Below are positions 1 to 64,000 of a stretch of DNA of 64,000 nucleotides, piece by piece. A program made the translations under genes and the position numbers. Each line of letters starts with the position of its first letter. Positions within the stretch are counted from its first letter, which is position 1. This DNA is from Podarcis gaigeae (taxonomy: Eukaryota). The DNA is taken from assembly GCA_964106915.2 (NCBI GenBank), contig OZ066914.1; one strand, written 5' to 3'. Below the pieces are notes generated by a model. That model did no database searches and was not told the origin of the DNA. It was given only the letters and a program-made list of their open reading frames with translations.

Positions 1-919
1 TGTGATAAGTAAGTGTTGCCCAGAAGGTATATGAAAGCAGCCATATACAAAGGACTTGTAAATTTGGTTTTTCATGGACATGTTCACTTTCACTGAGAAA
101 AGTAATTGCATTCTGGCACATACAGTTAAACCCTCTTCTAATGAAGATAAAGGGATTGTACAGTGCAGTTCCTCACAGTGTAAGCCTCATTCTGTGCTTG
201 AAACCAGAGAAGAAAGGTTTCCACACCAATACTGTCTTGTCTGTATAGGATTAGGCTTTTAGTAGATCATACAGGAAGAACGCATGGTAGTTTCGTAAAA
301 AGAGTGTATGGTATTTCACATGGTGGGAGAACTCTTGACAATGTGAAGTAGGAGGGAAAGCAGATGACAATTGTAGCAATCGCGCCTAACTTTCTGTGAC
401 CGCTTGCCTATTGAAAATACTCCACTTCTGCACCGTCTTCAATTCAACAGTTGTTTCTGCCTGCAAAAGAAGAAAATAAGTTTTTTCTAAGATCTACAAA
501 TTGCTTCCTAGGCAATTTCATGCTCTTTTTGAATGTCAGAATACCTTTCAGTATGCTAGAGTAAAGAGATACAGTATGTGTGATTTTGGGAGCCAGATGG
601 ATTGTTGCCAGGGCAAGGATCTCGTCTCTGAACATTTAACAATCACTCCAGCTGGTGTTACCACTTCCATGCACCACAGCTGATATCCACTGAGGGCTCA
701 TGATGGTGATGAAGATCCTGGAGTAGAGCCTAGCAAGTCAGACAGAGATTTAGAGATTCAGGGCCTTCTCTTAGATACTCCCATGCTGGCATTTGTACTC
801 TAATGTGTTTTCCTCTTCCTAAGTGACTTAAGTTCTGCTGCACCAAATTAAATATTTAAGCAGATCATTATTTGGGTTAAATGTGAGTTCTTGGTACATT
901 CAGCATGTGTTCTCACTGA

Positions 920-1123
<204 letters not shown>

Positions 1124-2488
1124 TAGAACTCAAGCCAGTTAAAGCTCATTTGTTCAGTTAAGACTTTTGCCAAAATCCACATTTTAGATTAGACAAACCT
1201 ATAAAATAAAAGTTTGTATAGCATAAGCTACATAAATTGCATAAAAATCCTTCCAGAGAAAAAATATAATGAAATAATGACTCTTGAGTATTATGTGTGT
1301 GATGCAGCAGCTACAGTAATAGAGTGTTGGTAGCTAGATTTTGAAGAACATTTTTGCCCTATATAATATTGATTCTGTACTTTGCTTAGTGTAAATAAGC
1401 CAGCTCTCCTATTTGGTTTCTTTCTACTAACCACAGTTAAGGGCTTTCTACAGTTTGTCCAGGTTCAGTTGTCACAATAAACTGCAGTTAAAATAGAAGC
1501 GGAAACTTGCAAGCTCCTCACAGCAATGCCAGAGGAGTGCAGGAGGTACATGTGAGGTCAAAGAGTGTTACGGCTTGTCTTCATCATGCTAAACTATTGT
1601 TTAGCATCACTTGTGAATGCAGCCAGTCTCATGCTTCCTAGACCGTTTATTGGTCAACAATTTGTGATGTTTTTCTATCAAGCAACAATGGCTAATCCCC
1701 ATAGCATATGTTTTGCCAGTCAAGGCATGCTTAACAGGCATAGCATTTGGTCTATTGGTGTCAGTACCATAAATTATTTAAGTTATTATTGGAAATAACA
1801 TTAAGTGATAAGAGATAGTCATGTTTAAATGCTCACATACAGTAAATCTGCCTACCCCGTTCATTTTTGTGTCCAGTTCTTGAATTGCTTAATATTTTGT
1901 TAATATTTTTGCAAGGCTGTGGTAACAGCATCAGAATTGCTTAATTTGTGCATCCAGCTTAATCTTTCTCTGCTGTGCTGACAGTGACCTTGTTTATTGA
2001 TGTACAGTCTGCTTTCATGGATGGCATTCAAAGCAAGCTTGTGACAAGCTTTACATTGGAGCAGTCCAGGCCCCTCACCTGCTTGTTGATCTTCTTTCAC
2101 AAATTCACTTTGTGCTGCATCCAGAGGTTCTGTTACAACCCATTTTTGCTGCTGTTTCCTGTTTTTTAAAGACTCAGTTGGAATGGGCACCTGTTTAGCG
2201 ATGATAAGTTTCCCTGAGAAAATGAATCCATATTATCTGAAGAAATTGAGTTTTGATTTTCCTACTCTTTAACCCCTTTGATAGCTTTGGTGCGTTTTCT
2301 CTTTGTTTCACTTGCTCACGCTAAATGCTTAAGTGGTTTAAAAGTCCATTTGGATACATTGCTGAGAATGGAATGCCTAAATGTTTACAATGCTGTAATA
2401 GACCGTTAGTTTCACTTGGCCAGCCAACGTTCTCCCTATTAGTGTGTTTTCAGATGGCATAACTGAACTATTGTCTTATGTCAAGTAG

Positions 2489-2641
<153 letters not shown>

Positions 2642-4318
2642 TAATATTCAAAATCCATATGTTCCATATGTTCCAAAATCCATATGTTCAAGGCCCTAGT
2701 TGCAAAATTTCAGGTTGAATTTTGATCGTTCAAAATTCTGATGTAAAAATACAACAGAAATATTTTTTTAAAAAATATAATACTAAAATAGCAAATAGGC
2801 AACAACCCTTACATTTGAAATGGCACTAATCAGCAGACAGCAAATGCCATGGAAAACAAGAGTATCTTTGTTGATAGTGAAAGATGTTCAAAGAATACCA
2901 GATGGAAGATGGTTTCAAAGGCTTGGCCCCAAACTTAAAAGTCCTGCTTTAAGTGGCAGTTCTTCACTGATCTTCCATAGCACAGAGGAATTATTGTTAA
3001 GTAGTCTACATCCTATTTCCCTGATAGTGAATAGGGGTGGTAAGGCATATTATACATATAACCATGTCACATGTTATGCACATGGTGATGGGTATGTATA
3101 AAATCCTGAAACACTCCTTCCCATGCTCCGTCAGGTATAGGATATTTTAACCAGCTCAAATGTATTCCTGGGGCTTGTCCAGGTGTTGTTTGAGGCAGCT
3201 TGTGCAACTTTTTCACTTAAAACCCAATGTCAGAATTCCAATTTGGTGTATGCTGTTTTTAAAAAATCCTAAAGGCCTTGAAGGATTGCTGCTAAAAGTA
3301 CTAGTCAGTTTTGACATGTTAACATGGTAAACAGTTCACAATGTGGATATTTAATCCTTAGTATATATCACATACTTGCCCTTCTCTAAAGCTAATCTTT
3401 AAAACACAGCTTAGTGCCAAAAATCTGAACAGTAGGTTTAGCATTGAATGTTGATGTTTATGAATGGCATTCATCCAGTGGTATGTGTAATAGGGTGGCT
3501 TGAATGCTTAACATAAATATAGTAGTTCAACTTTGTCACCTAAACAGCTGTATTTTTGCTTTTCTTTTAAGATATTGAATATAAACATTTGTGCTCAGTA
3601 TTATTTGACATCTTGGAGTGAGTACTCTAAACAACTTCACAACAATAGGTGTTGCTGATTAGTAGTGTAGTTGCTTAGACAGAGTCGCAAGTGTGCTGGT
3701 AGTTTAAATTTCAATGCTATCTTGCAAACTGAAGAATACACAAGATCTTTTTACTACTCCTGATAATCTTGCACTGGAAAACAATTTATATTGGGTTTAA
3801 CCAACATTAGTTGTACTAACGTTGGCTAGATACGCCTAATTTCATTACATTAATTTCAATGAGTAAAACATGGATACAATCTACTGGTTATTAGTGGTCT
3901 CAGGGAAGTATTAGTTGATTTTCAAGGCAGTATCCAATGAAGTAGTTCTGTTTGACTTAGTGCAAGGACTTTTGGCTGTGCAACAAAACTTCCCCTTCCT
4001 TCCATCTTCCCATGTGCACCTTAAACCTCTTCTGGGGTTTCCCTTCAACTCTCCAGAGCAGATTAGGAGAGGAGGCATGGGGTGGGGGGAGAGAGAAGAA
4101 ATAGAGGAAGTTCTATTGTGAAAATTCTCAAGCTCGCAGAATCCTCAAGCTTCAACCCCAACTTTGCTATTTTTAATTGCTTGGGGCCAAAGAATTGTGT
4201 TTGCAAAGTGAATGCACTTCATCTCATGCACAGCAGAAAAGGGGTTGCCAACTTCTGCAGCTGCAACTTCTGCATGCTGAACGATAACAATTTAATAATG
4301 AAAAATTATCTCCCTTAA

Positions 4319-4480
<162 letters not shown>

Positions 4481-5149
4481 TAAGTAGAGTAATTATCACC
4501 AAATCGTGTTGGAGGAAAATTAATGGACGAAAGTAAAGTGCCAGATTGTTTTCCTGGTGTTCCACTTCATCGGAAGACCATTTTTGCTCGTTAGCAGCAA
4601 AGGAAGCACAAACATGAGGGGAAGGAATATCTTCAAATATTTAACAAGCCAAAATCTTAGTACACTACTAAGTTGCTTTTACTAATAAAGCATAAGCTTA
4701 TTATTTGTGTGCTAATTTTGACATTGAGAGATGATTCACTATGTTTCTTAAATGCAAGTTTCCCTAATATCTATTTGAAGAAATGAGACGGTGTGTCACA
4801 TTTCTGCTACAAGTGACTTTACATATTGAACTTTTATATATGTATATTTGTTCTTTTCTAACTGTCTGATGCTGTGTATCAAAAACCTGGGTCTTTCAGT
4901 ATAGCTGTTGCATCTAAAACTGGCTGGTTGTATGCATTTTATTGCTTGCACCTCTGCAACTTTAAGACAGGGAACTCTAGAGACTTGAAGTGCTGTGTAA
5001 ATGAAACAATGTAGAACAGAATAGGAAGTGTTGGACCTCCTCGGTTGCTTGCTAAGTGTCTACAATGTGATATCTAAATTTATTCATCTAAATCTTAATA
5101 GTTGGTGGATGATAAGAATCTTTAAAAATTAGCTGGATAACGGAATGCG

Positions 5150-5155
5150 AATAAA
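5150..5155 (+). terminator. Candidate TMEM9B polyadenylation signal AATAAA (alternative at 4684-4689)
   Basis: Hexamers in the 3' UTR; which one is used cannot be told from the sequence. Confidence 0.4.
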
Positions 5156-8100
5156 TTATTCAGAATCTCCTCTTGTCTTGGGAGTTAGTTATACTTGGAA
5201 AAATTATTTTGATTCCATAAAATTTGTCAAGTGAAGCATTTTAAAATGAAATACCATGTGGAATCCATTTGGGTATTTCAGTCATCAGGTCAATGCATTT
5301 GAAGGCATTCATAGTTTTAAGACTGGAATTGGGTAGTTTTAAGTTTTTTGGGGGATTTGCAGGCAATTTTTTTTTAAACAGACAGCTGTTAGCCATCTGG
5401 ACCCTCTGGAACAATTACTGTCCAAGCAGCATTTCTGTTGTGAGAATATTTCAGTTTTCCAGAAGCAATATATTGATGCTTGAAAAGGCAATCTCCCCTG
5501 CACCAAGCTAGTGTGCTTATTGCAGTTGTGGCTGCTTTGTAGCTCTGCAAATAGTATCCACAGTTTCCATAACTGATATACTTCCCCTGTGCCCCAAACT
5601 TACACAGGTTGCTGAATTTCTTTATTGGGTGTTTCTATGTTTTCGCTTTAGGCGCTGAAAATCCTTTTAATGTCCCGCAGCAACATGGGAATGCTCATCT
5701 TGTCCTTCAGCAAGAACAAATATGAATCCATTGCAGTGCTATGTACAGCTGTGCTCAACCATTGTGCTTTCTTTCTTTTTGGCAAAACCATTGTGCTTTC
5801 TTTCTTTTTGGCTATGAGCATTCATCTTGATTGGTCATTAGTTTGAGGACAAGGAAAGATTTCTTTGTCATAGCAATACTTTTAAAATGCATTTGAAGCC
5901 ATGCTGTAATTACAACACTTTTGGGGTGTGTACCCAAGACTTGATTTGACCAAAGCCTGTTGTTATTCCTTCATCCTAAGGTAGTGTGTTTAAACCTGGT
6001 TTGTTTTGTCAGTGTGAGGACTTGAAGGTTTAGCTTGGTGGTGGTAATTTAAGTACATAGCCAACTAAGGGGGATAGCCAATGTTCGTCATTAATGTAAG
6101 TAAACCCATTGATGTCATTGGACTTAATTCAATTGATTTCAAGGAGTCTATGTGGAATATAACCTAGATTCAGTTGCAATTCTATAGACGTCTGCTCAGA
6201 ATTAAGTCTTGCTGAGTTCAATGAGGCCTTCTCTCAGATAAGCGGCCATAGAATTGCAACCCTAATTCTCTTTGGCCTAAACATACTTGGCAAAAACAAG
6301 TTTTCTCCTAAAAACCTAAGCTGTGATCAAATTTGCATTTGTGCAATGGTACTTTTAACCACCTCCATTCATTTTGTAGCCTCTGGTGCTCCCTAAAAAG
6401 CAGCATTATTTTTAGACTGCTTTTCTGCCTGAAAGCCCTTAAAGCAGCTTACAACAATGAAAGCAAAATAAATCGCCCCATTACAATTACTGAAAACATA
6501 ATGCAGCAGAGTATAATAGTGACTGTAGTACAGTACCACAGTAAGGCAAAATAGTCAGGGCAACATGAATTCCTCAGGGCCAAAGGCCCAGCTAAATAAA
6601 ATACTGGCCACAGTGCCAGTAACACAATAGGTGGACACTTTGCATGGGAAATGGCAGGTCTTAAAAGCCATATATAGTTTAGGCCCAATATATTTAAAGG
6701 TGTGGACCAGTATTTTGAACTCCAAAAGAACTGGGAGAAAAAGGCTTCATATACGGTAATAGGCCTGTGAAAGAAGTCTGGCTGGAGCATCATGCTCCAT
6801 TTGTAGTTTCCAAAACTTTTTCAGAGTTGTATGCAGATTATGTTATCGTAGTCCAGCCTTGATGTGCCCAAGGCATACAGGGCCAGCCATATAATGAGGC
6901 ATGGTGAGATACTTGCCTGGACAGCAGATCACAAAGGGTGGTTGACCCACCATACTGTTTACAAGCCAGTTGGCCTTGCAGCTGCCACCCACACCACTAT
7001 AGGTGGCCAGTCTGCCTGCTGTAGCTATTACTGCAGTATTGGCTGCTATCACCACTACTGCCTGCCCCCTTGTTCATAAGTTCCATTATGGTTGCCACAG
7101 GGATGCAGTTGGTTGCACTCCAAAAGGTCCCTCTGAGCTTGCTGTCGCTCTCTGAGGAAATGGAATCACATACCCAGGAAATAATGATAACTTTCTCTAC
7201 CCATGTGGTCAAACTTGCCAGTCAAGATGGATATAGGTCAAGTGAGCAGGTGGTCTGCAGGTAGCCGTTGTTGGGCTACTGCTGGCTGGGAGGTGGACCC
7301 CATCTTAGCCTCCCCAACCCTTTTCTGCTGTACCTGCAGAACAGCAGCCCTTTGGAAGAGTCCGAATGTTTGGCCGGCCAGCCCTTCTCATGAAGAGTAA
7401 GAATTTTGACACAGCTGTGGCCGGTTTCTCTATCTCTGGTTTCCTGGGAAGCCTGCCTATGTGGAGTCTTGCCATTGGTGGTGAGCTGAAACTGGCGGGC
7501 TGGACTCAGGGTGACTCCAAAGGTGAGTTGTTTATTTGGGTGGGTTCTTCCTTTCAGAGGGTGATGAGGGTGAGGACACTCCCCCATTGGTGGTGACTGG
7601 TTGTGGGTGGGCTTGCTTCTAGGTGAGTGTGTGAAGCAGATGTCTGTGTGTATGTTAACCTGGATTCCAAGTAAAGTGGAATTATGGGGCGCTTCATCTG
7701 TGATGAAAGCATGAATAAACTTACAAGGATGGACCACCAAGAGTTGTAAACAAAAACCAAATAACCTCATAATGTGGAACATTGATTTACATGGTACTGA
7801 TATAATTATGTTGGGAAAATAAGCCAACAGTGTAGATTTTAATATGAACTCTACCTGTATTTGGTCAGATTTATCATAATTTCTCCTCAGCTACTGCTCT
7901 AGTCATCATCTGCCAGTGGAAGAGGCAACTTGAGAGCAGAGAAGGGGCAGAGTTGGGGGGGTTACCATTTCACAGTATGCTCTCTTCTGCTTATTTATTT
8001 ATTTATTTATTATTACTATTAATTTACATCCATACACAATCTTGGGTACATGTACAGCCTTAAATAGTTATACCATTAAATACTGATTTAAACTTGTATT

Positions 8101-8179
8101 TGTACATGGTCTTTTCTTGTAATTTCTAACTAAACTCTTCTGCTTAGTTAAGTTGCTAAACAAATTACATTTAAAATGA

Positions 8180-8710
8180 GTGCTTGGCATAACCAAATCT
8201 GTAGAAGACAGAGTTAGGATTCAAGATGATCATAACAGAGTAGAGAACTGGGCCCAAACTAACAAAATGAATTTCAATAGTGACAAATGTATGGTTCTGC
8301 ACTTAGGCAGGAAGAGCCAGATGCACAAATATAGGATGGGGGACACCTGGGTTGTCAGAAGTACATGTGAAAAGTCTCTAGGGGCTTTAGTAGACCACAA
8401 GTTTAACATGAGTCAACAGTGTGATGCAGCAGCAAAAAAAGCTAATGCTATCTTGAGCTGCATCAACAGAAGTAAAGTGTCTTGATCAAGGGAAGTAATA
8501 GTGCTGCTCTATTCTGCCTTGGTCAGACCACACGTGGAGTACTGTGTCCAGTTCTGGGCGCCACAATTTAAGAAGGATGTTTACAAGCTGGAACATGTGC
8601 AGAGGAGATTGGATGGCCATCTGTCAGGGATGCTTTAGTTGAGATTCCTGCATTTCAGGGGGTTGGGCTAGATGACCCTTGGGGCCCCTTCCAACTCTAT
8701 GATTCTATGA
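8180..8710 (+). mobile_element. CR1 LINE 3' fragment, internally deleted
   Basis: RT C-terminal peptide (IQDD..W...KMNFN.DKC.VLHLG...EKSLG.LVD.K.NMSQQC.AAAKKAN) joined at ~8608 to the CR1 3' UTR, ending in a TCTATGATTCTATGA tail. Confidence 0.9.
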
Positions 8711-9173
8711 AATTGGTGATGACTGGACAGTGAACTGGCTTTAACTTTTACTAAGAAATGTCAGCATTTTATGATTTCCCAGTGGCCTTCTAAAATTGAT
8801 TTGTAAATATCCACATTCACAGGCATTTATTGTAACTATAAAGATCGTCTGAAATAAATTTGTTGAGATTTGATTTGTGTGTTTAAGACACCTGAAGAAA
8901 TATGTGGGGAAAGTACTCAAGATCTAGCAAATTCTTCTACAGTGTAAATATGAACATTTATTTGATAAAAATTAGTAAATTATTACAACAACTTACGCAT
9001 TGGCAGTGTATAAATATGCTTCTGTCTGAAACCATAAAAACCATCTAATACGTTACACTTTCTATCCCATAATTCTAATATTTGTTGCCTTTATAGCTGC
9101 AGTGTGGGTGGAAGAAGCTAAACCAGAAAAGAGCAGATCTAACTGTAAGCTACTTTGCATATTGTCAATTGAC

Positions 9174-9238
9174 TATAAATTTAGATCTGTCTTTTGACTC
9201 AGTCCAACAGGCACAAGAACTGTGGAACTCAGGTAAGG
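9174..9238 (+). promoter_or_regulatory. ASCL3: Candidate ASCL3 TATA box and short non-coding exon 1 with donor
   Basis: TATAAAT at 9174-9180, then CAG|GTAAGG donor at 9233; a matching acceptor sits at 11017-11018. Confidence 0.45.
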
Positions 9239-9884
9239 AATGTAAGGTAGATAGAGGCTAATAGCAAAATGTTACATGGTTTTTGTTAATATTAATCCAG
9301 ATTGTTAAATTTAAATGATGCACATGATAAATATATACTTTGTGAGCTCTAGTTTATAGAATAGATCTATAGAGAAAAGTGCTTTAAGAATCAGCTTACT
9401 AACATACATAATTTTAGTGTGGAATTTTGAAGTTCAGTCCCTGTCTAATATTTTAGATTTTTCCTTGTGGTTCTGGGGATTCTTTTCCATTTCACCATAA
9501 GCAAGTCTAGGAATGAAAAACTTAGCTTTGTTTTATGATCTTGTGTTTTGTCTTTGGCACTGAGGCAAATTTCAGAAAGAATAAAGGAAATTATTTGAAT
9601 TAATGAGACTTTACTTCATAGTAAATAATTCAGTTAACTGAGGTTTCTAATTCAAGTTAAAGGTTTGGTGAATTCAGTAATCTTTCCAAATGTTAAAATG
9701 CAAACATTAATTGACATTTTTATTATAGACAATTTTTATTATAGACAGTTTACTGATTCAGCTTTTATAATGCATGATCAATAAATATGTTTCATTGATT
9801 GCTGTTTAGCAATATAAAACTCCTAGCACATTTGCAAAGCTAAGCAGTGTCTGGTATGGTTTCAAATTGGATGGGGGACCAGAC

Positions 9885-9954
9885 ATGTTGAGATTCCTGC
9901 ACTGGAGGAAGTTGGACTAGATGACCCTCCAACTCTACAATTCTATGATTCTAT
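9885..9954 (+). mobile_element. CR1 extreme 3' end fragment
   Basis: gttgagattcctgca...ttggactagatgaccc..ccaactctac.attctatgattcta, similar to the 3' end of the CR1 at 8.7 kb. Confidence 0.8.
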
Positions 9955-11062
9955 AATTCGGTTAAATCTTCCTTGCTCTACATTACAGGCTGCAGACCCA
10001 ATTTGTTTGTGGGGGACACGTTCTTCTGTACATGTGTGTGTTATGGAATTCTCTATGCTGGAGTAGGCTAGTGGGAACTGACAAGTGTGATTGTGAGGCA
10101 CGGGGAGAGCCAATTTCATCCCTTACATGTTCTGAAAGTCAGTTGGTGGGTCCTGAATCATTACGGAAGATTGATTGCTCTCTAAGCAACTTCCCATTAA
10201 ATCCTAACCACATAGATTATATGCAATTAAATAACATGCCCGCAGTCAGAGTAATACTTTGATATTTGCTAGCAAGCTGATCCAGTAATCCCTGATAAAT
10301 GGAAGAAAACAACTTCTTACACTATTGACTATTGCTTATAATAAAAATAATGTATTGGAAGGGAGGATGAGAAACATTAATTTACCATTACCTTTCACAT
10401 TATTTGCTATATGAAGTTGTTGAGTTGCTATATTACAGAATAAAATATACAACATTATTTTGGCTGGAGGAGTTGGCAAATTTTGAATTCTGATGTTAGG
10501 CACAGCCTGAAAAGGAGAGTTTCTGTTAAAAGATATGGGGCACAATTTGATCAAGGTGAATACATGTAGGCCTCAATAATTTCAGTGAGAGAGTTAAGCA
10601 CATTTCAAGCTTTCCCAAAGACAACACCCCTCTTTCCCTGGGCTAATAATCAGCATAAGTGATAGGAATAGCGAGGCACACACTGCAGAGAAAATGAGTG
10701 GGTACAGAGAATAATGGAGAAGTTCATGTACCAGTCATTCTGACAATGGCATGTGTTTTTGCCTAGGAAAATCTGCCATATGATTTCACATCCTCAACTG
10801 TAAAGCTAAAGAGATTTATCTAGTTGCAAGTATCTATGCTTATATTGATTTTAAAATATGTCCTTTGCATATGGAACACTGTATTTAAATAGGTCAGTAC
10901 AACACCGTCTCCCACATATTTGCATAATATCAGAAGTGCACTAAAAATACTGACAATCACACCTAGCCTATTGCAATGTATGAATCACTAAAGCTGATAC
11001 ACAGTTCTCCATTTCTAGCTCTATACCTGAGACACCACAGTTTGGGCAGCTTTTGGGATGCC

Positions 11063-11569
11063 ATGGACAGATTGCCAATCTTAAGCGACTCCCACGCTGG
11101 ACAGATGTCTAGACTTGGCTGCAGGGACCTTTATGCTGCACTCCATTTCTACCCAGAGATCCCAAACCAACTTGCTGGCCCCGAAGATTTGCCTCTGCTT
11201 CCTTTCACACCAGAGCAGCTGACGGCTGAGAATTTCTACAGTGATCCTTGTGCGTTCCCGTTTCAAGGTCCCTGTGGGAATTTTGGCAGATGCGAGTACT
11301 CTTGCGGCCCAGCATTCATCAGAAAAAGGAATGAAAGGGAAAGGCAGAGAGTAAAGTGTGTCAACGAAGGCTACGCCAAACTCAGACATCACCTACCTGC
11401 CGAATACCTAGAGAAACGACTCAGCAAAGTAGAAACACTCCGAGCTGCAATTAAATACATCAGGTATCTCCAATCTGTGCTTTACAGTGATTCAGAGGAG
11501 AATAGCAGGGAAGCTCACCACACACCCAAAGATAGCTCTCAAAGCGATCACGCTCCAAGAACTTCATAG
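11063..11569 (+). CDS. ASCL3: Achaete-scute family bHLH transcription factor 3 (single coding exon, ~168 aa)
   Basis: bHLH PAFIRKRNERERQRVKCVNEGYAKLRHHLPAEYLEKRLSKVETLRAAIKYI; lies between TMEM9B and C11orf16 as in other amniotes. Start placed at gccATGg 11063, after the acceptor at 11018 (the ORF is open from 10976). Confidence 0.93.
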   Translation: MDRLPILSDSHAGQMSRLGCRDLYAALHFYPEIPNQLAGPEDLPLLPFTPEQLTAENFYSDPCAFPFQGPCGNFGRCEYSCGPAFIRKRNERERQRVKCVNEGYAKLRHHLPAEYLEKRLSKVETLRAAIKYIRYLQSVLYSDSEENSREAHHTPKDSSQSDHAPRTS

Positions 11570-13041
11570 TCTGCTCAAGAGGAAATAAAGTCTTCTCTGG
11601 AAGCTCCAAAGACAACCCTGCCTGTTCAAAGATGCTTGTGAGACTGAACTTGCTATACAAAATGTGGTGATTTCAGGGCTTGTGACTGTGATGACATGAA
11701 TCTTGCTAAAATGTGTGGAAGTTTCAAATGATTGAAATGGCTGGAATCGTTTTAACAGATTGAGATGAGAGATCAGTAATACGTGGTTAATTTTGGTTAC
11801 AAGGGGGCAGGGGAAGACGCCAATGTGTCAACTCAAGCTGAATGCTTTAGGTTATATTTTAATAAAAAGATTCTGCTCCTTTCTGAGAACAGTAACCTCT
11901 CTCTCTTTGCTAACATTTATTTCTAAAAAATAATATAATTTAAGTTTCTCTATAGATTGATAAAATGTACAGTATAAAGTTTCTGTATAGATTCTGTTTG
12001 CACAGAATGTATAAACTGGAAACCACTTGACTGTTGTAACAGCAAGAACAAAAAAGACAGTATTGTAAAAACACACTAACTTTGGAAATGCTAATATTGA
12101 GTTAATTTTATCTGGATATTTTGTTTTTCGAAATCTAAATAAATCCTTGTTCCATGATCAAACTATATCTTAGAAGAATTTTGTTGTATTATACGGACAC
12201 ACAGTGAGAGAAAGACAATTAAGTGTCACAACATCGATAGTGAGTGGAAGAAATGAAGCTGAAGGAGTGTCTATACCTCTTGTTACTCCCTCTATTTCAA
12301 GAATATAAAGAAACTAACAAACGTACCTTAGGTTCTCTCAATTTTACTATTCCATTGTTTACTTGAGGATTTGAGCATCATAAATATTACTGATATAGAC
12401 ATTCCAAGAAAGATGCTTCTTCAGTGGTCTTTGAACTGCTAATCGGAGGAACACCCCTCCCCCAAATAATATAGAAAAAGCTTGAATCTTCTTATAAAGT
12501 CCTCTTTCCACATGGCTTTATTAGTAGTAATATTTATTAATATATATCATGCTTAATTGCCAAAGTGGCAATTCATAGGTGCAAGACAATTACAAAAAAT
12601 ATAAATGTACAATACAAAATTCCGTAAAAAATATTAAAATAAATAGCTACAATTAAATTGTGCACTAAACCAAACCCATTAAAACACAACAGTTAAAACA
12701 ACTATTGAAATAGTTCTTTCAACCAAATACATGTTAATAAAGTTATTTATTTGTCACATTTAAATAAATTTCTGCAGGGTAGAAATGAGGTGCTGCTCAA
12801 AGTGGATTGTGGTTGCAGCTAGCTGAATAGTTTTTATCTTTATCAATAAGCTAAATTTAATAGATAATGATTTTAATTATATATTTTAATTTGTGTGCGT
12901 GTGTTTAATGTAAACCGCTCTTATGTTTTATTACAATCAAATGGTATAGAAATCTTGTGAAATAATAAAGAAATATTTTTATTGAGGAAAGGCTCTATAG
13001 TGTAGAGTGCACTGTGACTTTGAGCATTTGTTTTTTCTTTA

Positions 13042-13275
13042 CAGTGGTACCTCGGGTTACATATTCTTCAGGTTACATACGCATCAGGTTACAGACTCCG
13101 CTAACCCATAAATAGTACCTCGGGTTAAGAACTTTGCTTCAGGATGAGAACAGAAATCGTGCAGCGGCGGCAGCAGGAGGCCCCCCTAGCTAAAGTGGTG
13201 CTTTAGGTTAAGAACAGTTTCAGGTTAAAAACAGACCTCCAGAATGAATTAAGTTCTTAACCCGAGGTACCACTG
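13042..13275. mobile_element. Tc1/Mariner (Tigger-like) MITE
   Basis: TIR CAGTGGTACCTCGGGTTA...TAACCCGAGGTACCACTG flanked by TA target duplications; close copies at 26.9 and 59.4 kb. Confidence 0.9.
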
Positions 13276-16261
13276 TATTTCTTTTCATTAGACTTGAGCA
13301 TTCTCTGGACAATCTTCATTTTACCCTTGTCATTTTTCTTTCTTCAGTATTTAGTGTCACTGAATTTAGAAATAAGATGTACCTGAGAAAACATTCACAG
13401 CTGATATTCACACACTATGAATGTGTGTGTGTGTGTTTCACACATTCTGTACTATCAGACACATGTTCCTGTTTGCAGTGGCTCTATAGCAACCTGCTTA
13501 GAAACAGAAAACAGCCACCAATAACACTCCTTCTCAGCAGAGAGGTGCCGTATTGTTGAAGTCAAGCCAACTGAAAGATCCCAGCATTTAGTACTGCAAG
13601 CATCTGGTGAGTTCTAATTACTATTTTAGCAAATCAATGGACTGAAGAGTTTTAGGTTTGCCTCCCCCTTGCTGGTTTAGTTGGTAGATGGCTTCAATTT
13701 ACTTGGTAGATTTGGGTATATATTTGGTGCTATTTGTGTTACTGTAATAGAGAAGCATTAAAAATAATATTTATTTCCAATGGATGGTAACTTAGTAAGT
13801 TCTACTGAATTCAATAGAACAGGTAATGTGCGCATAAGATAGCAGCCTTACACTTGAATAAACAAATTGTTTATTGTTGTAAGTTGTTTTAAATAGTTCT
13901 TAATGTGTTTTACGCTGCTTTGCACCTTGTGACCTTAGGATGAAGGGCAGGTAATAAAGAAATAAGAAAAAAACTACCTCACACTTTCTTCAGTATGTAC
14001 AAAGATTATATGCTATAACTTTTGGAATATGCTAATTGATTTACATGTAATATACTGTAATCAATTAATAGCAAGAAAGCAGGTGTAAATTTTATTTAGT
14101 TGGTTGACAGGCCTAGTTAGAATAAAATAGAAGTGAGGCACAGATAATATAGGTCTTGATTATGCCTGAATTAGCATGTCAGCAGTATACAGTTTCCAGA
14201 TGATTTGATGTCTTAATGATTGCACAGTTGCTACATATTTTCTCAAGGGAGTCCTTCTGTTAGAGGTGAGCCCTGTCTCCCAGCCCTCAAACCTCTTTTG
14301 TTTTTGTTTTTCCTCCTGGGAAATGCTAAAACAGTTAACCAACAAAATAATAAGCACATGATGAGCACTCTGAAAAACACCCATCTCCTTTTTAATGCTG
14401 ACACCCATAATCAAGTCAGATTGTATCAATCTCTGAAGTGCTATAAAATCTTTTTGTCAGCGTGCTTAATAAATGCCTGGCATTTACTGTCACGTTGCAA
14501 ATCTTACCTTGACAGCCGCAGAGTAAGTTCTCTCTTCACATGCCATTTCTCTGTATGATCATTCCCTTGCTGCAAGAAGGCAGTGATTATGAAGCACAAG
14601 AGAACACAGAGCAGATCAAAATATTTCCCCACCATAATTTTGCATGACTTAAATGGAACGACTTTTTCTAAACCTATTTCAACTATGGAAGCATTACCTG
14701 AGGTGCCTTCTGAATCATGAGGTACTTTGGGAGCACAACCTATATAACCTATTCCTATGTTTCTGGTTAGGTTATGGAGTACACAAAGGGAAGCAGGGCA
14801 AATGTTTCTCTTGGCTATAACCTGTATTTGATTGCCTTATTAATAGATTTGATTTGTCTAATTCCCATACGAACCTCTAATGTGATATGCAGAGATGTGG
14901 GAAGTGTTTCTGGAAAAACAGGCACATTGCAACTGACAACGGCAAACTGACCATGCAGGTTGCAAAATCCTACCTACACCAATAACCGAGTTGTCCCACC
15001 AGCAATGTAGATGGTTGAGGATCATCTTGAGTAGAACCCCTGTGTTAGGTGGCTAACCCCCTTTCTGGAGACCTGACCTGGCTCCCAAGCAAATCTTCCT
15101 CCCTCTGCCCAACTCCACTGATTTTGGCAACAGCAGCAAAAAGGATACATAGTGCTGTTCTGGACAAAAAGATTTAAACTTCTCCACCAAGCTCAGAGAA
15201 TTTATTTACAAACAGAGACCTATGCAAAAACGCACAACCATTGTTGTTGTTGTTTGGTCCAAACTGTGTGGACCAACTGTACTAACTACTTACTGTACTT
15301 ACTACTTACTACTTCCATGCTACATTGGTGTTTTTTCTGTATTACATAAAAAGTTGCTGTATTTCATCAAAAATTCACAATACAAACCTATGCATGTCTA
15401 TTCAGAAGCAAGCACCCCTGGGATATATTGCCATATGAGCATGTCTACAATTGCAGCTTTATTTATACTGAAGTAGTGTGTATTTTCCACACATTTTCTT
15501 GCACTTGAACTGAATTAATAATCACATAGAGATTTATTATTAATAATAATAATTATTGAATTCATATACCGCCCTATACCCAGAGGTCTCAGGGCGGTTC
15601 ACAGAATAAAAACCAAAAAGTCTACCAGTAGACTTTCATCTACCTTCTTCCCTTCTTCTCCCTTGTGATTCCAGGAATTGCACATTCAAACATAATCTTA
15701 AATGCTGTATTTAGCGGGGAATCCTAAAACCTTAAAAAAGAGCACAGGATTGCAACTGACAAACAGTGGTATTGTTCTGCAGGATGGTGGCTAGGAAATG
15801 GAGCTGGGGCTCTTTAAAATGTAAGACCATACAAATGTAGACACCAAATAGGGATTATCAAGTTATCGTTGTTGATGCTGCTGCTGTTATTTTGGACAGT
15901 GCTGCTACTTCTATAGCAATGTCAGTTTTGCTCACTACCTTCAAATCCCAAGCAGAACTCAGCCATTCCTCACAATTGTGCTTTTGTAAAAAGTTGGTCC
16001 AGATAAAGAATTTAATTCCTTACCAGTAGTTAGTACCGTACTTTCAAATCTATTCCCATTCAATGTCAGACGTTAGGGCCTGATTCATAACTGTTGCAGA
16101 TGACATTCAGGAGAGCTCTCCAAAGCTATGAGCTTGAGCAGTGGCAGCAATTACTGTTATGTCATGGTGACATGTTTTCCTCCTTCAGAATACTTAACGT
16201 GCCTTATGGGGTGGTTGCTTTTTTCCCTTTTCTTTTTCGGTAGTGAAATACTTTGAAAGGA

Positions 16262-16428
16262 ATGGATGGCTGCACCTGGTTCTCTTTGCCGTACCACAGC
16301 CATTGCTGTGCAATCCTAGCACCAGCTAAACCTTTGCATAGCAGCTTCACAGCTAATCCCAGTTCCACCTGCACTGGTGCCATTTCTGCACATGCTGCCT
16401 GTGTTGTTAGACCGCTCATCACAACAAG
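16262..16428 (+). CDS. C11orf16: C11orf16 orthologue, first coding exon (MDGCTWFSLPYHSHCC...VRPLITTR)
   Basis: Acceptor at 16242-16243, ATG 16262, AG|gtaat donor; phase 2 joins the next exon in frame. Peptide is weakly conserved. Confidence 0.7.
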
Positions 16429-16743
16429 GTAATAACAAGTGTGTATGGGGGTGGGCAGACTAAAGTTGAAGAGTTCAAAAAAAGAGCTGCATTTTGAAAT
16501 GCCAGCTCTCATACACAAATTCCATTCCAGTGTTCAGTTATAGATGTTGCATTGTAAATACATCTCTGGATTTTTCAAGTGGGGTGAGGGGTATTGTTGA
16601 TGCCAAAACAGGGGTACGGAAGAATAATACTCCTGAGGTAAAACTTTTGCATCTGCATCAAGGTTCTAGTTGTTGTAGATGAAGTAGCTTTCCTTGTCAT
16701 GTGTAGATAAAACAAGCATTAACACTTTCTCTGTTATTTGAAG

Positions 16744-16906
16744 GTGTTTACATTTCGGCCACTGCCTCCATTTTCCTCCTCTTAGAACATGTGAGGCAGT
16801 AAAAAACTTGGAGCGATCCTTGGACACTGTTGGCATTCCTGTTTTGGCAAGAAGAGAACCTGATGGTTATTATTATCCTGGCACAATAATAAAAGCTATT
16901 ATAGAG
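16744..16906 (+). CDS. C11orf16: C11orf16 coding exon (CLHFGHC...VLARREPDGYYYPGTIIKAIIE), ends at a GC donor
   Basis: VLARRE.DG.YY motif of C11orf16; aag|G acceptor; GAG|gcaagt donor gives phase 0. Confidence 0.85.
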
Positions 16907-18552
16907 GCAAGTTGCTATATGATTTTTTTCTGGCATGTGTAGATGGGACATTAATAATTCACACCAGAATCTTTATGGATTCTGCTAAAGGCATCAGATT
17001 CTGGGTGTATGTCAATCACAACTGCTGCATTCAATGGAAGTTGGTGTCTGCCTCATTTTGATGGAGAAAAAAACTCTTTAATATTAGTGGCATCCTTCCC
17101 TCCTTTTACCTGCTGAATAATTGGGAATTCTGATGGATCATGAGGACCACTCTCTAGCCATTTATTGCACAGAGTTGCTACAATCTGTATTTGAAAATTG
17201 TGACACATTACCACCAAGCTTTCAGCCCCATTTGACAACAACTTTCCCATATTTTCAGAAATTTCTAGATTTCATTTGACTTGTCTGAGGTCCATCTTGC
17301 ATGAGACCTACTGCTGCCAAGGTCACAACTACACCATACATTTACAGTACATGCTGTTCCCCTCAAAGAATCCTGGGAAATGTAGTTTACCCCTCACAAT
17401 TTACAATTCCCAGCATCCTTAACAAACTACCAGTGCCAAAATTCTTAGTTTAGGGAAAGCTATGTGGTTGAAATGTGTGGTGTGGCTGTGACCCAAGTCT
17501 CTGTCCAACTTATTGGCACAGGTTATCTTGTGTGTGTGTGTGGTTTTTTTTAACCTTCCTGCCAAGTGTATCTGGAGATTTTTGCTGTTTGGGGACAATA
17601 TCCCATCCGTTGTTATGAGTAAACGAATGGACATTATACTTGCTGGAAATGTCTTAGCGTGTTAATATATATAAACTTGACACTTTTTGTCCTCTGTACA
17701 CAGGAAAAACAACCTTCAATTCATTAGCTGTTAGCACTTGAAACTTTAAAAAAAATATGTTGTGCTGTTTTTGAAGTGTAAGAAAAAGGCAAGGCTGTTT
17801 ATCAAAGTTTCTGGAAGACTGACAAATTTGAAATGCCTGGTATTCAGCATGTAGTGGGAGTGACTGGCAATAATATATTTTTTTTTGTAGTGTTTGATTC
17901 CTTTCATTACACAACATGGTGGCCACTTATGCATTACTTTAAAAAAAGAGGATTTTTTAATTAAAAGGACAAAATGTGATTAGCATAAAAATTCCATATG
18001 CTTATTTATGCAGATGAGGAAATACTGGGAAGAATTCAACATTGTACTATGTTGATAATACTAACAGGACAAGCTTGCCAGACAGAACAATCCCCCTCTC
18101 CTCCCTCCTCATGCTATTCTAGGGGTGCTCTCTAACACCCCCCCCCCCCGAGTCAATTTGGGGAGCACAGGCAGAACACAGGTGAAAGAGATGAGGGAAA
18201 GCCCCATTGTACAAATCTAAGTCACTGTGCAGGCTTCCACCGATGGGACTCATTAACTGTATGCCATCAGACGAATGTAACGTAAAAATAAATTCCATAT
18301 ATCTCACCGTAGTGGGGGAAACTGCGACCTATGTGCCAGCTCAGTCTTTGGTCCAGGTCCTATCTGTTGATGGCCAACTTCAAGGCTCCAGTTCTTCCTT
18401 CTAATGGTTCTTTAATCTTTAAACCAAACTTAGACCAAAGGACACTTTTAAGTAGAGGCTGCCTGTCCTTTGATAAGTCCTTCAATTAGAGGACTGCTCT
18501 CTGTAACATAGGAAATGCGGCCAACCCAACACACACAGATATGCCCACTGCA

Positions 18553-18661
18553 TGGGCATAGCCAGTATTTTTGTTAGGGTGGAGAACCTCAGTTAGCTAT
18601 GTATTTTTACTGATTGGGGGGGGGAGCTGCCCCTCCCTGTACCCCCTTGGCTACGCCCATA
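18553..18661. mobile_element. Degenerate hAT-like MITE
   Basis: Imperfect TIR tgggcatagcca...tggctacgccca. Confidence 0.45.
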
Positions 18662-18769
18662 GTCTTCTGTAATGCTCCTCTCTGGAAATTAATAGGGGAT
18701 CCATTGTAGGCAGGTAAACCCCACATCCATTTTGCAATTCCTAAAGTTGTTACCAACGGTTGGAACACA

Positions 18770-18946
18770 GGAAGCTGCCTTATACCAGATTAGACTACAG
18801 TATTGTTCATTTAGCCCAATACTCTTTACTCTTGGCTGGCAGTAGCTGCCTAAGGTCTCATTCAGAGGTCTTCCATACCATCTATTAGCTAATTCTTTTA
18901 AACTGGATTTCTGCCTGCAAAGTGCATCCTCTTCCACTGAGCTATA
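18770..18946 (-). mobile_element. Degenerate tRNA-derived squamate SINE (related copies ~26060-26180 and ~49826-49995)
   Basis: Shared ggaagctgccttatac...ccactgagctat pattern across the three loci. Confidence 0.55.
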
Positions 18947-19320
18947 TCTGTTTAGCATTTTATTATGAACTTGCCCTTTGAGAATACAGTTTTTCCAGGC
19001 ATGGCAGCTGAACAGCAGCATGTTTTCTACTTTAAGTTAACAGCAAAAGGTGTGTTTTTTTTTGTATAGAATTATTTTCTACAGCTTTAAATTGTTTTTC
19101 TTGTTATCTTGCCACCCTGATCAACTTTTTAAAAACCATGCATGAAAAGACACAAGCTTAACATTTTCCTCCAACATCAAAAACTTTGTACTAACATGGC
19201 CAGCATCCTGCATTTCCCGCCCTCCATTTCTTAAGCTATCATAGATGTGACGGCTAATTATTTCATGACTAAAGCTTGTTAGTTTTTCATTTTAATTCCC
19301 CATCTTGTTTCTGGCACCAG

Positions 19321-19546
19321 GGTGAGAAAAGAACCTTTCTTGTACAGTTTGCCAAGTCATTTGGACTGAGTGAGGACACAACATGCGTGCAAGAAACAGC
19401 CAGCAGTGACATGTTTGAGTGTGTGAATGGAATGAGGCATTCCATACTGCCAGGTGATAAAGTGCTGGCACCCTGGGAGCCACAGCAAAAAAGATATGGC
19501 CCTGGCACTACCATCCAAGGCATGGAAACCAGGGATCCCTTGAGAG
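19321..19546 (+). CDS. C11orf16: C11orf16 coding exon (GEKRTFLVQF...PGDKVLAPWEPQQKRYGPGT...RDPLR), DUF4537 Tudor-like region
   Basis: PGDKVLA.WEP.Q..YGPGT motif; cag|GGT acceptor, AG|gtaaaa donor in phase 1. Confidence 0.92.
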
Positions 19547-19826
19547 GTAAAACCCAGTTTGCTTGTTTTTTAATATGAGCCAGTAGCTGAACTAGCTTTT
19601 TGTGTGTATATGTATAATATAGCCCTGAACATAGGAAGTGCAGTATGCTCCTGTGGTTTTCATTTACTCTTCGTATTTCATTTACTATTAAATTATGCAT
19701 ATGGTGGAAAAACACTGCTTATGTCAAAGCTCTGGTGAATATTTTTTTTAAAACCCTCAAACAGGTATTTAATTATTATGCATACTTTCTAGACTGGAAT
19801 ATAAAGACCACCCTTTTGTGGCTACA

Positions 19827-19890
19827 TAATCAGATTGATTTAAACTGACAAACTATTCTTAATCAGATTGATTTAAACTGACAAACTATT
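19827..19890. repeat. 33-bp tandem duplication
   Basis: taatcagattgatttaaactgacaaactatt occurs twice head to tail. Confidence 0.9.
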
Positions 19891-20116
19891 ATTAGCATTA
19901 GCTGTGCTCCTTTGGGCAGAAGGGCAGAATCAATTTTTTAAAATATAGATATTTTATTTAGACAATTAAGCATTTATATACATGTAAAAGATCACATACA
20001 GAAACATACAATAAAAACACCACAGCCCCAGTCCCTTCCTTAAAATTAGGATAGAAATTTAATAAATTGAGGAGAGTGATGGTTTTCCGCAGTTTATATT
20101 TTTCTCTTCAAAACAG

Positions 20117-20782
20117 GGAAAGAAGATGAAGAAATTATAGTCAGCTTCTGGAATGGCAAGAAAGCCAAAGTCCCATTGGGTGTAGCCCTGTGGATTTCCC
20201 CAGTGCAGTGGGAGAGGATTGTGGAGATGATCCGGATGCCCCTTACCAGCAGGAAAGCATCTGAAGGGCAACTCCAAAGACCTGGTCACTACAGTGGCTC
20301 ATGTAGGGCTATAACAGACTCCATGCATGGATGCGCTGTAGGTGGCCTCTGCCGGCTCCAGAGGCCATGTTGCTCTTTCATCTCCCCCTGCTCCAGGTGC
20401 TTTCAACACACATGCTCATTCCTTGGACATCCACAGTACGCTTCCTGCTGCTGCCCTAAATACAGTGGCTGCTGGTGGCCACCCTCTTTAACTGAACCAC
20501 CCCAGAGAAACGTTGAAGAAGAGTTCAGCAGTAAACCATTACTGGCAGTGGAAGGGCCTCCAAAGGAAGAAGCAGCCACTGTTGTGTCCAGCTCTTCTTC
20601 TTCTTCATGCTCCTCCGGTTCCAGAAATGGTACAGAAACAGGTTTGACCAAGACCACAATGGTAGATCATGCAGTGAACACGGATTCTAGTCTTTTTGAA
20701 AAGCCCAAGCTGCAAGAAACCAGGAGACCTTGTTGGAAATACTGGAAGAGAAGCCATCCCAGCTCTCGTCATAACAGCCACG
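20117..20782 (+). CDS. C11orf16: C11orf16 large coding exon (KEDEEIIVSFWNGKKAKVPLG...poly-Ser...MVDHAVNTD...WKYWKRS)
   Basis: FWNGK.AKVPLG, SSSSSSSC, AVNTD and W.YWKR motifs; phase 1/1 splice sites. Confidence 0.92.
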
Positions 20783-21256
20783 GTACACAATATTTCATTT
20801 GAATGAGCTTCAAAGTGGAAGGTAGAGGAGTGCCAAAACCTACCTGGCATTATCATATTGGTTGAGGTGAACAGCTATACTGAGACTGATTTTTCTGCTA
20901 ATGGTATCACAGCTACTAACATACTTGGGGATTTCTGGTTTGTTAACTGTGTATTTGTTGGTGTGTGTGTGTGGAGATGAAAAGCACTTGAGGGTTTTTT
21001 ATTTTTACAATCAAGTGGTGTATAAATTTTATGAAATAATTTGCATGAAGTAGTAATATATATCGAGTCAAATCGTGAGCCAACCCCCCCCCCCCCCGTT
21101 GTCTCCAATTGCCTTAACAGAAGAGAGGGATGTTGAAATAATAAATCATGAGGGGGGGAAACCCCCAAAACACTCGGTTCCCTATTTCATACCTTGTTTG
21201 ATTATTTTGTCTTCGTCTAACTACTCACAAATTAAGTGTTATACTATCATGTATAG

Positions 21257-21468
21257 GAACCAATTATACTTTGGACAGCACCTGCAGAAAGGAAAGATCT
21301 GAAACCAAAGCAGTTCCTTATATGGATCCGTCCCCAACTGCACTGATCAACCACAGTGCCATGTTTGAAACTATTGAACAGTCTCCTCGAAGGCAACTTA
21401 CTGTGAAGGAAGTCTTGGGTCACAAAGATGTCAAACCATCCTCAGGAGGAGATCAAGGAACACAGTAA
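21257..21468 (+). CDS. C11orf16: C11orf16 last coding exon (TNYTLDSTCRK...GGDQGTQ*)
   Basis: tag|GA phase-1 acceptor continues the frame to TAA; total CDS 1434 bp (477 aa); AATAAA at 21590. Confidence 0.75.
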
Positions 21469-21765
21469 AAAAGAAAAGAAAAAACTACCCTCTACTGAAA
21501 GCATATGCTTGTTTTTAATTCTTCTTTTTTGTGGGTCCACAAGAATATATTAAGATATTTAGGATAATGATGTTGGATCATTAGCATCTAATAAATTATA
21601 TATATGGTAATTTCCCCAGGAAATTAACAAGTGTTCTCTTGTTTCAACACTGGATGGGCCCTAGAGGAGATCAGTGCATCTAACCAAAGTACAACAGAAA
21701 ATTCAAATATATTTTGAAGTAACTGTTTTTGGACTTTTGGGACCAGACAGGTTAGCAAAAAGGAA

Positions 21766-21890
21766 GTTGTTGTTGTTGTTGTTGCTGTTTAGTTGTTTAG
21801 TTGTGTCCGACTCTTTGTGACCCCATGAACCAGAGCATGCCAGGCACTCCTGTCTTCCACTGCCTCCCGCAGTTTGGGCAAACTCATGTT
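21766..21890 (-). mobile_element. Bov-B/RTE LINE 3' end with (CAA)n tail (shorter copy ~27965-28008)
   Basis: (gtt)n followed by tagttgtgtccgactctttgtgaccccatg...ccactgcctcccgcagtttg, the typical Bov-B 3' terminus. Confidence 0.8.
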
Positions 21891-22361
21891 TTCCAAATGA
21901 TAAATATGCTCTGTTAGCAGCAAAGCATTTTAGTTTAGGATTCAACCACCAATATCTGTGACTGACTAAATGGTGCACTCTGCGGTTACCTGGAACTACG
22001 TAACTAAATAAGACTCCCCTTTCTATTCTGTTGATTTTATTTCAATAGCCTCTGCCATTATATTAGCAGTTCATTCAGAAAGGCAAATGACAAAGAATTT
22101 AAAGTCTTTTCAAAAACATTTGCACTTTTAAATTTATTGTTTACAGGGCATTGCATAGTATAAAAGTGAAAATACACATGATTCAAGTTAGGGGAAATGT
22201 GAACAAAGTTTCACACTATAATATACAGACAGCATAAAACCTGAGATCGTATTTAATTATATAGGGTAAATAGCCTGAGAAAATTTTATTTAAAAAGTGA
22301 CACTTGAAAGACACCAAAATCTATTTCATTTGTTACCTTGATGAAACAGAAAGACTATCTG

Positions 22362-22490
22362 TCATAAATCAAAGGTCAAATTTACGCTTTCTCCTGACCG
22401 AACATCTACCAGATGTGTTTGTTTGACTGTGTTGTCATACGAAGAGGCAGAGACTGTGTAGGTGCCAGGAGAAACTTCAATGTAGATATC
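22362..22490 (-). CDS. AKIP1: AKIP1 last coding exon (DIYIEVSPGTYTVSASSYDNTVKQTHLVDVRSGESVNLTFDL*)
   Basis: Matches the AKIP1 C-terminus D.YIEV.PGTY.V...THxV.V.SG.SV.L.F; cag acceptor; TGA at 22364-22362. Confidence 0.93.
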   Translation of the reverse strand, partial: DIYIEVSPGTYTVSASSYDNTVKQTHLVDVRSGESVNLTFDL

Positions 22491-23312
22491 CTGAATATAA
22501 AATATACATGTCAAGATTTTTCAAATCAAAACCCCATTCATGTTCTTATGCTAAATAGCTCCAACTACTAAAATAAATGTTTAACTATTTGGACAAAAAA
22601 TCTCTCATCAAATTTCTTAACCACAGCATATGAACGCAAAGATGCAAAACTCAACTTGTCCTAGAAGACAACTGACAAGACCAAGAACACTGGTGGTGAG
22701 AGAGGAAGAGAGTGGCAGCTCTGAGATGCTTAGACAACATTTGGCACCCTTGCCCTTGTGGTAACACAAAGGGATGCCATCCCCTTGGCTGACTGGTGAA
22801 GTGGGTTGCTCAATGAAGTGTTGTCACTTTAGGTGAGAGCTATGGGTGAGGCTGAATGTGAAAAGACACCTCTGGGTGAGAGCCAGGGGTATCTGGAGAG
22901 CAGCTGTCCAGGTCAGAGCATGACTGGTGGTTGGAGGGAGAGGATCCCAAGATTAAGTCTGGTGAATTGTATGGTTGGGTGGGATATTTGGTGTCTGGAT
23001 AACTGTAAGGACATCCTCCTCTTGTAAGATGTGCTGCTGGTAGTGTGAGATTTATATTTTCACATACTGCATAACCAGAGGGTGACTTATTGATTGGTTG
23101 TGTTTGGAAGTTTCCAAGGCACTTTGTGGACAAAATTGCCCGCCTTCAAGACTTAGGACACCACAGTAACATGTCTGAGTGATGTGCCTGACATACCATC
23201 TAGTCAGCTTTTGTGGATCAGCTTGAGCTTGAGAATGTGGGCTAAAGTAAAGTTTAGCTGGCCAAGTGCCCCCTTGACCTTTGTCCATCATTGCTTCCTT
23301 TGAGATAGCCAG

Positions 23313-23314
<2 letters not shown>

Positions 23315-23352
<38 letters not shown>
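23315..23352. repeat. (GT)n microsatellite
   Basis: Read directly from the sequence. Confidence 0.95.
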
Positions 23353-23356
<4 letters not shown>

Positions 23357-23997
23357 GTGAGTCCAGGATGTGATAAATGTAGGGCTACCATGCCCTAAAC
23401 AATTTTGGTCCAGACAGAACACCTTCTCCCATAAAGACCTGCATGGTTACTATGATCTAATAAAGTCTTCCTGGTTGTGTCACAGCCTGCTGAGGTCCAT
23501 CTTGCAGCAAAAAGGGGGAGGGCTTTTTCTGTTATGGTGCCCACCCTTTGGAACAGGATCCTCCCTACTGTACTTGGGTTTCCAGAACCTGCAAAAAATA
23601 CATATGTTCTCCCAGACCTTTGCAGCTCATTAATACCAGATTGCTGTGTTTGTCCCATAAGACTCCTGTGGCTATTGCTCTAAACGACTAAACAACCACC
23701 ACCTTTTTTTAAATGTAGGACAATATAAAGAAGTTTTAAATAAATATAATTATAAAATCCAATTACTGTAGCTAACAAAGAATTTTGATTATGTTCAGGA
23801 GCATGTCGGCTGGTGGAGCTGGGAGGGAACGTCACCATGGAGTGTGTTTGTGGTTTCCTCCATGTAAAAACCAATAGCATTTATTTCATTCCAGAAGCAC
23901 TACGCATTCTAATTCATCAATTGAATGCCTGTGCACCCTACACAGATAAAAACAAAGCCCACAAAAGCCTTAAAATGTTAAGTGAACTTATACTTGC

Positions 23998-24093
23998 TTT
24001 TATTTTATGTTCAGCATTCTCTGCTGGAATTAAAGCAGCTGTATCTGTATCAGGACAACCAGGTTCTTCCACTATTGGGACATTTTTACTTTC
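23998..24093 (-). CDS. AKIP1: AKIP1 coding exon (ESKNVPIVEEPGCPDTDTAALIPAENAEHKIK), GC donor
   Basis: ctctctctag acceptor; AAA|gcaagt donor is the only phase-0 exit found; PAEN...K|DIYIE resembles mammalian PAENISKDLYIE. Confidence 0.65.
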
Positions 24094-24672
24094 CTAGAGA
24101 GAGCAGATATAGTTTATGGAATCTCAAGCTGGATGTGACCAAGTTCAGCCTATCCACCAGCCTCAAGCAAACAGACCTAATCCAAATCAGCACAAAGCAA
24201 GTACCAAGAAGGTGCCTGTAGCAGCTTTAGAGGCATATATGGGGGGGGAGGCAGGGGGCAGACTGGGAGCCACACCGCGGGGGGCGGCACTTACTGCGGG
24301 GCCTGCAGAGTGCCTGAGCCACGCGTCTCTCCTGGGAAGAATAATTCTGGAAGGATAGGATAATACAGTAGGAAGATGTCTACAGGAGGAGATGTCCAAA
24401 ATAACAAAATGCCCCTTAAGGCAATGTTGGAAAATTCTTCCAAATAAATTACAAATTTATGTGTCATTTAGAAGATTAGCAGAGGCTTGGTTGAAGCGGC
24501 ATCAAGAGACTCCTTTGAGTAAGTTGACCCTTGGACAACATATATTTGCTTAAAATAGGGATGGCTAACCTGTGGCCCTCCAGGTGTAATTTGGGGGTTG
24601 GGGGCCCCATTCCTAGCTTAAAAGGTTTAGCCATTCCTAGCTTAAAAGGAGAATTATGTTCAGTACACTCAC

Positions 24673-24786
24673 CTCATTTTCAAATGCCTTTAGCAAGTTT
24701 TCAGATGACTCCCTGCTATGGTATCTGAATATATGTGCAACTTCGTACTCTTTGAACTGAAATGGTGGTACGCAACAGTAATAGTT
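24673..24786 (-). CDS. AKIP1: AKIP1 coding exon (NYYCCVPPFQFKEYEVAHIFRYHSRESSENLLKAFENE)
   Basis: YY..VP....H.YRYH-like motif; ccag acceptor, GAG|gtgagt donor, 114 bp, phase 0/0. Confidence 0.9.
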
Positions 24787-24979
24787 CTGGAATAGAGTTG
24801 AAGAAGAAAATATTAATTACTAAACCAAGAAGTGTGTGTGGTGCTAAAATAATGAAATGTCTTGATGTGGGCCTGCCCCATGAAGATGTGAATAACAATT
24901 CCCTCGTCTCTGCTGCCACCAGAAGGACAAATGTGAAAGGACTTTGTCAGACAGAAATGCCTGTGTTTGGTACTGTAAA

Positions 24980-25115
24980 TCAGGGGTTAGGAACCTGTGG
25001 CCTTCCAGATGTTGCTGGATTACAACTGCCACCATGCTTGACTATTGGCCATGCTGGCCAGGACTGATGGGAGTTGAAGTCCAAAAACATCCAAAGGGTC
25101 ACAGCGTTCCTATCT
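24980..25115. mobile_element. Short palindromic non-autonomous DNA transposon (related copies ~49640-49805, ~53175-53480, ~61808-61944)
   Basis: Shared core ccagatgttg...caact(c)ccat...ggccatgctgg...gatgggagttg...caacatct, with inverted ends. Confidence 0.55.
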
Positions 25116-26255
25116 CTGCTATAAATAAGATGACCAACTCCTCCCCCCGCATTCTGCTCCATGTGGTTGGATCCCTTTCCTGACAATGGGAAATTGGGAT
25201 GTCTCTGGATTCATATTTGGCCCACACTAATCGCTGCCCTCAGAGCAAGCGCTTGGAAATGTTGGGGTAATTAAATCAGTGTAGAAATTGGTACTGCGAA
25301 GTCAGAAGAAGCCCGCATCCCCAAGAAATGTCAAAATGAAAGCCCTGCCAATAACCCCACAAAAGTTACTAGCCTGCAAAGAAACTTAATAGCCTGTTTC
25401 TCCATGGAGGCAGGAAATGCCAGATATGCAGGCTTCAGCTCTCAGCAGGATAGTAAGAAAAAGCTTGCCTCTTCTGTCAAGCTGGCCAGTGCGGGGGCAG
25501 ATTGCTCCATTCCTCTTCCGCTAGCCCACTGTGGTCCCATGCCGACTAGGGAGAAAGTGTCTTTCCTCTTTCTACAGCTATCACATTAGCTATACAGGCT
25601 ATCAAAGGAGGAACAGGCTGATCTTGCATGGACTTTCTAGCTGTAAGAGCCTTGTTAAATACAAGGCTGAAATATAATATGTCTGAATGTTGGCTTGAAA
25701 GTGTGTGGTCAACACCTGGTGAAATTTCTGAAGTCTCAGGGAAGATGGAGGGCTGGCTAGGTAGGGTTCAATACTAAGCATGGCTCCTTACCCCTCCTCT
25801 TTCGTGTTAGACATGATAAATGATTTGTGGGAGGGGGGAAATCCTGCACATTTCCACCCTGCCAAAGGGATCTCTGAGGAAGCTGACAAAGATACTCATG
25901 GAACAGAATCCAGACTTGCTTGATGGCGATTTTGTTTTCCTTCAGCCCATTGAGTTTTGATAATTCAACACAGTATAAACTGGTATTTCCTAAAATGCAG
26001 TTGCAATATAGCCTTAATATGGCTTGCTGGTAGAACTCACGCTTTGCACGCACAAGGTGTCAGATTCAATATCCGGGCCTGGAGAGACCCCTGCCTAAAT
26101 CCCTGGAGAGCCACTGCCAGTGGGTGAAGACAGTACTGAGCTACATCGACCAATGTTATGTAAGGCAGCTTCCTACGTCCCTAATAGTTGTCACTCAAGC
26201 TTCTGTACTGACTCCCAGCACAGCAGTCATTGCTTCCATCTCAAGAACCATTTAC

Positions 26256-26339
26256 CTCGCATTCTGCTGAGATGTGGCCCATGTGTTCAGCAACAGAAGC
26301 AAAAGCAGCAGCAAGACATGCATCTTCATCCTCGCCTTC
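26256..26339 (-). CDS. AKIP1: AKIP1 coding exon (EGEDEDACLAAAFASVAEHMGHISAECE)
   Basis: Aligns to AKIP1 L.A.F..MAE.M...S..C; acag acceptor, GAG|gtaaat donor, 84 bp. Confidence 0.9.
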
Positions 26340-26941
26340 CTGTTTCCATGAAATAAAATGTCCTGTCACTATGAAAACAATGGGAAATATACAGCCCAAA
26401 AAGGCAACGCAGTGGTTGTATTTGCATGTCATTTTTTATACTGAAATCTCCATAATAAATTATAGTTTACTGTGATAGGAACAAGTCATAGCAAGCCTCA
26501 GGCTTGAGTTCCCCCCTCCATTATCCTCCACCACTGTAGAAGGAAAACTTTCACTTTGGTTTTCATTAACTACAGTTTAGTGTTCTATATATGCTGTTGG
26601 ATCTACTTGCGAGTCTATTCACACATACACATGAGCCTGTATCTTATACATATATTCAAAGAGGCACAGCATTGGAGATCTTTAATCTAGAGAAAATTGC
26701 CCACCACAATGGTGACAATTTAGAAATACTGCCTTGCTTATTTGGAAAAATGATCGAGAACCAACAAATATTGTCAAAATGAATATGAAATGTTTTCTTT
26801 TCACGAAATGGTTGGCAGTGAGTTAAATGATTTTGCAGCTTGGAAGTATCAATACAATAGAGAAATGTAGAATAGCAAGATGGCTACTTGTTTAAAAAAA
26901 AGTTACAGGCTACCAAAAGCTGCCTGATCTATAAATTTATA

Positions 26942-27167
26942 CAGTGGTACCTCAGGTTACACACGCTTCAGGTTACAGACTCCGCTAACCCAGAAATAGT
27001 GCTTCAGGTTAAGAACTTTGCTTCAGGATGAGAACAGAAATCGAGCACCGGCAGCGTGGTGGCAGCAGGAGGCCCCATTAGCTAAAGTGGTGCTTCAGGT
27101 TAAAAACAGTTTCAGGTTAAGAATGGAGCTCCGGAACGAATTAAGTACTTAACCCGAGGTACCACTT
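26942..27167. mobile_element. Tc1/Mariner MITE (same family as 13042-13275)
   Basis: Same TIRs and body; TA flanks. Confidence 0.9.
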
Positions 27168-28494
27168 TATTGGTATTACTGAGCTAGGTGAAGATGGGAG
27201 GAGAAGAATTCGCCTTGCATGGATCAGGTACTAAAAAACCAGCTGAGTGGAATCCTAAGCCCTCAAAGGGAAAAGCTGAAATGCAAAAGACTGTGTGTTG
27301 GTTAATGCAAGTATTAGCAGACGGCAAGATTAAGGAAATGAGAAAACTAGGGATTGGAAAGAGAAGACACTAATAATCACTTCTCATGAGGAAGGGAGAG
27401 TGAACAGAAGTGATTTCTAAAGTTTCACCGTGACTTGTGGTGGCATGGCTGTAACTGAACCCAAGGTTCTTTGTAGTGTAATCAATTCATTTGGGTGGTG
27501 AGCCCTTTATAAGCAGAAGGTGAAAACTTGCATGTTTTCCTCTATCCTCTGAAAGGACACTGTTGGCTCAGGATGTGATGGGGTGACTGAAGGCAGGCAA
27601 GCCTTCCTAGGGAGTGCTGATTCCAACCCTAGCTTCCTTAGATTCTAGTTAATAACGTTTCAAAAACAGAAAAAGGCATTTCTTACATGATATGTAGCAT
27701 TGGCTGTTGCTTTCCACGATGCTCCTGACTAATCCAAAGAAAATAAACAGAGGTGAGAGGCAGGTAAACAGGGAGAAAAGGCAAGGGAAAGGTCAAACTA
27801 TGGCCCCTGAAGGCATCCAAGTATTACAGCAGGCATGAAACACAGGGTTTGTGGACATATTTTGGATCTGTAAGATGTCCAGTTATAGGAAACAGATTTT
27901 CTGGCATTAGCTCTAACACAATGGGCAACCGCTTTAATAACAGTTCTGGACAGAAGGAACATTTTGTTGCTGTTGTTTAGTCGTGTCCGATTCTTCGTGA
28001 CCCCATGGAAGGAACATTAGATACTAGTTAACAGAATTACTATTAAACATATCAATATGTTTCCCTAAATGAAGGTCATGAGAGGTCTCTGGCTAATCAG
28101 AACTCACATGGAGGGAAGACAGTGGTACTTTCCCAGGAAATGTATATTTAGACTTAATCCAATTACTGGTGGGAGAAGATGGAAGAACCCTCAGGCCAAA
28201 AAGGAGCATATGCTTACATTAGATATAGCAAGAAACTAGTTAGGCTTGAAGCTATGTCATCATCAAAATGACTGTTCCTTCCTATGCACAGCTGCTACTA
28301 TAGGAAGATATCCTGTTTAAACCAATGCTTCTGTCTCTGTTACTTTGCAATGGCAACATGCTCATTGCTCAAAGCAAAACCAAAATAGACACAGGGTTCC
28401 AAGGCATATGCTGAGTTTCAGCCGATCTGAGCTAAACCTTAAACTGTGGTTATTTTAACTACGGTATATTTTCTTGAAAAAAACCGGCTTCATA

Positions 28495-28607
28495 GGGTCT
28501 GAAACCACATAAGGCTTGCGTCTGCTCAGTGCCTGGATGGGTGACTACTTGGAAAACACATGAACACTGCTTTGGGTTCCATGGCTGAAGAGAGGCAGGA
28601 TATATCT
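28495..28607 (+). mobile_element. Degenerate 5S rRNA-derived SINE
   Basis: agtgcctggatgggtgact at 28528-28546 resembles the 5S internal control region AGTACTTGGATGGGAGACC and is followed by a non-5S tail. Confidence 0.5.
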
Positions 28608-30081
28608 CTACGAAAACAAACTGGTTTGAAGTTTCAGACAAACCAGTTCTGATAACATGATGAACCACAGTTGCTCATGGACAGTAGCAAAAGATTCTGA
28701 ACTCCTCCTTGCAGCTCTTTATCCAATATCTGAGGATTATTATAAGCTATTATCAAGTGCTTCCTGCAGCTATCCAATCAAAGAACCAGGATATTGAGAG
28801 TTGTGGCAGAATTCTATACCCTTACCCTAAGAGTTATGGAAGAATTCTGTTCTTTTGCTCACCCACCCTGCCTTGACTTCATGCACATCAAGGGTTATGA
28901 TGAGACACTACAAATCCTCTAAAGGGGTAGCATGCCATTTTTACATTTTAGTTTTACGGAGAGATTTTCATTTCAGTTCCATTTCTGGTATTGAAAAAAA
29001 TCCTCTTAGTTTCTGAAGTAAAGAGAACATTTGAGTGGTTCTTTTGGATTATTGCTGCTTCAGAAAAGATTTCAGTCTTGTACAGTTTTCCTGTGGACTG
29101 AGTATGTGTCATTTTAACAAATGAAACAACAACAACTGTTTGCCTCCCATTTGGTTTTACCTGACATTTTCTGTCTTATTCAGAGTCCCACGTTTAACAA
29201 ATGGCAGGCAAAAATAACTTGCTTGAAGATTTAAGAAAGAAAATGTGGGCAAAAAGGTAACAGGTAAAGGAAAACACAGATGGCACATGAAATAATATTT
29301 TACATACCTACATGCAGGGCAAACCTTTGAGAAAAGGCAGTATCTACAGTGACAATTATATTTAGCAATCTTTGTAATGAGCCAAGTAGCACCCCCTGTT
29401 CAGTTAGTTATACAAGCAATCTTGTAAGATACACAACAGAAGCAGACAAGGCCTTATCATCTGGAACCAGAATAGCCAGCTGTTGCTGGACTCCAACTCC
29501 ATCAGCCCCAGGCAGCAAGGCCAATGGTTGGGAATTATGGGAACAATGGGAACCCCAAAGAATCATTAGATGACACCAGAGTCGGGCCAGCTATTAGGCA
29601 GGGTGAGGTCGCTGCCTCAGGTGGCAAAGCCCCCCAAGCAAGCCCATCAGCGCCGATTTCAGGCAAGATCACATCCACTGTGGGCGAGACCTCACCCAAA
29701 ATCTTGCAGAGCATGCAAAAGCTCACTCAAAATCAGCACGATCTTGCCTGAAATGGGCTATAATGGCTGTGGCGCTTCTTTGCCAGCAGATGGAACAGGG
29801 TGTGCAGTAGCAGTTATGGCATCGTCAGTGGCAAGGTGGCACTTCCCATTTTGCTTCAAGTGGCAAAATTGGATGCACCACCCCCGGGTAACTTTCTCTA
29901 ATCTCTTTGTTGGTGCATCTGGAGTGAAACCGAGCTCTTAACCATAGTGGGCGACAAGAACACCGAGGACATTCAGCTCTGTTTAGGTATTATTACAACT
30001 TACTCACAATGGAACAGCAGCTTCTCGGTAGCATTAAAAGGTTCAGGTATGGAAGCAACTGCCTTTGGTTACAGCACTTAC

Positions 30082-30219
30082 CTGAAAAGCCCTCCTTTCA
30101 AATGTAGCAGGCAATGGCCAGTTCAATTTCCGTGTTTTTGCCCGCTCCAGAACTTCCTGGGCCAGTGTTGCTGTGCGCTGCATGCGATAGCGGTTCAAGC
30201 TTATTTCTTGGGATTCCAT
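30082..30219 (-). CDS. AKIP1: AKIP1 first coding exon (MESQEISLNRYRMQRTATLAQEVLERAKTRKLNWPLPATFERRAFQ)
   Basis: QR.A.LA.EVLERAK.R...W is the AKIP1 N-terminal motif; acceptor at 30230-30231, CAG|gtaagt donor. Confidence 0.93.
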
Positions 30220-31689
30220 TTCTTGTGTCCTGACTTAAAAAAAATATTTAGCCCAATGAATTTGTTCAGGCAGTCACGGACAAACACGCTAACCAAAAAG
30301 ACAGAGGGAGGAGATCAATAACAAAACTACATTTCCTAGCCATCTCCCCAAAGATTCAGGTTCTTTTTTCATTACCCAAAAGCTGCCCTGCCCATTTACT
30401 GAAGCTCACAACCCTGCAGCCCTTTTGTGTTGGGAGGGGGGATACAGGCTGGCATTTTAATGCCAAGAAGATCATCTGGAGGCTTCAAAATGCTTCCATG
30501 CATGAGGAGCCCCACTCCCACACCAAATACCCATCTGAAAGCAGCTGCTCATGCTGCTTACCATTCCCACTCACCTCTCCTTTGCCTGTTAAGCAAGCAG
30601 GCAGCAGTGATGAAGAGGAGGAGGGGAGCTAGTGGCAATGAGCTGGTTCAGATGCAATGCTAAGTGCTGGTTTAGCATTATATGAAGGAGTCTTGGGCAA
30701 GCATGGTCTCCCTTCCTCTGCCCTCCCCTGGTGCAGCTGTGGGATGACTTCTGTTTTTAATTCACCATTTACTGTTACACCCAGTGCCTAAACTGTAGCT
30801 AGCTTTAACTATACTTTAGGAAAAGAAGACTTCACAAGCCAACATAATTAAGACAAACAACACTTTGTCTGGGTTCAGACAGAACATTACAATCTTGCCC
30901 TCACAACCATGCCCAAGGAAGATCAGGAAGAGCTGTTACGTCCAAGGCTTGTTCACATAACATTAAGCCATGGTGTTATGCCTTGTGCAATGCAATCAGT
31001 GGCATTATGTCACCACACTATGTGTGGCCCTGCAAGCCAATGAGTGGAAGGAGGAGAAGAGAAGGTAACACACGACACACAAATGATATGCTATACAGGG
31101 CAAGTAGAGGTGACTATATCTCAACTTAATAAGTCAATATATAAGTAAACCTCTTGCCTCCCCCCACTTGCCCCCTTCATAGGATGAGCATTCAGACTGG
31201 GAAACTATACCGTTCAATTTCAAAACAAGCCTGGGCATGAAATAAATTGATTTAATATCCTGGATTGTTTCAACGCTAGGACTTACAGGGTGCTTCCAGA
31301 AGGGGGCTAAATACTGTAAAAGAGATATTGGCAACAGGTTCGTTTTTCTTTTTTAGAAAAACTTATCAGATTTTTACCAGAAATGGTACATTTAGGTTCA
31401 ATTGTGGAGGGGTAAGAATACAAACCGGCCTTTTGATGACATCACCACCTGGCTGCTGCAAGAAAAAGAAAAAAAGCGCTTCCCCGTGCACAAACAGCAC
31501 CACTCCCACCCAAAGCACACCTCTGGAAGCACCTAGTTTCCCTATTTAGACCAAAAAAAGAGGGCACGTGTGGCTTTTGGATTTGATTACTCACCCTACC
31601 AAAGAAAAAGGAATAGTCTCGTTCTTATCTCAGCTTATTAAGCGAAGGCATGATAAATAATCCAAAACGGGCAACATTACATACAGTGG

Positions 31690-32480
31690 CGCACCCTGCA
31701 AAGCGCGAGCACAAATAAAGCAATGCTCGTGCTTCCCTCTTGTGCCGCGGGAAGAGGAGCGACTTTATTTGCTTGTGCGCTCTTTCCACTTATAGACCGC
31801 TCCGTGACCCAAAAGACCTCGAAGCGGCTTAAGCGATTAACACCCTCCGCCAGCTACGGCTCTCATCACCCCCAGCTGGGTTGGCGGGAGTTGGTTGTCC
31901 AGCACACGCGGAGGGCACCAGGTTGGGGGAAGGCGCGGTTCACCAGACCCTCCCGAGGGAAGCCTTCCTCTCCCGCGCGCGCGCTCCGCTGAGAAGGCGC
32001 ACATGCTCCCTCTACCGGCAGGCTGGGGGAACTCACCGTCAGCCGTACTTCCTGGGGGAACTCAGCAATAAGCGGCGATAACAGATCCTCCTGCGCGAAG
32101 CCCCCGCTTCCCTTTTAAAGCGTCAGCGGCCAAAGGAGCCGCCGGTGACGTCACCGAGCAGCCGCTCTCCTTTTCTACGAGCTTCTAACGGCGGCGAGCG
32201 GGTGTCCCTGTTTAGCGGGCGGCGCTGCGTCACAAAGGGCGTGCGTGACGACCCGCTTTCCTCTTCCCGGAGGGTGACCTCCGTAAAGCGGCGGTTCTGC
32301 TGCCGCTGGCTCGGTGGAACTCGGCGGGACTCGCTTCTGAGTAAACACGCGTGGGGCGGCGGTCGTGTGCACGCGCCATTCAGAAACGTGTCCCGAGTCA
32401 GCGGAAAGGCTGGAAAAGAGCCTTTGCACGCGTACCGGGGAGCAAGCCCCGTTGGCTTTCACTGGACTTGCTTCTGAGTA
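31690..32480. promoter_or_regulatory. AKIP1: CpG island: AKIP1 promoter and non-coding exon 1 (minus-strand donor GTGAGT at 32036-32031); possibly bidirectional
   Basis: Dense CpG; full CRE TGACGTCA at 32146-32153, several CGTCA half-sites, ETS-like ACTTCC. Confidence 0.8.
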
Positions 32481-32888
32481 AACGTGCATAGAGCTCTGCT
32501 GTTTTGCGGATGTCAGTCTTGAGCCCAATGGGCACCGAAAAAAGATCCACTTGTTACATTCTGTATGTGGCAGTGTTCCCTGGGTGTGCTGTAGAGCAGC
32601 TGGTTTCTCTTTAGGTCACATCCACACCACAGCTTTTCCCCAAGGAAGCTTGAGAACTGTAGGATGCTTGGATTTGTAGCTCTGTTACAAGTCTACAGTT
32701 CCCAGTGTTATTTGCAAGAAGCCATGACTTTTTATGGGATATAAATGTGCTTTAGGTGTAGGGTGTGGGTGTCACCTTGCATCACAATCGTAGGCATGTT
32801 TACTCCAAAATTCCACCCTTGTCGAATGGAGCTGGTTTCAATGCCATTCTACTCTGGAGTGTCCAAGTGGAATTTACTTCTGACTACT

Positions 32889-33241
32889 GGGATGCAGGTG
32901 GCGCTGTGGGTTAAACCACAGAGCCTAGGACTTGCCCATCAGAAGGTTGGCGGTTCGAATCCCCGCGATGGGGTGAGCTCCCCTTGCTCGGTCCCTGATC
33001 CTGCCAACCTAGCAGTTCGAAAGCAAGTCAAAGTGCAAGTAGATAAATAGGTACCGCTCCGGCGGGAAGGTAAACAGTGTTTCCGTGCGCTGCTCTGGTT
33101 CGCCAGAAGTGGCTTAGTCATGCTGGCCACATGACCTGGAAGCTGTACGCCGGCTCCCTCGGCCAATAAAGTGAGATGAGCGCTGCAACCCCAGAGTCGG
33201 TCACGAATGGACCTTATGGTCAGGGGTCCCTTTCCCTTTAC
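32889..33241 (+). mobile_element. Sauria SINE, full length
   Basis: tRNA head with B box GGTTCGAATCC, gtgcaagtagataaataggtacc core, (CCTTTA)-type tail. Confidence 0.9.
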
Positions 33242-33364
33242 TGTACATCTGGGTTAAGATTGGGATGTTAATCTCTGCACTAAAAATCCTCAAGATAAAT
33301 GCTGAACACAGAATAGCCTTCTTTCAAACAGGCTCACTACATAGTATGGTTGCCACCTTTTGTA

Positions 33365-33660
33365 AGCTCCCATTACTCTGTCCCAGCTTCTGCCAACCTA
33401 GCAGTTCAAAAGCACACCAGTGCAAGTAGATAAATAGGTACTGCTGCGACGGGAAGGTAAACAGTGTTTCCGTGCAGTCTGGCTTCTGTCACAGTGTTCC
33501 ATTGCTCCAGAAGTGGTTTAGTCACGTTAGCCACAAGACCCAGAAAGCTGTCTGTGGACAAACGCCGGCTCTCTCAGCCTGAAGCAAGATGAGCGCTGCA
33601 CCCCATAGATGCCTTTGACTGGACTTAACCATCCTGGGGTCCTTACCTTTAACTTTTACC
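33365..33660 (+). mobile_element. Sauria SINE, 5'-truncated, different subfamily
   Basis: Same core and tail; head missing. Confidence 0.85.
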
Positions 33661-34049
33661 TAGTGTTTTGATCTATACCATTTAAAAACTTTTTCAAGTT
33701 GCTACCTATGAAATCTGTTAAGGAGAATGGAGAATGCCAGAACTATCTTTTTTACTTTATTATTCTGGCCAGTTGGCAACCCTAATTCTGAGCCATTTTC
33801 CTGGGATTCCTGGTATATTCTAAAGGTCTGTATATAAAGTATTTTGTGCAGACTAGTTCCAGTTGCTGGTTGTTATTCTGCTGCCTGCCTGGGGCTTTCA
33901 GGTTCCGGCCAGCCTAAACATTGGCACCACCCCTGACCAAGAAACTCCATGGTGGGCTGTGTGAATCCAGAACTAGCTCCACAGAAAAAAAAAAAGAGTG
34001 GCTGGAGGGACAGAGTTGAATCCAGCTCTCTGCACACCCACACTTGTGG

Positions 34050-34458
34050 GATGGAGGTTTTTAGAGAAAGAGATAGAGCTCAGAACCCCCCTTTCGGGTC
34101 GAGCAATGGTCCACGGTCTCTCTCACTAACCGGACCAAGAGAAAGGTAAGAAGGAGCGATAGAGAGGAGGGCAGAGAATTCAGTTGCCAGGAGATTTCCA
34201 CCCCCTTCCCACCAGTGCACTGGATTTTTCCTTTTCCTTATACTCACGTGTCCTCTATGATGATCCCAGGATCGATGAATAAGCCGGCTGGATCCCTCTT
34301 TGCTCCCCGGCTGAACTCCTGGGGCTTTCGATCACCGCCCGGAAGATGGCCGGGAGTCCAAAGGATCTTCCCAGGCAAAATGGCCCGGTGCCGGCTGAAG
34401 ATTTCAGGGCCCCCGGTCAGCAACACAGGAGAACCGCAAAGCCCCACGTTGGGCGCCA
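34050..34458 (-). mobile_element. ERV primer-binding site (tRNA-Lys1,2) and leader with splice donor, truncated before gag
   Basis: 34458-34441 reads TGGCGCCCAACGTGGGGC, 2 nt after the LTR terminal CA; donor-like AC|GTGAGT at 34247-34242. Left boundary approximate. Confidence 0.8.
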
Positions 34459-34460
34459 TC

Positions 34461-35037
34461 TGTTACGGTAAAAAATCTATGAGTGCGAGACTGCTCTGCC
34501 ACTCAGCTTGTTGGACTAAGTCCGCGGGTCCCTGCGGAGGAAAATGAGCTCAGCCGGAGACAGGAGCAAGCAACAGAAGATCCAAGTTTATTGCGCAACA
34601 GGTTCAAGGCGAGATTGAACAGCGAGAAAGGGGTGACATAAACTTTTGAAACTTCCCTCCATGTCCCAGAATACAGTGCAAAATACATCCCAGTTACATC
34701 ATGAATACATTAAAGAGATCTTGGGTTACACAGATTACATCATGAATACATTAAGAAGAGGTTGGGTTACACAGGATTAACGTATGGAGGAGGGAGGGGG
34801 GAATATGCAGAGCTGGAGATATGCGCAGATAAGCACATCCTGATGAGAAGACAATGGTCCATGTACTGGCATTTCCTGGAGGAAAGGCTTGGCAGAGTGA
34901 TTTGACAAGATTAGGGTCTTGACACCTTGCTTGAGGGATTATGGAGGACAGGGGAGGGGTGATGGAATCCTAGAGAAATTGAGCAAATTGGCACGTTGAT
35001 TTTCTATGAATTTTATAGATTTTAGTCCCTTTTGACA
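34461..35037 (-). mobile_element. Endogenous retrovirus 5' LTR (~577 bp)
   Basis: On the minus strand: TG...CA termini with an imperfect terminal inverted repeat (aaaatctat), AATAAA at 34592-34587, ~43-bp tandem repeat in U3 (34693-34779), adjacent PBS. Confidence 0.78.
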
Positions 35038-35289
35038 TTGACAATTGGAAATAAATTGATATACTGTAGCGAAGAAGAAGGTGAAGAAGACATGCCCCCC
35101 CTTCCGTATCAATTTATATTGGCAAAAGCTTCTGCTGTGGTTTTTACTGGTGAAACTGTGTGCCAGAAATTTAAGAGAGGCGTGGGTAACTATTACATTA
35201 TTGGGGTGCAGGCGTTTGGGCAGAATCTGATTAAATGGTCCAAAGTCTTTATGGAGCTACTGTGTTTGCTGTCTGCAACAATTTTAAGA

Positions 35290-35646
35290 CAGGTGGCGCT
35301 GTGGGTTAAAGCCTCAGCGCCTAGGACTTGCCGATCGAAAGGTCGGCGGTTCGAATCCCTGTGGCGGGGTGCGCTCCCGCTGCTCGGTCCCAGCGCCTGC
35401 CAACCTAGCAGTTCGAAAGCACCTCCGGGTGCAAGTAGATAAATAGGGACCGCTTACCAGCGGGAAGGTAAACGGCATTTCCGTGTGCGGCTCTGGCTCA
35501 CCAGATGCAGCTTTGTCACGCTGGCCACGTGACCCGGAAGTGTCTCCGGACAGCGCTGGCCCCTGGCCTCTTGAGTGACATGGGCGCACAACCCCAGAGT
35601 CTGTCAAGACTGGCCCGTACAGGCAGGGGTACCTTTACCTTTACCT
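35290..35646 (+). mobile_element. Sauria SINE
   Basis: B box, conserved core, (ACCTTT)n tail. Confidence 0.9.
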
Positions 35647-35757
35647 AGTTGTCTTGTTTGGGGTTTTATTAATGTTAACTGTTATTTGTTTGTTTGTTCA
35701 CCATTTTATAATCCACCCTGGGATCTCTACCTGATGAAGGGTAGTTTAGAAATTCAA

Positions 35758-35797
35758 ATACATACATACATACATACATACATACATACATACATAC
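35758..35797. repeat. (ATAC)n microsatellite
   Basis: Read directly from the sequence. Confidence 0.95.
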
Positions 35798-38700
35798 AGT
35801 ACTCAGTTTTTGTTTTTACATTTCCAGTTTACCTAAACTGAGCCCTCAGTACAGCTTACAAATATATTGGGTGTTGGAGTTCTGCAGATGTTTTCAAATA
35901 GGACTATATTTACCAGAACAGTACCTGCAAAATCTTTGGGTTTTGTATGACATCAGAGTTCTAAGCTAAAAAGCTTTGTTCTTCCAAGTACAATTTTCTT
36001 CAGCCAGACAACAGTTTCTTTTGACTTTTAAGAACATTTCTGCCCCATTGTGCAAGGATTTGCATCCATGCACAGCTATCCATGCTGTCAGCAATTTTGT
36101 TGTTGGGCCATTTGGAAACTGCTGACTATGTAATGCAATGCACCGAGGAACATCTTTGCCTGGAATTGCCTTTTATGAGGAGCAGATGAACTCTTATTAT
36201 GCGCTGCAGAAGGCTGTGACCTTCTGCATACAAGGCTGCTTTTTGGATTATGAAGGATTGTCAGCAGAGTATTACTATTCAGAGCAATCACTCCCTCTAA
36301 CAGCAAACTTAGGTGGTTAACTGGCAATCAATTTGGCAGTGAAATGAGGACACCCAAACATAATGTAGTTTAAAGTTAATTCAATGTACACTGAAATCAC
36401 ACGGCTTCCCCTGAATAATTATGGGAACTGTAGTTCCCCGTTATAGAGCTACAGTCCCCAACATGCTTAACAAGCTACAGTTCTCAGGATTATCTGGGGA
36501 AGAATGTGCTTTAAATATATCTAAATTGGCTGTTAGGAGCTTCTGAGTTTACAGAATGTTGATAGCTGTTGACCTGGGGTTGGGACCTAAAGAAAAGTCA
36601 GGCAGACTGCAAGTCTGCTAATAAGACTGTGACTGAGAGTACTTTTAAGATACAAAATGTTCATGTTCAGCTGAACATAAAACCAGAAAAGAAAAAAGGG
36701 GGAATGGAAGGCTAAGGAAGAAAAGGAATTCATCTATTCAAACCCCTGACAGCTTAGAGTATGTATTCTGAACAGGTGGGATTTAATAGTTGCAAGAAAG
36801 AATAAATTTCAGTAAGTGTGGTTTTCATACTATTTTTAAAGGTGCAGGAGCTCTGACTTCTCTTTGAGCTGGCTACCTAATTCTCCATTGTTAAGGAGTG
36901 GAGATGGTTACAATAAGGCAAGAGACCTTCATCTTCTGAGGTAATTTTTTTGCATCTCTATAGGCTATGTATGTGTTGTTGTGACCTACATAACACACTA
37001 AGCCAATATAAGTTGTACCGTATTGTCCTAAGCTCATCGGATTTTGATCCTAACATAAAATTTATTCTTTATGAAATGAGAAAGCAGAACCATTAGTACA
37101 TTAAAGGGTCATTAACCTATTTCCTTGTAGAGGTAATTAACTGAAGGTTTGAGGGGAAGATAAAAAAAATTCTGAGACATCTCACATGCCATGCTTCTGG
37201 GGCTTTTAATTTTAACTTTTTACTTATGTGAAAAATGCCGCTTTGAAAAACAGTGGCTACATCAGGAAACTTTGGGAAATTGTTGTTAAAATAACACAGA
37301 ACATGCTAACTGTGTATGAAAATGAAAAAATGGGTCCGTAGGTTGACATTTTCCCATTTACCCATTACAGCAATGAAGCTTGGATGCTGCTAGAGCATGG
37401 ATAACTGTGGCTGCATCATTCATTTTTTGGGAGGGGATGCAGCCAGCACACCAAAGTTGGGAAAAGGGGCCACTTGGGCATTCAACAGCAATGGTGGATT
37501 GAGGAGCAATCCTGACTGTGAGTGAAACCATGGATGTTGGAACCACATCCACTACAAGCTGAATAGAGCCTCCACAGTCATTCTACCCAGTACTTTTTTC
37601 TGGGGATACGCATACCCCTAAATATTTTGTGAATCTTTGTACTTTTATCCATTTACTGTATTTATTTTTTCCCCAATTTTCTTGAGTCAAAGTGAGAGTA
37701 TCCCTAAACATTTTTTGGGGGGAAAAGCACTGGTTCCACCTACCTATATTATCTCCATCTTATTTTAATTCGGCTTCAGTTCACTAGCCCTCAAATCAAC
37801 TGTCCCATTATTGACTGTAAGCACCTCTTTGGTGCATCTGCTGTATCACCTGGATTAAATGGAAATAAAAAAATAGTTGGATGTCAATTGCATAGTGACA
37901 AACCTCCACAGCAACAATTGTTCCTATAATATCCAGAGAAATTTTATGGGTCACTCCACAATCAAGACCTCTCTCCTGGTCAGATCATTGCCCAAATTAC
38001 AGGTAATGTTGCCATTCCCTCTGACTCAATTTTGCACCTATTCAACTTCATTAACTACAAACCCCAAAATTTGGGTCCCATTCCTTGCATTTACTCCTGC
38101 CTGCTTGCCCCTTCTCAGGTTTCCCTCCACAGTTCTGCTACACATTCTGAGGTTTCCATATCTTCTGATTTTTTATTCCTCCAGCTTGATCTCTGAAGAT
38201 GCCAGGTTTAACCCTCTAACGCATGTGAATCAATTCCTCTATTATTATTCTCTAATCCTTTTCTATGCCAAGATGAAACCTTTGTGGGTGAATTAGATAG
38301 AAACTTCTCTCTTCTCTTGGGAACAATGTTAAATTACTCCTGGGGAAAAATAGGGGAAATAATAATGATAGCAATAATAAACATTATTGTTACCATTACT
38401 ATTCATTATTAACATAATAATGAATGCCATCATTATACATTATCCCCCCACCCCAATGAAGTGAAGCTACAACAGACAATCAGGCAGCCAGAAGGTCTTG
38501 GGCAGTATCATCTGTCATCTTTCCAGCAAATGGGGAATATGACCCACTTTCTGTTTACATTTTATAATCATCATACCCAAGTTGCTTCATTAGAGCAGCA
38601 GCCAGCTGTTTGCCAGAGATTTATTCTATAATAAACAACCATTTCCTGTATTGCTTGAGGGTGGGGAGACATGACCAGCTAAGATCCTAATTCTGCAAAG

Positions 38701-40457
38701 CACAAGACCATGCCTGAGTAATTGCTGAAAAAGGATTCAGAACAGAAAACCTGATGTTAAGCAACAGGACGACTGCTAAAATATTTATCATGATCTTAAT
38801 TCTGTTTGCTTTGTGTAATAATGCAAAAACGTGGGGAAGGAAGGCACCCTACTGGAATTTTGTTTTGAAAGGGCTTTGGCAGCAGTTTTAGGCAATGGAT
38901 TTTGGACAATTCTTAGTTCCTATTAGGCTGCAATCCTATTCCAATTTACCAGAGTAAGCCTTTTGAACACACTGGGGCTTATTTCTGAGTAAACATGCAT
39001 AGGATTGTGCTTTGTGTGTTGCCAGGTTCAACTCAGACACCTCTCTACATTTGGCAAGTGTTCTCACAAGTATTAGTGTACAAGTATCAGTATTAACAAA
39101 GACTTTACTAAAATTCAGTTTTATGTACAGTATGTTTACTTCAGTAAGTCCCTCTGTTTCTAATGGGCCTTATGGCAAAATAAGTGTGAATAGGTCTTTA
39201 CAATGAAGGAAGTTTGAAAGGAAGTCTTTTAAAGCATCTTAAGCATTAAATAGGTATAGGTGTGCAAGCCCTGAGCAAAAAGAAAAATCTGCACATGGAA
39301 ACAGATTCATGTGTTCACATTGCCTTGTTGGATGTGTTTCTTATATACAGCAAAGGCTTTAGATCATGCATCTCATACCTAGGATTCCTATTTGGGACTC
39401 TTGTATGATGCCTTTCTGGCATCAGATTTGTGTACATGGTCCCTAATAGATGGTTATCATCTGCTCTGACAGCAATAGTCATTTGTTTGGAGGAACAGGA
39501 GTCAGGGCTGAGCACCTCTACACTTCCTCTTTCCTCCATCAACTGCAACAGATGATTGGTGCTGTTACAGCTGGTAACATTTAATACTGGTGAACAAGCA
39601 GTGCAGTGGACTGGGACCATGTGGATCTGGGCTCAGTTCTTAAAACTGTTGTTTCCAGGCTCAGCAATATTCCCAAAATTGTTGGGGCCAATCCCACGAT
39701 CTATTCATTGGTCTATAGAAGTTGAAACACAAGAGTACAGGACTGACCAAGAAGTGTATGTATATCAACCATCATGACAGCTTAAGCTAGGCATCTGACA
39801 CAAAGTAGACAGCCAGAACAGTATTCTGGTTGCACATCATTTAGGATCTGATTTGTCTCTTATGCTTAGAGGGCATCCATTGACCCATATCTCCCTGGTA
39901 CGTTCATAACACTGAATGCAGTGGAAATGCAGATGATGGAGGTGGCCTTGCACACTTAACCCTTCATATCACCATATGGAAGCAGGGTTTCACCACTCTC
40001 CTAAGCTCAGCAGTAGTGATTGTAATGCTGACTCCTGCTGACTTGAGTGCTCACAGGAGGGCTCCTTGTGCACAGATAACAGAGTGTTACATCAATTACT
40101 TGCTTTCCTATATCCTGCGACCCCCCCCCCCCCAAGCCTTGTGAAGGTAGCTTAGCAATTAAGCCTCATGACTTGGGGCAGACTATGGTATTAAAAAAAC
40201 ACAGGGTTTGAGTCAGAGTGGGGTGCAGGCCTAAATGGGATATTGGTGCTGTATAGCCTGGCAGCCTGAGGTCTACTCTGCTGCTACATCCCTGGGACTC
40301 CCAGCAGAAAAAGTAGGATTGCTGTTTGCCTGGTATGTGAGACTATATTATTCTTGTGTATGATAAGCCTGCTACTCAATACATTTAAGACTTTCTTCAT
40401 TCCTTGTGTTTTGCCTTTGTTTCAGAGATCCTTAATAAAGAGCCCTTTTTGCCTTTG

Positions 40458-40509
40458 GCAAAACAGTCCCTGAGGTATAAAATCCTACAAGTGCCTCTCC
40501 TCCTCACAG

Positions 40510-40544
<35 letters not shown>

Positions 40545-40601
40545 TGTAACCAACCATCAGTTTGCTGCCTTTTAACAGTCACCTACCTGAGGAGACCACC
40601 T
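40458..40601 (+). repeat. Left copy of a ~144-bp direct repeat flanking the YR retrotransposon
   Basis: gcaaaacagt.cctgaggtataaaatcc...(TA)n(GA)n...gaggagaccacct recurs at 42974-43227. Confidence 0.92.
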
Positions 40602-40602
40602 T

Positions 40603-41033
40603 ACTTTAAGGGGCAATGGTGTGCCCAGCGTTGGCCTGAAGCTTGGAGGGGAGGGCCCATTACCAGAGATCTAACCTTCCTAGAATTCTTCCCGATTGTA
40701 GTGGCAATCCACTTATGGTCAGAGGTCTTTAGCAACCATAGGGTTTGCTTCCACACCGACAACCAGGCGGTAGTAGCAGTCCTTACTAGGCAGGCCGCGC
40801 ATTCCTCAAGAGTTGGTGCCCTTCTGCGTTCCTTTGTTCTCCGCTGTTTAGAACTTAATATCCACTTCTCTGCTAAATTTGTGCCTGGTGTTAACAATGA
40901 TATCGCGGATGCCCTATCTCGTTTTCAGATGGACCGCTTCCGCTCGTTAGCACCGGATGCTCAGTTACTACCTCAGCCCTTCCCGGAACAGCTGTGGAGC
41001 CTTGGGGACCAGAGTACTGGGAACCAGAAGTGA
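40603..41033 (+). CDS. RNase H domain (C-terminal part of the DIRS/Ngaro RT-RH ORF; 5' truncated)
   Basis: LTFLEFFPIVVA..LW, FHTDNQAVV and GVNNDIADALSR are DIRS RNase HI motifs. The ORF-track N-terminus is host microsatellite sequence. Confidence 0.88.
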
Positions 41034-41923
41034 TTCAGGGAGTATTAGCCTCATTGGCGCCCTCCAAATTGAGATCTTATAAGAAGGCGTGGTCTGATTT
41101 CTTAAAGTTCCGTGAAAAATCCAGTGCCGCCAGGAGCAAAGCCCCTCCCGTTAGGTCTGAGGTCTTGTCCTATCTAGTGCATTTGAAACACCTGGGACGT
41201 GCCCCAAAAACCCTCAACCTACAGGCCGCAGCGATTTCTTTCTTTTGCAAAGCATTATTTTCATCAGACCCGTGCGCTGAGTTTGTCATACGAAAGACCC
41301 TAGAAGGCTGGCGTAGACTGCAGCCCCCAGCCCAGGATGCGAGGAGGCCCATATCTTTTGACATATTTTTCCAAATTCATAAAAGGTTGCGAACGGTCTG
41401 TTGGTCAAAGTATGAGGCGCGCTTGTTTTCAGCGGCATACTCCATCGCCTTTTTCGGGGCAATGCGTGTGGGTGAGGTAGTTTTTGAGGAAGGTCAGCTT
41501 GGCTCCTCCCGGGGCTTACTGTTGAGTGACATTACACTTTCACGTGAAGATTTGGTCGTGCGGATTCGTAGTTCCAAGACAGACCAGTTCGGGAGGGGTG
41601 CTCTGGTCCGGCTACCGGCAACAGGGGAACTAGGCCCGTGTCCGGTGAAGGACACAAGGCGCTTCTTGTTTATGAGACCTAACATGGCGGGGCCTTTATT
41701 GATCCATGCAAATGGCGTACCCCTGACGCGGCACCAGTTCACCAGGGTCATGCGCTTAGCACTTAAAGCTTGTGGCCTCCCACCAGCAGATTTCGCGGCG
41801 CACTCCTTTAGGATCGGAGCGGCCACCACGGCAATGCACCTGAGCCTTGCGGCCAAGAGGATTAAGGATCTAGGCCGCTGGAAGTCGGACGCATACAAAC
41901 GCTACCTGAGAAAGAATTTATGA
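40994..41923 (+). CDS. Tyrosine recombinase (DIRS/Ngaro YR) with N-terminal SAM-like domain
   Basis: Catalytic set present: FFGAMRVGE (R), SKTDQ (K), HSFRIGAAT (HxxR), GRW, AYKRY (Y); overlaps RH in the -1 frame; no N-terminal ATG. Confidence 0.92.
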   Translation: MEPWGPEYWEPEVIQGVLASLAPSKLRSYKKAWSDFLKFREKSSAARSKAPPVRSEVLSYLVHLKHLGRAPKTLNLQAAAISFFCKALFSSDPCAEFVIRKTLEGWRRLQPPAQDARRPISFDIFFQIHKRLRTVCWSKYEARLFSAAYSIAFFGAMRVGEVVFEEGQLGSSRGLLLSDITLSREDLVVRIRSSKTDQFGRGALVRLPATGELGPCPVKDTRRFLFMRPNMAGPLLIHANGVPLTRHQFTRVMRLALKACGLPPADFAAHSFRIGAATTAMHLSLAAKRIKDLGRWKSDAYKRYLRKNL

Positions 41924-41986
41924 CATCCCAGCCGGGGATTTACTGACCATGGCCTGTTCTTTCGATTTCTTGCAGGAGATACGGGG

Positions 41987-42550
41987 GTGCGCGTCTGGAT
42001 AATCGGGCACAGCATAGTGCACTGGGCCGGGGTCCGCGCCATCAATTCCGGTCTGGGGCCGCGACTGGGCTTGCCGGATGGCATCACGATATCCTGGGTC
42101 TCTCGGAGAGGAATGCGTTGGGCTGAGATGTTGCCCGCATTTAAGACCAGAGTCGCGAGAGAGGGCCCCCCGGATGCTTTACTTATACAATTGGGTGAAA
42201 ACGACCTGGCCTATAGAAAGGCGGCCGATTTGCAGTGGCACATATTTGGTGACCTGGAGGAGCTTAAGACCGCTTACCCAAACCTCACAATCATTTGGGC
42301 CTCCTTGATGGAGAGGCGGGTTTGGAGAGATTGCAGGTGCCCGATGGCCATAAATAGGGCAAGGAAAGCCGTGGATCGGGCGGTGGTGCGTAGAGTGGCA
42401 GCCCTGGGGGGAAAGGTCATACGACACCCGGGCATTCGTTTCAATGGTGAGGCCCTCTACCGGTTTGATGGCGTGTATCTGTCTGATGCAGGAAATGATA
42501 TATGGCTGGAGGATATAGCTATGGGGATAAGGGATTGGTTTCAGGCATGA
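41987..42550 (+). CDS. SGNH/GDSL-like hydrolase of the Ngaro element
   Basis: Block I IIGHS, block II RGMRW, block III QLGENDL, block V DGVYLS (His replaced by Tyr). Confidence 0.85.
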   Translation: MRVWIIGHSIVHWAGVRAINSGLGPRLGLPDGITISWVSRRGMRWAEMLPAFKTRVAREGPPDALLIQLGENDLAYRKAADLQWHIFGDLEELKTAYPNLTIIWASLMERRVWRDCRCPMAINRARKAVDRAVVRRVAALGGKVIRHPGIRFNGEALYRFDGVYLSDAGNDIWLEDIAMGIRDWFQA

Positions 42551-42877
42551 GAGGATTGGCGGCGAGCGTTTGCTCGTGTGGCGGTAGGCATTGGTAAGAA
42601 GGGGTTAAGACGATGTGGGGGGGGGGAGGAACGCCATCACCTCCCCCCAGCGAGCGAAGGGTGGTCCGTTAAAGGACCCCGGGGGGCGTGGCCCTGTCCG
42701 AAGCCTATGGAGGTGTGGGCCAAAGGCACGCCCCAGAGCGGTGACCCGGGGGAGCTCCTAGTCGACGTGCCTCGCGGGAGTCTCCCCCGATATAAGGTTA
42801 ACCCTTCCCCGTGTCTCCAGCAAATGGGCTGGAGCCGGATAGCCGTTAGGACCAATGCCTATGCCAATGCCTCTCAT
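42547..42877 (+). ncRNA. Predicted structured cis-RNA in the 3' region of the retrotransposon
   Basis: Nine mutually compatible helices found by eye (see findings). Confidence 0.6.
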
Positions 42878-42973
42878 TCCTGAATTCAATAAAGTTGTGG
42901 CCTAATTCGCCCAATTAACCTTACATACGGTGTCTTGTGTCTTTATTTCCTGGTGGGGGCGGGAACTCGCCAC

Positions 42974-43119
42974 GCAAAACAGTGCCTGAGGTATAAAATC
43001 CTACAAGTGCCTCTCCTCCTCACAGTATATATATATAAAGTGTGCATGCACACGAAAGCTCATACCAAGAACTGACTTAGTTGGTCTTTAAGGTGCTACT
43101 GGAAGGAATTTTTTTTGTT

Positions 43120-43170
<51 letters not shown>

Positions 43171-43227
43171 TGTAACCAACCATCAGTTTGCTGCCTTTTA
43201 ACAGTCACCTACCTGAGGAGACCACCT
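42974..43227 (+). repeat. Right copy of the flanking direct repeat, interrupted by a Penelope fragment
   Basis: Matches 40458-40601 except one substitution, microsatellite length and an ~83-bp insert. Confidence 0.92.
43038..43120 (+). mobile_element. Penelope-like element terminal fragment with partial hammerhead ribozyme
   Basis: GTGTGCATGCACAC-GAAAGCTCA followed by ttagttggtctttaaggtgctactgga, inserted in (TA)n. Confidence 0.7.
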
Positions 43228-44171
43228 CACTCTGCCTAGGGGTAGACCAGCCTATACTAGTGACTGGCCTGTAGTAGTCCTTGTTTTGTCTTCTGTGGAA
43301 ACGTTAGAGATGATGGTCTTTTTCTAAAACAAAAATCTGTTAGTGTGCATGTTCATGTGAAGTAGTTTAATCTTCCAGCCACCAGTAACTGCTTATCCAA
43401 GTAGTAAATGTTGTTCAACTTTTTAATGCTGTAGTTTTCCATAAGAAGTGCAACCAGGTCCATTGTGAGATTATAATTATTCTATTAAACATCCTTTTAA
43501 AAAAAGAAATGGATACGATCAGTTTACTCACACACTTGATTCAGAAAACAGGGCAGGACAGATGATTTCTGAAGATTGCTGTATAGAAGGCACCTAGTGA
43601 TGTGTTTGTAAGTGAGCTCACATACATGTGCTCAAGCAAGCACATGTATGCTCAAGCACTCAAGCAAGCACTTGGTGTGAAAACAGTGGTGTAAGCAATC
43701 AAATGTGTGTCTGTTTTCATCTGTAAAATGTTGGAGGGTATGTAGGATTTATGAAGTCACTAGGTTCTGATTTGGTGAAAGTCAGGTCTAAAGTGTTTGG
43801 TAATGGGACAAACCTGGCATAAGATGGGGAGGAGGAAGTTTGGAGTAAGAAGGGTAGAAAATAAGCAGGAGGATGACTGCTGGCCCACATGCCCCTGAAG
43901 TACCTTTGTGCAGTTCTCTAGGACATGTGAAAATGGCCAAAGACACACTTCTTTTTAAAAGTGCCGAATCCATAGGACTACAGAGATGCCAGAAAGTTCT
44001 GCTTTGCCCTGCCCTGCATCTCTTCATTCTTCTGAAGAATGATCAAGAGATGCTTGGAGTCATACATAAAAAGTACACCTTTCAGGCACTGCAAATGTGG
44101 CACCAGCAGATTCCCACAGGATGCCCTCACCTCCCTGAAATTAGAATTGAAAGCTGCATTCTATTGTAGCT

Positions 44172-45268
44172 AGTATTGTTGGCATCCATCTGTCTCAAGA
44201 GACAATGGAGTGTGCCTCCAGAGGTGAAGTCAAACTGCTGCATTAGCAGCACCAATGTGACCTCCCAGGGTGCAAGCCTGGGCAGTGTGCATGGAGGTCC
44301 TGGGCTGCCCAGATAACAAGATCCCTCTCTCTGCTTCACTGATGTGGCCCAAAGGAAAGCAGAGCAATACATTTGGCACCATCTTAGCGGGGACGCGGGT
44401 GGCGCTGTGGGTAAAACCTCAGTGCCTAGGACTTGCCGATCGTATGGTCAGTGGTTCGAATCCCAGCGGCGGGGTGAGCTCCCGTCTTTCGGTCCCAGCT
44501 CCTGCCCACCTAGCAGTTCGAAAGCACCCCTAAGTGCAAGTAGATAAATAGATACCGCTTTATAGCGGGAAGGTAAACGGCGTTTCCGTGTGCTGCACTG
44601 GTGCTGGCTCGCCAGAGCAGCTTCGTCACGCTGGCCACGTGACCCGGAAGTGTCTTCGGACAGCGCTGGCTCCCGGCCTCTTAAGCGAGATGAGCGCACA
44701 ACTCTAGAGTCGGACACAACTGGTCCGTATGGGCAGGGGTACCTTTACCTTTATAGCTGCAGAAGTTGCTGGAAGGAGACATACAAGGCACCATCCAACT
44801 GACTTAGAGACACCACTCCAGCTTTATGTAGGGCTTGCTCCTTAGCCTTTTCTTCTCTCGAAGATATCCCGCAAAGCAGTGGTGGTTTAGGATCAGAATT
44901 TTCCTTCTCTAGATGGGCTACCTTCTCAGGTTGATAAGCCTCATCTGCCCCTCACTTCCCTCTACAGCACATGCAGAAACTGCCTTCTTGACCACTGGAC
45001 CCACTATTGACCTCATCCACTCAATCTGGCAGAGCCTGTCTTCGCAGGCAGGGAAAGTCCTTAACTCGCTGAGAGTTTGAGACCCATCAGCTATCCTCAC
45101 CTGGTTTACCTGGCCAGTCGAAGCCATTCTGGGGTGTGTGGCCACTGTCACATGCCGACAGCTTCTAGGAGATGAGAGCTGAGTGCAGGGTGGGGACCAA
45201 AGGTGGACAAGCTACCCCAAAAGAGCATGATGCGTCCCCCACCAGAGGTACTACCCTGCCCCTAACAT
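44172..45268 (-). mobile_element. Non-autonomous RTE-derived element, interrupted by a Sauria SINE
   Basis: Recalled RTE-like 3' end (gttggcatcc...gagacaatggagtg) and 5' region (gggctaccttc.caggttga); the sequence resumes after the SINE. Boundaries approximate. Confidence 0.55.
44390..44753 (+). mobile_element. Sauria SINE (nested)
   Basis: GGGACGCGGGTGGCGCTG head, B box, (ACCTTT)n tail; short tagc duplication at the ends. Confidence 0.9.
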
Positions 45269-45599
45269 TCCATACACCCAGTATAGCTAATATAATGCTT
45301 GATTTATTTATTAAAATTGTATCCTCCCTTCTACCCAAAGGAGCCCAGGAAGGCAAATAGGTTGCGGTGTGTTCTTGGTTGGTATTAGGGTTGGTGTCTG
45401 GTATTCACAGCAGTTTTTTTCTGATCTGCAAATGTGCCCCTGGGTCCAACAGGGTTGGTAGCCCTGAAGGCGGTGGATTCTCCTAAAGAGATATATTTTT
45501 AAGCAGAGGCTGGCTGACCACCTATCAGGGATGCTATTAACACAGCAGATTTCCTCCGTCTCCTGGCGGGTGACAATAGATGACCTCGGAGGTCCCTCC

Positions 45600-47170
45600 C
45601 AACTCTTAGGATCCGTTTATATGGAGCGACTTGGTCGTCAAATAACTGATCAGCCAAGAGCTTGCGGGGGGCGAGAGGGCGCCCGGCAGTGTGAACCGGA
45701 ACTCGCGTTGGCGCGCAAAAAAATGAAGGAGAACCCGGTGTCTCCAAATGGTGAACGGCGAGCGAGGAAACTTAAAAGCTGCCGGCGGCTCCAACGAGGG
45801 CCCCCCTCCCCGCTTCCCCGTTTTCATGCATAAGAAGCGATCCACTTTTTTCCTCGTGATTGGAACCAGATGCTCCTCACCAGGGAGAGCTTTTATTGCG
45901 ACGGCCGCTGGGGGGGGCGGGCGGTCAGGGCTGGATCGGGGGCTGGTCGCGAGTGGCTTCTCACGCTCTTTCGTTCGCCTCAGAGCAAGCCAGTGGTCAG
46001 CGCCACTCGTGACCCCCCCCCCACGAGACCCCGTGAAAACCCAGTAAACAGACTCCTGCCACGAAGCTCGGGGGCTGCAGACCCCTTCCTCCCAGTTCCA
46101 GCTTGATCCTGTGAGCCAAGAGCGGAGAATAGTCCCCCGCCCCCCCCCCCCCGTTTCCTTGGGATGAGAGGAGTCTGAGGGAGAGAGGAAGTTGGGAAGC
46201 TCGCCGTGGTCTGGCGACGGCCGGGGCTTCCCGCTCTGGGCCGCCCGCCGCCCCCCCCTCGGCCGTCGTGGGCTAAGGCGGGCTGCGGCAGAAGCCCTCT
46301 CGCCCCAGGGAGCCGCTTTCGTTGCCGGCCGCCGGGTTACTGGTGGTTCCCATTAATCTCCCGCACTGGCCCTCGCTGTCTCCACTTCCTGTCTTGGCAT
46401 ATTTCTCTGTCTCGCCCTCCCCTCCCCCCGCGCGTTTCCAGATTCTCTTTTAGGGGAAAAAAGCGAGGGAGGTTGAGGGGGGGGGCAGAAGAGAGAGAGT
46501 TGCATCTGGCCAAGCGAAGAGATCAGAACTGGAGGCGATCTCCGGCGAGCTGCAACAGGCGATCTTCGACATCTGCACTTCTTCCAGCGCAGGGCAGCAG
46601 CCCAGGTAAGGGAGAAGGAGAGACGCCGGGCTCCGGCTGGCGGGGCGGCCCGAGAGGGTCTCTCTCGTTTCCTACACACGGGAGAGCCCAGGAGGCGATT
46701 GCAGTTGCCATCTGGAAGGCTTCGGGTTTCGCTTTTTCCAGGGGACGGGGAGGGGAGAAGCTTCTTCGGCGGCGCTCTTCTCTGCTCCTCAGGAAAAGGG
46801 CTGCCTGCGTCTCTGTGGCTGAGGCAGCGTTTGAACGGGGCGAGCGCCCGGCAGTTCTCTCTCTGGGAAGAACAATGGATTCACCTCGGCGCGAAGGGAA
46901 GAGGAGGGACGCCGGGCAGCAGGCGAGTCCCCCCCGGAGATCCACGTTTGGGTCTTCCTTGCATGCGACCCGGGGCTCGGACTTTGCTTGTTTGCTCGTA
47001 ATGTTCGGGTTGTTTCGGGGTATTTTCTAGCTCTTTGCTTGGAAGGGGGTTCAGGGCAACTTGGAGATGAGGAAGGAGGGAGCGTATTCTTTCTCCCCTT
47101 CCCATAAATCGACTTGCACTGCCCGGTTTAGGAGGATAGGTGGCGCTTACGCACCGTGCTCACCCGTTTT
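45600..47170. promoter_or_regulatory. CpG island, probable DENND2B (ST5) promoter and non-coding exon (donor CAG|GTAAGG at 46606)
   Basis: High CpG/GC and GC boxes; DENND2B lies next to AKIP1 in mammals. The gene assignment rests on synteny only. Confidence 0.6.
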
Positions 47171-47842
47171 GCCAGCTGCTCCTCACCGATAACACGTCTG
47201 GGAAGAAAACTTTTTTTAAAAAGATTCTTTTGATTCCTGGGATCTGTCTATAAATGTTATTGATATCTGGACCCACCCGCTATTATTTAGTCAGATATGG
47301 AAATTAATGAGTACTGACACCCAAACGACATACCACAAAAGACAGCATTGCTGTATATTGAATTTTACAAACAAATGGCAACGCAGCTCCTTCCTTCCTT
47401 CCTTCCTTCCTTCCTTCTCCCCCCCTCCCTCTTTCCCTCCTCCTCCTCCTCAGTCTAGGGTGGTTAGCCACGGATAATAGTTAGAAAATGGACATTTGGA
47501 TACAAAGGGACATTGCCAGCCATGGTGTAACACTGACATACTGAATTTGGCTAACTTGTCCTGTTCCCCATCCTTGTTTTGTTCTGGGATTTCTGCTTCT
47601 TATTTGATGCAGTATAATGTGATACAATATAATGAAAATCTGCCTCTCCATGGAGTGCTGTGTCTGGACGCTGGAGGTAACTTAGTGCTATGTACTAAGC
47701 TGAAAGTACAGTAAAAGGGCTTCTGCTCCCAGCTCCAAACCACTGGCATCAGATGGAAACGAAAAGTTCATCAAGTCTTCTTTATTCTTACCACAAAGTT
47801 CCAAACCCTAACTTTCAGCCCTCCTACAGAGATGGATGGTGG

Positions 47843-48025
47843 GAAGCCAGCAGGGCCTAGTGGTTTAATGTGTTGAACTTGGACCTGAGAGACCAGGGTT
47901 CAAATCCCCACTCAGCCATGAAGCTCTCTGGTGACCTTGGGGCAGTCAGTTCCTAACAGGGCTATTGTGAGACAAACATGGGGAGGTGGAAAACCATGCC
48001 TTGAACTCCTTGAAGGAAAGGTGAA
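47843..48025 (+). mobile_element. tRNA-derived MIR/CORE-like SINE
   Basis: B box GGTTCAAATCC at 47897-47907; gtgaccttgg core. Confidence 0.7.
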
Positions 48026-50805
48026 TAATATTAGCAGAGACCACAACTAATTCCTCTTCCTGTTCTTTAATTCTTGCAGCTATAACTTGAGCTGAGGATG
48101 CAGTCCTCCTATGCATGCTTACTTGAAAGCAAGTTCTACTGAACGCAGTGAACTGTACTTCTGACTGCTCTGCTTTAAGTCTTGTATCTCCTGGGGAAGC
48201 AGCCTCTTGGACCTGGAAAAGTTGTGTGTGTGTAGAGTGGATTAGGGCTGGGTGGGTTGGGAACAACTTTTATAGGTGGTGTGAGTGGGAAATCGGACGT
48301 CAGGCAGAGGCGAAGCAACCTACTCTGGTACCTGGAACAGTGCTCATCCCAGGGGGCGTGGTGCACATCCCAGGGGGTGCGTGGCGATCTGGGATTGGCC
48401 TTTTGTCATACCCCCCTTTGGAATGGCACCCGGGGTAGACGCCCCCCCCCACTTCCCTCAGAATGCCTCTGATGTCCGGATCTGAGTCTGGGCTGTAACT
48501 AAGTGCTTGTCGTGCTTAGTCAAGGGAGCAATGAGGTCACACACACAAGCCAGAAGAATAACGGTAAGTTGTTACAAATCCCTTTGGTCCTATTCTATCA
48601 CTGAAATGCACTTTTAGATACAGTGTTTCAGTATATCGGCTCATGTCCTGGATATAATGATGACAGTAACTATATTTGAATGAACACAGCACATACTTAA
48701 CTATGCATATATATTCTTCATTCTGCCTAGTTCATAATGATCTCCCCCATAAGAACAACTCTTTCCTTAGTGGAAGAAAATAAGAATTGTTAAGTGAAAT
48801 AGTACCAGATTTTCCCTGGGATCCTAAAGGCTACTTAGGGTAGTGTTCAGGTCTTGAACTTGCCTAGTGAGATACTTGTGTCTCCCCTGACTCTTGAACC
48901 TGCAGATTCACATGATACATAAAACATTGATTTTAAGCCAAGAAATAATGGGTTGCTTAAGGTCACCTAGCAAATTTGGGGTTGGGGTGAGATTTGAATT
49001 GGCAGTGTTGATCTCAGCTCATTCAGGTGCTGTTTAACATCATTTAACCATCACCATGGTTTGTATTGTGCTACAGAATAATAAAGGCATATGGGGGGAG
49101 TGTTCTTTTTTGAATAGTATATAAAGAGTTTGTTGAGTGTTTTAATCTGCATTTGTATTATGTGAACAACTCATGGCAATTATTTCAGAATATAAGATGT
49201 GGATTAAAACAGAATTGTGAAAACATTCTGTGATGAACAGGCCTTGGATCATCCTGGCTACCCAGCAACCTTTGAAAGCCGATCAGAGGAGAGAGAGAGG
49301 AAGGAGTTTTTAAGTGGGGAAGCTTACAATTTAACAGTCAAGAGGGACTTTCTTTCAGTGTGGGCAGATTGGGTCTCTTACTGTCTGAGTGGTTTCAGAT
49401 AGGGACTATTTATCAGTGAGGATCTATAGGGACTAACTGTCAGGAGGGAGAATTGGGGTTTGGACTGTGTGAGTGGGGTTAGCTAGGCCAGGTAAGGGCA
49501 ACCTGGTTTGATTCTAAACTTCTCCTGGGTTAATAACAGGAGATTTTTTTATCTATTAAGCACACTCATAAAATTGGTCATGCTACCCAATACCTGTTTT
49601 AAGTTTTAAGTGCAGCTCTCTGTCACATTTTCCCTCAAAGCAGAGGTGGGAAATGTATGACCATCTAGGTGCTGATCCCATCAACCTCAGCCAACATGGC
49701 CAATGGTCTAACTCCCATGAACCTCAGCCAACATGGCCAATGGTCAGGGATGATGGGAGTTGTGTCCTAGCAACACCCTGGAGGGCTGCAGGTTAGCTAC
49801 CCCTTCCTTAAACAAATAGCAACCTAGGAAACAGCTTTATACCAAATCAAACCATTGGCCCATCTAGCTCAGTATGGTCTACGTTGACTGGGAACAGCTC
49901 TCGAATGTATCAAGCAGAAGTTGTTTCCAGACTTACCTGGAGATGTCAGGGACTAAACCTAGTAGTAGAGCATGTGCTCTGCCACTGAGCTATAGCCCTC
50001 CATAGATATGGGAAAAATATTACTACTTCTTTTTCCTTGTTAGGATGAATTAACATTTTAAAAACAAGGTAAAATGAATCAAGACCAAGTATCTGTAAAA
50101 TATGGAGCATTGTGTCAATCTGCCTATATGTCTCTGATTTTTCTTGCCTAGTTTTATGTAGGAATGAATAAATCCAATAATACCAATAGCCAGCATCTGA
50201 TATTTAATCCAGTTTAATTCAGAACAAAAATGTGATAATCTCTATCCTTCCCAGATTTCATAATTTGTATTTATTTCCCTATTGTTGTGCTTTGCTTCAT
50301 TTTAACCAATGTCTAATCCTCTTTTTGTTACATCTCTCCTACTCTGCCCGCCATTCCATGAATAACATACCTTGTGGATGGCCTCAAATTCTTACAGCAT
50401 ATTTACTCATAGGTAGGGTAGCTAGGTGCAAAAGAGAACTGTGTTTCTGCACCTGTGGTAGTTGTGTAGGAGACCTGTGCAAAATTCCCTCTTCTACACA
50501 ACTAGTGAAGTTGGTGGAGCCCTGTCCTCATTAGCACTTGGCCACCCTGCTAAGAAATGCATCCCATTGTAGTACATGGGGATCACTCCCAGTTAAGTGA
50601 GTTTAGGAGTGCACTGCTAATGTCCCTCCTACTAAAGCAAATCAGCACTGTGTGTGGTTTTGTGGTGAAGCCATTCCCACTGCAGAGCAGCCCAGCTATT
50701 AAGCAAAACAAGAGCACAGTGGCTTGATCACAGCATCCTCCTATAATTTGTGTTTCTCTGGATCAGGACCAGTAACTAAAAGTGAAGTGATTTGTCATAC
50801 ATATA

Positions 50806-50843
<38 letters not shown>
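50806..50843. repeat. (AAT)n microsatellite
   Basis: Read directly from the sequence. Confidence 0.95.
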
Positions 50844-50844
<1 letters not shown>

Positions 50845-53289
50845 CTCTGAAGTGAAAGCTAAGATATGTGATAAAGTTCCTACTTAGGTCAAAGTTACAA
50901 ATAATAGGTTATGCCATATCAAGCTAGGGTTTCTTAGTTATTATTTTATGCAGTTGTAAAAAGGCATATTTATGTCAGCTGTGTCAATTAACCTGATTTA
51001 CTCTCTGAATACGGTAACAGGAATGACTAATGGAACAGGAAATGCCATCTGTCTTAACTTGCATATATTGTCTTGCCTTCTGAGAGTCCTGTTAGCTCCC
51101 CTTTCATTTGTGTACACATGATTTAGCATATACAAAGGCACCACTGCACTGATTTCTGAGAAGGAAGGGATTTTTTATTGGGTCAACTTGGGTTGAGAAA
51201 CTATGCACTTTTTGAACTAATGGAACACTTCATCTCTGTGTACACTCCATACCTTTCCCCCAAAGTATCTGGGGAACTGTAGTTTACCCCTCACAGAGAT
51301 ACAGGAACTGCTGAGTTGTTAAACTACAGGAAGGGTGAAATTAGTATTCTGTGGGTCAAGCAGTGACAACATAAACAATGCCCATTTTCCTTCGCATTGC
51401 CTTCCACTTCCTTTTGGATGCCTAGTGGACGTTTTGGGGGAAAGTTCATTCTGGTTCTTCTCAATCATTGCTTTTTAATCAGTGTGACCATAAGTGGCAA
51501 CCATTCTCTGGAATTAGAGGAGTGACATCAATGTGATTTCAGCATGATCCTTATGTGAATCATGCACACAAAAAATTTCTATAACATAGAAAGCGGAATT
51601 GCTAGAAGCAAACTAATGTCACAACCAGACTGTGTGTTACACACATAGATGGGGAGTAGATTTGATAATACAGTATATATAGATCTGCAGCTGAAATTAG
51701 GTCTCCTTACTTTTTTTTTTGCCAACATTGGACCAAGTGGATTTTGGCTGACCAATTAAGGCAGCAAGCACAAATTATTCGTACTTTTTTTTTGTAAAAG
51801 TGCATCCTCTTTCTTTGCTTGGTATAATAATGGGTAATGATAGAGTTAAACATTGTTTCCATTTATTATGGGTTGGAGTTTAGATTGCACCCTTTAGTTT
51901 GTGGTAGTTTGCTAACATGTTTCTCAGTGAGCAATCTTTTGTTCTGGGCCTACGAAATGAGTAACCCTGTTAGTAAGAACTTAGCAGGTTGCCTTTGTGT
52001 TAGCAATTTGGCTACGGAAAAATTCAGGAAAATTAATTCCAAATATTTGCATTCTCTCTTTTGCCTCAGTTGCTCATATTGCAAACACCCACTGGAATGT
52101 TAAACTTCAGTAAAGGTCTTTGCTTCAAAGGAGGCTCTCAGACCTTGGGAGGAATGTTTGAATTTTTCACTACTCTGCTACCTACTGAGAATATGAAGTG
52201 TCATTTAATTCAGTACAGTTTACTACAAAGTAAGCATTCATAGACTTGGGCTGCAAGATGCTTTTCATGCAGCAATATATTTTAAAATGATAGTTGCTGT
52301 GGAAGGTCACAAGCCTAGATAAACAAGGCCAAAATGGAATGAGGAGTGAGGATTTTATAGGCAAGAGCTGTTTCTAACCAGTTTTTTACAGCAGGAAGTT
52401 TCACCATTGTTACTTTCTCTGTTTCACATTGTTGTTTCTGTGGGAGAACAAATAGTTTCTTAAGAAGGAATAGAAAGTTCTGATCGGCACAATTCTTTGC
52501 TTTCAATTGTTTCAAAGTGAACTGAAATGATAGTAATAATAGCCCCTATGTCACATGTTTTTTCCATATTCATGCAATAAACTTGGATAACAATGTAGAT
52601 TCTGCAATTGTCCTTCAAGGGCTGTTCTGGTGAAACATCACAAATGGGTTCTGGAGCAGTTGCTATTGTGTCATCTCTTCCTAGTGTGGGACTGCAGCTT
52701 GCTGCTGGATTTTCATTTCTTTCCCTCTTTGCTAAATTGTACAAGAGTTGTGGATGCCTGGGGAAAATGCAGGGTTATGGTATTTCCTGTGCTCCTTTTT
52801 CTAGGAGTATTATCAAAACTTTCTCCATTAGTGCTGAGAGGGGCAATGCATAGTGTGTGCTGGATTAACCATGAATCGCTGATTCCTCCTTTAGCCAAGG
52901 CCATGTTGGCAAGAGTGAAGCCTGTGTGCAGATCATATGGTGAACGACATGTGATTTGTTTGCTGCATATACACGGCTCCCAGTTGCATACAGAGACAGC
53001 TAAATCCTTGTATGCCGGACATAATTTACATGTGTTACTTGGAAGCCCCTTCCATGTGGGAAATGTGGAACCTGTGGCCCTGAGTTTGCTGAATAAATCC
53101 AAAAAAGTGCAAAGTTGATCTTATAGCTGCAGATCACCCTTACAAAGAGAGAGTCTTTGTCCACTCCTGTTCCATAGAGTCAATGTGGTGTCATCCAGAT
53201 GCTGTCAGATTATGACTCCCATAATTCCTTACTTTCCATCAGCTTGAGGCTGATGGAAGTTGGAGCCCAACAAGCTCTGGAAGGTGCTG

Positions 53290-53458
53290 CAGTGGCGTAG
53301 CGTGGGTTGTCAGCACCCAGAGCAAGGCAAGTAATTTGCACCCCCTAACCCCTGGATTAGCGCCCCCTAACCCGTGGATTTGCGCCCCCTAACCCTAACC
53401 CCCAGATGTTGCGCCCGGTGCAGCCGGCCCCCCCTGCACCCCCTACGCTACGCCACTG
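53290..53458. mobile_element. hAT MITE with 8-bp target-site duplication
   Basis: Perfect 14-bp TIR CAGTGGCGTAGCGT/ACGCTACGCCACTG; TSD AGGTGCTG at 53282-53289 and 53459-53466. Confidence 0.92.
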
Positions 53459-54833
53459 AGGTGCTGTGCTGGCTACCCTTAATACTAAGATCCTAGGAAT
53501 ATCAGGCAAGCAAGTATGTTTTACCATTGCTTCTCAAAGTTAAAGGTTAGCATCACACACCATTTTTCAGGTGTTCTAAAACCAATTTGATAGCTGTAGG
53601 GTAAATTGCCAATTGGAAATCAAGGGCTGCTACTTCTGTTATTATTAATTGGAAATTGAGTGTTAAATCCTACTTTGCAGAAGAGATGAAGTAATGAATC
53701 CAGTAATTATTGGCCAGTAAGTTTCCACAATGCTAACTGACTTCCAGAATTAGAAGGAGTTAGGTAGCAAGAAATGACTGAGTGGAGAATAGGAATGTGA
53801 AAATAAGACAGTCTCCAAAATTAAATGATAAGAGGTTTTAAGAAATCTAATAGTAGGCTGTATCCAACACAGCAAGTCCAGAAGCAGCATAGAGGAGATC
53901 AGTGCTATATTTGTAATGGGGAGGGGAAAGAAAAATGACATCATATCCAAAAGAGATCCCCAGAGAGTCTTGTTTTAAAGATGACTTCCTTATGTACTGA
54001 ACTAAGCTCATTGCATCTCTGCACGTTTTACTGAGTCTGGCAGGGGCTAAAAATCAGATTAATGGAACAGCGCAAAAGAAAACACAGATTAATGTTTATA
54101 CCAGAAATCATATTTCTGAAGTTAATAATTGTATCAGAATTAATGAGAGTAATGCTAAAATAGATACAGTATCGGCTAAGTGGTTGGAGGAGCTGTCAGA
54201 GAGGAAAAGGGGGATCATGGCATTATATATGTCTTGAATGCAGACAGAGGGTAGGCATAACCTGCTACAGATGTGTGCCTGTTCAAGTAATAGTATCTGT
54301 AGTAGGTATGTGTCTACCACGCTGCAACATTTTGTGGCAGACCTCACATATAGCTATCTAAATGTGATTTTTCAGCCTTCCGTTGGTATGTCCAAAATGC
54401 AGTGCAATGCCAGGTTTCTATTTTCAGACATTCACAAAATTCGCCTGAGCTTACCAGCATTTACACACAAATATACCACTTTAAAGCCACCCCTCCAAGC
54501 AAAGTATCCTAGGAACAGTAGCTAAGGATGCTAGGGATTGTAGTCTTTTGAGAGGGCAACTATTGTTCCTAGGATTCTTGGGGGGGGGGGACTCCATGTG
54601 CTTCAAATGTGCTTCAGGTGTATGGTGTGTACACAGCTTTAGGTGGCTAGGGTAGGGGAGAGAGAATACATTTGTTTTGATACTCATTGCTGGACAGACT
54701 GATGTATTCGGTGTTTGAAATTCCGCAGACGCCAGGCACATTTTGCAACTGGTGCAGGTCCATTTGTGACCATGTGGATGCTAAGCTGGTGACTTACATC
54801 TCTAGCTGTTTGGCCCCTCCAGCTTTCTTAAGC

Positions 54834-55190
54834 AGGTAAAGGTAAAGGGACCCCTGACCATTAGGTCCAGTCATGACTGACTCTGGGGTTGCGGCGCTCA
54901 TCTCGCTTTATTGGCTGAGGGAGCTGGTGTACAGCTTCTGGGTCATGTGGCCAGCATGATTAAGCTGGTTCTGGCACACCAGAGCAGCGCACGGAAATGC
55001 TGTTTACCTTCCTGCTGGAGCGGTACCTATTTATCTACTTGCACTTTGACGTGCTTTCAAACTGCTAAGTGGGCAGGAGCAGGGACCGAGCGACGGGAGC
55101 TCACCACATCGCGGGGATTCGAAACACCGACCTTCTCCATCGGCAAGTCCTAGGCTCTGTGGTTTAACCCACAGCACCACCTGCGGTTCC
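54834..55190 (-). mobile_element. Sauria SINE
   Basis: Reverse complement of the same consensus (aggtaaaggtaaagggacccc...ggtttaacccacagcaccac). Confidence 0.9.
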
Positions 55191-55398
55191 TATTTATTGC
55201 ATTTCTATCCCATCTTTTTCTCCAAGGAGTACATGGTTCACCACCCTCCTCAATTAATCCATAAAACAAACCTGTGAGTTGGTTAAGGGGCTGTGACTGG
55301 CCCAAGGTCACCCAGTGAGCTTCATGACTGAGCGAGGATTTGAACCCTGAACTCCCAGGTCTTAGACTGACATTCTAACCACTACACCAGACTGGCTT
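55191..55398 (-). mobile_element. tRNA-derived MIR/CORE-like SINE
   Basis: cccaaggtcacccag...ggatttgaacc (B box, reverse)...aaccactacacc. Confidence 0.7.
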
Positions 55399-57196
55399 CC
55401 TAGAGTACTTCTGCTAAGGGTCAGCTATATATATTAAGTAGGTAAATAAATATGGGGAAAACAAAATGATACTCAGAGAAGGATCTGAAATATTTTCCTT
55501 GAAGCTTGAATTTGTTTTATTCTGGATTGGCTGGTTTGTTTTAATGTGTTGCAAATATAATGTGTTTAAAATATAAAGCGGTATAGAAATGAAATTAACA
55601 ACAAATCTTACTGAGGGGTGGGAATAGCACATAGACATTCTGTTGTGGTGACCATAACCTAGGTTTAAGGTGCCATTTGGTGATAAGTTATATATATATA
55701 TGTTTCTAATGATGGATGTGTGTGTGTTTCAGGATTTCTTTCTCTGTGTGAGTAGTAGAGGTGGTTGGTGGGTTCATTTTAAATCATGCCAGATTTATAA
55801 GCATTTTCTGCTATTCTTTGGCAAATTCCCTGCATCTGGCATGCAGCACTGTCTAGCCTGATACTCACTTTCCAGCTAATGCTCTGCATTCTTCTACCAG
55901 TATGGAAACATTCTATATACAGAGCCATGTTTGGCTGAACTTGTAAATAAGTTGGGATGTAGGTGGCGGAACTATGGAGAGATGTGTGAGGATATACTTT
56001 TATAGCAATTCAAATGTATGGATGTGGGGGGCGGGGAGATGCCTGCACATGGTAAGTTAAGAATGTGATGGCTTTGCAATATCACCACATTCAACTGCCA
56101 CTGGCTTCTTGAATCAGACTTAGTAGATACGCCTGCTCAGGCTGAGATAATGAAGGCTGCTATGTGCATTTCTTCCTTTCTATAAAGAGGTGTGCCATGG
56201 CTCAAGTGTGCCTGAGAGATGTACCATCTACATCACAGTCTTTATTCCTTACCCCTAAATATGTAGAAACTGGTGATGGTTGTTTAGGAAAAAAAGGTGC
56301 TCTGCACATGCTCAGAGGCACTTTCCTGTGTGATTACCTCACCTATTCCTGGGCTCTTCACTTTATAGTGAGAATGGATTCTGTGGCTGAGCCTTGCCTG
56401 TTTGTATACAAATGAGAAAGAGTCAAACCAGTGGCCCACCTTACATTCTTCAGCCAGCAGGTCTTATATGTGAAATGTGATAGGAAATGTGGGCCTCTTC
56501 CTCTCGAACATTTCAGTTTCTTCTGCAGGATGGCTGTCACACCTTTTCAAAAACAAAAACAAAAGCACCACCTCTGCACATTTAAAAACTTTCTGTCAAG
56601 GAAAATTTATTTCCAGAATACTTAATATCCTGTTAAAGTGTTCTTAGGTTTATTCAAGTTACCTGCTTGAGCCTCAAGTGTCATCTTGTAGATTTTGTTA
56701 TGAAGGATTGATCCAAAGTAAATCAAAATAATCCCTTGGAAGTTTCAGCTGGGCCTTGAAGACCCACATCTTTTAGTAGCTGATGTAAACTGGGCCTCAG
56801 AAATGGTGGTGTGATTTATTTACAATTGGTTTAGGGCTGGTTGTTGTTTTTGTGCTAGTTTTTTTTAGAAAGCATTACAAACTGTGGTTGTTTTAAACAT
56901 ATATTGTAGTATTGGTTGACACTGTAATAGTTGATAGTGTTTGTTAACTGTTATCACTTTGTGAATAATTTTTGTTTAGAAAGTGGTTTATAAAAGTTTC
57001 AAATAAATAAGACATACATAAATAGGAGTCTTATAAGAACTTTTAAAGGTCACATGCAGTGTATGTTTAATGTTGCTGTGAAGCTCTTTCACAACATCTG
57101 AAAAAAGTAATCTATGAGTAGATGATTCATTCCAAGCTGAGAACCACAGTGAAAATGTATCACCAGCCAGAGGCCATTAATAAGAATAGCCCTAGT

Positions 57197-57623
57197 GCAG
57201 ATGTTTTCAACCTTTTTGAGTCCATGGTTCCCTAGACCAACTACATTCTTTCTGTGGCACTCCTGTGGGGCTTAGGAGTCCAGTAATGTTATCCCTTGCC
57301 TGCAGCGCTGGCAGCCTCTCACCTTTATTCGAACACCCTCCCTTGTGAAGTGTACTCACAGCCTCCTCTCCTCTCCCCTTGGGAGTCCTTTGAGTAGTTG
57401 CTGCTGCTGCTGTCACTGGTCTCTGAGCTGCCTCAACCCAAAGAGAAGTGAAGCTTATAGCCAGGGCTGTTGCACTAAACATCTGTGCAACCCTTTGGGA
57501 GGCAGAGATGCAAGAAGGCATCAGAGAAAGAAAGAGGGACAGAGGCCAGTGTTGCCTGCAGCACCCCTGACCATCATTCAAGGCACCCCAGAGTGCCATG
57601 GCACACTGGTTGAAAACCACTGC
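57197..57623. mobile_element. hAT-like non-autonomous DNA transposon
   Basis: Imperfect TIR gcagatgttttcaacc / ggttgaaaaccactgc. Confidence 0.55.
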
Positions 57624-57934
57624 CCTGGTGGATTAGGCCAAAGGCCCATCTGGTCCTGTATCCTGTTCTCACAATGGCCAACCAGATGCCTATGGGAAAC
57701 CTGCAACTGGTATTCAGAGGCATAGTGCCTCTGACACTGGAGCCATCATGACTTAGCCTCTATGAATTTATCTAAACTGCCTTTAAAACCACCTTGTGCA
57801 TTTCTCCATCATTCTCCTGATTTTTGGAGGAAGTGGGCTTGTTGTGCAAGTGCTCCAAATGAACTTTAATTGTGCAACCTGAATTTAACTGAAAATAGTG
57901 ACAGTCTGGAAGTGTCCAAAGTTCCATTGAAATA

Positions 57935-58186
57935 CAGTCATATCTCCTGTTATATTTGGTTCAGGTTGAGTGTTTTCAGGTTGCGTCCCATGGCGACCTA
58001 GAAGTACTGGAACGGGTTACTTCCAGGTTTTGCTGCTCGCGCATGCGCAGACGTGCAAAATGATGTTACGTGCATGTGCAGAAGCAACGAATCGTGACCC
58101 ATGCGTGTGCAGACATGGGTTGTGTTCTTTTCAGGTTGCGAACGGGCCTTCAGAACGGATCCCGTTCGCAACCAGAGGTACCACTG
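57935..58186. mobile_element. Older Tc1/Mariner MITE, different subfamily
   Basis: Right TIR gaggtaccactg+TA, decayed left TIR TA+cagt; palindromic CpG-rich body. Confidence 0.7.
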
Positions 58187-59431
58187 TAAGTGGCTTACAT
58201 CTGAATAAACATCATAGAACCAGACTGTATGTCTCTATTGTAGTTTCTCCACACTCCCTATTTATTGAAAATCATACTGTAATTGAAATTCTTTCAAAAA
58301 GGAAAACAGAGTTGTGTCAAATAGCTTCAATGGATGTTACAAATTCTTGCAATTTGGTGCCAGCGTTTCAATCACAGTGGTCATATGGTTTGGGCATTTG
58401 ACTTCATCCCTGAAATTTGTGGGTTTCGAGCCTCATTTCACTGAACTCTATATGATTTCACGAACTCTTGGATTCGGAAAGTCAAAAGGAGTGGTTACAT
58501 ATGGTGCTACTCATATTGTTGTCTAATGTAACAGAGGTTATAGAAACTAATACATCTTGGCCACACCAGTCCCAAGAGACAAAATGGTTTGAGACAGACT
58601 ATCAAGGTATGAAATATGGACAATTTTTGAATCCACTTAATGTATGAAAAATAAGACTTGGCAAATGCTCCAGCTTAATAAAATACGTATGGGCATGAAA
58701 CTGGCAGGCAGTTACTATTTACTGCTTCTTCTCCCTCCAATGTGGCCCTGACTGCTCATTCTGTTCCCTGTTCTAGTACTTCGGGAATAATGAAAATGGC
58801 AGGCATGGCTGGAACTTCACTGTGCACCTGACCTCTGTGAAAGCCATTTCAAAAAAGGCAAGTTGTGGCAACCAGTGTCAGCCCTGCTATTCCCATGTTG
58901 GGTGTTGATGCTGGGCCCCATCATTCGCCACTATCTCTGGCAATCCTCCCCCGCCCCCGCTCCACCTCCAATGTAGCCTCCAAAGCCTGGACCTCATGAG
59001 ACCACCATTCTCAGTGTGAGCTTCCCTTCACAACTGAATTGAAATTATGCATGGTGTGAGAAAGTGTGCCATGTTTAAAGTGATTCTGGTGAGGTGAATT
59101 CTTTCAGGCCTTTTTAGATAGACAGGACAGGACTCAGAGTGCTGGATGGCTTAAACATAATGATCTAAGATTCTAAGAATATTGTCTTCTGATACCATGA
59201 GTAATGTGGTGTATAGCTGGGACTGAATCACAACCCTTTCAACCGAGAAGATAAGTTGCTCCAAGTGCCCATCTGCAAGTGCTTCAGTTCCAATGAAGTC
59301 AGGATAGTCATGCTTCTTCAGCACAATTCTTTACATGTCCACTCAGAAATAAGTCCCATTGAGGTCAGTGGGGCATATTACCTGGCAATTGATTATAGGA
59401 CTTGCAGCCTTAAAATGCAAAGTTCCATGTA

Positions 59432-59673
59432 CAGTGGTACTTCGGGTTACATACGCTTCAGATTACATACACTTCAGGTTACAGACTCCACTAACCCAGA
59501 AATAGTACCTCGGGTTAAGAACTTTGCTTCAGGATGAGAACAGAAATTGTGCTCCGGCGGCGTGGCAGCAGCGGGAGGCCCCATTAGCTAAAGTGGTGCT
59601 TCAGGTTAAGAACAGTTTCAGCTTAAGAACGGACCTCCAGAACGAATTAAGTACTTAACCCGAGGTACCACTG
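59432..59673. mobile_element. Tc1/Mariner MITE (same family as 13042-13275)
   Basis: TIRs and TA target-site duplication. Confidence 0.92.
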
Positions 59674-62600
59674 TAATGTTGTTATCTTACAGATAAGGAA
59701 CCACATCTGAGTGGGAAAGTACTCTATTCATGCTTGAGTCCTATAAAGAGAAACCATATCTGTCTGCTGTATCATGTACCCAGGAAGCCTATAGGAAGTG
59801 GAACAATGCAATCGGGAAATCTGAATGCTCCAATATTGGCTCTTGGTCAACTAAGGTCAGATCAATCTAGTCTGCTGACTGCATCTACCACTTCTTGTAA
59901 GTTAGACATGTGGCTTACCAAGAAAGCAGTAGAGTTGGCAGACAGTGTGTTTTATTACATTGGTTTCAGACAGTAACTTTATACTGTTCTTTTGTAATGA
60001 AAACTTACTTTGAGTTACTTTATTTATAAAACCTTTTGCCTCTCTGTCCCACAGACACCGAAGGTGATTTTATCTAATGAAACAAATCATATAGATTTTA
60101 GAACAGTCCAGAGTACAACGCAAATCTTAAGGAGACAAAACAAAAACCAGAAATGGAATGAGAAAGCAGCAGGATCTCTGGAAGAAAAGCTGCAAGATTA
60201 AAACATGGGGGGGGGGGCAATAAGTAAATTATAATGGCAAGCCCCCCTGTCTCAAATGTTTAGGATACGGAGGAAATAAGAGGCAGCGTGTTTGCATCTG
60301 TGCGTGTGTACATAAATCCTTTCCCTCCTCCTGTTATCCTGCTCTATACCTTCCCTGAGTTCAAGCTTTGTGAAGTTATTAGGGAAATGTGGGGTAGCAT
60401 CTAAATGATGATGGGTTTTTGGTAAATGAGATATAGATAATAGCAGCATATATTCTGTGCTGTCTTTATGCCCGCTGCTTTTAATGCAGGAAAATGAAAT
60501 CCAAACCCCAGGACTCATAAATGCACAACATTTTCCCAGGAGGAAAAATGCTGTATACCGCAAAATGTTTCTGAGAGAGAGGGAGAGAAAGTGGGTAATA
60601 AACAGGCCAATAAAAGTAGTCTGGGGAAAATTAGTTGCCATATCTTGCTAGTCTTTCTGCTTTTGCCATTGAGAAACCTGACCTACTGATAGTTTTGTGC
60701 CGTATGCTTAGTAGCAGTTAGTGACGTGAAATAAGAGTGAAGATTTGTTCCACTGTTAATATTTTCCAGGATATACTGCCAGGCTGTGGATAATTATCCT
60801 TCCTTTAAGCACATGAAACTGCAATTCTGAGATAAACACTTCAGATTAATGCTCCATTTATCCAGAAATCTGCTTCTCAAGAGGGCAAAATAGTTAAGAT
60901 CCCATCCTGGATTTCATTTGGAACTTGCCACTGTATCCATGGAACTTGCCACTGTGTCCATGATGCAGTTGCAGTCTGTGGGCTGTGACATTGCTGAGAG
61001 TTTTGCTTTGAAGGAGCACTTTCAATTTAAGCATGTGAATGATTTCTAGTGACACATTTACCACCTTGATGAACTTAAGAGGATGGGATGGTAAAGGAGG
61101 AAAGCAGAAAGGGAAGATGGCTCTTCACTTAACCAGGAACAGAGTTCACTTGAAAAAACAAACCTTGGATAGACTCTTTTTCTGTTCCCTTCCGTCTTTC
61201 TGCTCACTGTATTTTTGAACTGTTGATGTCAAATTAATTGGTAGCTAACCTAGGAAGTTGAATCCTTGCTTAAGTTTTAACACTTGCTGGATCCAGTAAT
61301 GAGAAGGGTCTTGGCATACCCACTCCCAGCTCATAACAATAGAATGGATTTCTGCATGTTATTTTCACTAATATATGCATTGTTGTGCACACTTTACCCT
61401 TGCCTATGTATTTTTTGTACACATGAATCAGCTGGAGAACTGCACTGCAAAATTTGGAGAAGTGCAAATATTGAAGGATGACTGTATTTCAGTTCACATG
61501 TTATTTTGAAAGTGCAAATTCAGTATGCTTGCCTTTAAATGTGAATTGAATCAACTTTATCCCACAATCCCAATCATTGCATGGAACCCTAGTCATGTGA
61601 TTAATATGTGAAGGGTGCTAAAAACATCTGGCTTGCTAAATACGGACGTGATTGCAGGTTGGGTCCTACACACTACAGAGAAGAACATTACTCTGTGTCA
61701 ACCTACGAGTCCCATGTTTTACTAGTCTGGGCATGCTGTGTCTGACTGTGCCAATATTACCCTTGCCACCTTCCTTGCTCTACTCAGTGATGAGTATTTG
61801 GATCAATAGTGGGGAACCCCGTAGGGCCCTCCAGACATGATTGGATTCGAACTCCCATTAGCTCCAACCAACAAGGCCAACAGTTAGTGATGATGGGAGT
61901 TGTAGCCCAGTGACACTGGTAGGGTCATAGGTTTCCTGTCCCTGATTTGGTGGTCATTTCTTTGAGAAAATGTAACTGAAAAAATTGAATTTTGTTTTAA
62001 ACCCAAATTTGTGCTCCAAGGGAGTTTTGACATTCACTTAATAAAGTTAACTGGGTTGCCCTCAGCCCCTTTCAAAGGGGAACGGAATATGTCTGAGTGC
62101 CACACTATCTCAGTTAAATGGTTAGCTTCTATGTCGGAATTGGACGCTCTTCCTGTTCACCCCATCTGTTGCTGATTTAGGTTAATTGAATAAGTTTCAA
62201 GCCCTCTTGCCGAGTCCAAGAGAATTTTCTCCTCCTGGAATTTAACCTCTAGAGAAATCATGAGCCCAGCTCTTTAAAGACTTTAAAATACCATCCTGCT
62301 ACAAGTGATCCTTTCTAAATTTTCTGTGCAACATGGCTCCTTGTTGAAGTTAAATGGACTCTCTTTCCCACCACACTCCATTAATTCATAGTGAATATCC
62401 TAAAGGGGAACCCTCAGAGAATGGTCAGGATATCACACTATTATTATTATTAATAATCACTTTAAAAAAACCTCAAGCAACTTACAAACACTGAAAACAG
62501 GTATAAAAAAAGAGTAGAAGCAACATAAAATGCAGTGATATGCATAAAAGAGCTAATCTAGCTCAACCTTCATAAAAATATGAAGAGTTAGGCTCCAAAG

Positions 62601-64000
62601 GCCCGGGTGAATAAAAATATTTTACCTGTTGCCCAGAAACAGATAGTGATGGCACCAGGCATGCCTCCTTGGGGAGAGCAGTCTAGAAATGGAGCCACCT
62701 CTGAGAAGGCCTGGTTCCATATCACGATCTCCACACCTCCATTTGAGGGGAGGCACAGAAAAGGGCCCCACATGGTGAATGCAGGGTCCTGGTGGCTTCA
62801 TGTGTGGAGAGGCAGTCCTTGAGATATTGGGATCTTGCGCTGCCTAATTCAATTATTGTAAGGTGTAAATACAGCCAGTTTATTTATTCATAAGTATATT
62901 CAGAAAGTGTAGACAATTGTAGGGGTACTACAGAATGCCTTTGGAGAACACTATCTTAACACTAAATTAATGCACAGCTGGTCTAGAAGTGAATAGTGGT
63001 TTTTAAAAAAAGTGATTGTGGTTTTCAGCCAGGCACGAGTATGGACAACTCTCTCTCCTGAGCCATGCCAAAATTTCAGCATTATCCTATGCTTCACTAC
63101 TCAGAAGTAAGTCCTATTGAGTTTGGTGGTACAGAATGAGAAAGAAATCAAAATCAATAAATGTGCTTACTCCCAGGGACGTGTAGTTAATATGTGGCTT
63201 GGGATTTTTTAAAGCTGAAAGTCTGATTCTGTTTGAACGTTATAGGGAGCTCATTGTGCTACTGGTTTATCATAAGTCACCATCAAATTGCATTGACAAG
63301 TCAGTCACATGCTTGTTGGCTCTTAAGGCCTTCTTAAGAATGTTATGCATGCAGAAAGCGGGAATGTTGTACTCCATGAACAGATTGTTTTCAGATCCTG
63401 ATGAAAGCTTATGTCTCAAAGTTGGCATGACCGATCTGTTTCACTAATGACCGCTCTTCCAACACTAACTGTGGCTGCTGATGGAGACCAGAACTGGAAT
63501 CCAGTTATGGGAGAGTGTTGTGACCTGAGCAGCGAAGAATTAGAGGCCAGAGAGGAGGAGTGCTAAGGTCCACTGAACCCTCATTACGTACTCTATAGCA
63601 ATTGGGGAAGTTGTTAAGGCTACAGTTTCCAGTAGTCTGCACTGCTCATGCCAAGAGTGCTCAATCATGTTTAGAATTGCTTTGGCACAGACAAATAATG
63701 TGCAGACCACTGCAAAGTTCTCTCAGTGCAAATGAGCACAAAATTCATTGCAGGCAAGTGTAATTAGGGGAGGAAACAATCAAAGGAAACTATGTGTTCA
63801 AGAAGGAATGTATTCATAGTTGTGTGTGCGTGCACTGCATCTGCCTTTTGCGAATTCTTAGTACAGTTACAATGAGTAGAAGAAATAGATTGCATCTCAA
63901 AAGGAGCTTCTTGTCGGGCGCTCTTATTCATGGCAGGACTGGAGCTCAAGAGTTATGATCTATGTGTTGGGAGATCCTGTCATGTACAGAGGGATCCATA

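Follow-up and report, generated by a model that had tools for sequence, protein, structure and literature searches.

How a hydrolase ORF with no initiation codon ahead of its catalytic motif could be expressed was the question raised by a locus of Podarcis gaigeae, where such an ORF follows that of a tyrosine recombinase (YR). The stretch analyzed, referred to as the window, comprises 64,000 nucleotides of contig OZ066914.1, and coordinates given without a locus name are those of the window. The initial annotation had proposed two built-in routes of expression, namely read-through of the YR stop codon and splicing to a 3' splice site in the spacer between the two ORFs. The features underlying this proposal were all found in place: the TGA-C at the stop, the 21 sense codons, a TACTGAC and a TTGCAG, an exon in phase 1, and the absence of an ATG before the GHS motif. 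Comparison with related copies makes it very probable that the conserved 3' splice site of the spacer yields a spliced Gag-hydrolase fusion in intact Ngaro elements, the read-through frame being open in the window copy alone among the eight copies of its family.

The region at 40601-42978 (+ strand) holds the 3' portion of a retroelement, including the tail of an RNase H, the YR, the SGNH-like hydrolase ORF, and one B repeat. It is a 5'-truncated copy of a Ngaro-type YR retrotransposon, and it shares 94-96% identity over ~2380 nt with the sibling copies L031, L033, and L034. The RT/RNase H ORF is represented by its 3' end (40601-41033, +; stop at 41031-41033), which includes the motif ADALSRFQM and is homologous to an ORF of L033 that bears an RVT_1 domain (Pfam, E=6e-14). 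The retained B repeat (~400 bp; 42579-42978, +) contains an AATAAA, and the A2 and B2 repeats are absent, as are gag, its splice donor, and the RT core. Without gag, the donor, and the block V His of the hydrolase, the window copy cannot itself make the spliced fusion, and all claims on splicing and expression concern its family.

The assignment to Ngaro was drawn mainly from full-length siblings. In four of these, with a mutual identity of 99.2-99.7%, the ORFs for gag, RT/RH, YR, and hydrolase are all open, and the gag-like, RT/RH, and YR ORFs overlap on one strand, as in Ngaro. The split direct repeats A1...B1 A2 B2 are complete in L033 and L036, where A measures 224-225 bp and B 401-403 bp at an identity of at least 99.5%. 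Also in keeping with Ngaro, a methyltransferase domain had no Pfam match at E 0.05 in the four ORFs of L033, the one copy scanned. The hydrolase ORF is placed after the YR in both the window and L033, which is the arrangement of amphibian-type Ngaro elements; the order of gag, RT/RH, YR, and hydrolase and the A1...B1 A2 B2 repeats are likewise those described for the Ngaro-like elements with an SGNH ORF in Xenopus, DIRS-53_XT and DIRS-54_XT (PMC9210276). Pfam matches of the L033 YR to the Phage_integrase and SAM-like domains were weak and below the cut-off, and the YR of the window copy had no match of the integrase type. The nearest named proteins to the element come from Podarcis, Lacerta, and Zootoca.

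Several observations concern the structure of individual copies. The young copies L032 and L037 end after B1 without A2 and B2, which is consistent with recombination between B1 and B2. Around the truncated copy in the window, ~148 bp of host DNA is duplicated on both flanks (40458-40605 and 42974-43231), and the right repeat carries an additional insertion of ~110 bp. This host repeat has a GCAAA in common with the element end, a microhomology of 4-5 nt is found at the 5' break, and the duplication may have resulted from a microhomology switch between the empty and filled alleles.

A total of 240 loci were fetched, from which 41 duplicates and 30 gag-only loci were removed. The GHS motif was found in 154 of the 169 remaining loci, and the YR end was also present in 138; these 138 include L039, L042, L043, L113, and L217, where later lesions distort the assignment of stop and spacer. 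Another Ngaro family, from G000 (e.g. L221), was represented by more than 90 copies with identical hydrolase scores, which suggests a very recent burst. Additionally, loci L017-L030 form an internally rearranged group with two tandem hydrolase starts, of which the first is broken, and with a junction at TGCAG.

The SGNH-type hydrolase exon spans 41976-42550 (+), with the GHS Ser codon at 42011 and the GEND motif at 42194. Its match to Lipase_GDSL_2 (E=0.0021) was below the Pfam cut-off, and a PDB sequence search with the hydrolase returned no match. The block I Ser (GHS) and the block III Asn (GEND) are present in the window copy and its relatives. The block V DxxH is present in the family but absent from the window copy, which reads DGVY with a Tyr at 42476 in place of the His; among 123 copies with long ORFs, DGxH was found in 110, and some of the remainder were mis-anchored. 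The first in-frame ATG of the window hydrolase is at 42113, downstream of GHS (Gly codon at 42005), and two out-of-frame ATGs (41920 and 41949) start short ORFs. This lack of an upstream ATG is specific to the copy, as an ACG at 41981 replaces an in-frame ATG found in all seven siblings. Across families, an in-frame ATG at least four codons upstream of GHS was found in only nine of 69, among them the family of the window but not the window copy. Near the other end of the hydrolase, a difference of 1 nt (L033:7930-7978) adds 12 codons in the young siblings compared with the window copy and most families.

Read-through was proposed from the end of the YR ORF, where the stop TGA-C (41921-41924, +) is followed by 21 sense codons that continue in frame into VRVWIIGHS. 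Neither the stop context nor the open frame was conserved in the siblings. The YR stop is TAA-T in six of the seven closest siblings, and all seven spacers are broken, five by an in-frame TGA and two by being 1 nt shorter. The CGA codon that opens the spacer frame (41963-41965, +) occurs only in the window copy, and the frame is closed in all four young full-length copies of the family. With stops and frame-breaking indels in the other copies and an open spacer in one of eight, the proposal of a built-in read-through route is refuted for this family on the condition that the initial annotation itself had set. Judged from the sequences compared, read-through is not a maintained route there.

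A wider comparison revealed one clade in which read-through deserved separate consideration. Among the 138 copies, the YR stop is TGA in 61, TAA in 59, and TAG in 18; spacers range from 58 to 128 nt except in two damaged copies, and their lengths fall into the three frames as 68, 30, and 40. An open spacer was found in 51 copies, of which 32 belong to clade 6, the sister of the clade of the window, and the stop, its context, and the open frame were together kept by majority in 12 of 69 families. In clade 6, a TGA is present in 32 of 37 copies and ten of 13 families, mostly as TGA-CT with an open spacer of 78 nt; for example, L065, L141, L143, and L149 have this fixed spacer after TGA-CT(A/T)G. 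TGA-CTAG, which corresponds to the UGA-CUAG motif that promotes programmed read-through (PMC4132726), occurs with an open frame in 22 of the 138 copies, mostly in clade 6, and two old copies from the clade of the window (L040 and L044) are also TGA-CT and open. Clade 6 keeps this arrangement although its spacers are only 71% alike, while clades of similar divergence vary freely. These patterns favor a programmed read-through of the YR stop that would produce a YR-hydrolase fusion. Against this, the window has UGA-CAUC rather than the known motif and does not share it with its family, stop types outside clade 6 are mixed, and the frame there is open in only 19 of 101 copies. No sign of selection was found in clade 6: the avoidance of stops in the spacer was not significant, as chance alone readily gives zero stops (column shuffle, P0=0.43) and another frame has one stop in 23 haplotypes; no codon-position pattern was seen; TGA-(C/T)T persists in three families despite a spacer that is out of frame; and no 3' RNA structure was found downstream of the stop (mean z +1.2). 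Clade 6 also carries the gag donor described below and has a spliced gene model (P0008). Programmed read-through is thus unlikely to be the route of hydrolase expression; it would be an accident of one copy in the family of the window and at most a second route in clade 6, where its occurrence is a weak possibility.

The splice signals of the spacer behaved differently. The 3' splice site of the hydrolase exon consists of a pyrimidine tract and CAG (41952-41975, +), and it is preceded by a predicted branch point TACTGAC (41941-41947, +), whose A at 41946 lies 30 nt upstream of the exon. The TTGCAG at 41970-41975 places the start of the exon at 41976, in phase 1 and 29 nt before the GHS glycine. 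Of the 154 copies, 144 have an AG at 31-30 nt before this glycine, and in 141 the base ahead of it is C or T. By comparison, any offset from -60 to -32 has an AG in at most seven of the 154, and AG is nearly absent from the 28 nt upstream. Of the ten misses, three were mis-anchored, five had small downstream indels, one was replaced, and one was mutated. Almost every copy has a branch-like YTNAY at a distance of 20-34 nt upstream. The exon is entered in phase 1 throughout, with a variable first residue (Gly, Glu, or Asp), and the AG is fixed although the spacer itself varies between 58 and 128 nt. On this evidence the acceptor is conserved beyond chance, and the splice route for the hydrolase is supported.

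The donor that would serve this acceptor was sought, and a candidate phase-1 site CAG|GT was found in gag, after codon 242 in L033. It encodes [S/T]-G-T following a basic and then an acidic/Ser tract. Of 119 long loci, 54 yielded the donor, many of the others being truncated or rearranged and some missed by the pattern. For the Gly at the donor, 52 of 53 loci use GGT, as do 35 of 36 families, compared with a background of 30%, and the base preceding this codon is A in 30 of 36 families, compared with 23%, while the third base of the next codon is variable. As the families are related, counts across them are not independent; in a control for relatedness using 20 families, the two columns of the donor were the sole invariant ones among 48 four-fold columns, with the next best at 0.84. 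The columns indicate that the gag donor is under synonymous constraint. A conserved donor and acceptor are thereby present, as in an env-like spliced subgenomic RNA. The splicing proposed by the initial annotation accordingly held with regard to acceptor, phase, and branch point; as the donor is in gag, splicing would probably produce a fusion of Gag and hydrolase in place of a free env-like protein.

A second phase-1 3' splice site was found upstream of the YR (40891-40928, +), consisting of a branch-like TTAAC, a tract, and CAG. The YR coding exon would extend from 40929 to 41923 (+); the first Met of its 340-codon stop-to-stop ORF is at residue 187, and an early ATG is usually absent from YR ORFs. 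The acceptor coincides with the Gln codon of the RNase H motif ADALSRFQM, which is CAG in all 39 families compared with a background of 55%, and this location within a conserved motif explains part of its conservation. It is in phase 1 to the YR in 38 of 39 families, and the YR frame is closed 7-11 codons upstream in 38. The Gag basic tract directly precedes the acceptor in eight of 28 YR homologues, including P0172, which is 82% identical to the YR of the window's family, and the RefSeq models P0167, P0170, P0172, and others enter the YR at this site.

RefSeq models of lizards also fuse the front half of Gag to the hydrolase at the predicted acceptor. Of 12 longer hydrolase homologues, eight are such models from Podarcis and Zootoca, two join the YR to the hydrolase, and two place the hydrolase in host genes. 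One half of P0016 and of P0008 maps to gag and the other to the hydrolase of G000 copies; for P0016, a single G000 copy matches at 80% in gag and 91% in the hydrolase. The isoforms X1 and X2 of Zootoca LOC118082278 share 207 identical amino acids and then continue into either the YR or the hydrolase. Models of this kind are predictions. As a rule, pairs of RefSeq isoforms are based on aligned transcripts. The YR is joined to the hydrolase in the Podarcis models P0011 and P0012, where the link is shorter than all genomic spacers, and likewise in the unnamed protein P0079.

A further reading takes the splice-like signals for by-products and attributes the gene models to faulty prediction, as the model set includes the apparently spurious joins P0009 and P0018, which make the hydrolase an exon of an immunoglobulin-superfamily gene and of an olfactory receptor. 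Such an origin is very unlikely given the invariant synonymous positions at the donor, the AG that stays fixed in a spacer of varying length, and the two isoforms with a common donor. Direct traces of spliced products were also sought. For four runs aligned to a sibling, none of the matches listed contained a joint at the predicted sites; these runs resembled genomic DNA, with contigs of up to 39 kb, and were given no weight. Among 40 matches of gag DNA and 98, 101, and 21 matches of three fusion proteins, with the top candidates scored, no spliced retrocopy was found. Of the candidates, C63:6723 (seen as L172) proved to be a microsatellite, and L248, L250, and L251 were ordinary YR ends.

In the env-like alternative, the acceptor would receive a non-coding leader, and translation of the hydrolase would begin at an ATG of its own shortly after it. 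This alternative has some basis in the family of the window. The ATG of the seven siblings lies eight codons before GHS, with a purine at -3 and a G at +4, and ~2.1 kb of non-coding sequence precedes gag. However, such an ATG is confined to the nine families noted above, a leader splice has no need of a fixed phase 1, and the gag donor together with the RefSeq joins favors a fusion, which leaves the leader splice quite improbable.

For the RT, which precedes the YR, a third acceptor was not found: no AG was invariant within 120 codons upstream of the RT motif RMIH (best 21 of 26, in phase 2). A CCC-TTT-CGN in the gag frame, with the RT in +1, was found in 21 of 26 families (L033:4720-4740 and homologous sites; background 60% for TTT and 54% for CGN), and a shift or a wrong anchor accounts for the remaining five of the 26 copies. 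The RT frame is closed upstream, in some cases only three codons away. The site resembles the PA-X +1 site UCC_UUU_CGU (PMC3498833), with CCC in place of UCC, and by its sequence CCC-UUU-CGN is a candidate PA-X-type +1 frameshift site for Gag-RT.

Taken with the Gag-hydrolase fusion favored here, these sites would fit a single scheme. One gag donor would be spliced alternatively to the YR acceptor, removing an intron of ~2.4 kb and giving a product of ~570 aa, or to the hydrolase acceptor, removing ~3.4 kb and giving about 430-445 aa. In L033, these joins would link the donor at position 3941 to the YR exon at 6321 or to the hydrolase exon at 7368. Both spliced RNAs would use the same start codon as the unspliced RNA, from which full Gag and Gag-RT would be made, the latter likely by +1 frameshifting at CCC-UUU-CGN. 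Through the front half of Gag, both esterase and recombinase would be attached to the particle, and the esterase could act on lipids or membranes from inside it, by analogy to the ORF1p of ZfL2-1 (PMC3905857). It is about an even chance that vertebrate Ngaro elements follow such a retrovirus-like programme, with Gag, frameshifted Gag-RT, and one-donor Gag-recombinase and Gag-esterase from one start codon, and with UGA-CUAG read-through to Gag-recombinase-esterase perhaps added in one clade.

LTR elements commonly express a 3' ORF by splicing (PMC5408684), and env or ORF3, including the GDSL ORF3 of bdelloid rotifers, is reached there, as here, by way of a conserved acceptor that follows the final replication gene. 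Unlike in those elements, the donor of the lizard Ngaro lies inside gag, gives an in-frame Gag fusion, and likely serves the recombinase as well, and the lizard Ngaro has neither LTRs nor a DDE integrase. An SGNH esterase joined to a structural protein, as proposed here, is known from the LINE ORF1p of ZfL2-1, CR1, and RTEX (PMC3905857); there the fusion is in a single ORF, whereas in Ngaro it would arise by splicing and leave full Gag without the esterase. The Ngaro hydrolase has no proven function in published accounts (PMC9210276, PMC6681497). The Xenopus Ngaro paper mentions in its main text neither splicing nor readthrough (PMC9210276), while the present analysis defines one donor and two acceptors in a squamate. 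No description of the scheme proposed here was found in the main texts of the literature searched, including PMC9210276, PMC7192593, PMC6681497, PMC9341512, and PMC4157794, with two founding papers outside this set. The scheme bears on how YR retrotransposons express overlapping and often ATG-less genes and on the role of the Ngaro hydrolase. Its exact junctions allow tests at the level of primers and define real proteins for assay. A Gag-spliced esterase, if true, would parallel the LINE ORF1p esterase and point to a common lipid or membrane step.

Around the copy, no host gene was indicated by Pfam, as none of 26 window ORFs had a match above the cut-off. An ORF of 240 codons (20080-20799), with a weak match to DUF4537 below the cut-off (E=0.0016), is possibly a host exon. 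SINE-like repeats were found at 32900, 35300, 44400, and 54800, and two GC-rich islands around the region (32000-33000 and 45500-47100) are probably host promoters.

What the first reader, a model, noticed from the sequence alone, without database searches (positions are those of the whole stretch)
42547..42877. ~330-nt nested multi-branch RNA structure between the hydrolase stop and the polyA signal of the YR retrotransposon
Seen: compatible nested helices. 42547-42560 pairs with 42863-42877 (one bulge); hairpin 42563-42576; TAGGCATTGGT 42585-42595 pairs perfectly with ACCAATGCCTA 42851-42861. 42598-42608 pairs with 42798-42807 and encloses four hairpins (42621-29/42640-48, 42663-67/42674-78, 42683-90/42727-34, 42747-58/42777-89). 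A further hairpin spans 42815-21/42828-34. The fold starts at the stop codon and closes ~10 nt before AATAAA. Inference: a selected cis-acting RNA (packaging, RT priming or template switching, export, or an unrecognised ribozyme). How DIRS/Ngaro elements prime reverse transcription is poorly understood, and I know of no description of this fold.
Basis: partly seen in the sequence, partly recalled or inferred. Interest (0 to 1): 0.8.

Follow-up and report, generated by a model that had tools for sequence, protein, structure and literature searches.

The report
Conserved RNA fold in Ngaro repeat
The 330-base fold after the hydrolase gene is real, is kept by compensating mutations in lizard and gecko relatives, and is part of the retrotransposon's terminal repeat, so it is probably a signal on the element's RNA, with its function still untested.

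Summary
Confirmed. Window 42534-42890 (+) folds far better than dinucleotide shuffles (z -6.6 to -7.6). Six other lineages of the same Ngaro-type tyrosine-recombinase retrotransposon family (Podarcis, Zootoca, Lacerta, the gecko Eublepharis) each fold on their own into the same architecture.

Covariation is strong. In the inner domain 29 of 43 pairs change on both sides, with 0 of 500 shuffles as high. G-U pairs outnumber A-C only on the sense strand, so the sense strand is what folds.

Complete relatives carry it twice. B1 is clamped by a helix whose 5' arm spans the hydrolase stop codon. B2 is clamped by a different helix (GTCACAACTT with AAGTTGTGGC, next to AATAAA).

There is no Rfam match and no paper describing it. 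B is more conserved than the coding DNA (92% against 83%).

Function is inferred only. The best guess is a cis-acting replication or packaging signal at the RNA 3' end. The main rival is 3'-end processing, stability or export. A poly(A)-occlusion switch was tested and not supported. RNA-seq could not be obtained.

The parts
40606..41033 (+). RNase H tail of a 5'-truncated Ngaro-type element
   Evidence: ORF and weak RVT_3 match. Nucleotide homology to the Zootoca and Lacerta elements starts at 40601-40602.
40994..41923 (+). Tyrosine recombinase ORF
   Evidence: 83% identical to a Podarcis muralis 'integrase/recombinase xerD homolog'; 463 homologs at E <= 1e-10; weak Phage_integrase match.
41987..42550 (+). 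SGNH/GDSL hydrolase ORF; stop codon at 42548-42550
   Evidence: Weak Pfam PF13472 match. Homologs 41-74% identical over their matched parts in lizards.
42534..42560 (+). P1 5' arm. It lies outside unit B, covers the last hydrolase codons, the stop and 10 nt more, and so exists only next to B1.
   Evidence: In one search, 7 of 18 P1 pairs change on both sides, including third codon positions.
42562..42577 (+). P2 hairpin, outside unit B and specific to the B1 context
   Evidence: Present in all 7 B1 copies with a GAGC/GCUC base and a variable tip.
42579..42979 (+). Unit B of the split direct repeats (a B1 copy). It runs from TGGCGG to CACGCAAA.
   Evidence: B1/B2 identity in Zootoca, Lacerta, Podarcis, gecko and Anolis elements begins and ends at the homologous points.
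42584..42595 (+). P3 5' arm
   Evidence: Pairs with 42851-42862; 96% of cells paired, against 89% in shuffles.
42616..42649 (+). P5 G-rich hairpin
   Evidence: Covariation is not significant on the MAFFT alignment.
42656..42807 (+). Inner domain. P6 (42656-42662 with 42801-42807) encloses P7 (42663-42678, loop GUUAAA), P8 (42683-42734) and P9 (42747-42789).
   Evidence: Covariance model R1 finds it in 13 distinct copies. 88.9% of cells are paired and 29 of 43 pairs change on both sides, with 0 of 500 shuffles as high.
42809..42838 (+). P10 hairpin
   Evidence: Present in every lineage's own fold except Pm9B1 (L009).
42851..42862 (+). P3 3' arm
42863..42890 (+). P1 3' arm, inside unit B; its end covers AAU of the poly(A) hexamer
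42888..42893 (+). AATAAA poly(A) signal
   Evidence: It is part of AATAAAGTTGTGGCC, invariant in the lacertid and gecko B copies with an intact hexamer.
42892..42901 (+). X' (AAGTTGTGGC). In complete relatives it is the partner of X (GTCACAACTT), which lies just upstream of B2. The window has no X.

Best explanation
The stretch is a conserved, non-coding, sense-strand RNA domain of about 350 nt: two long closing helices around a multi-branch core of five to six hairpins. It makes up the first three quarters of unit B of the split direct repeats of a squamate Ngaro-type tyrosine-recombinase retrotransposon family. It ends at the element's poly(A) signal, so it is the 3'-terminal domain of the element's transcripts.

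Complete elements carry it twice, and each copy is closed by its own clamp. At B1 the clamp is helix P1, whose 5' arm is the end of the hydrolase gene. At B2 the clamp is the X:X' helix, formed with a unique segment C that lies between A2 and B2.

Inferred, not shown: it acts in cis in replication. It would be the structured repeat at the RNA 3' end that the element's own Gag or reverse transcriptase recognises, for packaging, for starting first-strand cDNA synthesis, or for the B2-to-B1 template switch that rebuilds the ends.
For: Shown:
- Excess folding energy in 7 lineages, z -5.3 to -8.4.
- The same architecture from independent single-sequence folds at 65-80% nucleotide identity, and in a gecko element whose recombinase is only 45% identical.
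- Covariation: inner domain 88.9% paired against 76.0 +/- 1.2, with 29 of 43 pairs changed on both sides against 13.8 +/- 2.4, 0 of 500 shuffles as high, and slid controls 43-57%. Outer helices are 87.3% paired against 81.9 +/- 1.2, with slides at 35-46%.
- Sense-strand bias on alignments made from sequence alone: RNAalifold -64.4 (G-U 45, A-C 13) on the plus strand against -45.2 (23, 21) on the minus strand. For the inner domain the figures are -35.0 (34, 7) against -17.1 (12, 8).
- B is more conserved than the coding DNA, 92% against 83%.
- It is not coding.
- Position in the B repeat, with B1 and B2 99-100% identical within an element.
- Context-specific clamps.

For the replication reading, by inference:
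- It lies inside the repeat that replication itself copies.
- It sits where cDNA synthesis must begin.
- The primer of DIRS-type elements is unknown (PMC7192593).
- P3 and several loops are invariant beyond what pairing requires.
Against:
- P1 is a B1-specific helix under selection. That is not expected if only the 3'-terminal B2 copy mattered, and it fits an mRNA-level role equally well.
- A Tf1-like self-priming scheme using X:X' does not explain how segment C would be inherited.
- The shuffle controls ignore phylogeny, and the covariance-model alignment is fitted to the structure.
- The fold is weaker in Anolis (z -4.4) and absent in the one frog copy examined (z -0.5). It is therefore not a general Ngaro requirement.
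Confidence: 0.45

Rival explanations
1. It is an mRNA 3'-end element. The fold governs poly(A) site use, stability (for example by bringing the stop codon close to the poly(A) tail) or nuclear export of the unspliced multi-ORF RNA, using host factors only.
For: - It lies between the last stop codon and AAUAAA. Both clamps end at the hexamer: P1 covers AAU, and X:X' covers up to AUAAA.
- P1 spans the stop codon and covaries. It is B1-specific, so transcripts ending at B1 seem to matter.
- The window copy, the L004 copy and the L009 copy have a single B.
Against: - Hexamer accessibility is not systematically different between B1 and B2.
- In Anolis the closing helix ends about 60 nt before a fully accessible hexamer.
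- No match to any Rfam family, export and stability elements included.
- This role does not explain the near-invariant P3 sequence.
Confidence: 0.3
2. The structure acts at the DNA stage. Either plus-strand single-stranded DNA folds, or the hairpins in repeat B promote annealing and strand transfer between the B copies while the element's ends are regenerated.
For: - B is the repeat that must mediate end regeneration.
- Folding the whole 3' region lets B1 and B2 arms swap partners at equal or better energy.
- Single-stranded cDNA intermediates are documented for DIRS-1 (PMC7192593).
Against: - The G-U bias rules out the first (minus) cDNA strand.
- G-T pairs are weak in DNA.
- P1 and X:X' use sequences outside B, which suggests autonomous local folding of each copy.
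Confidence: 0.1
3. These are double-stranded DNA protein-binding sites: nested inverted repeats recognised by the recombinase or by host transcription factors (CCAAT-like motifs).
For: - The motif GGCATTGG / CCAATGCC occurs twice in each orientation and is nearly invariant.
- The minus strand folds about as well by z-score.
Against: - Inverted-repeat arms 250-330 bp apart are unlike recombinase core sites.
- Most helices covary in sequence, so it is pairing and not a motif that is conserved.
- The strand-asymmetric G-U excess is not expected for duplex DNA sites.
Confidence: 0.04
4. It is an unrecognised self-cleaving ribozyme.
For: A large conserved multi-branch fold with some invariant unpaired bases.
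Against: - No match to any Rfam family, ribozymes included, at E <= 1 in the window, Zootoca, gecko or Anolis copies.
- No obvious processing need at this position.
Confidence: 0.03

Closest known systems
Ngaro split direct repeats (A1-ORFs-B1-A2-B2; Goodwin and Poulter 2004, as summarised in PMC9210276)
   Same: The fold lies in unit B. Relatives have B1 right after the hydrolase ORF and a second, 99-100% identical B2 further 3'. A1 equals the first part of the spacer between them.
   Different: The papers I could search treat the repeats as sequence repeats only; none mentions an RNA fold. Here an extra unique segment C (about 180 nt in lacertids, 55 nt in the gecko) sits between A2 and B2. 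The window copy has only B1.
Retroviral R-region hairpins (HIV-1 TAR and poly(A) hairpins) and the hepadnaviral epsilon signal in the terminal redundancy (from my own knowledge)
   Same: A structured RNA inside the terminal repeat, so present twice on the genomic RNA. The poly(A) hexamer sits at the base of a helix. The proposed roles are in packaging, priming and strand transfer.
   Different: This one is 5-10 times larger, multi-branched and has no sequence relation to them. A poly(A) occlusion difference between the two copies was tested and not found.
3'-proximal retroelement transport and stability elements (MPMV CTE, IAP RTE, RSV stability element; from my own knowledge)
   Same: A long structured non-coding RNA between the last stop codon and the poly(A) signal of an unspliced retroelement RNA.
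   Different: No Rfam match of any kind in this stretch. This domain is part of a terminal repeat and is clamped by context-specific helices.
Tf1 self-priming and the Ty1 CYC5/CYC3 cyclisation pairs (from my own knowledge)
   Same: A 10-13 nt intramolecular complementarity (X with X') placed next to where cDNA synthesis could begin.
   Different: X lies in an internal spacer, not at the RNA 5' end. There is no covariation, because both partners are invariant. A cleavage-and-prime scheme would lose segment C.
DIRS-1 internal complementary region and 3' hairpin (PMC7192593)
   Same: A cis element near the 3' end of a tyrosine-recombinase retrotransposon, needed for or proposed in replication. 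The primer is unknown in both.
   Different: DIRS-1 has inverted terminal repeats plus the internal complementary region, and its proposed 3' hairpin spans only 14 nt. No homology.

Membership tests
Ngaro-type tyrosine-recombinase retrotransposon | RT/RNase H followed by a tyrosine recombinase ORF | tested here: met
   RNase H tail at 40606-41033 and recombinase at 40994-41923; RT and gag are missing through 5' truncation. Recombinase homologs are 83% identical in Podarcis.
Ngaro-type tyrosine-recombinase retrotransposon | SGNH hydrolase ORF after the recombinase (the vertebrate Ngaro subgroup) | tested here: met
   41987-42550; PF13472 match at E 0.0015, below Pfam's own cut-off; lizard homologs at up to E 7e-77.
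Ngaro-type tyrosine-recombinase retrotransposon | Split direct repeats A1 ... B1 A2 B2 | tested here: inconclusive
   The window copy has B1 only: no A1, A2 or B2. Relatives in Zootoca, Lacerta, Podarcis, gecko and Anolis have B1 and B2. In Lacerta, Podarcis, gecko and Anolis A1 equals A2 (only a 60-nt trace of A1 in Zootoca). In the lacertids and the gecko an extra segment C lies before B2.
Any described RNA family (Rfam 15, including ribozymes, transport and triple-helix stability elements) | A covariance-model match | tested here: not met
   Nothing in the stretch at E <= 1 in the window, nor in the homologous stretches of L006, L008 and L010.
Poly(A)-signal occlusion switch (retroviral type) | The hexamer is less accessible in the copy that must be bypassed (B1) than in the copy that is used (B2) | tested here: not met
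   The computed opening energy of the hexamer is 1.9-3.2 kcal/mol in B1 and 2.7-5.9 in B2 in Zootoca, Lacerta, Podarcis and gecko, with no consistent direction. In Anolis both are open. This is thermodynamic modelling only.
Self-priming retroelement (Tf1 type) | A primer strand from the element's own RNA pairs with a binding site next to the start of cDNA synthesis | tested here: inconclusive
   X:X' forms 10-13 bp, conserved in lacertids and gecko. Both partners are invariant, so there is no covariation. The match in Anolis is only partial. Cleavage and priming cannot be tested with these tools.

The most novel reading that the evidence does not exclude
The clamped B domain is the initiation platform for reverse transcription in Ngaro elements, which would answer the open question of how tyrosine-recombinase retrotransposons prime. 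The X strand, carried by segment C, pairs with X' immediately 3' of AAUAAA and either supplies or positions the primer. The structured part of B then serves as the R-like repeat for a strand transfer from B2 to B1.
Probability: 0.12. Interest if true: 0.85.

Novelty: new variant of a known kind. Interest (0 to 1): 0.62.

Why it matters
How tyrosine-recombinase retrotransposons (DIRS, Ngaro, PAT) start reverse transcription and rebuild their ends is unknown; PMC7192593 says so explicitly for DIRS-1.

This finding gives that problem a concrete object. It is a large, covariation-supported RNA domain inside the terminal repeat. It has two context-specific clamps and a conserved 10-13 nt pairing beside the poly(A) signal. 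All of these can be probed, mutated and tested for protein binding.

It is also a candidate new RNA family for Rfam. It shows a case where the last codons and the stop codon of a gene are under joint coding and RNA-pairing constraint.

Tried and rejected
1. Poly(A) occlusion switch between B1 and B2. Computed hexamer accessibility shows no consistent difference, and in Anolis the hexamer is open.
2. Coding or stop-codon read-through. The window has 110 open codons in frame after the hydrolase stop. Every other lineage, including the 92%-identical Podarcis copy, has stops within 0-34 codons. I take the open frame as chance.
3. Known RNA families. There is nothing in B in four species.
4. Choosing the strand by z-score. 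Both strands score alike. Only the G-U/A-C asymmetry and the RNAalifold energy separate them.
5. Breadth of the fold. The Anolis sagrei element keeps a long-range helix from the stop-codon region into 3' B (z -4.4), but R1 does not find it. The Eleutherodactylus copy is unstructured (z -0.5).
6. Search for a conserved pairing between the 5' leader and B. This gave only noise.
7. Folding the whole B1-A2-C-B2 region. The minimum-energy fold swaps arms between the identical copies, so thermodynamics cannot say which X' pairs with X.
9. The count of structure pairs was not run on the full-length alignment A1, because that would have needed a long typed structure string. I computed the same measures in a script instead.
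10. The paper that first described Ngaro elements (Mol Biol Evol 2004) is not held.

Full report
**1. The observation**

Window 42547-42877 folded as RNA gives -176.4 kcal/mol, against -140.5 +/- 5.4 for 100 dinucleotide-preserving shuffles (z -6.6, none as good). With the outer helix at full length (42534-42890) z is -7.6.
- The outer helix P1 is longer than reported: 42534-42560 pairs with 42863-42890 (25 bp). It includes the last hydrolase codons and the stop codon (42548-42550), and it ends on AAU of AAUAAA (42888-42893).
In all relatives the partner of 42801-42807 is 42656-42662.

**2. Context**

- The element is a 5'-truncated Ngaro-type retrotransposon: an RNase H tail from 40606, a tyrosine recombinase at 40994-41923 and an SGNH hydrolase at 41987-42550.
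- The best recombinase homologs are in Podarcis muralis (83%). Zootoca, Lacerta, Eublepharis (45%), Anolis (40%) and frogs follow. The window therefore comes from a lacertid-like lizard genome.
- Fetching DNA around these homologs showed the key point. In complete elements the stretch after the hydrolase stop is repeated about 760-810 nt further 3' at 99-100% identity. The fold is thus the first three quarters of unit B of the Ngaro split direct repeats.
- In the window, B runs from about 42579 (TGGCGG) to 42979 (CACGCAAA), the same end points as in the relatives. P1's 5' arm and hairpin P2 lie outside B.

**3. Conservation of the fold**

- Seven B1 copies were folded one by one: the window, three Podarcis lineages, Zootoca, Lacerta and the gecko. 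Each gives the same plan: a long P1, a P2 hairpin, P3, then a multi-branch core of five to six hairpins in the same order. Their z-scores are -5.3 to -8.4.
- Nucleotide identity to the window is 92% for the closest Podarcis B copy, 80% for a second Podarcis copy, and 65-73% for Zootoca and Lacerta. The gecko is barely alignable.
- A covariance model of the inner domain (window 42654-42809) found 13 distinct copies in the fetched loci. Three were not used to build it: a Lacerta partial copy (E 3e-9), the gecko (E 2e-5) and a nested Podarcis copy (E 2e-4).
- On that alignment 88.9% of cells pair, against 76.0 +/- 1.2 after shuffling. 29 of 43 pairs carry changes on both sides, against 13.8 +/- 2.4. 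All five measures beat 500 of 500 shuffles, and sliding the partners by 1-3 columns drops pairing to 43-57%.
- The outer helices were scored on a sequence-only MAFFT alignment. 87.3% of cells pair against 81.9 +/- 1.2 (0 of 500), with slides at 35-46%. P1 has 7 of 18 pairs changed on both sides.
- Some of those P1 changes sit at third codon positions of the hydrolase C-terminus. Coding and pairing constraints therefore overlap there.
- B is also more conserved than the coding DNA of the same two copies: 92% against 83%.

**4. Which strand folds**

- z-scores do not separate the strands.
- On alignments made from sequence alone, the plus orientation gives a much better consensus fold: -64.4 against -45.2 kcal/mol. 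For the inner domain it is -35.0 against -17.1.
- A G-U excess over A-C appears only on the plus orientation: 45 to 13 and 34 to 7, against 23 to 21 and 12 to 8 on the minus orientation.
- This points to the sense strand, that is, the RNA (or the plus DNA strand). It argues against duplex-DNA sites and against the first cDNA strand.

**5. Two clamps and an extra segment**

- A1 matches only the first 205 nt or so of the spacer between B1 and B2. Complete elements therefore read A1-internal-B1-A2-C-B2.
- C is a unique segment of about 180 nt in lacertids and about 55 nt in the gecko.
- C ends in X (GTCACAACTT, sometimes followed by TGT). X is found only just upstream of B2-type copies.
- X pairs over 10-13 bp with X', AAGTTGTGGC (in some copies extended 5' by ATA), which follows and overlaps AATAAA. 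This may explain why AATAAAGTTGTGGCC is invariant in the lacertid and gecko copies that keep an intact hexamer.
- Each copy of the domain is thus closed by its own helix: P1 at B1 and X:X' at B2. The window copy has only the P1 form.
- Both partners of X:X' are invariant, so there is no covariation for it. Anolis has only a partial match.

**6. Function tests**

- Poly(A) occlusion that differs between B1 and B2 is not supported. Hexamer opening energies show no consistent direction, and the Anolis hexamer is open.
- The 110-codon open frame after the stop in the window is absent in all relatives.
- No Rfam family matches B in four species.
- Anolis keeps a homologous long-range helix from the stop-codon region (z -4.4). 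The frog copy has no excess structure (z -0.5). The fold is a squamate feature, not a general Ngaro one.

**7. How it most likely works**

Shown: this is a selected, sense-strand, non-coding structure that belongs to the terminal repeat and sits at the 3' end of the transcripts.

Inferred (confidence about 0.45): it is a cis-acting replication signal. The element's Gag or RT would recognise it for packaging or for first-strand initiation. It may also act as the structured R-like repeat for the switch between B copies.

The reasons for this reading:
- It lies in the repeat that replication copies.
- It sits where cDNA synthesis must begin.
- The primer of this class is unknown (PMC7192593).
- P3 and several loops are conserved beyond what pairing needs.

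The main rival (about 0.3) is a host-factor 3'-end, stability or export element. The selected B1-specific clamp across the stop codon, and the position of both clamps at the hexamer, favour that rival.

**8. Novelty**

Papers that discuss Ngaro or DIRS terminal repeats describe them as sequence repeats. None that I could search mentions an RNA fold. The kind of thing, a structured cis RNA in a retroelement terminal repeat, is known from retroviruses and hepadnaviruses. This fold, its size, its two clamps and segment C are not. Other first readers of this scan noted a covarying long-range structure in Ngaro-like repeats and a structured element of about 790 bp elsewhere in this genome. I could not inspect those stretches.

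**9. Limits**

- The copies come from five species and share ancestry.
- The shuffle controls ignore phylogeny, and the model-based alignment leans towards its own structure.
Only non-coding repeat copies were compared.

Noticed in passing
window 40458-40605 and 42974-43231: The truncated element is flanked by direct repeats 97-98% identical, each containing a (TA)n(GA)n microsatellite. The second copy carries an extra insert of about 79 nt (43038-43116), which matches dispersed repeats in Podarcis and Lacerta loci at 85-89%. The element's 3' end at 42979 is the canonical B terminus (CACGCAAA), and the repeat starts inside it (GCAAA).
   Followed up: partly
L006:15414-15423 with 15745-15754; L007:12336-12348 with 12660-12672; L001:102228-102237 with 102575-102584; L008:12276-12288 with 12613-12625: This is the X:X' helix. 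The end of the unique segment C, just before B2, pairs with the bases right after and overlapping AATAAA. It is conserved from lacertids to the gecko.
   Followed up: partly
L007:12178-12360, L001:102071-102250, L008:12241-12295: Segment C lies between A2 and B2 and has no counterpart after A1. These elements therefore do not have the textbook A1-B1A2B2 layout. C contains a conserved GGTTTT(C/T)GCCT(A/G)C block that is also seen in Anolis.
   Followed up: partly
L011:14761-14776: A frog (Eleutherodactylus coqui) Ngaro copy keeps a near-identical motif, AATAAAAGCTGTGGCC, at its poly(A) signal although the structured domain is absent.
   Followed up: no
L001:101853-101869: In one Podarcis element the B1|A2 junction reads AACACGC-AAA-GCGTGTT, a perfect 7-bp inverted repeat around a trinucleotide. 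It resembles a recombinase core site. The Zootoca junction is partly palindromic as well; Lacerta is not obviously so.
   Followed up: partly
window 42551-42883: 110 codons stay open in frame after the hydrolase stop codon. This is not conserved in any relative, so I take it as chance in G+C-rich sequence.
   Followed up: yes
L004:10316-10813, 28081-29034, 30348-30840: In the closest Podarcis copy the recombinase gene is split by about 17 kb of inserted DNA, and about 1.3 kb separates the hydrolase fragment from B. Even so, its B domain is 92% identical to the window's and still folds (z -5.7).
   Followed up: no
L001:100060-100380: A further, diverged B-like copy (P3 arms AAGGCATTGGTTC / GAACCAATGCCT) lies nested between hydrolase fragments of another element. 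R1 finds it at E 2e-4.
   Followed up: partly
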